From Callorhinchus milii (lineage: Eukaryota), in the NCBI RefSeq assembly GCF_018977255.1, contig NW_024704743.1, positions 8,496,001 to 8,560,000 of the forward strand: a stretch of DNA of 64,000 nt, written 5' to 3'. Numbering within the stretch: the first letter of the stretch is position 1; each line of letters starts with the position of its first letter. The notes beneath the pieces were generated by a model, which did no database searches, had not been told where the DNA came from, and saw only the letters and a list, made by a program, of their open reading frames with translations. Below are positions 1 to 64,000 of the stretch, one piece after another. A program made the translations under genes and the position numbers.

Positions 1-790
1 AGAGCGGAGAGGACGAGGGACATGCAATAGACCCATGCCACATAAGTAAAGGTAGAGTAAAATTGGAGCAAATCGGATAGGTAGGGAGGTGCCATGGCAT
101 GAAGAGATTTAAAAGTAATGAGCATCTTGAAATACACTAAGTTTATTTAGTGGTACTGTGCTATTTATGTTGCTTCATGTTTTATGGGTGAGGGGGGGTG
201 GGGGGGGGTGGAGAAGTGCAGCAAAAAGTTTGGGAACCCCTCACTTAGATTCCTTTCATAATCTTAAACACTAACTAATTCTCTTAAACTTCTTGAGGCA
301 CAGAAAGTACATCCAACGCCACCCCAGCTTTTCACTTTAATTTAGCCTGCTGCCTCACCCTTCTAGCCTTGTAAATTCACCCTGCACATTCTCCAAAGTC
401 AATATGGCATGCCCATGTTGAGTCGCTGAAATCTAAACACTCACATCATCTTTCCAATGAATTTTCACTATTAATGGTACTTAATATATAATACAAATTT
501 ACATAGCACATTTCAAGTCAGGAGGATATCAATTGCTATGAAACCATTAACTTGATTAACCGCGCTCTGTAACTGCAACCAGTATTTAGAATTTTAGTGG
601 ACATCAATGACACAAGGAAAGGATAAAGGGAGAACAATGGAAAGCATTCAGTTTGCCAGATATGAGCTTTCTATTTACCTTAACTTAGAAGTCCTGTATA
701 CGTGCACTTCATAATAATAATCCTTGCATTTGGTATAGAGCGTTATGTCGGAATGACGTCTCAAGATTTACGGTTCAGTTTGGTACTTAC

Positions 791-950
791 GCTGGATGTG
801 AATAAGCTGCTTTGGCATCTTGAACTCTCCACTATAGACTGATTCATAGTAGGCAATGTTACTCTCCGCCTCTGGGACAGGAATAACCATATTATCCCGC
901 TTCTCTCCATAAACCTGCTGTGCTGAAATTGCCCTCTGAAGATGGTGTTC
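791..950 (-). CDS. EPC1: EPC1 coding exon 2
   Basis: Acceptor cttcttcag|GAA. Translates EHHLQRAISAQQVYGEKRDNMVIPVPEAESNIAYYESVYSGEFKMPKQLIHIQ plus 1 nt, directly continuing exon 1. Donor C|GTAAGT; 160 nt. Not shown in the ORF track, which lists a different frame here. Confidence 0.97.
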
Positions 951-2123
951 CTGAAGAAGTTAAAGACTTTATTAAAATGCATTCATGTGCAGTTAGAAAA
1001 CAGTACTTGCATAATTCTTAGCAACTTAAAAAACACAATAGCTTTCATCAACATTAAATTAATTACGTGGTAAAAATTTAATGGCCAAAACAAAGTATTC
1101 ATTTAACAAATCAAACATTATTGGAGACCATTTCAAAATTGCGAACACAACTCAGTGTTTGAAGTTGTTAAAAGCTTGAATTTACCAAGGTAGGTACTGC
1201 TAAAAGTTTGAAAGTACCAGCAAATGAAGCACAATACCAAGGAGATACAATACTAAGTTAATTTAGAAATGACTATTTTAAACTATCCTAGATCATGGAT
1301 AGACAATGCCCTTAAGTATCACTGCATCATGATTATCACCTGAATAATTGAGAAAAAGGTTTAGATGTAACAGTGTTCAATATTTCCAAATATCCCAGAC
1401 AATAGTACTGCTAACATTTCAAAAAGTAAGAAGGGTAACCAAAGATGATAAGTTAGTTCAGTAGTTTACTTTCTTTAAAACCACAGACTTAATAGATAAT
1501 ACATTTCCCTAAAGAGTAAATAAGTTGCGCAGTGAATCAACAGAAATTCATACAATAAACCTCACTAAAATGAATATTGTTCAGTGCCAAGTACCTAAAA
1601 GGGAGAAAGTACTTTGTCCTAAAGTTCTCTCCATAGTTCTGCTATTTCAGATGGAGATAAAGACAGTACTTTTGATACAGAAAGTACTTTCCCTAAAGTT
1701 CAGTTGTCTGAACTCCGCAAGACCTAAAGCAAATATTTAAACACAAACCACAAGCAATACCGGAAGACCTCAAAAAACAAGCAACTTAAACAAACCTTAC
1801 ATAACATGGAAGATACACAGACACAACATAAGCACAGCAACAGTCAGAAATGAAAACGACACAACAAAAATCCAGCTGTCTGGGTATTTCATTACATAAA
1901 CCACTGCATAACTTGCAATTTATAATACTTATCATTAACATACGCAGTCTCTAATAAAATGCAGACTAATTTCTAATTCAATAATTATTGTAAAGTGGGG
2001 AACATGCATTAGAATTGAAAAGAATATTGTTTAGAGCACTGCTAGAACATTGTGTAGATTTGGGCATCACATTACAGGAAAGGTGTCAAAACGATTGAGG
2101 GTGCAGAACAGATTCACTTAGAC

Positions 2124-2654
2124 AAGAGGTCCTCAGACTGTGAGTGTCCCTCGTCTAAGAAAAATACAATTGCACCTCCCCATATGGAAGAAAAAGCATG
2201 GAAGAAAAACACCATTCTGCCCATATTGTTCACTCCTTCCACAGACTGTGTTGCACCTTAGATTTCACCTTCATCTAATCTCTCAGGAAAAAAATTATGT
2301 GAATACTTCCTAATCTGCAAAGGTATTCAACCAAAACTGCAGAATACCTATCTATTCATTCCCCCATAACAGCTGTTCAATGTCAGCCTGCTTTTGCTCC
2401 AGTCAATCTTGCTCACCCCTCCCCAGACAAAGAACTGAAAATGCTTACCTTTGAGCACAGGAAGCAGCTAGGCTATGTTCGTGCATTCTCCTGTCTGGCG
2501 AGAACTATTTAAATTCAAGTCCTAGTGCGTGCACACAGCCCAGCCGCTGCCCTGCTCCAATTCAATGGGAGCCAGGAAGCCGCTGGGGCAGGTGCAAGCA
2601 TGCGCGGCCTCTCTCGAGGTTAGTGCAACTGGCTCCCCATTTTGAGAACCTCTA
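2124..2654. mobile_element. hAT-type MITE nested in a CR1 fragment
   Basis: Imperfect TIRs AGAGGTCCTCAGAC / TTTTGAGAACCTCT. 8-bp TSD ACTTAGAC (2116-2123) / ATTTAGAC (2655-2662). Confidence 0.72.
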
Positions 2655-4974
2655 ATTTAGACAAACAATATACATGTGAAGGTTCTGTCTTAAAATTGGG
2701 GTTTTTCCACTGGAGCAGAGAAGATTATAGTTGAAGTCTTAAGGGGCATGTCAAGTTAAATAGGAAAACTCCCATTTCCTTTTGTTGAGCAATTAGTGAC
2801 AAGGCAAAGAGGTTTACCACCATTAGAATTAGGGGAGAGGTTAAAGGGTAGTTTCTCAGAGTTGTTGGGGGTGTGGAATTTGTTATTTCAAGTTCCTATT
2901 GAGGCTGTATCAATAGATATACATTGTATGATATGGCATATAAAACATTACTGGAGGTGTCCTGCATTCAGATGAGATGTTAAACTGGGATTTTATCTGC
3001 CTGTTCAGCTGAATGTTAAAAGATCCCAACGGCACTATTTGAAAAGAAAAGGGAGTTTCTCCCAGTTTATGGTCAACAATGTCCCAGGGAAAAAATATTC
3101 ATTCATTTCATAACTGTTTGTGGGTCATTGCTGGACAGAAACTAGCTATGGTGTTAACAAATATACAGTATTATACTTTAAAGTAAACCCTGAGAAGTGC
3201 TTTGACAGTTGGCAGTTGTATATTCTGCACATAGCATGCAGCAAATCACTTCAGCAGCCTCCTGGAATATCTGACATCAGGACTGAAAGCTGTATGTACC
3301 AAATGTGTATAGTGTAGGGCCACATTATAAGTGAACCCATTCATTTAATAAGCTACAGTTCTGAAACGTGATACTTGGGCCGTAAAAGAGCTCAATGGAG
3401 TATTGAACTATCAACTGCAAATAAAATTCATAGAAAGTTAGAAAACTAGATAGGCACAGATGGATGGGAAAATAAATAGCGAACGTTTAAAACAACACTG
3501 GAGATATGCAAGATAGCATAATTGCACCCAAACATGCCCTTCTGCTTTGCAATAAACAAATAGCAAACATAAAAACACTGAAAATATAACACCAGATATA
3601 AAAATAAAAACTAACCAGTTTGTAAATAAAACATATTCAATAAATACCAACACTCCAAAATATCTGTGGTATAAACCTACATGTTGTTAATCCAGTAATA
3701 AATCTTGCACACTAGAGAAAGAATTAAATGTTGACCAAACAACTATTCATTCATACATTATAAGAAATACATCATTCCTCAAATATAGAATAAAAAGTTT
3801 AATCTTCAGCCAAGGAGTATAGGTTATAGTTTGTGTGGGAAGCTGTAAAGTCAGCACTAGAAGTGTACCACAATTCAGGTATATCGCGTCTCAAATGGAG
3901 GTTCGCAGGGTTAACAGAATTCATGTGGGAAGAATTCCTACTCCAATTGTTGGCCTATATCAATTGCACAATGGTTGGGGAAAATGTTTAACTATAAATA
4001 TCAGGTCTAATTTTAAACTTCAATCTGTTGAGATCAATTTAGTATTGATTAGCTTGTTGATAACAGCTTCATATCGACTGGAACAAATCTCCATAGATTG
4101 TAGCAAAACCAGAAAAGAATTGGGACAGATTTTTTTTCCTGAACAATAAAGTAGCAGAACTGGGGGGAGGGAGAGCCCAGGAGAAAAGTAGCCTAACATT
4201 CAAATACAATTGGCAGCCTCCACCGGTTACGTAGGTTGTGGTCAACTGGGAAAACTATTCAAAAGGCAAGACAGAGGCACAGATGGTATAATGTTACCAT
4301 GCCACACACACAATGAGTTTCTCCACATCAAAAAAAATTAAAAATCCCGAATGATAAAAAAAATTTAAATAAAAACTTCAGCTTTTGCTATTTGTATTGA
4401 TCAAAGTACAGCTGGTGGTGTTTTATAAAATCAACAAATTCTAGCTAATTAACTCAATTTTTTAATTTTCTGAATGGTTATTGCAGTTACTTATCTTACC
4501 ACAGTTTTTTTAAGTCTCGGTTTCAAGCCGATTTCTAAGGTCTCACAGATTGAAGCCAAGCTCCTTGGGACCCTATTTTCTACAATCAGGTGTTACAATT
4601 ACAAAACAACTGGCTTGCATTGCAGTGATTATAATTTTAAATATGCTATTTCAAAAGGCAGGTGGAGGATAATAATGATTTGTGTAATGCTTAGCTATTC
4701 AAAGACAGTGGTCATTAACCAAGTCGATTACATTTTACTAGTATTTTAAGCACTCAAGTATGCATGCATGCGAACGATGAGAACAGAGAAAGTACAGAGC
4801 AATGTAAAGAAAAAAAAGTTCCTAAATAACAAAATCTTTCAATAGTTTTTTGTGCATATATAAGTTCCCCTTGAACTGCTAAAATCATCTCCTTTCACAA
4901 ACAGTCTCTTTCCGCATATTCACCACTGTACGAGATGAATCAAATCTGTCCGTTTACCTATCATCTTCCTCTAT

Positions 4975-5263
4975 ATAATACTTGCATTTGATATAGCGCT
5001 TTTCACGTCTTCTATACATCTCAAAGCGCTTCAGAATATATTGTAAAATGAATTAATTGCATACTTGTGGGGCGAAACGCGACAGCCAATTGCGCACTGT
5101 TATGGACTCAAGTGAAGTGACCAAATTATTTTTTTTTGTTGAGGGATTATTATCAGGTGTGTGGAGTAGGGAAACTTTCCCAAGGTTTCACCCTGCCGGG
5201 AATCAAACCCAGGTCTCTCACTTGCAAGGCGAGTGCTCTAACCACTGAGCTACAGGACTCCAC
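4975..5263 (-). mobile_element. tRNA(Ala-like)-headed SINE, short variant
   Basis: Reverse complement of the head GGAGTCCTGTAGCTCAGTGGTTAGAGCACTCGC..GGTTTGATTCC (pol III A/B boxes), plus an L2-like tail. Confidence 0.9.
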
Positions 5264-5869
5264 AAAGCTGGGAATTCATGCCTTTTATAACTATGAACAT
5301 ATTTTTCTATACCTTTAGGTCTTGAAATAAATTTCTGAGAACATTCTCTACTTTAGCCTTATTTGTAACTTAGATGCATAATTCCTAGCTTCCATTGTTT
5401 TTTTTAAGAGTCTCGAATGGAAAGATTTTCCAATTGTAATACACTAACTGTATACAGTAGTTCAAATTGGACCTAATTAGTGCACTATACAAATTCCATC
5501 ACATCCTGTGACATGCGCTTATTCCTTTAGGTACAGACTTTCAGGATCTTGTTGGCAATCTTTTCTGCTTCCATAAACTGTGCACACAGTTTCACCAAAT
5601 CTATACACCAAATCCAAACCATTTCCTGTGTAGAAGTAAATATGTAAAATACTGTTTTATATTGCTCAGCAAACATTTTATTCTTCAAACAGTTAAAACA
5701 TTAAGATGTCAGCCTGGTTTCATTCAGCCTTGATTGCTACAGTTAGCAGCAATTAAGTTGAATCAAGCTGTAATTTTGTCAATGCCTGTCCTATATTGTA
5801 GAATCACTAAACTAAATTATGTTCCAAACAACATAAATTGTTTTTTTCCTATCTAATTGCTACTTTAGA

Positions 5870-6230
5870 TATGTTAGACGTTTATAAAGAGATCATTCTA
5901 AACTTATAAAGATAGTTAGTTAGACCACAGTTAGAATATTGTATCCAGTATTTGTCACCCACTTTATGAAAGGTGTCAAGGCATGAGGGAGGTTCAGAGG
6001 AGATTCACTGAACGATACTGGGGAACAGCGCTTTGGCCTTTGAGTGGAAACTGGAGGAACTCAAGACTTTTTGCACAGGAACAAAATGTTGAGGGTGACC
6101 TGATAGAGACCTTTAAAATATGAGTGGTTTTGATAGTTAACAAGGAGACAAGATAGATATCCTAAAGTTAGCAACAGGGGTATGGAGAAAGGGCAGATAA
6201 GTGGGACTGAAACAATTGCTCTCAAGCAGA
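5870..6230 (+). mobile_element. CR1 LINE fragment, degraded
   Basis: GTTAGACCACAGTTAGAATATTG..GAGGGTGACCTGATAGAG correspond to CR1 RPQLEY..RGDLIE. Confidence 0.75.
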
Positions 6231-6594
6231 GGGGTCAAACACACGGTAGGCCACTGTAATAATAGGGTAATATTTGTCGACACTCCCATTAGTTTCTAAA
6301 ATCACATTGATATAGTATATTGGAATTCTTCTTAAAAACCAACCCTCCTCTTTTCAAGACGTATTCAAATCTGTGCATTCTGAATCGCATAAAGAACATT
6401 CCCATGAAGCCAATGAAGCTCAGAGTTAGTAAAAAGTCAATCAGAATGCATTTGCTCAATACATATGTGAAGGCATAAATCGCATTTAGCAAAGGTAAAT
6501 TTCATTGCGGAACTAAATGGTATTTGCACAGCCAGTCAGTAGTTTTTGTTTCAGTGATGTCAAAAATGCTATACTTTTAAGTTAACATGTTAAC

Positions 6595-7666
6595 ATGGGG
6601 TTAACTTCCACATGTATGCGGATGACACCCAACTCTACCTTTCCTCCTCTACTCTCAACTCCACGACCACCGATGTCCTGACAGCCTGCCTGTCCGACAT
6701 CGAGTCCTGGACGAGAGACAACTTTCTTCAGCTCAACGTGCGAAAAACCGAGGCCCTCCTGATTGGCTCACGTCAGCGCCTCCGCACCTCAGGCGCTGAC
6801 ACCATCAGCATCCAAGGCTGCACTCTCCACCTCTCAAAGCCAGTCAGGAACCTCGGCGTTTTGTTTGACCCTGAGCTGTCCTTTCTCCCTCACATCCGCA
6901 CCACAACTGGCACCGCCTTCCATCACCTCCGGAATATCGCCAGATTACGGCACTACCTCACCCCTCACGCTGCTGAAACCCTGGTTCACGCCTTTGTCAC
7001 CTCAAGGCTGGACTATGGGAACTCTCTCCTCGCCGGCCTTCCCGCCACCTCCCTCCACAAGCTGCAGGTCATTCAGAACTCTGCAGCTCGTGTACTGTCC
7101 CGCACCAGGCTTCGGGACCACATCACTCCTACCCTCGCTCGCCTCCACTGGCTCCCCATCCCCCAGAGGATTGATTTCAAGATCCTCATCCTCACCTACA
7201 AGGCCATTCACGGCCTTGCTCCCTCCTACCTCTCCAACCTACTATCCCCCTACCTACCTGCCCGTACCCTCCGTTCCTCTGGCTCCGGTCTGCTCCACGT
7301 CCCCCGCCCCAACCGCCCTACTATCGGTGGTCGGGCCTTCAGCCTCTCAGCCCCGAGGCTCTGGAACTCCATCCCCCAGTGCCTTCGCCTTGCTTCCTCC
7401 CTTTCCTCCTTCAAGGCCGGTCTCAAAACCTTTCTCTTTGACCGAGCCTTCAGCTCCCCTCTCGACTCTCTTCCTCCTCCTCGCTCCCTCCCTTCCCTCC
7501 CCTCACCCTGACCATTTCCCCCTCCTCTCTCCCTCCCTTCCCTCCCCTCACCCTGACCATTTCCCCCCTGCTCGGGTCATGACCCAACTGTGCAGCGCCT
7601 TGGGACGTCCTCCTGACGTGAAAGGCGCTCTATAAATGGAATCTTGTTGTTGTTGTTGTTGTTGTT
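6595..7666 (+). mobile_element. L2-clade LINE, 5'-truncated, young; intact RT C-terminal ORF 6612-7511
   Basis: ORF has YADD, SRLDY, LQVIQNSAAR, HITPTL..LHWLP and GGRAFS..APRLWNS (L2 hallmarks). 3' UTR ends in a stem-loop and a (TTG)n tail; CpGs are largely retained. Confidence 0.95.
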
Positions 7667-9268
7667 AAATATTGAGACTTAGCAATTGCCCACATACTTG
7701 TTTTTAAATGAAAAGGAATTGTGCAGTGGGATAATGTTTCATGTAAATTGGTATATTTGAGTAAATATACACACAATCACTAGAGACATTATCAGAACAG
7801 TACATCGTATATATATTTTTTTGTGGTGCGGCCCACTAAGTGTACAGTGTTGATTTAAATTGTCCTTGTGGCCAGATGAGTTTGACACTCCATGCTCTTG
7901 AAGAAGCCAGCACAGGCACAATCTGTCAAATGGCCTCCTTCTGTGCTATAAATTTCTATGCTTCTATACAATCCTACGGTTTTGTACAGAATGTAGTCAT
8001 TCAGAGCATTGACTCACATGTACCTCTCACCAGTTGTATACCTTCGTTAAACTGACATCTCACTAAACCTCTAAAATGACATCTGGAACAGAGTATGAAC
8101 TACACATTTTGGAAGATTATTCTCAATCTTCTCAGAGAAAGAAAGTTTGGGGATTTTTACAGCACACTATCAAATACTTCAAGTATTTTACACTAATTGC
8201 TAATAGTAGTCAGATTCTGTGATAATAGTGGTTCAGATCCATAAAGTGATACCATGTGTTATAACCGCATTAAGGTGGAAGTGCTGACTGTTGGCCACAG
8301 ATGACATTGTTGCTGACTTCAAGCATACAGAAAGTTGGTCAGTTAGCAGTAACTGCTCTCCCAAACATTTCCATTGATTACTATGATGCTACAGACACTG
8401 GGAGGGAGGCCCTTCTATGCCCCTACCCCAGGTGTATGCAAACCCAGGACAGTCAATACTGCTAATGCTTCAGTATGGCTATATTCAAATTTCCACAAAC
8501 AATGCATAATCTCCCGCTCTACAGTAGACACTATTCCAAATCAGTGTAGGTTCTACTCCATTCACCTCCCAAGAGAAGGTTCTGCTCCAATCCCGAGTTA
8601 AACTGAGCACAATTCCAAGACATCCACCTAACCTTTATCTCCTAAACAAATTACCTCTCCTAGTACATTTGTGTTATATTTCTGTGCTCAGCAAAGACTT
8701 TAAGATATTATGGTGTTAGAAGCATTACTGAGTGACAATGTGAGAAAATCATTTGTCAATAATCCAAATCTTAAAATGTACTGAAAATACATTGCTCTGG
8801 CTCCCTCATATGGTCACCTTCAGTTACTCCATAATTTGAGACAATCAATACTCGAGTTTATAAAAGTACCAATTTAAGTAAGGACATTACTGTTCACGAC
8901 TTGAGTTTTAAATGGCACCACTAATGCAATATACATTTTATCAAAGACTTGGCACTTGACTAAAAAGTCAATTAAGCATCTCTACATTGACTCAAGAAAA
9001 AAAATCTCTCAGTTCTTTTATGTGGGTAACATTGCTCATTTAAAGACAATCATGCTGATAATACACAGGTATACAAAGATTTAGTGTGCGAATTGCACAT
9101 CAGATCCTAGCAATGCTACCAAAAACCTTGAATTTTTGTAGTCACAATGTATAGACAGTCCTACCTACCCAGTCACGTCAACATGCCGGGGACGATTCAA
9201 GTTTTGTAGACATAGGCAGTCACAAGTGGACAGTAGATATTCTATGATTAAAATCTCTATACCATAGT

Positions 9269-9577
9269 GTGGAGTCCTGTAGCTCAGTGGTTAGAGCACT
9301 CGCTTTGCAAGCGAGAGACCTGAGTTCAATTCCAGGCAGGGCGAAACCTTGGGCAAGTTTCCTTACTCCACATACCTAACAATAATCCCTCCCAAAAAAA
9401 AACAATCATAAATTGGTCATTTTCAATCTACGACTGTTTGTGGGACATTGCTGTGCGCAATTGGCTGCCGCATTCTCCCACAAATACAGTCAATTCACTT
9501 TACAGTGTCTTCTGTGAAGCGCTTTGGGAAATCCCCTCGACGTGAAAAGCGCTATATGAAATGCAAGGATTATTATT
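9269..9577 (+). mobile_element. tRNA(Ala-like)-headed SINE, short variant, full length
   Basis: A box TAGCTCAGTGG, anticodon arm CTCGC-TTTGCAA-GCGAG, B box GAGTTCAATTCC, tail ...GCAAGGATTATTATT. Confidence 0.92.
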
Positions 9578-10601
9578 TCATATTATTTCATGTATTTCAT
9601 TGAAAATTCATTATTTACAAGTCATACATTAATTAAAATTCCCAAACCACTTATTTATCTGTATTTTTGCCATCTTATTTACAAAAAAGTATTATCTTAT
9701 TTACAAAATTAGTCATCTAAGTAAAAAAAAAGTCGGCAAGCGTGGCTAATAAAACAATGCCTTTAATGCTGTTTGGGGCTCAAACACTTTATTGGCATAA
9801 GTGTGCCAAGAGTTTATGGCGAAGTTGACATAGATGATACGTTTTAGTATTAATGTGCAGAGAAGGGACTGGGAATTCACATTTTTGTTGATATAAGCTG
9901 GGTGTTGACATAAACGGGTTCTAGAAGTGGCTAGGACTGTAATATAAACTTGACTTTAGTGCTGGTTTGGTGAAGTATTTGGGTTTGTTTTGCATGGTGT
10001 GATTCCACATTTTTATCAATGGTTTAGGATTTAACATCTCTCTAATGGATATTCAATTTGTTAATTATCTGATGTTACAACTAATCAAGATCAAATGGTT
10101 ATTTATTGAAACATTCCAACTAGTTTTGCACCCATATCAAAAGTTGGCAGCCATGGGAATCCTCAACCTACAGGTGTCTCAGAATGAAATGACGAAACAT
10201 TACCACTCAACCTTTGATTCTTCCCTCAAATCAGAACAATAGCACAAACATCTGGCTGCACGCTTAAGTAGGTTCTCAACAGTGACTTACAGCAATTTTA
10301 ATGGCCAATACATGTAATCAAACATGTAAATGTATCCAAGTCACAAAGAGAGCATTTAATGATACATTCTTGCTAAAAATGAATTTGTAAACTGGGATAG
10401 GGAGCTGTTCAGCAGAGATTAGTTAGAACTTTAGATAACTGAAGAATTCTATAAGTACATGATACAGCGATACCCCCGCACCAGCATGGGGGGGAACCCA
10501 GGACTGTCTAGCACCCTTGGGGCGAAATTAGTATTGTACTATTCCTGGCTAAAGTGCAGCTGCAATATTATGTGCTCTTTTAAGCACCGTATTAAAGGAA
10601 T

Positions 10602-10948
10602 GTGGAGTCCCGTAGCGTAGTGGTTGGAGAACTCGCCTCGCAAATGAGAGCACCTGGGTTCGATTCCTGGGCACGTTCCCTTACTCCACATGCCTGTTTA
10701 CCTAGTAGCAAGTGGGAACCTGTTTGTTGTCGAAAGGTGGATTGCTTTCTGGGGATAATAATATCTTCAAATAAATAGTAATAAGGTCAATAAATTCATG
10801 ACTGGTTGTGGGACACTACTGTGTGCAATTGGCTGCTGTGTTTTGCCTACAAAACACTCAGTCAATTTGGACTATATCCCGTGAAGCGCTTTGAGAGGTC
10901 TTGAAGACGTGATAAGGCACTATATCAATGCAAGGATTATTATAATAA
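10602..10948 (+). mobile_element. tRNA-headed SINE, long variant
   Basis: Same head and tail, plus an internal GTTTACCTAG..GGAACCTG segment. Confidence 0.88.
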
Positions 10949-13625
10949 TTAAGTCTGGGATTGGTACAGTGTAGATTCAGTATGTCAACAGGCCAACATT
11001 CAAATAAGCATTCAAAACAACGAGGCTAAAAAACGTATGGAGCAAATCATCATAAATGGCTTTGAAGTCGGTCTCAAAGTTTAATGAAAAAAAATTCAGT
11101 TCATACACCAGTTTACAGTTAACACACCCCGGATCAAAGTTTAATCGTATTTTTCTTCTGAGTTAAAATCAATTGCACATTTTCAAATGTATTTATATGA
11201 TCTAAAATTAAGTTCTGTACTCAGAAGTCTAATTGCCCACAAACAAACTAGATCCATTTTAAGCCTCAAGAGTAAAATAAGTCAAAACAATTTTAAAACC
11301 TAATTTTGAGGAGTGTTTCAAAGTTCTGAAGAACATATCTCAGAACATGGAGAAACTAAGGTACAGTAATTTTCTAACAAAAGTTTCACATTGAGGTTAC
11401 CAAGTTTTCATGCTACTTCCAAGTGTGACACAGTATATAAGGCAATTGGAGAATCTTATAACTTATACAAACACCTGAATTGACTGAATTCCCTGTGTAA
11501 ATAATTACATCATGCACTGATTTAACAATAAGTTACCATGAAATGTGTTCTCTATTCAACAACAATTCCATGGCTATATTACAAATATCATTTATACACT
11601 GAAAACCTCAAACAGCAATTCATCAGATACTACAGGATCCACATCTGCATTACAAACAGTTATGGTTCAGCAAGCAGCATAAGGAAAACAATCCAAAGAT
11701 GAACGAATTGCACTCAGTCGTCCTCAACTTATGAACTCTTTTTAATAACAACCTGCAGATTTTTAAGTTTGATTATTGAAGCAATTGCAATTTTGGATTA
11801 ATATCATGTCCCTTTTATATTAAAAAAGTGATTGGAAAAGGTTCACCAATAGAATAGCTATACTGGATTATACTGTTCGATGTAGAGGCGGAGCTAAGTG
11901 AACTCATAGGAAGACCAATTCTCAGTATTCAATAACAATTATATTCAGTTATTTAAGAGCTGGGAGTGTAATTTATCCTGCTCGTTAAATTACATGTTTT
12001 AGAAAAATGATGGTCCAGCTAAAAATGTTTCAACTTAATGTTTTATATAAAAAAAATGCCAAAATCAGCATCAGTATGGTTCAGGTTTGCTCAAAACCAA
12101 ACAATTGCATTACAGTACAATTTTAGTACTGTTCTGATAAATTAGCATGGAATTCAATTATAGTGCCTTAAAGCTGAAATCTCTCAAAGCATTTCAAAGT
12201 AATTACTGTTAATGTTAGTATGAAACGTATACTTTAACATCTAAACACAAAAGAGCTCTGGTTGGTCGACTCAAACACCATTGCTTTTCACTATATAACT
12301 AGCACCTTAGCGTAATGAAATGTCTCAAAGGGCTTTTGTAAAAGCACATCTGCTGCAATTATTCAACACAGCCATAAAATGAATGACCATTACTTTTTTT
12401 CCTCTGGAAGATTGTTGTCAAAGAACCACTACACCATTTGAAAAAAGTATTTCAGATTGTATTTGTAACAGCAGACAATTTGTGAATAGCACTGTCCCAC
12501 AAACGGCAAGGAGGTGAATAGCCGATTTAGCTGGAGGATGTTTTGCTGGGTTGCCGGAAAACTCCCTTCCCTTTTCAAATAATATCATGTTGGATCCTTT
12601 AATGTTCACCTGCCAAGGCAAACATTATCTTGATTTAATGTTTCATCTGAAGAACAGCAGCACTCATAAAATAGCACTAACCACCTACTGGAATCAGCCT
12701 AGACCTACACTCAAAGTCTCCAATGAAGGATTTCATTAAAATGTATATCAGGGCCATCAATAAAATTTCTGCTTATTATTGAATTAGTTTTAAAATATCA
12801 CCCAATTACCCAACTACATTTAAACTTGTGACTGTAGTTGCTGCTGAGTGTTCGATAGTTCAGCATTTCAATTGTCCCTAGGATTTCTGTAGTGTCAAGG
12901 TGAGCTAGTGAAATTTCCTATGTCTACTTTAAATGTGGAACAACATCCGGCAATTGTAATATAACTTATAATTTAAAAAAATTAGTTTGAGCTCAAGTTA
13001 ACGATTGTTACAGAAGTGAAGAGGCATATTGCATAACATTGCATTTTCTGGCTTAACGTGTTTTTTTTAAAACTCCGACAGATGATTGAAAATGCTAACA
13101 AATTGCATCCTACACATATCTCAAAAATAATTAAAATATCATTAACAAACACATGGACAAACCACCATTAGCTTGTTGTGTTATTTTCACTTCACAAATA
13201 AAGGTAGTGAAAGCCAGGAAACACCCGAGAACAGTTTTGCTCACAGCCTTTGCTTGTGACTGCTAACCAAACAAGGTTAGTGGACAGATCACATTTGATA
13301 GCAGCTCATACACAAATCTTGAAACGTATATTTTAATATCTAGACACAGTAGAGTTTGGGTTGGCTGACTCATTGCTTTTCAATATACAGCTCGCACCTT
13401 ATCGTAGTGAAATGTCTCAAAGGGCTTTGGTAAAGCACATCTATTGCAATTATTCAACACAGCCATAAAATGAATGACCATTATTTTTTTCCTCTGGTGG
13501 ATTGTTGTCAAAGAACCATTTGAAAAAAATGTTTCAGATCATTTTCTAAAGTCTATCGGAACAGCTAGACGGGCTAGCTCAGTAGAATATCTCACCTGGG
13601 TGGCGCCTCTAACAATCCAGGTTGT

Positions 13626-14023
13626 GTCAGCCTGGATCAGTGGATAGCACTCACATCCAAGTCAGAAAATTGAGAGTTTAAACCCTACGTAGGGACTATG
13701 AACGCAGTCCAGGCTGGCACTCCAAAGCAATGCTGGGGTATTCTGCATTATTAGAGGTGCCATCCTACAGACAAGACAAGAAAATGAGGCCCATCTGCCT
13801 TTTCAGATGAATATTAAAGATCCCCAGCCACATTTCAGAAAAAGTCCTCCCAGTGTTCTGGCCAACACTCCAGTAGATAACATTGTTCGTTCACTTCTTG
13901 GTTGTTTATGGGACATTGCTGTGCACAAATTGGCTGCAAAAACACTCACACTATACAGTAAATCCTGTAAAGCACTTTGAGACGATGACATGATAAGAAG
14001 CTACATCAAATCCAAGGATTATA
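13626..14023 (+). mobile_element. DeuSINE (SacSINE1-like) SINE, full length, old
   Basis: TGTCAGCC head, Deu-like central part (GAGGTGCCATC..AAAGATCCC..GGCCAACA) and L2-type tail. Family assignment from recalled consensus. Confidence 0.75.
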
Positions 14024-17000
14024 ATCTTACTTTTTAAGAACCTTACACATATTGCACTGCCTGCAAATAGGTATGCAGTTAAAAAATGTCAGTCTGGATG
14101 TTTAAAACAGACATCCAAGGTGAAACAAGCTTGATGGATCCAGTGACCCCCCCCTCTATTTCTATTCCTTAAGTTCATATGGCAGTAAATTTGATGGCAG
14201 CTTTATTTGATATTATTGTGCATCCTCTGTTATTTTGCTGAGTGTTCCAAAGATAATGTTGAAATAAATCAGGCAGCTCTAATGTGGACAGCTGCAGCAC
14301 TGACCAGTACCTCTGAAGCACTACTTTCACAGCAACAATAGCAGTTGCTTCTGTAGACAGCTTCCCCCACCCAAAAAAAAACTGGCATTCAAAAGCAGTC
14401 ACGCTCATTCTGTGCAGGCAGAAGTTTCACTTCTGCTCGCCTGTAAAGCACCATCTCCAATGGTTGAGGAATGTAGCAGCCTCCACATATTGGCCCACAT
14501 GTTGTGGAATCATCCATCATATAAAGTGGGAAACTTCCACAGCTCTGCAAGCTGAAGTTAGAAATACAATATTGCTCGTATAATAAACTCATGATAAGTG
14601 AAAATAGACAGCTGGGGCAGAATCTGCAATAGGGAATTGTTTACAAAAGTGAATATTTTGCTTTAAGGTTATAGTTAGCAACAAGCCACATGCTTTGGAT
14701 GGCACATTTTTAAATTCATGTTTGATTTTCATATGGCACAAAAACTGTCTATTCAGTCAATTTAGTCCATGCTGGTGTTTGTTCTCCACACAAGCCCCAT
14801 CCTTCTTATTCTCCTTTCTTAAACAACTTTGATTTACATAGCACCCTTCATGTAGGGTAACATCTCAGAGCATGTCACAGGGACAAGTTTGAATACCAAG
14901 CAAGGTAGTGGTAGATGGCCATAGATACGTACACCCCTTTATTCCTTTCTCCCCCATGAATGTATCACGTTCCATTAAATACATTGCTGTCTCTTGCTTC
15001 AACCACAGCTTCCAGCACAGAATGCGAGTTTCACATTACCACTATGTGAAGAAGTTCCTCCAAAACTCCCCATTAGACCTATAAGAGTGGAAGTAACAAA
15101 GAACAATGGCAGCAATTTGATTTGATTGTTCATAGAGCATCAAAGCAACAGTTTAGAACAGATTTTGAAAAGATCGATCAAGTACCAGCAGCTTTTTTTT
15201 TTGAAGGTGCTTCATTAAAGCACTGATCCATTTACAATGTGAATGAGCACACGTAGTGAAACCAGCGATTGTGGCTTATTATAAAACAGGCTGTGATTTT
15301 ATGATTTCATGACGATGAGGCTCCACTATATTAAGTTTGTAGTGGATCAACAAATGCAACAATTATTCCATATTTATCAAATGGATAATGGGCATAATAT
15401 TCCTTGGTAAGGAATCCTCAATAACCTGATTTGATTATGGGATTAGTTATGCATCAGAACCAAGGGTCGAAAGACTATGCAGTTCCTGTTCACGAGCAGG
15501 CTCCTTGATAAGAGATTCTTAAATGTTGTCCAAACAAAGATATAGCTATAATGTGCCCAGTACCCTGACTTCACTGATATTTATGGCCCATCATCTTTCC
15601 ACCTAAAGGCACCCATACATAGGCACGGCCCATAGTAAATTATGTATAATGCATAAGAATACTTACATTTGGCACTGTGGCTGTTTCAAAGCTCGTCACA
15701 GGATCAACTGTGAAGTGGAGTGAATGTATAAAGCTGAAGTTGGCAACCAATTTGTACACTTCAATGTCCCACAAGTAGCCAAGAAGTGAATGATCAATTT
15801 TATCTGGAGGATTGTTGGCCAGCACACCAGGAGAAACTCGCTTCTCTTTTCAAATTTTATATTTGTATAGCGTTTTCACTTTGGGAGCACGTCCCAAGAG
15901 GCTGTATTGTCATAGGATCTATCATAACATCCACCCGAACAGGCAGTTTAATGTATCATCCTACAATGCTGTACAAAACGTGACACTAAAGCAGAAGTTA
16001 ATTTCTAACAATGTGAAGCAAGATTATTGCTTACATACATAAAAGTCCTCGATAATGCACAAGCACAAACAGAGCCATTGACGCCAGCCTTTCAGTGTTT
16101 AAATTTATGCTCTTTCAGCAGATGGAATATTTGCCATCATTAAGCATGCATCTTTTCTGTTGCATTCAATTTTTTTCCTCCGCACAACAGCGACGCATCA
16201 CTAGTTCATGGGTGCTGGACAATTCCTAGTCACCTTGAAACAATTGTCATTATTCATGAATGGATGTGCATTAGCTGATCAATGCTTCATTAAAAGAATC
16301 ACAAACAGAATACAATCAGGAGCAGGAGACTCAGTCAATTCTCTCCAACCCAGAGATTCAAACCAATTGTAATTGCTCTGCTTGTGCCCCAGTTATATAA
16401 TCTGAACCTAGAACCTGCTGATAATCCAATTTGGTTTCACTCTGAAAAGCGCCTTTGCCAAATTAGAGTCATCAGGAAAGCTGTGAACCTTGTTTAATTA
16501 TTTATATCAGTAAACATATTTGTCCAACACTGCCATACTTCTCTTTAAGTGTTTGATTGCCTGCCACCTTTTCGCACACTGTTTTATGGGATTCTTGCAT
16601 TGCATAACTGGGCTAGTTTTTAGATCTGTAATTTTAAATTTAAACTGACTGCTCAAATTTCCCTTTGACAATCGCACTTCACCATCATCAACAATCCATC
16701 ATCCATGAATAGACACCTTTATAACCAGCCTAGTTACCAATACTGCAGCAAAGAATAGCAATATAAAAATGAGATGTGCAGCTGAAAGCACATCTTTAAG
16801 AAATAATTAAAAAGCTTTATTGCTACTCTGAGCAATAGTGATACAGCAATTTAGATGAATAATGTTAGGTTCAGAAAAGGCAGGCAATTCATTACAATAT
16901 TAAAGGCAGAGCACTACCACACAGTATTAAGGTTTTTGAAGAATCATCAGTTTTGTAATTGATCTCAGGAACACAACTCAATTATTTAATGTCAATGCCT

Positions 17001-18765
17001 CATTTATTTTCTCTGCAAAAAAACCCCAATATAGCCCACACAGAATTGGAGGGTGCAGGATACCATCCCACGGCCCAACATTCAATGATCTCCTAATCTT
17101 AATCGGCAGACAAAACTTCCAACTTTCAACTCATTGTTACAAAATGATCAAAAGCATCTTCAAAACTTTAGAAAAAAATAACCTTCAACAAAAAAGCAAT
17201 GTTCAATAAGCATCCTGAACTTTTTTCTAAATAGAGCCTGCAAGAGCTCATCAGGCAACGTAATGCAAGTCAAGCAAACTTTTTAATAGAGCATCATCTG
17301 CTCGCTCGCTGTATTTGAACTTACTGCTATTAAACTGTCATTAACGCAAGTGAACATCAGGCACTGTTAATGAAGCATTTAATTGCCAATTGACTTTAAC
17401 TACTTCAAGCAAGGGCTGCAGCAGTGTAGAACGCAATGCCCCTGAAAGCCATAATGCGGAATCAAAAGTATTTATCAAGGAGACTAATATGGGGGGGGGG
17501 GGCGGTAAGAGAGAAAAAAAGCAAAGAAGAGTACAAGTGATATATAGAAAGGGAAGGAAATGGTATTAAAAAGGTAAAGTGCTGCTGTGAACTAACATTG
17601 GCAAGAAGTCATACAGGACCACATAGCCTGTAATAGGATTGTAATCTCATATATGCTTGGCTGACACTCCCAATACTGTGCCGGGGTTTGCCGTCCATCA
17701 GATGTTAAACCAAGGTCCCACCTGCCTGTTCCGGTGGATGTTAAAGATTCCAAGCCCTTTTTCGAAGAGAGGGCAGATTCTCCTGGTGTCACGAACCACA
17801 ATCCCAAATAAAATTGGTCATTAACTCTGGCTGCTTGTAGGACATTGCTGTGCATGGACTGCTGCTGTGCTTGCCTACAAAATACAATTACTACACTTAT
17901 TTCCCAGTTACAGTGAAACTCAGAAACTACATATAATAATCTTGCAATACAACATCTCATCATGTTGGGAGAACAGCTCAAAATGCCTACCAAGCCACGC
18001 TGTAAAGTATAGTGACTGTGGGCAATGCAACTGCTAATTTGCACACAATTTTTTTTCCTTAAACTTGAAATAAATGACCAGTTCTATTCAGGGGATGTTG
18101 GCTAGAACAAGGGGAGAAAAAGCATGTTTCAAATATCACCCTGGAATTTGTAATGTCCATCTGAACAGGACTTTCAGTTTAACGTCTCACCCAAAGGACA
18201 GGCATCAATCTTCTTGCTGAACCCCTTGATTGATTCTGCATTGTAGCCTTCAAGGGTATAAATAACAAAAGTGTATCATCTATTTAAATGACAGTCTGGT
18301 GTTAAACTCGGCTATAATAATCTGTTAACCACCCCGTCCCCTCTTAATAAATCTTTTTAAACTTTGGATTTTTTAAGATTTCCAAATAAAGTATGCATCT
18401 GACAAAGAGCACCACTAACACATCTTTAAAATTACTGATCTGGTGCACATGACCAGTTTGTTAATCCAAGAGTTTTCAATATTCTCCCGAAAAATGCAAA
18501 AAATACAAACAGTTCAGAAAGAGCTATACCTTTTATATTATGCAGTAGATTATTCATTCATCTACAAAAGCTGAAAGAAGGGAACCAAAACGGATAAAAA
18601 TAACTAGGGCTAACTACATCAGAGAACAGTGTTGCAACAGGCACATGTGGATGTTGTGCTCAGTCAGGACCTGCTTTGCTATGATTTCCTTTCATGGTCA
18701 ACTAGCCTGCCAACATATGCTACCGAGTCTCACAGATAATTAATACCTTGCAAGAGGTACTAGAA

Positions 18766-18910
18766 CAGTGGTGGCCAAGCCGTGGTGCCCCAAACATTCG
18801 CACTAGTCTAGGTAAGTCTGTTTTCAATCAATAGTGTGTTCCCAGTTCTTTGATTAAACATTTCTTGATTCATGCTATAAATCAAGAAAATTTATTGTTG
18901 GCCACCACTG
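18766..18910. mobile_element. Small hAT-type MITE (145 bp)
   Basis: Perfect 13-bp TIR CAGTGGTGGCCAA / TTGGCCACCACTG; approximate 8-bp TSD TACTAGAA / TACTGAAG. Confidence 0.75.
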
Positions 18911-19466
18911 TACTGAAGGGAACTGTGGGGCTATTAAAATCATATATCTCTCCTCTCCCCCCATTTTCTGTTTTGAGAGAGAATGCATGAACCCATACCT
19001 TGGCATAAGCTGTCATGAGATGATAGAGAAAATAGGAAGAGGCATCTCAGCGTTTAGTCCATGTATAACTGGAAACCAACTTCAGAGACCATTCGAATTA
19101 CAATGTTATATTTTACAATTACAATGATACTAATTAAAAATAAGTTGAGGTTTAATTATACAGCCAAGTATAGTTTAACTTTCTGAATATTGAACCTTGA
19201 GCTTATAATCTTTTACTTTTCAAAATCACCGATATCATCCTCCTAGTCTAGAGTCTGCAGATTAACCAAATTATCCAACACAATTTTGATGAGATCAACA
19301 ACCTTTATATATTCACTTTCAAGCAGGGTAGAGCATCAGATAGTGCTCAAATATATCAGCCAAATTTACAAGTCCTGTAAAATACTAAGAAACTACTGAA
19401 CAGAATCTTAAACTTGGGACACTTCATGAAATGCAGTAATACTCAATGAAACAATCTCTGTAATTA

Positions 19467-19858
19467 CAGGAGAACCCCTTTACAAAGTGATCGCCTGGGT
19501 CCAATATTTCAGGCCCTGCATTATAAAGAGACATGATAAAATAGCCAATTTATGAGTTACAACTGTCACAATTTTCTATGCGTTGCAAACATGCTATTGC
19601 AAGTGCTGCAAACTACTTCCCTCACAAAGAAACAGTGGCACATAATCGCTTGTGTACACTATGCTTGTTGCTTCCTGCACATAGTTGGCAGACACAGTAA
19701 GCAACTTGTCAACTTAGATGTCGGCCATCATTTTATGAATGATAGGATACGAATGGCACAGTATCATTTTTCAGATAAGAAAATGTTAGGGTCACAGCCC
19801 ATTTATGTTATAAACAAGCCTGCATAACAGCAAGGCACATCATAACAGAGTTGTTCCG
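19467..19858. mobile_element. Tigger/pogo-like MITE, old
   Basis: TA flanks; degenerate TIRs CAGGAGAACCCCTTTACAA / TCATAACAGAGTTGTTCCG. Confidence 0.45.
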
Positions 19859-20544
19859 TACCATTATTTTCAATGGTTCTAGCCATTGCAAAATGCAAAA
19901 CAGTTTACTTTCTCTTCTGGAAAAAATTAAGAGTGTTCAATGAAAGCCTTCCCCTTTGTAATTGGGCAGCTTCATTTAAACAAAAGTAATAATAATTTGG
20001 TCACTCAATCCACGATGCTTTGTGGGACACTGCTGCCGCGTTTCACCCACAAAATATAGTCACTACAGTATATTGTGTGAAGCGATTTGAGATGTGTCGA
20101 AGACGTGATAAGGCACTATCTCAAATGCAACTATTATAAATTAACAAGATAGAACTAGAAACATACCTACAATGTAGATGTGTGATTAACCCCCTTACTG
20201 GATAATTTCAAAGCTACATTATATGATTTGGTTGAACTATAGACTATAAACTGTAGATAGTAATTTTGAACTGTACAAAGTGTAGCATTTACCTACCATG
20301 ATACTACACTTGCATTAATGAACCAACCAATAAATCATTATGCTCTGATGTTTGGCTCAGTTGGTAGCACTGTCACCTCTGAGTCAGAAACCTGTGAGTT
20401 AGGTGCATGTTAAATATTCTACTGCATTTTTTGAAAAGGGAAGGGAGTTTTTTTCCCAGTATCCCAGATAATGTGGCAAAACAGCTGCTGAGTTTGCCTA
20501 CGAAGCAGTGTTTTTAATAGATTATCACATGAGTGCTAGCCCCT

Positions 20545-20995
20545 CTCCTCCGGATCAGGCCCAGCCTTCCTCAAAACTGCTGTCATCACCCCCTCCTGAA
20601 AAAACCCTCGCTAGATCCCTCTAACCCCACTACCGCCCTATTTCTAACCTGCTCTGCCTCTCAAACGTTCTAGAACGCGTTGTTGCCAACCAATTTCGCG
20701 CACACCTCTCCTCCCACTCCGTCTTCGAACCCCTCCTGTCCGGTTTCCGCCCTGCCCACAGTACAGAGACTGTGTTTGTGAAAGTGACGAACGACATCCT
20801 CTCTATCTGTGACCAGGGCTCCCTCTGCCTCCTTGCCCTCCTGGACACCTTTCTTTGAAGACCTATCTTTTCGACCGCGCCTTTGGTCACCCCCCCCCCC
20901 CCCCCGCACGGGCTCGGTCCCGGGATCTGTTACTGTAAAGCGCTCTGAGACGCCGTCTGGCATGGAGGGCGCTACATAAATTCAATTTGATGTTG
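20545..20995 (+). mobile_element. L2 LINE fragment (RT N-part fused to 3' tail by internal deletion)
   Basis: Encodes YRPISNL..SNVLERVVA..SGFRPAHSTET..KVTNDIL, then jumps to the L2 3' tail (GTAAAGCGCTCTGAGACG...GGCGCTACATAAA). Confidence 0.85.
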
Positions 20996-20999
20996 AGTG

Positions 21000-21420
21000 G
21001 CGGTTGAAATTTAATGAGTTAAATGTGAGGGGATTCAGTTTGGCCAAAAACGAGGGAAGATTTAATGACCGTATCTTGCAGGGAGCAGATGAGCAAAAAT
21101 TTGGGAAATATATGTGCTCAAGTCCTTGGAAGTGGCAGCACAAGTGGAAAGGATTGTGAAAAATGAATGGTATCCTTAGTATTGAACATAGGGACTAGTG
21201 AAGCAATAATGCTTGTACAAATCATTGGTTAGGCCGCAACTGGAGTATTATGTTCAGTTTGGGGCACCTTAACTGAAGAAGGAATTAATGCCTTGGAGGA
21301 GGAGCACAAAAGATTTACGAGAATGATAGCAGCGATTGAGATTTAATGAACAGCTTGTTCTGAGAGTGGGCACAAAATTGATGGGTTTACTTCTGCTCTG
21401 TAAATTTCTATCATTCTATA
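21000..21420 (+). mobile_element. CR1 LINE fragment, degraded
   Basis: GGTTAGGCCGCAACTGGAGTATT (VRPQLEY) and TTTCTATCATTCTA tail. Confidence 0.72.
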
Positions 21421-22834
21421 AACCAACATTCTGGCACATCACCTTACATTTTGTGAAGCACTTGGGAGACTCCAACAACATATCAAATACCAAGATCATT
21501 ATAAAAGCTCTTTAGGGTTTGGGGCCCGTCAGAACACCAATAAATTCAATTTTCATTTTAAATTCTAATAATTCAATAGAAGTAGTATTAGAAGTTGCCA
21601 TTAAACTATTAAATGTTGGATTCCTTATCTCGCAGTTGGGTGCTCTCACCAGCCAACATAAGGTTTTCGATTGAAAGCCTGAATAATCTGCACCATGCAG
21701 GCAACTGAAAAAAAATTGTGATCGGAGATCAGGTTATTCAGGCAGAAAAACTCAACAAGTGACGCACATCGTCAAGATGCCTGAAAACCACTGTGTGCAA
21801 GTCAAATCATTTTCACGTGATATGCTCTCAATTTCTGTCATGTACAAAGACATTCGTCTCCACAAGAAAGACAGGCACAAGCTTCCCATAGCTTCATCCC
21901 AAGATCCAGTGTGAGGTAACTGCCAAGATGATCGTGAAACAGCATGAATAAAAAAATCTAATTTCAGCTGAATCTTTATGAGCAGCTGGCAGTAAATGGT
22001 CTATCAATAGCTATACATTACAATAATAACAATTGGGTTGTATTTGAGTTCTTGAGTCATTACTTGGTTGAGGGAAATGCACACTATCCAACTGAATCTG
22101 AAGTGGTTAGTAGGAGTTTTGAGCAATTGTATTTGGCTGCCCTTAAAGTACCCTAAAGTTCTTGCATTTGATAGCTTCTACAGTCCAGATCAAATGGAGA
22201 GCCAATCCTATGATCTATAGAGAATGTTGAAAATGAAAATAAATGCCAATCAAATATGTCCATACTCAACTGTACTTGCAGGCACCAATGCCAAAACATG
22301 CAGCATGATGAAAAGGCAAAGCAACAGTACAATATTACAGAATTTTCAAGTGGAAAGAGAGTTCCAACATTAAAATTGTACGGGGAAAGTTAATTTAGTT
22401 CTTAAGATTTACAAAAAGGTCAATGATTTGTTGATATCTAGTGGTCAAAAAGCAGGATAATATGAGGGAAAAGGAGAATATAATAATCATCCTTACATTT
22501 GGTATAATACTGGTTACATTGGGAGCACTTCTCAAAGCTCTTCACAGGATACACTGTAAAATGAAGTGACTACTTGTTGTGGGTGAATGTAACAGCCAAA
22601 TGTCCAATTTTATTTTGGGGATATTAGCCAGAACATCGGAAGAAACCCTCCTCTTTTCGAGAAGGAATCGTTAACTTCCCACCTGAACAGGTAAGCAACA
22701 ACAAATTACATTTATACAGTGCATTTCCCATCGGGAGAACATCCCCAAGGCACTGGACAGTCAAGGGTTTGTACCTAAGCTGGTGGTTGGATTTGGGAGG
22801 GTTGGGCCGAGTGAGGTTGAGGATCTTGTGGATC

Positions 22835-23205
22835 CTGCAACATATTGGTTAGATCACTCGCCTCACAAGCGAGAGAACTCGAGTTTGATTACAGGACTAA
22901 ATGTTAGGCAAGTTTCCTTATTCCACACGGTTCTGTTTGTCTAGCAGTTAAGAAGGACCTCAGTTGTTAGTCAATTAGCAGATCGCTTTTCTGGAGATAG
23001 TAATCCCTTAAAAACAAATTTATAAAAAAATAACTAGGTCACTCAATTTACAGTTTGTGGGACACTGCGGTACGCAATTGGCTGCTACATTTCATCCACA
23101 AAAATATAGTCTATTCACTTCATAGTACATTCTGTGAAGCGCTTTGAGACGTCTCAAAGACATGATAAAGATCTTTATCAGATGCAAGGTTTATCAGGAT
23201 TATTC
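22835..23205 (+). mobile_element. tRNA-headed SINE, long variant, degraded
   Basis: Recognisable head remnant, internal segment and tail. Confidence 0.75.
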
Positions 23206-24227
23206 TTATTGAACTCAATACCCTGGGGGAAGGGGAGCCAGTGGAACTGCGCTAGGATGGGGGTAACAGCCGATGGAACCTGTATAACACCTCGTCCGAA
23301 GAACTGCGTCTCCAACAATGGCGTGTCAACTTAAGACACTGTCACCAAGTCCTGACTTGGTGCTTGAAGTTAAAAGGGGAAGGTTCTGCCAATTGAGCCA
23401 GACAGGCGACAACAATAATATTAGTTGTAAAGCGCCTTTCATGTCAGAAGGACAACCCAAGGCGCTGGACAGTCTGTGTTTTGGACCTGAGTTCAGGGTT
23501 GGAATCGGGGAGTTGGAGGGCAGGTGGGGAGAGCAGGGTGATCGAAAGCACAGTCTTGTGATAGATCCTGAAGGAGGCAAGGGAGGAGGTGAGGCAGAGG
23601 GACTGTGGGATGGAGTTTCAGAGGGTGGAGGCAGAATGCTCGCCCGCCAATGGTGGGGCGAGCGAGGCAGGGGACATGAAGCAGGTGTGAGTCCGCTGAG
23701 CAGAGGGAGCAGGCAGGATGGTAGGTGGGTTTAGGAGGTCGCAAAGGTAGGGGAGAGCAAGGCCTTGGAGGGCTTTGAAGGTGAGGACCAGGATCTTGAA
23801 CTGCATCCTCTGTGTGATGGGAAACCAGTGGAGTTGGCAGAGGATGGGGGTGATAGGGTCACGGAGCCTGGTGCGGGAGAGGACATAGGTTGCAGAGTTC
23901 TGGATGATCTGCAGCCTATGGAGGGAGGAGTTGGGGAGGCCGATAAGCAAGAAGTTTGCATTGTCAAGCCTGAAAGTTATGAATGCATGTATGAGGGTTT
24001 CGCGGCCTGTGCTGTGAGACAGTGGCTGAGCCAGGGGATATTGCAGAGGTGGGGGAAGGCAGAGCGGGTCATGGCACGGATGTGGGATAGAAAGAACAGT
24101 TAAGGGGCAAACAAGACCTCAAGGTTCTGGACTGGCTTAGTAAGGTGGAGTGTGAAGGAGGGTGGAGGGAGGAGTTGGAGAGACCGACAAGTAAGAAGTT
24201 TGCATAGTCAAGCCTCAATGTTATGAA

Positions 24228-24444
24228 ACAAAAACAGAAGTTGCTGGGGACACTCAGCAGGTCAGGCAGCAACTATGGGTAAAGTGAGTCAACGTTTCAG
24301 ATCCACGACCCTTCGTCAGAACTGGACCCAAAACCCTGACTCACTTTCCTTTCTCCATAGATGCTGCCTGACTTGCTGAGTGTTCCCAGCGACTTCGGTT
24401 CTTGTTTCAGATTTCCAGCACCTGCAGTATTTTGCGTTTTGTTT
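24228..24444. mobile_element. Fold-back (inverted-repeat) non-autonomous retroelement, Penelope pLTR-like, copy 1
   Basis: Arms ~24228-24290 and ~24337-24408 are inverse complements. 14-bp TSD CTCAATGTTATGAA (24214-24227) / CTCGATGTTATGAA (24445-24458). Confidence 0.8.
24287..24323 (-). ncRNA. Minimal type I hammerhead ribozyme-like motif
   Basis: Minus strand AGUU CUGACGA A GGGUC GUG GAUCU GAAA CG UU GACU. It has the CUGANGA and GAAA core, a 5-bp stem II, a palindromic stem III (ACGU), a 4-bp stem I and a GUU cleavage triplet. Confidence 0.6.
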
Positions 24445-26814
24445 CTCGATGTTATGAATGTGCGTATGAGGGTTTCGGCAGCCTGCGGTGTGAGACAGTG
24501 GTGGAGCAGGGCGATGTTGCGGAGCTGGGGCAACGCCGAGCGGGTATTGGCATGGATGTGGGGACTGATGCAATTGATTGAGTGAGGGGTAACAAAATTC
24601 AAATTGTGCCGATCCATCTCTTTCCTTCACTCAAACTCTACCAATCTAGCTGCTCCCTTAAGAACACAACATAAGAAATTCTAGACGAAAAAAAGACCAA
24701 GGTCCATCTAGTTTGCCTTCCACCTTCCTATTTTAGGAAATAACCCTTCACTTAACAGGCATACTGGCTTTTAGCCTATCTGCCCCACTCTCTGGGATTC
24801 CATCTGGGGGTCCCTCAAACTCGCTGCCTCCCTCACCTCTCTCAAGTTCCATCTCAAAACCCACTTCTTTAACTGCACTCTCAGCCATCCCCTCCCCACC
24901 TTTACCTCGGGTGCCAAACCAGTATCGTTAAGCACCTTGGGACGTCCTACAGACACCAAAGGCACTATCTAAAAAAAAACGTAAATTTGTATTGTAAAAT
25001 GATCAAGGGGCAGAAAAAAATCTTTGCAAAAAATTTACATGATTGCCAACATATATTTCAAACTGTATTTCTTCAAAGTTTCACTAAAACAGAATTAAAA
25101 AATCCCAGTTCCTACAAAGTAAGCAGGATTCTTAATGTATTCAGCATTCAGCATCTACAAAGCAAGTAAACCAGATCGCCCACATCTCAAAACAAGTAAA
25201 TATCAAAGGCATCGTCCATACATCTCTAGTCAGCAAATAGCAAGGGCATCTAAAAATAACCAATCACATGCTCAAACACATTATTCCTGCATTTCTACCC
25301 TCTAATCTCAACTGCCACTATTACTCTCAGTAGGAAAAGCAATACATCCTAAATGTGTACTTCAAGGCCTCAAAAGGCCTGAGATGGTATCCAGAGGACC
25401 AATAATTGCTGTATTCATTAACGGAAGCTATAAGCTTCACAACAATAAATTATTTTCATTATATTACAAGCATTTCATTTGGCAAGAGTGGGGGAAGAGA
25501 GAAGAGAGGGGGAAAAAAAAAGAAAGATGGCTTCTTACACCACCACCATTATGTTCAACTATTTTCACTATTTCAGTTTAGTCACAGAACTTTTGAGTAT
25601 ACCAGATCTTTTTTGCCTACGACAAAAATAACCTAACCACAATAATTAGATCACAGGTTGAAGCAAGTTGTATTGAACTCTCATCCCTCTCAAGCAGGAA
25701 TGTACAAGTCAGAAGAGAATAATCAAACACACATGAAAGGTCCCAGAAAGTACTTGGGGAATTTCTGGAAAATGAGAAGAACAGATTGGCTAACAAGTCC
25801 TAAATTACAAAGAATATACCCAAAAAGGGACACACACCAGAGGCAGCAAAGTGCAGACAATGAGCATTACCAAGACTAATAGAATGGAAATTCACACTTA
25901 CACAATAGAGGCATACAAAAAACACAGACAACACTGCCACAGAATCCTTAATAAGTGAACTGCATCAGTGGAAAGCAATTTCTTAATAGATAATCTATTT
26001 CGGTTTCACAAAGACTGTTCGACAGTCCGATCTATGGGATAAAAATAATAATCCTTACATTTGGTGTAGTGCATTTCAAGTCAGAAGTTTGTCCGAAGGC
26101 ATTCCATGGGATATAATTTAAATAGTGACTGCGTGTTTTGTGGATATACTAGAATTATTTGTACATTCACACTGAAAAGTACGGTATACTTCCAGTGCAC
26201 AAGTAACTCGGCAACTGCTGGTAAAATCTGTGAAAAAAGTTACTAGCTTCCTGTGGTCACAATATAGCAGTGACCATTATAACAGGGACCCAATTTATTG
26301 AGCCAAACCACCACATTGTAACAGGATCCAACTGTATTTTTGCAAAAGTAAAATTTGCTGGGTGCAAATTGGCTGGTGCATTCATTTACGAAATACACTT
26401 TACAGTAAAATTGCATGAAAAGCTTTTACAGATGTCTGCCCGATGTGAAAAGCACAATATCAAATGCAAAATTTATTATTAAGCCTCCTCACCAATGAAC
26501 TTTAGGAAAAGATACACTTGTAACTTCTAATTCACTACTTCCAATATCACCTTTCAAAGTAGTTAAAAATGTTTCTTCAGACAAGTATCTTTAAATCTGC
26601 CAATAATCTTACACAAATGAGAGCAACAAAACAGCAATAAGCAGCAAACCACTACAAAAACATCATCAATTTTGGGTAATTTGGGAGTGCTGAAAAGAAA
26701 TGAACACGTTTTATGTTGGGTTGTTAATATAAAGTGAAAAAACTACAAACATTTTGAAAAGATTTGACTAAATCAGATTTTTCATAATATTACTAACTGC
26801 TAACATTTCAAATG

Positions 26815-27072
26815 ACACCTGGGTTCAATTCCATGCAGGGCAAAATCTTGGGCAAGTTTCCTTACTCCACACACCTAATAACAATCCCTCCAAAACAAAA
26901 CAATAATAAATTGGGCATTTTCAATCCACAACTGTTTGTGGGACACTGCTGTGTGCAATATTCGCCCACAAATATACAGTCAATTCACTTGACAGTCTAT
27001 TCTGTGAAGCATTTTGAGACGTCAAGAAGACGTGAAAAGCGCTATATCAAATGCAAGGATTATTATTATATT
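26815..27072 (+). mobile_element. tRNA-headed SINE, 5'-truncated
   Basis: Matches the 9269-9577 copy from the B box onward. Confidence 0.85.
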
Positions 27073-27202
27073 ATGACAACAGACAAGATAAATTTAGAAA
27101 TCTGCTACTCAAGGCTTGCTGTTCCTGCACAAGATGAGGCGATCTCTAACCAATGTGGTTTTATTTCACCCACAAAATACAGTCACCACATTTTATAGTG
27201 TA

Positions 27203-27514
27203 GGAGTCCTGTAGCTAGTTGTTAAGAGTACTCGCCTCACAAGTGAGATACCTGGGTTTGATTCCTGGCAGGGCAAAACCTTGGCTACGTTTCACATGCT
27301 CCACATGCCTGATAAACCATCAAGAAAAAATAAATAATAAAATTAATCACTTCAATCCACAACTGCTTGTTGGACACTGCTGTGCGCAATTGGCTGCCTC
27401 GTTTTGCCCACAAATGTACAGTCAATTCACTTTACAGTATATTCTGTGAAGTGCTTTGAGATGTCTAGAAGAAGTGAAAAGCGCTATATTCAAATGCAAG
27501 GATTATTATTATTA
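27203..27514 (+). mobile_element. tRNA-headed SINE, short variant
   Basis: Head GGAGTCCTGTAGCT.. through tail GCAAGGATTATTATTATT. Confidence 0.88.
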
Positions 27515-29141
27515 GTTGTATTGGATTTTAATGGTGCTATAAAGCAGTACAATTTTTGTTTCACCTTTTCAGCATCCAAGACACGATCGGGCACATCTAC
27601 TTAATATTGAGAGCAAAGACGTAAATATCATGACTAAGTAGATTTTCAAGGCATTTTGGTGGCAAAAATGTCATGGATTCGTTGAAATGTCAAATTAATA
27701 TAGTACACAGTCGTCAAATGTCAAGTTTACCCGAGACCAAAGTTCTAGCTCAAGAATCTGCAAGATCAGGGTGCAAACACTTATCAATCCAGATGATAGA
27801 GAATAAGAACATATTTTAGAATATGTCCCAGTTGATTGCAGGTCTACTGTGGACCTGTTCTTAAGGTTGTCAGGTCGCTGCTGGCAGCACTTCCCACATA
27901 TCATGCACATATATGCTAAGTGCAGTATTCATAGCAGTTCAAGAAGGAAATGACATCAACTCAGTTTCATAGTGTGCAGGAAAGGATGTCAATGGAAACT
28001 TGATGATCTGGAAACAGGACTGGGGACTATTTTGTTCTGTGAACCCATTGTAACACGGTTGCCCTGCATTAAAGATTAGCTGAGACATTGGAGAAACATA
28101 ACTTTTTAAAAAGAGGTTCCCATTTAAAAAAATCAGGTAATCTGCCTTTCACAAGCAGTACTGTAACTGCTTTGGATGAAGTTCAAAAACCCAACAAATC
28201 TTGCCAATTTTAAATCCACAATAATATGAAAAATGTGTTGTCAGTAGCATTATAACAGAAACTGGCAACAAAACCACAATCCAATCTAGATTACAAGTAT
28301 TTTAAATGTTTGATCAGCTACTGTAAATTACATGGCAGCATTGGGTAGTTACCCACTTAACAAATGGTTTAAAAAAAAACTTTTGAACAGATTCAATTTA
28401 GCAGCTCAGAATTCTAGGCCGTCAACGTGACATCTCAGAAAAGTGGGACGCTGCATTTCTGGGTGCTTCCAATCAGTTCCTGAGTTCAGCCAAACATCAA
28501 GACTTACCCAAAAATAAGAAAATCTGCTCATTCTAGCCCAGTGCACTGCAACAGGCAATCAGTGCTGCAGGCCTGGAATAGCTCCCTTGCCTCAAACATG
28601 TGTGTATGTGCGTGTGTGGGGGGGGATGAAGAATGGAACTAGCTTTTTTTTCCCCTAAAGCCTAAAAACAGAAATTGTGGATTACAAAAAACAATAAACT
28701 ATTGCTAATCAACAGTTCCATTTGGATTTTATATCAGGCCAGTGCCAGCTCCCCTCACTCTCTTCTGCCTCCCCCTCATTAAATGCATTTCAGATTCCTG
28801 CCATTGTATTGGGAACCAACCACATTAAACATGTCAGGACTCTTCAGCCTTAAGAAATGTCTCAGGGGACTTTAATAAGATGCTAAATGGATTTAAGTAA
28901 AGCAAACCAGAACACCATTTTCAAATGTGCCAAAGCTGCGGAACAAGAGGGTATGAGCTCAGGGTTCTGAAGGGTAAATTTTTGACAAAACACCAGATAT
29001 TTTCTTTCCACAGCAGGTGCAACTGGAATGGTGACAAGAGCAAGTAACTAACTCATTTAAGAAACAGCTCGATTCTGAAATGGAAAAAAACTTAAGATTG
29101 GATGTTCCAGGAGGCGATCAAATGAGCCAAACAATATGGCA

Positions 29142-29276
29142 AAAGACAAAATACTGCAGATGCTGGAAATCTGAAATAAAAACAAAAGTCGCTGGGAACA
29201 CGCAGCATGTCAGGCAGCATCTATCTCATAGATGCTGCCTGACCTGCTGTGTATTCCCAGCGACTTCTGTTTTAAT
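29142..29276. mobile_element. Fold-back element copy 2 (centre deleted; near-perfect hairpin)
   Basis: Same arms as copy 1, joined by a 3-nt loop (CAGCATCTAT-CTC-ATAGATGCTG). 11-bp TSD ACAATATGGCA at 29131-29141 and 29277-29287. Confidence 0.8.
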
Positions 29277-30129
29277 ACAATATGGCATAGATTTTTATAG
29301 TTCCATTCACGTGGGACTTCCTAAAACGCCTTAAACAACCTTCATCAATTCCAAACTTGTGATCCTGGGATAGCATTTACAAATTAACTCACTTTGTGCA
29401 ACTGATAGGCAGATGCATCATCTCTACCCCCAACCAGCAGCCAATTTGTTTTTAAGAAGGTGCTCACAGTAAGAGCCCACATTAAATGGGAGATGCGGAA
29501 GAACCTGAAAAATATTGAACACTCTGTGGCGCAGCGCAGACTCCAAATTCTTTTTTTAAAACCCAAATTAATAGGAATCAAATATTTCAAAATTAGGATA
29601 CAAATTCAACATCTTTAAAATGCTAAAGCACAAATTGTTATATATTCAAAATGATTTGTGAATAAATCAACTGAAATTAATCTTAAAGGTTTTTCTCTCT
29701 CAAATTTATAACTGCTCAGATTAACTATCTTCATACAGGTTAACTGAATCACAAGGTTCACGCAATGAAATTTTAATTTCAAATGATCAAAACAATTACC
29801 AACTACATGGTCTGGATAGAAACAATTTCGATTCATATAGTGCCTTTCACGTCTGTCTCAAAGCGCTTTATGCTCAGCTGACTGGGAAACCAAGCTTTGG
29901 GGGATGGAGGAAAGAGACGAGACAAACAGAAAGCATGGTCGAAAAGATAGGTCTTAAGGCACTCTTTGAAGATGGGGAAGGAAAGACAAGTCAGAGACCC
30001 TAAGATAGAGTTCCAGAGAGCAAGACAGAATGGCTGAGAGCTGGCTCACTGGTGGATAGGAAAGCAAGGCTGCGGGCAGTCGCTGAGTATGTAGGTACTG
30101 TGAAAGGATTAAGGCATGAATGGGAATCC

Positions 30130-30386
30130 TTCACTCGGAGGCTTCCTGTCCCCTGCAACCACCTTCAGTTGGCAGGGTTTCCGCCCATTTGCCCCCACTC
30201 TCTGGAAACCACCCCAGAATCCTTCCAATTCGCTCACTCCCTCAACTCATTCAAGGTACATCTCAAGACCTTCTTTGATCAGGCTTTTGGTCATCTTTCC
30301 CCTCTCCACACCCCCAGGCTTCCAGCTTGGGTTCATACCATTATTGTTAAGCACCTTGGGATGTCTTCCCAACCAGAAAGACGCTA
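30130..30386 (+). mobile_element. L2 LINE 3' fragment
   Basis: CTCTGGAAA..TTCAAGGTACATCTCAAGACC..TTTGATCAGGCTTTTGG and L2 tail stem; abuts an inverted SINE. Confidence 0.7.
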
Positions 30387-30704
30387 TAATAATAATAATC
30401 TTTGCATTTGAATAGCACTTTTCACGTGTTCGACATCTCAAAGCGCTTCACAGAATATGCTGTAAAGTGAATTGACTGTATACTTGTGGGCGAAAAGCGG
30501 CAGCCAATTGCGCACAGCAATGTCCCACAAACAGTCGTGGATTGAAAATGACCAATTTATTATTGTTTTTTTTTGGAGGGATTATTATTAGGAGTGTGGA
30601 GTAAGGAAACTTGCCCACGGTTTCGCCCTGACCTGCCTGGAATTGAACCCAGGTCTCTCGCTTGCCAAGCGAGTGCTCTAACCACTGAGCTAACAGGACT
30701 CCAC
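30387..30704 (-). mobile_element. tRNA-headed SINE, short variant, full length
   Basis: Reverse complement of the 9269-9577 family, low divergence. Confidence 0.92.
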
Positions 30705-31020
30705 ATATAAATGTAATTCTGGATGGCCTACACCTCATGCAGAGGAGTGAACGAGTATTATGTTGCAATAATCGTTTGAATGTGGAGGAGTGGATTGGGG
30801 TCCTGAGCAGGGAGGAAGGGGGGAGGGAAGACAGAGGCAAGGAGGAAAAAAGCTGAACAAGTGAGAGCCTAGATATAAAACATGTGGGTGGGGGGAGAAG
30901 AACAAAACCCAAAGTTGGCTCCATGAAGTAGTCAATGCCCAAGATGAAAAGGCACTGACAGAAACCAAGCAGTGGGGCACAATTGTCATGTCGATAGTAG
31001 CTCAAGAAAGTTTACAAAAC

Positions 31021-31307
31021 TTGCACTGAATATAGCACTTTTCACGTCTTCTAAACGTCTCAAAGCACTTCACAGAATATACTATAAAGTGAATTGACTG
31101 CATCTGTGGGCAAAACGTGGCAGTCAATTGCACATAGCAAACATTCATGGATTGAAGGACTAATTTCTCAATTGTTTTTTTGAAGGGATTATTTTCAGGC
31201 TTGTGGAGTAAGGAAACTTGTCCAAGGTTTCGTCCTGCTGGGAATCGAACCCAGGTCTCTCGCTCTTGCAAGGCAAATACTCTAACCACTGAGCTACAGA
31301 ACTCCAC
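31021..31307 (-). mobile_element. tRNA-headed SINE, short variant
   Basis: Reverse complement of the family consensus. Confidence 0.88.
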
Positions 31308-32974
31308 AAAAAGACTTTGGGGAAAGATAATAGGTGATAAGGATGGATACATAAATGGAGGTCATCAGCAATATGTGGCAGACAGGCAAGAAATACATAA
31401 GAAAATACGTAAGAAAAACATATTCAATGTGGAACATCTTATATCAGATGACTGAAAAGTCAAAAGGCACTGAACCAAAGCCAACACTACTTGTGTATGC
31501 AAACAGTGAAACTATGACTCGTAAAAATCCACATTCCTTGGAACTGTAAGTTTCTCGTCAATGTGAAATCCAATGCAAGAACTACGCTAACAATAAATCT
31601 AAAGGAAGTAATTTCTATATAAATAATGCATTTTAAAAAAATAAAGCTGCATTATGTTGACTTCCAGGTTTGCAGCAGATTAAATCTGGTATTTACAGTG
31701 TAGATATACTGAGGCAAATATGTTAACTGCTGCGCTGGTGTGCGTCAGGCTGGCTCAGTCGGTAGCACTCTCATCTCTAAGTCAGAAGGTTGTGCGTTCA
31801 AGCTTCATGTCAGACTTGGAACTCACAGTACAAGCCGACACTCCAATGCAGTGCCGGGTGTGCTTCTCATTACTGAAGATGCCGTTCTTCGGATGAGACC
31901 TTAAATTAAGCCAAGGCTTGGTCTGACCGTTCAGGAGCATCTTAATCATTATTATTATCTGCACACTCAAAACAATTTTACAACAACAGGCTGGAATCGC
32001 ATAATAAAAAAAACCATCTTTTACTAAACATCAAAAACTTCCTTTTTTGAGGAGAGGAAGGCAATGAATTTTATTAGATGTTTAATCAGATACTTTTGAT
32101 TATTTTGATTAAGTGCTCAAACGTGGTTGTTCTCAGTTAACTTAAGAGACTGGAAAGTTTATTTCTGCAGCAAAGAAAGCATCCAAACAGATAAGCCATA
32201 CAAATAAAACTGCAGTTTCAATGTATTTTCTAGCCATGACTTCTGCAGCTGTGGCAATGCAGACATCAAGAATCGAAGAGGTAATTTTCATTGGCCCCAG
32301 ATGCCATTCTAATCTGAGTAGCTGCTATATTTCAAAGGCAAGCAGTTTTAATAATCTTTGCATTTTATACAGAACCTAAAACGTTGATTGGGGGGAAAGG
32401 GAGAAAAAGAAGTTAATGTAGCACAAAGTACTAGGTTTTTGGTGGCTTCTGAAGATAAATAGAGGGAGTTGGATAGAGGGGGTTCTGGAAAGATAAAGAC
32501 TTGGTGGTTAAAAACTCGGTGAAAGATAGTGGGAGGAGGGGATGTCCAGCAGACAGAATTTGATGAACTGATATGAAAGGTGCTATACCAAATGTAATGA
32601 TTATTATTAACTGCACACTCACAACAAACAATAAAAACAGGCTGGAAGTGCATAACTCAGAAAACTTTAGCATACAGTTAGGGTTAGGACCTTACAAGGA
32701 ATTTGAAGTTGATCTACTGGGATGCAATAAAACAAAATAAGGCGAGCCAAATAAATTATAAATTAGTATAACTCACATTAAAGACATCAATTTCCTTCCC
32801 TTTCCCCATCCATCCTCAAGCACAATCCCAGTAGAGGATAACAGACAATCTGTTTAAAACTTTGCTAATATCAAATCGAACAAGATGCGCTACGGCAGTT
32901 CAAAATAACTGCCTCAAATATTTTCTTTCAAGGGAAATATGGGTGAAATCATATCTATACTCTCACAGTATATT

Positions 32975-33365
32975 ACATAGAATCATAGAATATTACAGCA
33001 CAGAGGAGGCTATTCGGTCCATTGTGCCTATGCCGGCTCTTTGAAAAAGCCATCCAATCAGTCCCACTCCTCCGATCTTTCCCCACACCCACATCTTGGA
33101 TATATGTCCCCTGGTTACCGATCTATCTGTCCTATCCAGTCTTTCAAAACCCCTCATAATTTTGAACTCCTCTATTAAATCTCCCCTTAATCTTCTCTGC
33201 CTTAAGGAGAACAATGCCAGTTTCTCTAGTCTTTCTACATAACTAAAGTCCCTCGTCCCTGGTACCATTCTGATAAATGTCCTCCTCTGCACCCTCTTCA
33301 AGGCCTTGATATCCTTCCTAGAATTGGACACAATACTCCAGCTGAGGTCTAACCAGTGATATTCA
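32975..33365 (-). mobile_element. CR1-clade LINE 3' fragment
   Basis: Translates ..ALKRVQRR..IRMVPG..SYVERLEKL.LFSL.QRRLRGDLIE (CR1 ORF2 C-terminus), with a TTCTATGATTCTATG tail. Confidence 0.9.
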
Positions 33366-33548
33366 GTAATTGTTTGCACCTTCTTCACAAAATGTAGTTA
33401 GAAAAAAGGCACAAAGCCAAATACTAAACCTCGACTGTATCAATGGGGGGCCTGGAAGTTAACTAATCCAATATACATCATGGCACACATCATTATAAAT
33501 CCCTTGTACATTTGACTCCTTATATCAATGCACTGTGCACTGGTACAG

Positions 33549-33606
33549 TGGGACGTCCTCCCGACGTGAAAGGCGCTCTATAAATGGAATCTTGTTGTTG
33601 TTGTTG
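33549..33606 (+). mobile_element. Extremely 5'-truncated young L2 tail
   Basis: GGGACGTCCTCCCGACGTGAAAGGCGCTCTATAAATGGAATC(TTG)n, almost identical to 7602-7666. Confidence 0.85.
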
Positions 33607-35166
33607 GTAGTTAGAACCCAGGTCATAAAGATATACTGGCTGCTCCAGCTTCTGCAATATAGAAGTACTAACAGGCACATGGTCCTTTTCACATAAAGCT
33701 GGAACATGAGTGGCATAAATAACCTATATTATAAAATCTGCACACCAACACATTGGGGATTATGGACAAACAGCCCAAAGTAAAAATGTCTTCATTGAAA
33801 TATCAATACGTGGTTAGTTTTCAAATTGAAAATATCACATAATGTAGTGAGCAACTGAAAACAAGTGCATAATGCTGACTCTTTCCTGAGCATCAAAAAT
33901 TATCGTCGTCAGAACATTTGAAAAAAATGTTAAGATTGCCTTTCAGAAAAATTTATATTCATTAAAAATAAAAAGAATCCTTGCATTCGATATATCACTT
34001 TGTTGAGATGTCTTAAAGTGTATCACAGAATATATTAAAGTGAATAGACTAATATGTTGTGGGCACATGAACATTCTCCACGCATCGATTATGTCCAATT
34101 GGATCTGGAATGCATTTCGAAAGGGATACCTTCCAGTTAAGAAAAGCCTCCCAAGGTTTAATACTCATAACAGTCACATAAACTGAGCCATACATAGCTT
34201 GCAGGACGATGCAGTCCCTTCCACTGTTACAATTAATTTTAACCAAATATTTATTAGTTTACTCAGGCGTTGAGGCAACAGCAATTTAGGCTGCTTGGAG
34301 CAGGGTGCTCATCAATTGAAAGAACCAAGGTCCTATTGAAATGCCCCCGATATCTCCTCAACCAAGCCAAGTGGGATTCAATCTGGTAGATTACATCGTG
34401 ACCATCAGGCAACTTAATTTATGAGACATTACCCAATGCCCTCAGGCTATTAAAAAANCTACTACAGGACTTTCTCCGAGACTTGAAGAGTTAATATTGT
34501 TCAGAAAAACCCCGTCATTAAGTGTATGTCAGATGAGAGATCGATTTTAATGCGGGTCTTCTGTAGACTCACGATTGCTGAAGCGCAGAACACATGTGAA
34601 AGGACCCAACATCGGAAGTAGAACTGGCGAACTGTTTTTAGCTGATCCATTATAACAGTATTTTGGAAGAGATCCAAAGCACTGTTAACAGCCTTGTGTT
34701 ATAAAGTCCAACAATATGAAACCTCTTGCCAATTCAGAAACAATGTGGAATATTAACAGACAACTTGTAATTCACAAACTTTGTGAGCTGAAACTAAAGA
34801 TCCTTCTGCCGACTTTTTGTTTGGCAGAAGCCTTAGATTCGAATGGAATACATTAACTTGTACAAAACTATATATAGATCCAAGAATTTATGTGGAGACA
34901 TTGATAGACCGATATAATCAAGTTTACCCTCAAAACCAGATGTGGCCGAGTTTTTAAATCACCATGACTGAGATGTGTTACTACAGCAAAGAGATAGGCG
35001 GGCCTGAATCTAAAGGAGGGCACTGTTTATCGACAACCCTTGAAATATGAAATTCTTCCTGAAATACATGGATTAGGACCTTATCCCTTTGAGGAATCAA
35101 TTTGGTCCTCTATTCTTGGAACTGTTTTCAGTAATAGGAACAAGTTCTAATGGTAGATTTACTAAA

Positions 35167-35529
35167 GTGGAGTCCTGTAGCTCAGTGGTTAGCACTTGCC
35201 TCACAAGGGAGAGACCTGGGTTTGATTCCCAGTAGGGCTAAACGTTGGGCATATTTCCATACTTCACATGCCTCTGTTTACCTAGCAGTAAGTAGGAACC
35301 TGGTTATTAGTCGATTGGCGGATCACTTTTCCAGGGATCATAATCCCTTCAAAAAAAAATTTGGTCACTCAATCCACAACTGTTTGTGGGACACTGTTGT
35401 GCGTAATTGGCTGCCACATTTCGCTTAAAAAATAGTCAATTCACTTTATAGTATATTCTGTGAAGCGCTTTTGAGATGTCTAGAAGATGTGATAAGGCGC
35501 TATATCAAATGCAATGATTATTATTATTA
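35167..35529 (+). mobile_element. tRNA-headed SINE, long variant, full length
   Basis: Head, internal GCCTCTGTTTACCTAGCAGTAAGTAGGAACCTGG segment, and tail. Confidence 0.9.
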
Positions 35530-38500
35530 CTACATTGATACGCTGTAAATACGGAGCCGAGTGAGGGTGGGGAATCACAGGCTTGGTGCAGGAGGATAAG
35601 GCTGACAGTTCTAAATGGTTTGTAGGAGTTTAAGGAGAGGGCTGGAGAGTCTGAGCAGATCATTAGAATAATGAATCATTTTACAATTCTAAAACTACAG
35701 AACTATTGAGTCAGTAGGAAACGCGAGGTAGATGTGGAAAATAGGAGAATTTCGGTGGGAAGTGGATTACTTGTTCATTGAAAGTAATGGAAAATCTCAG
35801 TGCCTTGTTTGCTTGTAAGTCATATCTGTGTTGAAGGAATGCAGAATTAATTTTGCAATTGTGGATTAATCTGTTTTGCTTTTGTTGAGCATTCTCTGTA
35901 GGAGCGTCCACATGATGACTTGATACCTTTTGACTTTAATGCATTAAAAATATTGTTGTATACATTTCCATTTGAGCTGATCATTATTAAGTAATAGTCA
36001 CACAATTTAAAACATAGCATTTCTGGACGATTCTTTCATGTTTCTGGAAGGGAAAAACAAAAATAATGCTTATTCAGCCCACAAACTTTTCTCAAATGTG
36101 GCATCCATCCCTCAACACCCAAAATGTTGGACCACCCTGACCTAGACTATGAGCACAAACCAAATAGTGTGTAAATAGTATGACTAGGCTTCGTTGGATA
36201 ACATAAGCCAGATGAAATTATCCCCCTGGGCTGCCAGTTGGACTGAGATATGCTATCTCAGTAGTACTCACCTGGCCTTCTGGTCTATATTGCTTTGTAC
36301 CGGACTGTCTACAGGAATTTTAATAAATTCCCGTTTTCGTTAAATCTAAATGGATCAATTCTATGGTATAAAAAATAATAAAATTCTCCGACAACATCAA
36401 ATCAAAACTCATATTCGAATATAGCGCATGAGCAATACCAGATACTGAACTGATAATCCAGCACTAAATTATAGATTTTAATAAAAGAAACAGAATGCAA
36501 ATCATCAAGTTGCTACAATACTCAACAGAGTTCTCTGAGATGCTACCCTAAACGAAGTTTGCTTATAAAAATGCAAAAGCTGCTCTTCTAGCAGTATGGG
36601 GGGGGTTAAGCTAAGAATAAAGTAAGTAAATGCCATTTAAAAATAATTTGCTCTGGACCAGATGAAGTCCACCAAAGTATATAAAATAAACTTGGACTGA
36701 CAGTTGGGCAAATATATATTTTAACACCAATTTGTTGATACAATTTCCCCTAAATCGGCTTTTTGTGAACACAGGCTTATAAATTTACATTTTCTTTGAG
36801 AGCATTGTATATATAATAATATAATAATAATAATCCTTGCATTTGATATAGCGCTTTTCACGTACTATATATCCCTGTACTTCTCCCAAAAGTCTCTCCC
36901 CATCCCCAGCTTACACCAGACTGGAAGACAAGCAACCTGCTCCTTCATACTCCTTGGTCAATGCAACTCTTCACCTGACACTGTGTACAGTAACCCTAAA
37001 ACTCTTCTTCTGATACCAGATCTCCACGTGACAGATTTTTCTACCAATATCACAATACCTTCTAACCATTCACATCACATTCAACCTTCCAAACCAAAAA
37101 ATACATCTTCAGGTTTTCTTTGTTGAAATACCAGTCTCCTGCAGAGTACAAGTGACCAAATCAAATTTGCTTGCAATGAATTTGAGAGCTCCATGAATTT
37201 TAAAATAAAACTACTGTTTTAAGTATTTTATGCATGGACTCAAGTTCTTTTTTTAAAAAAGCACTCACTGAATGCTGGTTTCATATTTTTACACAAAGTT
37301 TATAAAATAGAAAAGGCAGGGGGGGAAAGAGAATACTGCCAAAAAACTGCCATAAATATTGTCCGGTTTAATGGTAACATTTACAAACTGGCAAGTTAAA
37401 ATCGTAATCCAGAAAAGCTTGAATTTCCCAACGTCAATTTATGCAATACAACATAATTTCTGCTAAATTGTGACTGACCTACATCTCCCAAATCATTCAC
37501 ATGCAATCAATACAAGCAGCACTGCAAGTGTGGGGCACATTTGTAAATACACTGAAGAATCCACTCAATTAAAATGCAACTCCTAACTAATCAACACAGC
37601 CTTATGAGCTATTAAAAGAAATCCCCAATCTGTTACTGGAAAGGTTTTTAATAGTGATGTTCTGAATACCCTTTATAACTGCAATTCCAAATTCCATCAC
37701 ATCAACAAGCCTTAACGTATTAAAGTATTATCCATTTTTTAAAAAAACGTTGATGGCAAGCAATGACTACACACTCAAACTTCAATTGGTTGTCAGTGGA
37801 TGCTGTAGTGGTCAAACACAAACCACAGCTAATATCAAAACTAACAGGATGTAAAACACTGTATCTTGAGGCTACCATTCACTTACAGGGCTTAATAAAC
37901 ATAAAGGTTATGCATAAATCTAACAGTGTCAATGGGTCAAATACAGTACACTGAACTTTCTCTTCTGAGCTTCCACAAAAACTGGCAGATGCATTTGCCC
38001 TCTGCAAATTAAAAAAACAAACATTTTATGCAGTGTGTGGATGAGAAATAAAGAGTTGGGCAAAATATTGTATCTTTTTTAGATTATACTTTTGTTATCA
38101 TCAAGAAGTATTTTTGTCACGATAAAATAGACGGTGGAGAAAGTTCTATCAAAAACTTTTTTTAAATCAAAAGGTTAATACAATATTATGTTTGTTTTGC
38201 GCCTTTCACATCAGGAAGACGTCCAAAGGCGCTGGATTTCAGCGGTTCTATAAAATTTGCAAGGTCTTTCTTGGTCCTATAGGGTTAAGCATATTGATTT
38301 TTTTTNACTTGCTTAATACAATAGGACAAGAAGCAGAATTATGTCTTATTGAAAGTACCTTTAAAAAGGTTCCTAAGGGAACACAGATTCACCATTTCCC
38401 AAACTACTGTCTGTAATATGCATTGGAAAAACAAGCAAGAAATTTGTTTCTTTTGTTTGAACTCCAGAAAATTCATAACACAAACCCAAAATTTTCAGAA

Positions 38501-40890
38501 GTTCAGAAGACTGTTTTATAAAACTTTGCCGAAAATCTATTGACAGGTTAAAAAAACGATTTGAAAAATGCATTTCAAGAGAGATCACAATTATAAAGAA
38601 ACTCTAAAGGTCTCCCCCCACCCATAAAATCTAAGCTACTAAATCTACACGTGGATGTCAGGTGAGAATAGGATTTAGGGCTCACCTATATAATGCTACA
38701 GTAACCTCTGATGACACTCCTGATTTAGGCTCAAAAAATGAAGTCATTTTGACAAGCTTGTAGGGGTGCTGGGACAATAATTTTACAATTATACAGCGCC
38801 TTTCACTTTGTGAAGACATTGCAAAGCACTTTGTTTTGAACCATACAGTATATGGCACCAATGGAACCATAAACAAGTCAACTTCTTCAGGTCAGAGGTA
38901 AGAAAATTGGGGAAGAGGAAAAGCAAATTTGGCAGATGCCAGTGAACATATAATATCATTTGGAACTTGCTTAGAGAGTTTATCCTTAGGTTTAATTATA
39001 ACTCAAGACATCATTCATGCTTAAGTTTAATGTATTAGCTAAGCGTCACTCCCACACACAAAGACATAAGGAAATAGTGTTACAATCATTCAAAAAGATC
39101 ATCGTTATGTTAAAGAATGTATGTTAAATTCAATTCACAAATGTCGATTGTTGAGTAATAGAAGAAAAAAGTTTGCTCTAAAATACCCACTGTAATATAG
39201 TTCAATGTTTTCCTATTATAAATAAAACTGCGAGATTCAGGTGCACATAATCCCTAAACTTGTCAATGTAAATCAAAAAATGTGTCCACATGACACAGCA
39301 AAGCATTTTGTTAAGTGTTAAGCATTTTTACTGTATTACACAATTGGGAGATGCAAACACAAGTACAACTCATTTCACAAGCTGAACAAAATCAGGCCAG
39401 CTAATATTGCACAGAACAAAACAAAAATGCAGGAATTAAAAAAAGCTTCAGAAACATACTCCAATTTGTATACAGTACATTTATGCACATTGGTCATAAA
39501 ATACAGTCAATTCACTTTACAATATATTCTGTGAAATGCTTTGAGATGTCTAGAAGATGTAAAAAGCGCTCGATCAAATGCAAGGATTATTATTATAACT
39601 TCTATGTTTAGTTGATACGACATTCAATCCAGTCAACCGAAATTCCAATAATTGTAGATTCAATCTTTAGTGCTAATGGTATCACTGGCGTCTTGTTGCA
39701 CATACGATTGAGGCAAAGAGAACAATTTTATTAGGAACTTCAACAGGGAATTTACTTGTCACCTTTGTTGAAACAGACAGTCATTACATCTGAACTATCA
39801 AGATTACTCTTGATTACTGTATCGATAACTGGTTTCAAAACTGGTAGGCTTACTGCATCAAAGAATGATGGACCAGTCATACGAATGTGGTAAAGTCTGA
39901 AAGTTACAGAAAAATACAATCTGCAAAACATTCAGTATGGAGGAATAGCACATTTTTGGAATGAAATACTAAATTAAATTTATAGTTGTTTCGTCTTCAT
40001 ACTACTTTGAATTTGAGCACTACAGATTTAAGATAAAATAGAAGCGTAATAAAATATACTTTTCAAAAACAAGCCACACTGTATCAACCATATTAAGCAA
40101 CTTCCACTAAACCACTAATGGGGTTCACACTATACATGCAACTGCACAGTATGCCATGCACTTCTCATAACTAGTGTACATGACACCCAAACTGAGGGAC
40201 AAAAGAACCAGGAGCAATAAAACAGTATCAACCTATCTCTAGCATCATCGTAACCCAATAATACTAGTCTTTCAACCTTTACCCCTAAAATAATGTGCAT
40301 GCTAACCCTCCCACCAAAACGTTGGAAGGACTCGGATACCCTTTCTAACTTGCAAAAGACTTTCTAAACAATAAACTCAATCTAATACATAAATGAACGC
40401 ACTCAAAAAATCCCAACCTGATTGCACAAGGAATGACTTCTTAAAGCCTTCAATGGCATTGCTTTAAAATATTATTTGAACTCGTAATTAAATGCAAAGC
40501 CAACCTCCCAGGCACCTAGCTTACAGTCAAACGAAAGGAGAAATCGTTACACTCCTGTGACAGCTATTTCAGCAAACTTCTGGGACAAGAAAATCTGCCT
40601 CAGGAGGAAGGAAGGATATTAAAAACAAAGTCACCCAAGTTGTCCAACTGCATTAGCAACACTGAGACACCGAACAAGACGCAGCTCTTGTTCCCAGCCC
40701 TACACGTTGTTGACATACTGCTCCTGCACCAGTTCAGCGTCCCCCGTTAGCCTCTGTACCCCCCCCCCCCCTCTCTCTCTCTTCACTTTCCTCATGTTTG
40801 TGCTCTCTGGCGCCATCACCGCTGCTGGTGACGGGCGGTATGGCTCTCTGCCTGTGCTCGGGCCCAGCCCATGAACAGGGAGAAACATAA

Positions 40891-40930
40891 CAAAATGGCG
40901 GCCCAGCCGGCCTCGCTCGATCACATGATC
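40891..40930 (+). promoter_or_regulatory. YY1 consensus (CAAAATGGCGGC, 40891-40902) plus E-box TCACATGA (40921-40928)
   Basis: Motif matches read directly, inside the intronic part of the CpG island. Confidence 0.5.
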
Positions 40931-41122
40931 CTTTGTGCTCTGCCACTGCGAGTGCGATGTGTGCGTACGTGAGAGAGAGCGAGGATAGCAGGCAATAAAA
41001 CAATTAAGAGAGGAAAAACTAACTCCTCCCGCCCTTGACCTTTCACAAAAGGGAAAATACCCCCCTCTCCTTTCCACTCTCACCTCCAGCTCTTGAGGGG
41101 CAAAGATAGGAGGAGAAGGGGG

Positions 41123-41157
41123 AGTGAGTGAGTGAGTGAGTGAGAGAGAGAGAGAGC
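41123..41157. repeat. (GTGA)n(GA)n microsatellite
   Basis: Read directly. Confidence 0.9.
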
Positions 41158-41473
41158 GCGGGTGGTTCCGGGCCCCGGTCTCCGAGGTTGCGTTTCCGCG
41201 GCCCCATGTTTGGAAGGAAGCGAGAGTCGCGTAATGGCGGCCGTGAGAGGGAGACACACACACACATATTAAACACGGCAGCGCCAACCAAACGCAGCGG
41301 CCGCGGGCTTCCTCCCTCTCCACCACCGCACGGCGAGACAGAGATATATATATATTTTTTAAAAAAACAAATACATTTTGACACCGCTCTCTCCATGTGT
41401 GTATTAAAACGAGGGGGAAGGAGAAGGAAGAAAAAAAAATCCTACCACGCGCGCAAAACAAAAAAAAACCTAC

Positions 41474-41626
41474 CGATTCCTCCTCCTTCTCCATCCCCGT
41501 GGGCATCTGGGGAACCGCTCGGTTAATAGAGGCATATTCGTGCAGGTCCGGCAAGTCCTCGCAGCGGTACACGGGAAGGGGTTTCGATGCATCGAGCGCC
41601 CTTGCCCGAAACGACAGTTTGCTCAT
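41474..41626 (-). CDS. EPC1: EPC1 coding exon 1 (Enhancer of Polycomb homolog 1, NuA4/TIP60 subunit; start of the EPcA domain)
   Basis: Translates to MSKLSFRARALDASKPLPVYRCEDLPDLHEYASINRAVPQMPTGMEKEEES (51 codons). This matches the vertebrate EPC1 N-terminus; DASKPLPV and EDLPDLHEYAS are EPC1-type rather than EPC2-type. It ends in phase 0 at donor TCG|GTAGG. Confidence 0.97.
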
Positions 41627-41814
41627 TATTCTCGCCGTAATCCCGTGGTTGCTGTCGTTGCCGTCCCTTTCCCACTCGGGTCTCTCGGTGCCGTTTAATT
41701 TACACCCCAAAACAATGCCCCCTGCCCTCCCCTCGGAAAAAACACACACGCTCGCGCGCTCCCCCTCTCTCTCTCTCTTTCTCTTTCGACAAGTCGATGA
41801 AATGTTGACGCCTT

Positions 41815-41888
41815 TTAAACCCGGTCCAACGTGCCGCGGAGCCGCCCCAAAGCGATCATGAATGAAAGGTGGGAGATCCTAATTCCAT
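41815..41888 (-). other. Candidate overlapping uORF2 (41888-41856, MELGSPTFHS*) and uORF3 (41859-41815, MIALGRLRGTLDRV*)
   Basis: Read directly on the minus strand. The uORF2 stop overlaps the uORF3 start (ATGA). No further ATG occurs between 41815 and the main ATG at 41626. Confidence 0.5.
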
Positions 41889-42027
41889 TCCGCGGCGGTA
41901 AAAGAGGTGGGAAGCGAGGAGAATGCGGTTATTTTTCCTCTTTTTTTCTCTCTCTCGGCCCCCCTCCCTCCCTCCCCCCCCTTTCTCACTCGGCTCTCGG
42001 TTCCGTTGGATTTCCCTTTTGTCGGCT

Positions 42028-42057
42028 TCAGTACGCCATGGCCAACATGGCGGTCAT
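42028..42057 (-). other. Candidate uORF1 (MTAMLAMAY*) upstream of EPC1
   Basis: Minus strand ATG ACC GCC ATG TTG GCC ATG GCG TAC TGA: three in-frame ATGs, the last in GCCATGG context. Only relevant if the TSS lies upstream of it. Confidence 0.45.
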
Positions 42058-43309
42058 TAAAGTCCAGCCATCCCACAATGCACAGAGGCCGGGCCAGGCG
42101 CCGCTCCGCTCCACACGGCTGCGCGCGCAGCCCCCACCCTCCCGCCCGCCGCCGCCTCCTCCTCCTCCACTGCCGCCGCCATTACCACCATCACCTCACA
42201 GCGGCCGCCACCTCTCGCTGTATCTGCAACCCCCCCCCCCCCCCCACACACACACAGTGCTCTTTCTTATACATAGAACAAGACATTTTATTACAATAAA
42301 AAAAACACAGAGCGCTGTGGGACGCTCGCCCCTGCGTGAGGGGTGTTATATAATTGCAAGTTGTGACTATATTCGATTATATAGTTATCTCTGTCTCCCC
42401 TCAGCAGTAGCATCAACCGACCTGCCTCTCACCGTTTGCAACTTTATTTATTTTTTGCCCTCTCCCCCCCCCCCCCGAAGATATTTTTCCCTCTCCGGCT
42501 CGGTTTGATTTTCATTTTTGTTACATATAATTCAATATAAACGCGCGGCTCCACCATTGAGATGCGCACAACTCTCCTCACTTCCTCTCCTCTTATCCTC
42601 CACTCTCTCCCTCCCTCTCGGGTTGGGTTTTGCTTTGTTTGGGTTCTGCAGCTCTTACTGTTTAAAATGCCAAACACAGACGTAGCAGGAGGGGTTTACT
42701 ATTGCCCCTTCTCTCTCCCACCCCCTCCTCAAGCCACACTACCCCCTCCCCCCACATTAATAGCTTCCTTCCCCCCCTTTTCCTCGTCTTTTTCTTCCCA
42801 ATTCAACTACGCCACAACATGGATGCCTCAGTCACAGCAACTTTGCATTGCACACAAGCGGTTTGCAAACGGCGCCCTCTAGAAGCGGTGAAGTGCTTTT
42901 ATTTTTATACTGATACGCATACAGCCCTGTGTAGGGGGACGATAGACAGAGACAGAGAGGTCTGTGGGGAAGGGAGGAAATGTCACATGTCCTGGACAAC
43001 TGTCTGCAATACTCTGGGCAGGTTGTAATGTCTTGACAGACTTTGCGCAACTTGCAAGAGTACAACTGCTGGACTTCCTGTAAATGAGTTTGGTTCTTCC
43101 GATGGCTGAAAATAAGTTGCCACACCAAACTTTTGCGCCAAAGTAAATAAGGGTCGTAAATAATAGTTTCAACAACCTGCGCCTATTTGGCCGCATTTAA
43201 GTTAACTCGAATACAGACAGCTACGCTTTTGGAAGAAGAAAATAATTTGGGGCTGTAAATTATCATGCAATTAATTCTACCAATTTATTGCATCTGGTTT
43301 GTGGATATT

Positions 43310-43995
43310 GTTTATGGGAATAATGTTTGTTGGGACTGTTCGTGGGACACTGCTGTGCACAATTAGCTGCCGAGTTTCACGCACAACGCATAGTCATGAC
43401 ACTACAGTATACCCAGTGAAGAGCTTTGAGATGTCTCAAAGACGTAATAAGGCGCTATGTCAAATGCAAGCATTATTATTATTATTATTGATACATTCAT
43501 ACACAACTTTAAAACAGAAAAATATCACTGTTGGATATTTAATTTCTTTACATTGTACAATATCTTTACAGATATTTTATATTCTGTGAAGCGCTTTGAG
43601 AAATGATAAGGCGCTATATCAAACGCAAGGATTATTATTATTATTATCATGCATCACCAATTTGTAGATGAATAGATTATTATTTAAGGAATTTGCCATT
43701 ATGTCCACTTGTTGATAATGCACTTCTCCTTTTTGACTTTTAACACTACTATGTGCAGGAAGCTCATTCGCTTTTGTGGAACCTATTTATTTTCTTGCAA
43801 TTCTGTGGTCCTCGGTTTAACATCTTATCCAAAGATTGGCACCTTCGGCAATGAGCACTCCCTCAGCACTACATTGGACAGTCAGCCCACAAAATATAGT
43901 CAATCCACTTTACAGTATATTCTGTGAAGCGCTTTGAGACGTCTCAACGACATGATAAGGTGCTATATCAAAGGATTATTATTATTATTATTATA
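43310..43995 (+). mobile_element. Cluster of three SINE 3'-end fragments
   Basis: Repeated GTGAAGCGCTTTGAG..GGCGCTATATCAAA..(ATT)n tails ending near 43490, 43648 and 43995. Confidence 0.75.
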
Positions 43996-46900
43996 GCTTA
44001 GACTACTATATTAGCTCAAAATCCTTAAACTCACAACCATCTGACACAGAAGTGAGAGTGCTTTCAATTGATCCAGGCTGACTAAGTCTAATTTACAATA
44101 TTCACAAATTTGCGTTTATATACTGGTCAAAGGTTGGCATTATAACCACCTGTTTTGAAGTGCCATGTGGACGTTAAAGATCCCATGGCACCATTCTAAA
44201 AGAGAAGAATTTCTCCTGATGTACTGGCCAACAATATCTCACATAAAAATTGTTCATCAATTTTATGACTGTTTACAAATTGTCCTTCTGCCATGTTTGC
44301 CTTCAAATACAATCAATACACTTTACAGTAAATCCTGTGAAGCAATTTGAGGCATTTTGATGATGTGATAAGTGGCTACATCAAATGTAAGTATTATTAT
44401 TTATTGTAAATGTTACAAACACTGGCTTATAAAATTGGGCTCTTGTATAAGAATTTTAACACGCAAATATGTTTAAACGTCACTAGAGTATTTTGCCAGT
44501 ACTCAAAGAATATATGGTAAATGGATTAGTTTTGTTGCATCAATATGAAGATATATTCAATACTATTATTCTAATGCTTTGATGTTCAGTCTAATGTTGG
44601 GAAAAACTTCAGATTGACCTGGAGTACAGACCTTTTTAAAAGGGTACATTTTCATTCCGTTGCAAGCTTCTGTGATGCAGCATTGATTTTACATAAAAGG
44701 GCAATTTACTTTAATAAATACTTTACCTTAATAAATATTACCACCATCTCGATTAAAGCCAGCTGATATAGATTTTGGAATAGAAACCCTGTCAACTTCC
44801 TCTTCTCTCACCAGTCAAGTCTATATCATATTTTAGTGCAAGGTTTCAATGAGAGTCAATGACATCAATAGCATTTTTCATAATCTATTCAGCATTGTAT
44901 TTTGGGGCAACAATTTATCAATGTTAAGAGGAAAACCCATAGCATTAAGCTGGTTAATACAGCAATATGAACTCAGCATGAAAGCAGTAATTACAAATCA
45001 ACAAACCCAAGGTTCAGATTCTTTATTAATAAAAGCCACAACAGATTAAAATTAAAACTAATTTTGAGTTAAAACTAGTTAGTTAAAACTAATTTGAGAC
45101 AAAATTAAAACTAATTTTGAGTTAGACAAAATATGTGAGTTGCTAAACAAAGTAAAGGTGACTTGAAATGGTCAATGTTATCATGTTCCATATTAAACAT
45201 GTGTTTAAGGATGTCAGCAAATCTTCTAAATCTCTAAATTTAACTGTAATAAAGAAAAAATCCCAACATTCTAGTTATACAATAATGAACAGTGGGCTGA
45301 AATTCCAGTTGGCGTTACACTATATTGTTTTTTCAATGTTATCTGTTAAATTTGATTTATCCTATTATAATTGCATATTGCCAAAGAATGACAACCAGTG
45401 TTTCAAGGTAGATTTCAGTCTTTTGATATCTTGATTCAATTAGATTATTTAGTTTTATCTAGAAATGCTAACATTTATTTGTAGTTTAAAATTTAAGTAT
45501 GTTAGGTAAATTTTACAGAAATGATGACTTATAGTTTAGAGTTCCCGCACTTGGTCCCATAAGCCCATCTTTGTTATTACCCCGCACATCACTCCGCAAA
45601 CCCATCTACCCTATCCTTGCCTGGCTCCCTATAGTGGTTTAACTATACCGTACTTATACTTAACCCTCAAATTGCCTCCTTGGCCCATCCTACAAATAAT
45701 AATCCTCAATAATAATCCTTGCATTTGATATAGCACCTTATCACAACAACATTACATTTGATATAGCGCCTTTCACGTCTTGGGAGACGTCTCAAAGCGC
45801 TTCACAGAATATACTGTAAAGTTACTTGACTGTATATTTTGTGGGTGATCTCCTGAAATCATACTCCCCAGGTACTCTCTCTACTCCACTATCTGGAGCC
45901 TGCTTCATACCCTCTCTCTTCTGCTCCCACCCACTTACTCCAACTCACCCTTGAACCCTTGATGGGGGAGCTTTCACTTTGCCCCTGTCCTTTGGAACTC
46001 TTCTAAAAATCCCTGCACCTCAGCCCCATTTCTCCATTTCCAAAGCCAGTTTAAGACCCTTGCCTACACCTTCAACCATCCCTTCCACCTTTCCTATCTT
46101 CCTCCCACTTTGGGATTACTCTCTTCTCTGGGACATGTACTCTCTAGAGGCTTTCAGACTTTTCTCTGTAAAAGGCACTATATCCGTGCAAAGTGTTGTT
46201 TGTTTATAATTATTACATTTAGAAAGCACAATGATGAAGATACTGATTATTTTTGACTAAAGCCCCAAGTGTAATGCTTAAAAAAATAAATAAAACCACA
46301 AGAGTTTGATCATCGTTTTACTGTACTCCGCAAAGCAAACTATTATTAGGAATCTGCATTCCTCAATGCTGTTAAAATTAGGTAAATCATACTATGTTCA
46401 CTGAAGGTTAACAAGCTACAATAATTTCAATTGGCTAGGCCAAGTTGGAAATACAAACTGCCTGCAATACAGCATGATATGCTCGATTCAAGTCACAGTA
46501 CAGAAGTGCATAACTCCACAAGTGAAGTGGTGTAGGTAAACTGTCTCTCACGTTCACCTACAAAGTAGTCACTACACTTTACAGTAAATCAATCCTCCCA
46601 ACATGAAAGTTGCTAAATCAAATTTAAAAAATTTTTTTTACTATTAAAGCAAAAACATGTCCCAAAGAAGAGAGATAATCTCAGTATGTTAGACATGAAA
46701 CAATCCGACTGGTCGATTGCCAATCTACCACTATTACTATGAGTGGGAATTACTTTTCTAATTCTGATCACACATCCCAGTACATCAACCCAAATTTGAG
46801 CTCTTATGGTTAGTTATGGGTAGATCTTTTAGGGAAATACAAGGGTTGGGCGAATATTGTTATGCCGAGTCTTTTAAAAAAAAACTTAAGAATATTTTCA

Positions 46901-47439
46901 CTGAAGCATAAGAAGAGGAGATCTAATAGAAGTTTTCAAAATTAAATTGCTGGTTGGTGAATTGGCAAGAAGAGGAGAGAACCTAAGCATTTTTTTTAAA
47001 AAACTGTATTACTTCAGCACTTTGGGACCTCCCGACATGAAAGGCACTATACAAATGTCATTTGTTGTTGGTGCTGTGAGAGGCTAGAGGTTAGAATTTT
47101 ATTTGTATACAAAGTTTATGAGGATGTGGCTACTGAAGCCAAGTAAACTGGATTTCTAAACTGGATTTTACTTCAACTAAGTACATAAATGTTTATTGAA
47201 CATTCCTAAATAGTAGTGTGAAGGGTTATTCGAGCATTACATTATGTGACAGCTTGCAAATCCCAAGACACAATGCCAAAGTTAGTTCATGGAACAGACA
47301 CAGATACTTTACTGTTAGAATTTCTGCAATTAACTGAGAACAACACTAAATTTGCAGTTTCTAATTTTTTCAGATCTCTCAATTGTCTATACTATACTCT
47401 ACACTATACTCGGGAGTATCCCACTTTATTAGAATTCAA

Positions 47440-48035
47440 TTGCATGTCACCATGGAAAGTTTCTTGCACCTGGAATGGAGTGTGTACTTTCTCCCTGGAG
47501 GATATATCTGGTTACCTAATTCCAGAAATGTAGGTGCAAGTTGGCAAGAGTTAAGATTGGGAAACTCAGATGTATGTTGGAATACTGCAAGGGTTTAACC
47601 AGCTAAAATCGCATAGCTACCCAATAGGGTTTTGGCTTGCAGAGTGAACAGGAGCTGAGTGGAAAGAATCTTTGTACCCAGTGACTGGTCTGCCCCTCCA
47701 AATTCTGCCAATGAGATAGACTGGTTGGTTGGTCAGCAGCAGTCCTTTGGAGTATTGCAAACCAGCCTGGCTCTGGAACCAGACTCCCAAGACAACAACA
47801 GAGGGTCAACACAATTCAGATATTGCCAAGCACTTGATCTTCAAGTTAACTCAACCCCAAGAAGACCTTGTTATTTCCTTCCTGCTCCTGGGAGGATAGT
47901 CACTAATTAGTCATTTGACATCCGACAAGTACAGATTTAAGCACTCGCTAGGTGGATAGCAGATATCACACATTCCTGGTGAACTTCTTGATGAGCAACA
48001 CAACTCAGCATGAAATGTGCAAGAGTCCTGCCCAC
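47440..48035 (+). repeat. Unclassified dispersed repeat, copy A
   Basis: Colinear with 62810-63510 (TCTCCCTGGAGGA, TTTGGCTTGCAG, CCAGTGACTGGTCTG, CTCAGCATGAAA). Confidence 0.65.
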
Positions 48036-49317
48036 AAGCTGGAACACACAACCCTACCTACTGAGTGACAGTTCCACCAATTGGAAATGCAGAGCTTCAG
48101 CAGAAGCTGCTCATCTTTATACCAATTAAGGTAAATTGCTAAGCTCTAGACATTTGAGCATGTGCTCACAAACCTGACTCCACGTAATGCCTTTCAGCAA
48201 CTGTCGTCACAAGCTTCAGACTTTCCTCATCCACTACTCGACTGATATCTGTGTAAGCAGCTTGGCTTCTATTAAAATAAAGTAGCTGAGGGCAAGAAAC
48301 GTTAAGATCATGGGCAGGATTTGTTGTGCACATGCTGGTAAAACTACAGTATACTCAAAACTATCAAAATTATTAGTGCAAGGACCATGGATGGTTGGTT
48401 TCATTAATAAATAAGTCAATCTAAACCACTTGCTGAGAGATACCAGGATAAACTAACTTTTCTTGGTCAATAACCAAGCAGTCAACAACAGGGTAATTCG
48501 AATGGAGTGCTTATATTTTCTTAGAATCAAGGTTATGGCTCTTCTGTAGGAAAGCATCTTCAATAATGCACATCCTCTCAGCAGATATAATAAAATTGTT
48601 CATTCATTCCATAGCTGTTTGTGCGACATTGCCATGCGCAATTGGCCACCGCGTCTCTCCCACAAAATACAGTAAACCCACTTTACAGTATATCCTGTGA
48701 AGCACTTTGAGACATCTCAACAAAGTGATAAGGCACTATATCAAATGCAAGGATTATTATTATTATCACACTAGGTATCAGACTGGATGATAAGCTCAAG
48801 TCCAGGTTTGGCCTCAAACGTGAGCCACCTGATCTAGAGACAAGAGTGTTGCCAAACTGACACTGTTGCCCAGAATACCACTTCAAACGAACGGATTTTC
48901 CATTCGATCAATGTGGAATTCCAATTGGAATTGGAGAAGGCCAAGAGGCCATCGAGCTTGGGCTGCCAGTTTATTAGATCATGGAAGATCTTTTAATCTG
49001 GTGAAGTTTTGCAATGAATAATTTTATTTTTTGCATGCAATTATAAAGGACTCAAATCTTTGATGCTTAACTCAAATACTATGAAGCAATCAAGAACTTT
49101 TTGTGTAGGGCGACAGAAAGGAAGTAGGCGGATTGCATTTAATCGTTGGCTAGACTCATTGCTGCTGGCAGTTTTGAAGTTGTATATCTTTAAAATGCTT
49201 GCAGTGAATTTTTAAAACATGTTCTCACATTTCTCACCTTATTAAGCTATCAGTAGATATTTATTTTCAGCACAGAGATGCAAATGTATAGGATAGATGC
49301 TCAGTAACAGTTTATTT

Positions 49318-49712
49318 TGTCAGCCTGGCTCAGTTAATAGCACTCTTGTCTCTGAGTCGGAAGATTGTATGCTCAAGACCCACATCCAGTCTTTGAATTC
49401 ACAGTAAGACTGATGCACAATACATTACTGGGGGAGTGTTTCATTGTCGGAGATGCCATCCTTTGGATTAAATGTGAAACCGAGGTCCCACCTGCCTGTT
49501 ACAATAGCACTAATTCAAAAAGAGGAGGAAGTTTCTCCCAGTGTGTTGGCCAACAATATTTCAAATAAAATTGGTCATTCATTTCATTGCTGTTTATGCA
49601 ACACTGCTGTCTGTAAAGTGGCTGTATTTGCTTACAAAATAGACATTACACTTTACAGTAAAGCTGGGAAACGCTTTAATACATTTTCAAGTTAAAGGTG
49701 CTAAGCGTAAGG
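49318..49712 (+). mobile_element. DeuSINE (SacSINE1-like) SINE, full length
   Basis: TGTCAGCCTGGCTCAG..GCACTCTTGTCTCTGAGTC head; CATTGTCGGAGATGCC..AAACCGAGGTCCC central domain. Confidence 0.78.
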
Positions 49713-49789
49713 ATTACGGGATTATCATAAAACACACATTAACCCAATCAAGGTTTAATTTCTTGCTGATCCCTGATGAATTTTATAGG

Positions 49790-50740
49790 CAACAAAGAAA
49801 CACAGAAATCTACAGCACAGAAGGAGACCATTTGGCCCGCACTTTCTTAGAAAGAATTCAATCCCCTGCCTCACCGTATCCTGATACCCCTTCAAGCATC
49901 CAGTCTTTCACATGCCTGTCTATTTATCTCTTGAAAGCTACAATGGACTGTCTCAACCACCCTACTTGGCAGGACATTCCACATCCCCACAACTCTAGTG
50001 AAATAATTCCTCCTAAATTCTCCTTTTGCTCGCCTTGCAAGCGAGATACCTGGGTTCGATTCCGGCAGACAAAACCTTGGGCAAGTTTCCTTACTCCACA
50101 CAACTAATAATAATCCCTCCAAAAACAATAATAAATTGGTCATTTTCAATCCACAACTGTTTGTGGGACACTGCTGTGTGCAATTGGCTGCTGCGTTTCG
50201 CCCACAAATATACGGACAATTAACTTTACAGCATATTCTGTGAAGCGCTTTGAGAGGTCTAGAAGACATGAAAAGCGCTACATCAAATGCAAGGATTATT
50301 ATTATTATTGTGACTCATAACTTTGTCCCCAAGTCACCGACTCCCTTATCAATGGAAGTAACTTCTCCCTATTTACGCTGTCAAAGCCCCTTATAATTTT
50401 GTGCACCACTATCAGGTCCCCCCTCAACCTTCTCTGCTCCAATAAAAAAAATGACCCAACTTCTCCAAGTTCTTCTCCTAACTGCAGCCCTTCATGGCTG
50501 GAATCATTCTCATAAAACTCCTTTTTACCCCTTCTTAAGGCCTTATCATCTTTTCTGAAGTGAGGTGCCCAAATCTGCCTGCAGTACTCCAGTTGCAGTC
50601 TGATCAATAGTTTGTATAAACTTAGCATTATAGCTTTACTTTTGTACTCTATGCTCCTGTGTATAAAACCGAGCATTCTATTAGCTTTCTTTATAGTCTT
50701 TGCTACTTATAATGCCACTTTCAATGACAAATGTACCTGT
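49790..50740 (-). mobile_element. CR1-clade LINE 3' fragment split by a SINE
   Basis: MLGFIHRSIEYKS..LIRLQLEYC..QRRLRGDLI, then FT.RVVGMWN.LP.RVVE; CR1 tail near 49800. Confidence 0.9.
50026..50308 (+). mobile_element. tRNA-headed SINE inserted in a CR1 LINE
   Basis: Family sequence splitting colinear CR1 3' sequence. Confidence 0.88.
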
Positions 50741-53700
50741 ACTTTACTGTGAAAACAAATTTATACATGGAATGAACGGATTAGGAGGAGAATGCAGTAC
50801 TCCATTGTTGTATATTCAGCAGCTAATCATATAAATTTAGTTGTCATTTCTAATCAAATGAGATATGAATAGAACTGGATCCCACCACGCAAGATTATAT
50901 AATGAACATTTTCACCGTCTGACTGCAAAACACATCAGTACTAGCAAGCCACACAACAGAACTTGAATCTATTTAAGCTTTATGCTATTATGTGTGACAC
51001 ATTAGTTGTATTTCTTCTCAGCAGAATATCTCCTGTTCTTTTTCAAATGCTTGGCACAGTCTCTCTCTTGGAGCTGTTTTGAATCTTTCTCAAATTGATA
51101 GGGTTAAAAATCTCTCTCACTTGCAGCTAAAGTCTTAAAGAAAATGAATCACTTTGAAACTAGCTCTCATCATAAACCATCCATTATTTGGCACAAATGG
51201 CCAATCTGCCTTACGCTACAAGGATGATTGGAGCATGAAACTAAGCCATTCACATTGTTGCAGTAGAAGGTGCTTCTTAGCTTAATCCACTCTCAGTGAT
51301 GACAGTCTGGCTAGTATTCTGCATAACAATCTCCCACTTTCCTGCCTGCACACAGCAATGAATGGGCCGATTTCCTATAGTACAGATAATTCCTTTACAA
51401 CCTGGGCTGCACATTCGGCAATGTCATTCTACCACGATGCAGATGTCAGCATTTCTCGTGTTGTGCCGCAATAGGCTGGTTGTCGGTCAGGTGGCTCGCA
51501 CCCAAAAGTTGATACTGGCACAGCTGCAAATCTTGGGAGGGAGGGACGTCCAGACAGCTTAAAGGTTAACACAGGATCCAAAGAAGATACAAAGAACATA
51601 AATACTGGCACCCAAATGTCAGCAGCATTCTAGAGTGTGAGCAAGAGCAACAAGGAGACAAGAGAGATGGAGGGAGAGATCGATAATATTAGTAATAGTA
51701 ATCCTTGATTTGATATAGTGCCTTATCACGTCATTGAGATCTCAAAGAGCTTCACAGAATTTACCATAAAGTGTATTGTCCAGATATTCTGTGGGTGAAA
51801 CAAAACCATATCCAGAACAGTCACTTTCCGGATAATGATTGAGATGCATGGAGATTCCAGTCCAGTATTTCTAAAAATCATTTGCTGTTGAAACATGGAA
51901 ATCTGAATTCCTGTCCAAACTGCTTTGAGTGGTCAGAAGCAGATAAGGAAACACAAGTTGCTGGAAATGTTCTGTGCATGTTACTATAGCAGGTAAATGC
52001 TTATACAAATAAGTAGAACAGTTCTAGCAACTGAACTCCAGCAGCTTCTCACTCATCTGCCACCTCAGTCGTCTGCCACCTTTGCAGCTCGACTTTCTTC
52101 TTTGTTCTAATTGAGATTATGAAGCTTGAGACCTGGCAGTTGCCTGGGAATGTGGAGGTTACCAAGTGCCTGTACTGTTATCTATCTTTAAAAGCTTCTC
52201 AACTTTCCCACACGTGCCTGCTGCACTATTCAATGAAAACATTCAGTAATGTCTGTGCATGTTTTGCTGAGTACAGGAAGTCTTATGTGCTGTATGCATT
52301 GTGCCCCAGTGTGAAGCCAATTATATTGAAGATGTCAGTTTTCAATGTAGATTTGCACTAAGTGAAGCAACTACCTGTACTGTCTCCAGGTAGGATATCA
52401 TTGCAGGTACGTATTGGAATGGGACTTCAAGGCTTGAAATTCCAGCTCGTGGTAGCCTTAATTGGATTAACTTTACTTGACTTTCTATTTCCAGGCAGTC
52501 AAGACCAATATTTCATGCCTGCCCCCTCCCCTCCCCCCCCCACCCCACAGGTTCCACTCTGCCGAGCCCAGTCAGGAAGAAACTTTTTAAACTTATAAAC
52601 TTTTTCTCAAGAGTTTAAGAAGACCTAGACTCAGTGTGAGAAGGCATGAGCATCTAATATTCCAGTCATTCAACCTAGTCTGCAAAACTATACTTACAGC
52701 ACTGGGATTGGACACTTTGTTAGGAGAAATTAAAAATTTGCTAAATTATTCACAATTCTTAAATTCAATCTTAATTTGGACACTTTTTAGGACCTGCTGA
52801 AAGCTGGCTTCCAAACCAAGACTGAATTTATGAGCTTCCTAGAATTCTGTATGTTCTTAAAATGTTAAAGACAAAATTGGCCTTACAGAATAAGACTTTG
52901 AAATTTCAAGCCTCAAGATAGCAAAATTATAAGATTAGATTATTGGGAGATCTGAAGAGGCTGCACCATATTAACTGGCTGTGAAAATCTCACACCTGAA
53001 GTTTGCCCAATGTTGGCAGCTTTGGAAACATTGAAACCAAGTAGAGGAAGTGTTAAACTCCATCCAGTCTATAATATACACTGAACCCACCTATGAAATT
53101 GATCCAATAGTGACACCGAATACCCCAAACAAAAATATATAATCAAATAAAACTAGATTAAATTTATGCAAACATAATAAATTACTTAATAAACAAACTC
53201 GTTAACCGCAGATCCAGGTGTTTTGATACGAAATGCAGTGGTTATGTTAAATAAATCAAGTTATGGAAATGACTTGATTCACCAGAGAATAAAAAACAAG
53301 TAAAGGATTTTTAATAGCCGATTCACAATAGATTAGGTAGGTGATTTCATAATCCAATTGACCCTAATCATTCCTTGAATCCCAAAGCACCACAGTCATC
53401 TCCACCATAATCCTCAAATAATCATTGCATTTTAATATAGTGTCATTCACGTCAGAATGACATCTCCTGTTGTCACGTCAGGGCGACACTTCACTGCATA
53501 TCCATTTAAAAAGAGTTATCCACAGGATATGCTGTGAAGTGTAATTACTATATTTTGTAGGCGATTGCAGCAACCAATTTGGAGCAGCAATGTCCCACAA
53601 ATGGCCAGTGATAATCACAGCCAGTTAGTGTCAAAGACTCTTAAGTGTGGAGGAGCAGGGGTTAGGGAGAACATTTAACCACAATTTCCCAGATTAAATT

Positions 53701-54104
53701 GATCAAAAATAAGTTATCAGATAATCAATGCTTGAGGGTAATAAAACTTTGATATAATTATAATATCATTAAAATGAAGTTGCAGGGATGGCTACTGGCA
53801 TATTTGAATCTAGAGGATGCAATACACCTTCACGAAATGTAGAGGTCTCTAGTCCACTTTGTAAAGTACATCGGTGACATGTATTCAGCTGCACGCATGC
53901 ACAATTTATGGGCTTCACAGTGCAACCACATAATAAGCAAATTCACCTGGAGGAAAGCAAGTTAAAGCAGAGATGCACTGTATTCCAATGTCAAAAAACA
54001 TGGATTATTAATCATTTTGTTTGATTTTACATTTAACAAATGATCTCAATTATGCTCAGAGTAATCTTTCATGCCATGAAGAAAATGTTAAAAGCAATAT
54101 GAAA

Positions 54105-54595
54105 AAATAATCCTTGCAATTGATACACCTTTCACTTTGGGAAAGTCTGTCTCAAAGCGCTTAACTGTGAGTGCAGTACCTGGAGACTGATTTTTGTAGG
54201 CAAATACAGCAGCTTATTTGCACACAGCAATGTCCTACAAACAATCATGAAGCGAATGAATCAATTTTATTTCAGGGGATTGATAGCCACAGAGAAATTC
54301 CCTTCTATTTTTGAATGGTGTCATGGGATCATTAATGTCCACCTGAACAGGCAAACAGGACTTCAGTTTAACACCTCATCAGCACTGCTTTGGAGTGTCA
54401 GCCTGGTTCAAAGTCCTGACATCATCATAATAATCCTTACATTTGGTATAGTGCCATTCACACCAGGAGGACATCTCAAAGGACTTCATGGGATATATTG
54501 TAAAGTGTAGTGACTGTGTTTTGTGTGGGAGACATGGGACTTGAACCCACAACCTTTAGACTTAGAGGTGAGAGTGATACCAACTGAGCTTAAAA
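54105..54595 (-). mobile_element. DeuSINE-like SINE with a nested SINE tail
   Basis: Family motifs on the minus strand, with a second tail at ~54430-54530. Confidence 0.65.
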
Positions 54596-55126
54596 TAAAA
54601 ATAAGTGCCCCTACTTCAAAATTCCGCAGCGCATAATGGAATTTCAAATTGCATTTGGTATTCAGAAGTGATTGTCAAAGATCACAATGAGCAAGAACCA
54701 CATAATCCACTGCACTGGGAAGAAACCACAATACATCCCATGAGTCACACCTTTGTGTGCGTGGAGCAAATATCTTTGACTCAAAAGTGAATTAAGAGAG
54801 AAACTCTTAAAAGAAAGCAGGCGTTTGCAAACAGCAACATTTCCCCTCCCCAAAAGGTAAACTTAACATAACATCTTTTAAAATTCATAATTTGTCCTTG
54901 GTATACGTTAAGACGCTCAGTTCCAGTGTAAACACAAATCAGAAATATTGTCTGCACCTTCTCTTGACGTGTGCTATTTCTCTCCTTATATTGTGCTCGG
55001 CCACAATACAATCAACCCACAGAGAGTTTCTCTCTTAATTCACTTTTTCAGGTTACATTCTATAACTTGCGCCGTCCACTAAGAAACCCAAGCTGCTGTC
55101 AGTATTCGGGAGTTACAGTTTTGTGA

Positions 55127-55393
55127 AATAAAATCAGAAGTCACTGGGAACACTCAGCAAGTCAGGCGCCAACTATGGAGAGAGGAAAGTGGGTTAGCGT
55201 TTCAGGTCGACCTATCGTTAGAACCGGTGGATGTTGCTCGCTTTCTCCATCCCCCAGTTCTGACAAAAGGTCATCAACCTGAAACGTTAACCCACTTTCC
55301 TCTCTCCATAGATGCTGCCTGACCTGCTGAGTGTTCCCAGCAACTTCTATTTTTATCTCAGATTTCCAGGGTCTGCAGTATTTTGCCTTTTGT
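55127..55393. mobile_element. Fold-back element copy 3 with two decayed hammerhead motifs
   Basis: Same family. Motif AGTT CTGACAA A AGGTC ATC AACCT GAAACGTT AAC at 55256-55291, plus a decayed inverse copy at ~55191-55225. 14-bp TSD TTACAGTTTTGTGA / TTAGAGTTTTGCGA. Confidence 0.78.
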
Positions 55394-56457
55394 TTAGAGT
55401 TTTGCGATTGTACTTCTCATTTCAGTTTTGATCAACCGATCCCACATTTAAAGGTGACTGCCTCCAGCACAAATGATATCATTTTACAGGTACCAAAAAA
55501 AAATGACACTGTAACTAGTCTCATGTTTTGTTCACAAAAAAAATGCTTCATATAGAATGTGTGAGTATAAATGCCCCTTCTTCAAGATTAAAGAGCGCAT
55601 TTAAGGAATTTTAATTTCACTCACAAAGCAGAGAGAGAGTACTTAAATCATCACCAAAATCCTGGAGTAGCTGTCAAGCTATATCTAAGACCGAAAATAA
55701 CAGCATTCTTACTCATGCTGCAGTGGCCTGTCCATTGTATTCAATAAATTTAGTTGAAATCAGAGTATTAGAATGGGTCTCCAGAAAGCATTAGAAGTGT
55801 GATCAACAGACACACAAAGAATAGAAGCCAAAGTTCGTACACAATAAATATTCACTTTTCTAAGATTTAGATATATTTTTAAAATCATTACAACTTCAAG
55901 AATGGGCCACTGTAGTATTCATGAGTTCCATAAAAGGTAGAGGACTCATCAGATTGGAGCTCCATCCATTAACTTATTTTCACATTGCCCATCAGCTTGC
56001 ATAAAACATTTGCCAAGACTTACCAAGTAAATATCGTTCCGTGAGGCCATTGAAGCTTTGGTTAAAACTGATATCCAATATCCAATTCATGTTTACAAAA
56101 GAAGAAATTGCTATAGTTTCCTTCCCGATCGGAGATTGTGGGTTCATGTGAAAGGGAAGACCTGTAAAAATCAGAAGCTACATTTCAGCGTCATATCAGA
56201 TTAGCCAGTGAAAGAAATGCTAATTTCAGCAGGTTTAGAGAAATTCACAGCATTTTTAAACATTTGCAAATTCTGTTCAATTCTTGAATTCAGTTCTAGC
56301 TTTCAAATAAGTTTTTTGTAGATTTTTGTGTTTGTTAAATTAAGGACTATAGAAAACCATACAAAAACTAGGATTTACAAGAGAATTTAGTAGGAACTAC
56401 TTCACACAGACACAGAGGGCAGCAAGATTGTGGAATTTGCTGCCCAAACTAGTGGCT

Positions 56458-56783
56458 GAGACATCTCAAAGCACTTCACAGAATATACTGTAATGTGAAT
56501 TGACTGTATATTTTGTGGTAGAAACTCGGCAGCCAATTGCTCACAGCAGTGTCCCACAAACAGTCGTGGATTGGGTGACAAAATTATTTTTATTTTTTGA
56601 GGGATTATTACCCCCAGAAAGTAATCAGACAATAAACTAACAACCGGGTTCCCACTTACTGCTAGGTAAACAGAGTCGTGTGGAGAAAGGAAAGTTGCCT
56701 AAGGTTTCTCCCTCCTGGGAATTGAACCCAGGTCCTCTCGCTTGCGAGGCGAGTGTTCTAACCAATACCCTTCAGGACTCCAC
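56458..56783 (-). mobile_element. tRNA-headed SINE, long variant
   Basis: Reverse complement, with internal segment (CTTACTGCTAGGTAAACAGAG). Confidence 0.87.
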
Positions 56784-57284
56784 ACAATGTTGGGTATTGG
56801 TCAGAGTACGTAGTGAGTGGAGACCCATGGACTTTAAAACACCACATTGATTAGTTGGACCGAATTGCCTGTTTCCATGCTATACAGTCTATGTAAATCT
56901 ATGAAAAACAGCTTAAAAATTACGACTGAATTTAAAATGTGTACTCCCTGAAATGCTGAGGAAAGTGTCAAGTCTTCGCTCAGTATCTAACTGTCAAACT
57001 AGTAACCACAAGCAACTTAAAATACCAGAAGGAGCAACAATATCAAAGCATATACATGTACTCCACCATGAAAGACCCAAATACTAGAGACTTAAAATTC
57101 CTCCTCACCCTAATAGGTCCAATTTTAGTCCTAACATTTAAATTTACTCTGCATCGACAAATTTTTAACATTTCACCTTAATATGGAAGCCGGTTTCCCT
57201 CAGTTCTTAAAATGAACAAGGCTTCCAAATTCTGACTAAATCTTCCATAACTCTGCGCTAACTTAAATTTTTTAAGACAACAAC

Positions 57285-57808
57285 AACTTCCATTTAAAAA
57301 AGCGCCCTTCACGCATGGTAGCACCCCAGACTGCTTCACATCTCACATCTTTTGTGGGTGAATGTAGCGGTCAATTTGCAAACAGCAATTTCCCACAAAG
57401 ACAATGCTGTGTGCAAATTGTAGATTACTACATTCACCCATGAAGTGTCTGCTACATTCACACATGAAGTGGATGGGGGATTGTTGGCCAGGAGACCTGG
57501 AGAAAATCCCTTCTCTTTTCTAATAGTTCCAAGGGATCTTTAACGTCCACCTGAACAGGCACATGGGACCTCGGTTTAATGTCTCTTCTGAAGTACGGCA
57601 CCTCGAACAATGCCGCACACCCCTAGCAATGCATTACAATACAAAATTACATTTGTAGATCGCCTTTCACGTCGGGAGGACGTCCCAAGGCGCTGGAACA
57701 ATTAAGAGTGTTATCTTAGAATATACGAGTTCAAACTCGACGTGGGGCTTGAACCCACAAACTTCTGACTCAGAGTCAAGAACACTACCAACTGAGCCGG
57801 GCTGACAC
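57285..57808 (-). mobile_element. DeuSINE-like SINE interrupted by an L2 tail fragment (~57640-57710)
   Basis: Reverse complement of the 49318 family; ends in GGCTGACA. Confidence 0.72.
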
Positions 57809-57959
57809 ATGACACGTGGTGGTCATCAAGTAGGAGTCTTTTGATGGAGAATGGGGTGTGTAGGCAATTGTGGAGCCTGGGAAAAACTGCATGTCACTGT
57901 GCAGGATGGGAGAATAAGATGAAGTGAAAACGATGCAATAATCAAGGGTGAAACCAGAA

Positions 57960-58280
57960 AACAACAACAAATCACATACATACAGCGCCTTTCAGTCCCA
58001 AAGTCAGGGATTTGGACCTGAGCAGGGGCTTGGGCTAAGAGGGTGAACCAAAGGTGATGTCGAAGAGTAGGGTCTTGAAATGGACCTTGAAGGAAGCAAG
58101 GGAGAGGGGCGAGGCGAAGGGACTGTGGGGTGGAGTGCCAAAGGGTGGTACCAGGGAGAGAGATTAAGGCCCGACTGCCGATGGTGGGGTGGGTCGGGCA
58201 GGAATGTGGAGCAGGCCAAAGCCCGCTGAGCGGAGGGAGTGGACAGGTCTATATGGAGTTAACAGATCACAGAGGCAGGG
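57960..58280 (-). mobile_element. L2 LINE 3' fragment
   Basis: Similar to 23405-23760 (LLHIP..RPT.., L2 tail). Confidence 0.75.
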
Positions 58281-58454
58281 AGGATAGTACTGCATTGATT
58301 GGATTGTCAGACTAAACTGTGAGCTCAGTTTCCAACTTCTGACCAGCTGAACCAAGGTGAGACAGCTTGAGAATAGCTTGCGAGTGTGTGCGAGTTCACA
58401 CACACAATTTCATAAAGTGTATATAGTATACAATGGAACAAAATTAACAGTAAA

Positions 58455-58815
58455 ATATAATCCCTGCATTGGGTGCAGCATCTTTCAAGTTGGAAGATGT
58501 CTCAAAGAGCACCACAGAATGTGCAGTAAACTGTTTCATGGGCGTGACTATCTCATAGGTGAGAAGTGGCAGCCAATTTGCATACAGCAATGTCCAACAA
58601 ACAGCCGTGAAGTAAAGATTTTATTTAGTGGATTGTAGACCAGGACACCGGGAAACTCCTTTCTCTTTTTGAGTAGTGGCATGGGATCTTTAATGTCCAC
58701 TTAACAGGCAGATTGACATGTTGATCTCAGTTTAACATCTCATAGGAAGGGCAGCACCTCCAACAATTCAGTGCTTCCCCAGTACTGCACTTGAGTGTCA
58801 TCCTAGACTATATGA
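58455..58815 (-). mobile_element. DeuSINE-like SINE
   Basis: GGGATCTTTAATGTCCAC..TTTAACATCTCA..CAGTACTGCAC match the family. Confidence 0.7.
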
Positions 58816-59739
58816 ATAATAAACCAAGCTCAACAGGAGGAAACTGATTATAATACACTTGGTTTAAGAGTCTGATCATTGGCAATATTATGATATTATC
58901 AATATAATGATCAAAAAAACTTATTCGGAAGTACACTCTGTTAAAGGTAATATAAATAAATAATAATCCTTGCATTTAACATAGCACCTTATCACATCTA
59001 CTAGAACGTCTCAAAGTGTTTCACAGAATATATGTGAAGTGAATGGACTGTATCCAGGTAGTCTGCTATCTTCCTGATAATAAACATACATTTGTCCCAA
59101 GATAAATTCTGAATTATACTTTGAATTAGACAGACAGCAGAAAATGTGTATATTTTAAAACTCCATTTTAAAACTTAAGGTTTCTTAAAATTTAAATTCA
59201 AGTTTGTGTACATCCAAAAGCAGTTCCAAGTTGGTAAGTGAGTAATCAGGACACACAATTTCTGTTATATATTCCATTTTACGGAAAATCCAAATGATTG
59301 ATAAATTAACTGTTCACAAGTCCATTACAACACAAATCTCTTTTCTCTCCTTGAAAATAATTTTATTTAGCTTACTAACCATTCAGCGCCTTGGGACGTC
59401 CTACCGACGTGAAAGGCGCTATACAAATGTAATTTATTGTTATGTCATCCTTCACTGGAGTAAGTCTTTTTTGGTAGCATGGCATCATGTAACGTATTAC
59501 AATGAAATACAGATACAGCATATTAGGACTGCTCTGTATGTGGCAGCCAGGGGGAGCTTGATAGCACATCTGAATATAAGCTACAGTCTCAAACAGTACC
59601 AAGAATGTCCTTGTATTTTATAGGATTTGTTTTTCTAACGGCCAGAGATTCTTCTCAGCGTTGTGATCTGCTCACAGACAAGAGCAATACAATTGAGACA
59701 CAGCCTGCAAGCAGCATTAGTTTGTTGGATATATAATTT

Positions 59740-60053
59740 GCGGAGTCCTATAGCTCAGTGGTTAGAGCACTCGCTTTGCAAGCGAGAGACCTGGGTTTGA
59801 TTCCCGACAGAGTGAAACCATGGGCAAGTTTCCCTACTCCACACGCCTGATAATAATCCCTCAAGAAAAAAAAACTAATAATAAATTGGTCACTTCAATC
59901 CACGACTGTTTGTGGGACACTGCTATGAGCAATTGGCTGCGGCATTTCGCCCACAAATATACAGTCAATTCACTTTACAGTATACTCTGTGAAGCATTTT
60001 GAGATGTCTAGAAGACGTGAAAAGCACTATATCAAATGCAAGGATTATTATTA
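59740..60053 (+). mobile_element. tRNA-headed SINE, short variant, full length
   Basis: Near-identical to 9269-9577. Confidence 0.92.
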
Positions 60054-61659
60054 TATAGATTGAAGCTTGGAACTGAGCAACAGATTTCTTTAACAACAAA
60101 AAGAATGGTGGAGGTGGGGGGGGGGGGGGGGGTGGGGTGGCTGAAATCTTTAAATAACCCAATATAAAACAGCAGCAATTCAAATGGAATAAATCCCTCG
60201 TGGCCAAAGAAAAGCAGAAAAATACAGATTAACACATCACATAATGCAATAAAATGAACTTAGTGTTCCCAATTTAACATTGTTTCTTCCACTCCTTGCA
60301 AACTGGTGAGTTTTTAAAAGGGAACTAAATCATAGCAATGTATGACAATTGTTTAGTATGCCTTTTACTGTTGTTTCTTCCTTTGAAAACTGTCAGCGTG
60401 TGGCAAACAGTCTGTGGCTAGAGATTTGGGGCAGAACTCATGACGCAGCACTATGCAACTCTCCAGTGACACCAGCAGTAGGGACAGTTGCCTACAGCTC
60501 ACCATTTTCTTTCAGGATGGCTTATCAGAGGAGCTCCATACAAAATGTCTGCTCCCAGGCTCCTAACCTCTAACCCAGGGCTGATCACAAATCTTTGGCT
60601 AAAAGGTCCACAACTGCCTACACACATTCACCATAAAGTACCTCCGCAGGCTTATTTTTAACAGTACCATATGTGCTGACAAAAAGAAAACACCAACATA
60701 AAACTTGCCACTGCAGGCTTTCCAGCAGCTGCATCACCTTCCTAACCACTTTCAGTGCTTGATCCTAGCAAGGAGCATTGGAGACTGGAGAATTCAGTCT
60801 CGAGTACTGCCTTCCTCGAACATACAGCACCCCCACCCTGCCTCACACACACACGCCCACACCAATCCCCTCTCTCCATTGCTAGGGAGGACATAAACCA
60901 CAGTTGCTCGTGGCCAGGAAACTGGACGTGAGGCAAGACTCTGCGGACTCTGCAGCCCATCCTCTTGAAAGGAAACATGCAACAATGGGCAGAAGACAAC
61001 TTCCCCATCTGATATCTGGGGATAAGGTCAGTTTCACACTGCTCACTGCATTGGAGAAAGCAGCGTGACAGGTATAAGAGCCAGAGAGGACTGATGCCTA
61101 AGGGCAAGAGAGCTAATGGACTGTCAGTGGGTGTTAAAAACAGGCCTGAAAATGTACTGCATTGGAGTGAGCACTTTATGCACTACGGAGCTTTTCCAGC
61201 ACTTGGGTTAGACAAGTTGTTCCAGGTCAGCGTGGCTGGCATACATCGGATTCCCTGCACAAAACACATTATGAGTCCTGAGATGCTTTTCCTGCATAAG
61301 GCACCACTTGGTTTTTCCATTCAGTTGCTTTAAACTAGTATTGTAGTTTTCCCAACCAGGGATTCAAATAATGAATCCACTGCACTCCATAAGATTTCCC
61401 GTTACAGTATGGGCTATAAGGTGGACATAGTTTGATTTCGTGGTGGATAATCACTTTAAACATCAGTTTAAATAAGCGACTACCTGGATTTGGACAGATA
61501 TTTCTCGTAGGCCTTCTCTTTGAATTCCTGGTTTATTCACAAAAACCCTAAGCAGCAAGAGCGAGTTACAAGCTAAAGACGAAAGTGGAGGAAGAAAACA
61601 ATAAACAACAGCCAAAGTTCCTGCTCGTGATAACCATTGACCCCAGCTTTAATGACAAT

Positions 61660-62045
61660 AAATAATAATCTAATAATAATCTAATAATAATAATCCTTGC
61701 ATTTGGTATAGCGGTTTTTCACGTCTTCTAGACGTCTCAAAGAGCTTCACAGAATATACTGTAAAGTGAATTGACTGTATTGTTTGGGCAAAACGCAGCA
61801 GCCAATTGCTCACAGCATTGTCCCACAAACAGTCGTGGATTTAAGTATGGATTCAAAGTGAGGTCAGGGTTGGGCTTAGTACTGATAGCTTTTCTTTCCC
61901 TCAAATATGTTGGCAGTCTCAGCTATTATTAATAATAATCCTTGCAATTGATATAGTGCCTTCTCACTTTGTTGAGACATCTCACCAACCTCTTCAAAGG
62001 ATATACTGTAAAGTGATTTGACTGTGTATTTTTGTGGGTGAAAAT
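61660..62045 (-). mobile_element. Two SINE 3'-half fragments
   Basis: (AAT)n CCTTGCATTTG.. tails at ~61670-61845 and ~61925-62045. Confidence 0.75.
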
Positions 62046-62051
62046 GGGCTT

Positions 62052-62077
<26 letters not shown>
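62052..62077. repeat. (TA)n microsatellite
   Basis: Read directly. Confidence 0.9.
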
Positions 62078-62082
<5 letters not shown>

Positions 62083-62809
62083 TTTACCTTAATGTGAGTC
62101 ATTGCGTTCAAGGGAAGGAAACAGTTATAAAAAATCTTTTAAAAACATGGTAAGAAGCAGCTGTCTCTCCATGCACATGCACCGCTATTACGTATTCAGG
62201 TACAGTATTTGTTTACCATTTGTCAATAAGTGGTTCACAAACACCTTTCTATTGCCTAAATGATTGATAAGCACCACTTAGTTAAAATTAAAGCCGAACA
62301 CTTCAGTGCTTCTCTTATGCTGGCAACCCCTTACGGTACATTGATTTATGGATGAGAATGGGTTATCAGTTGTGGAATATTGTTCCATACTACATTAGGT
62401 ATACACTGCACTTTCATCCCAAATCCTCTGCAGTTAGCCACAATTCTCCACAGATTCCCTGTGTTCTGTCTTATTCCATCACCTGATTGCACAGAAATAA
62501 AACAAAATGGACCACATTTCTGCATAATTTGATGAAATCAAGATGGAGGATTTCTGGTCACCTTTTTAAAATTTGATTTGAATTTTGATTTTTTTGATTG
62601 CAATGAAAATTCATTAAAAAAACATCAACAGCCAACAAAAGGAAATGAAATACAGTGGCGCTCCATTATATGATGGTATTGAGAGTCCATAAAATCTCAA
62701 CCCACCTTATAACAGGGCCGAGATATCCAGTCTGGACTGCCTTCCAAATTTTTTTGGTCAGCTGGGTGTCTGACTGATCACCGTGCTTAAGAGCATCCAA
62801 ACCAAACAG

Positions 62810-63510
62810 AGTTCCATGCATCCCATCTACACATGGAGATTCCAGAGATAGATTGTTGGAATGGGATGCGTATTCTCTCCCTGGAGGAATGCATCCTGCT
62901 TACCGAATTCCGGAAAGTATTAGGCACAGGTTGGCATGAGCCAAGGCTTAGGGCCTCTGGAGTGTGCATTGGGGCACTGCTGGACCCAGGATAGTGGAAG
63001 GCAAACTGGATGGTCTTCTTTTGCCTAACAAATTCATATGTTCTTAGGATATCTCACCAGCTAAAACTACATAGCAGCAAGCTATCCTGCTGCTTTTCCA
63101 ACTGGAACCACCTTACCCTAATGGCTTTGGCTTGCAGGGTTGCTGAGTAGGAAGACTCTCTGCCTCCAGTGACTGGTCTGCTCTTCTAAATCCTGCTGAT
63201 GAGCCAGGCTAGGTGTGCTGTCATCAGCACTGCCCTGGAGTACCCACCTGGCTCATGAACTGGATAACCAAGACCGCCACAGATGGTGGCCTCGATTCTG
63301 ACATTCCGTTACCAAATATGTCACCTTGGAACTGTTCAGCTCCAAGGAGCTGACTTCCCTCCACCCAAGAAGAATCGTTATTAGTTGGTCCTTTAGAATC
63401 TGACAAACAGGGATTTGAGACCTCACCAGGTGCATGGCAGGTACCAGGAACTCCGTGCGAGCTTCCTGGTTGACTACACAGCTCAGCATGAAAAGCGTGA
63501 GAACATTGCC
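62810..63510 (+). repeat. Unclassified dispersed repeat, copy B
   Basis: Colinear with 47440-48035. Confidence 0.65.
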
Positions 63511-64000
63511 ACTATCTTCCTACTCACAGCTCAGTCATATGTCCCTTCCCATTGAGCGATGGTTCCATCAGTTGGAAATGTGAAGCTTAAAGCAGCAGCT
63601 GCTTACCTCTCTGCATACCAATCAAGTTGGATTCCAAGCCCTGGATGTACAAACTTGTGTTCACCAACTCAGACTCCAGGTAACGCCTTCCAGCACCTGT
63701 CAACCTAAGCCTTAAAGTTACCTCATCAGCTATTTGGCAGACATCTGCCTTCAGTCTGGTTGGAGGTCCTTTACACATCAAACATGGACAAACATCATGA
63801 ACTGATGACTAATTTTATGTGGGGAGCTCGGTTCAACAAGTCTTCCAAACGATGGCACCTCCCGATAATGTAGCACTCCACCAATACTATATTGGGAGTG
63901 TCAACAAGAGTTCAAATTCCTGGTGTGATGCCTTTCCACCTGAGTCAGGCTGACACTGGTTCCACTGGTTTAATAGATCTTGGCAAATCTATTAATCTCA

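Follow-up and report, generated by a model that had tools for sequence, protein, structure and literature searches.

The 64-kb window, that is, the whole stretch of DNA analysed, carries two exons of EPC1 on its minus strand. Coding exon 1 lies at 41474–41626 (50 of 51 residues equal to those of human EPC1, E 1e-28) and exon 2 within the approximate limits 790–950, its peptide beginning near 950; a search with the EPL1 family did not place exon 2. The intervening intron 1 spans ~40.5 kb. A minimal type I hammerhead motif at 24287–24323, also on the minus strand, is flanked by these two exons and so lies on the sense strand of intron 1, as the initial annotation had it. The motif sits in one of three insertions of a hammerhead-bearing family within the window. 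The other two are at 55130–55395 (subfamily B, one hammerhead per arm, both core-mutated, with an 11-bp TSD with one mismatch) and at 29140–29273 (a short head-to-head insertion of the same Penelope-like element (PLE) family that stops before the hammerhead, with a 13-bp TSD). Rfam tRNA matches at 5188–5259, 9273–9344, 27205–27276, 30629–30699, 31230–31303, 35171–35240 and 59744–59815 mark the tRNA-like heads of a repeat that is abundant and probably a tRNA-derived SINE. A 305-aa open frame at 6594–7511, with a weak RVT_1 match, represents the C-terminal portion of a LINE reverse transcriptase and is related to the LINE fragment that hosts the hammerhead insertion.

Re-reading of the letters confirmed the sequence of the motif. 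The first G of the 5' strand of stem I (G0) is at 24322, the core CUGACGA (C3–A9) at 24313–24319 carries no mutation, stem II (5 bp, two of them G-U) occupies 24299–24311, and GAAA, the zero-loop palindromic CG and the UU cleavage doublet lie at 24291–24298, with the predicted cut at 24291/24290. Stem I is 4 bp long, the palindromic 15.2–16.2 pair is CG with no loop 3, and CUGANGA, GAAA and UH are all present. An unpaired A stands between positions 9 and 10.1 (offset 10) both here and in 75 of 75 sampled arms. This layout agrees with the minimal motif as given in the accessible part of PMC4209133. The minus-strand reading, the core, the stems, the zero-loop CG and the cut after 24291 proposed in the initial annotation thus all stand. 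Its description of the motif as intact holds for the core and not for stem II, whose G-U pairs result from two C-to-T changes relative to the family; one is at the closing 10.1–11.1 pair, highly conserved in minimal hammerheads according to the same portion of that paper. A minimal-hammerhead descriptor gives one match in the window, where 100 order-1 Markov simulations average 0.0, and, the two motifs at 55130–55395 being core-mutated, the claim that no other motif of the window has an intact core is borne out. The Rfam hammerhead covariance models gave no match at E ≤ 10 to either the window copy or an unmutated family copy. An Rfam match to MIR869 over 24234–24399 was rejected, its score being far under the gathering score and reflecting the hairpin of the insertion.

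The insertion measures 217 bp in all (24228–24444) and joins two pLTR copies of a Penelope-like element, both 5'-truncated and set head to head. The sense arm (24228–24323, minus strand) covers offsets of about 0 to 103, from the 5'-end hot spot described below to the short class of 3' ends. The inverted arm (24323–24444, plus strand), which is the first arm on the pre-mRNA, covers offsets 17 to 138 and includes a one-sided tail of ~35 bp (24410–24444, plus strand) that continues into the ORF region in longer copies. A 14-bp TSD flanks the insertion on the plus strand at 24214–24227 and, with one mismatch, at 24445–24458. The insertion interrupts an older LINE fragment on the minus strand (24163–24562), and the uninterrupted version of its site is visible in a neighbouring LINE fragment at 23919–24086. 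An empty allele was considered but is not supported: joints across the element carry other letters and resemble paralogous LINE copies. A 303-nt contig of run X10, in which an empty allele had been suspected, runs on from 24469 (24469–24697) into LINE sequence unlike the local flank. The arms are 87% and 80% complementary, and the whole insertion folds as one long hairpin (−126 kcal/mol, z −12.6) in which the inverted arm is complementary to the 3' strand of stem II, the GAAA, the cut site and stem I of the hammerhead.

Copies of the family number in the thousands in this 0.99-Gb vertebrate genome. A first look gave 3709 candidates (40 scored), and there are 171 exact copies of the unmutated 35-nt motif and 2114 of the 30-mer downstream of it. 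Copies that were each less than full length allowed the element unit to be pieced together. On the 3' side, loci L094, L098 and L099 show, collinearly, reverse transcriptase (RT), a CX4CX2C linker, GIY-YIG with CCHH residues and the hammerhead-bearing repeat; on the 5' side, L194 and L202 show pLTR, tail and N-terminal coding region, also collinear, with the likely ATG of the element ORF 167 nt behind G0. The location of the motif in the pLTR of these longer copies supports its assignment to the minimal type I hammerheads of Penelope-like elements. In Pfam, three of four fragments match (GIY-YIG, E 0.0012; RVT_1, E 0.0005 and 0.006), all below the curated cut-offs; the fourth, an RT-side fragment, has no Pfam match, and in the PDB the RT fragment found no match with E below 0.2. 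A CX2-5CxxC motif is present in the RT-EN linker of L094, L096 and L101, and the open frame of L096 has the CCHH motif with two cysteines inside the GIY-YIG core. The accessible text of 10.1101/2021.04.23.441226 describes this linker motif as absent in Penelope/Poseidon and the CCHH with GIY-YIG cysteines as present in EN+ PLEs. By the features set out in the available part of Craig et al. (PMC8557442), the family would be an EN+ Penelope-like element of Neptune/Nematis type. The unmutated family motif has the CUGANGA/GAAA core, and both stems show compensatory change between the two subfamilies: from A to B, G-C became A-U at 10.1–11.1 and, in the first pair of stem I, G-U became A-U, one event each. 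The 10.1–11.1 pair is thus G-C in subfamily A (171 exact copies), G-U in the window copy and A-U in subfamily B. At L194 (1195–1215), L195 and L210, a pyrimidine tract plus AG, acceptor-like, ends two bases before the likely element ATG; a 5' UTR intron spanning the hammerhead is possible from these sequences, though no good donor was seen at the three loci.

Weak self-cleavage in the pre-mRNA had been envisaged for the window motif at the outset, the inverted upstream arm having gone unnoticed. In the pre-mRNA context, the hammerhead fold is predicted to cost +16 kcal/mol when stem I is just complete and +27 kcal/mol for the whole insertion, with predicted probabilities of 0.00 for stems I and II, co-transcriptional prefixes included. 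The predicted cost is +4 to +7 kcal/mol in all seven copies without a masking arm and +18 to +38 kcal/mol in the three other masked copies (3/3), and the isolated 37-mer is predicted still to form stem II (P about 0.8). Masking is frequent: in head-to-head pairs, the partner is antisense over the cut site for 27 of 38 hammerhead-bearing arms. Because the antisense arm emerges first during transcription, with a predicted pairing across core and cut site, cleavage of EPC1 pre-mRNA is unlikely. Weak self-cleavage is therefore not supported, given the predicted cover of GAAA, cut site and stem I. The folding predictions in the pre-mRNA context also argue against cleavage as a dimer, and the descriptor search found no second intact motif for a dimer in the 64-kb window. 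Published minimal motifs show no cleavage as monomers and weak cleavage as dimers, as far as the accessible part of PMC4209133 goes, and the available text on an Anolis motif (PMC11167929) has it cleaving only with the element's protein. On these predicted folds, we consider it very probable that the motif is a passenger, a PLE pLTR hammerhead in a head-to-head insertion, masked by the upstream arm and likely not cutting EPC1 pre-mRNA.

The complete core, the sense orientation and the many unmutated family copies that could act as partners do speak for a different outcome, in which the motif would pair in trans with other pLTR transcripts and, as such a dimer, cleave a small fraction of EPC1 pre-mRNA, with help from the element protein or from a helicase unwinding the hairpin; the accessible part of PMC11167929 reports cleavage assisted by protein for the Anolis element. 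We regard this as unlikely. The antisense arm is made first and its displacement is predicted to require 16–27 kcal/mol, the closing pair is G-U, and every long copy read carries stops or frameshifts, none pointing to a young, intact element. One contig of run X1, whose RNA origin is a guess, spans the cut site, with 48 letters to one side of it and 34 to the other, and argues weakly in the same direction.

The passenger reading is accompanied by an account of how the insertion may have arisen. The 3' ends of the arms fall into two classes, at about offsets 93–105 and 129–141, and 36 of 40 head-to-head pairs combine one short with one long 3' end. In the available text on PAc, a Poseidon element of Anolis carolinensis, there are two internal RT start sites, with cutting and extension of both strands (PMC11167929), and the layout of inverted pLTRs plus tail is known for EN+ PLEs from the accessible parts of PMC3846280 and, for the tail, also PMC8557442. 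By analogy, the window copy fits these start sites and this layout as one short/long pair. The element's enzyme would nick both strands 14 bp apart, and two cDNAs would be primed at the two internal start sites, at offsets ~100 and ~138, a twin-priming step borrowed from the in vitro study of a Poseidon-clade element. One cDNA would reach the 5' end of the RNA, that is, the first base of the hammerhead, while the other would halt at offset 17, and the two would then be joined head to head. As the window copy spans the cut site, its RNA template would have been uncleaved. A short Pol III RNA ending at T runs was considered as the source of the two classes of ends and rejected, for long copies with many internal T runs share the same ends.

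A nearly identical layout of ~220 bp is found at 29 other loci, as would be seen if the insertion were a non-autonomous element in its own right (MITE-like or retrozyme-like) copied as a ready-made palindrome. These loci were, however, selected by their likeness to the window copy, and in the sample anchored on the downstream 30-mer the junction varies between copies and 58 of 138 arms lie outside close head-to-head pairs. Long copies share the same two 3' ends and there are no tandem units; a ready-made palindrome is very improbable.

The 30-mer sample comprised 95 of the first 100 of the 2114 matches, which lie within the first 31 Mb of contig C1. Left out were 5 places already in the biased sets and one duplicate locus, giving the 138 arms. 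In this sample, which is biased to young copies, the core is intact in 32 of the 75 arms that cover it, so that the escape from core mutation remarked upon in the window copy is common. In subfamily A, CpG sites are mutated at 29 of 122 core positions and 96 of 366 non-core positions, and non-CpG sites at 21 of 549 (3.8%) and 104 of 1891 (5.5%), respectively. As judged from these substitutions, the core decays neutrally, with at most a slight deficit of changes at its non-CpG sites. The arms of the window copy differ by 5.8% and 6.8% from the subfamily majority, where the median of 87 arms is 6.6%; by this measure the copy is not special, being of about median family age with ordinary decay, and the initial suggestion of a younger insertion is not upheld. 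For an intronic hammerhead that had been co-opted, one would expect the orthologous site to be conserved and the core to be under purifying selection. Recruitment of the motif for EPC1 regulation, as a ribozyme or as a double-stranded RNA hairpin, has in its favour that EPC1 is a conserved chromatin gene, that the motif sits in its first intron and that the hairpin would reach ~95 bp, but the median age, the ordinary decay and the fact that this one 64-kb window holds three insertions of the family leave it barely credible. For EPC1, the motif most likely does not matter.

Motifs of this kind are already known, and the 5'-end signature of the family is the only part worth following. Within the sample, 120 arms cover the anchor and 73 reach the 5' edge of the hammerhead; 47 of the 73 end at −2 to +3, 26 of them exactly at G0, counts in which arms from the same insertion do not count as independent and the BLAST ends are approximate. 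The background of arm 5' ends is 0.8% per base, and only 1 of 108 falls at the cut site (offsets 31–33). Upstream of the hot spot, the sequence is unrelated between copies. For subfamily A (1235 matches) and subfamily B (249 matches), hand counts of the first 100 in each, obtained with a search pattern that excluded T at the first place, gave 64 and 76, respectively, breaking off within 13 nt upstream; 60 of the 64 and 62 of the 76 keep G0. These lists are independent of the sample. A script check of 30 + 30 loci found 19 (A) and 23 (B) truncated at the hot spot. Copies that read through carry TTAAAAG, which is TATA-like, 30 nt upstream, and CCAGTT, which is Inr-like. A promoter scan, a bacterial one and not apt here, found nothing. 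The accumulation of ends at the first base of the hammerhead, 30 nt behind the TATA-like box, rather than at the cut site suggests that the element RNA starts there and is integrated uncleaved.

We can extend this to a fuller reading, plausible from the insertion ends if slightly short of probable, in which the hot spot is the transcription start, an uncleaved mRNA is the template for strong-stop-like cDNAs of its first 100 or 140 nt, which make up most genomic copies, and the ribozyme clips only a 32-nt capped leader as an off switch. If this is true, the ribozyme would remove RNA from the transposition cycle and not make the templates for integration. A cap-templated extra G was looked for at the hot spot, and G was found at −1 in only 21 of 122 truncated copies with G0 (hand count). 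The base before the AG at the hot spot is C in 33, G in 14, A in 13 and T in only 1 of 61 truncated copies (hand count). At L047, L049 and L089, the first base of the hammerhead is joined directly to further-upstream element sequence (RT region or pLTR), like a template jump from the hot spot. It is possible that the template is instead spliced, the motif being preceded by a CAG acceptor as in D. virilis. The hot-spot sequence does resemble a splice acceptor, as it does there in the accessible parts of PMC4209133 and PMC2377424, but the 50 arms read whose starts fall between −10 and +8 have no upstream exon in common, and the base kept is G0 and not +1. The hot spot may also come from an RT stop or a cut at the DNA level.

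The insertion ends of the family provide a genomic read-out for PLEs: they agree with two internal RT start sites, one per strand, indicate that the ribozyme had not cut the integrated templates, and place a candidate RNA 5' end to the base. In the PLE and hammerhead literature searched, we found no description of such a 5' hot spot in the accessible portions of the papers, although Fig. S2 of PMC11167929 may bear on the point. The function of the hammerhead in PLEs is described as still open in the available part of PMC8557442.

The comparisons that follow hold for the accessible portions of the sources. With the min-HHR of metazoan PLEs (Cervera and De la Pena 2014, PMC4209133), the family shares the type I fold, the CUGANGA/GAAA core, the unpaired base between 9 and 10.1, the zero-loop palindromic 15.2–16.2, the short helix I, the location in the pLTR and an occurrence as thousands of dispersed single copies with opposite-strand pairs. 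Helix II is 5 bp here and 7–8 bp in the Schistosoma motifs, and 10.1–11.1, usually G-C there, is G-U in the window copy and A-U in subfamily B; cartilaginous fish go unnamed in those portions of the paper. Insertions of EN+ PLEs of Pen2a_Av type (PMC3846280, PMC8557442) have the same head-to-head inverted pLTRs, one-end tail of 30–40 bp, TSD and TATA-/Inr-like motifs, but the window copy has no ORF between the arms and a TSD of 14 bp rather than 8–10 bp. In PAc (Frangieh et al. 2024, PMC11167929), too, the hammerhead sits close to the 5' end of the ORF unit, the tail is defined by two internal RT start sites, both strands undergo cutting and extension, and uncleaved RNA is the substrate. It differs in that the linker here is of Neptune/Nematis type, the likely ATG lies past the tail and not at stem II, and the accessible text on PAc makes no mention of 5' ends falling sharply on the first hammerhead base. 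Finally, the non-LTR retrozymes (10.64898/2026.07.22.740005) are, like the window copy, non-coding, with a type I hammerhead and an origin from a PLE pLTR; they are direct tandem repeats with at least two motifs, whereas here there is a single inverted insertion with one.
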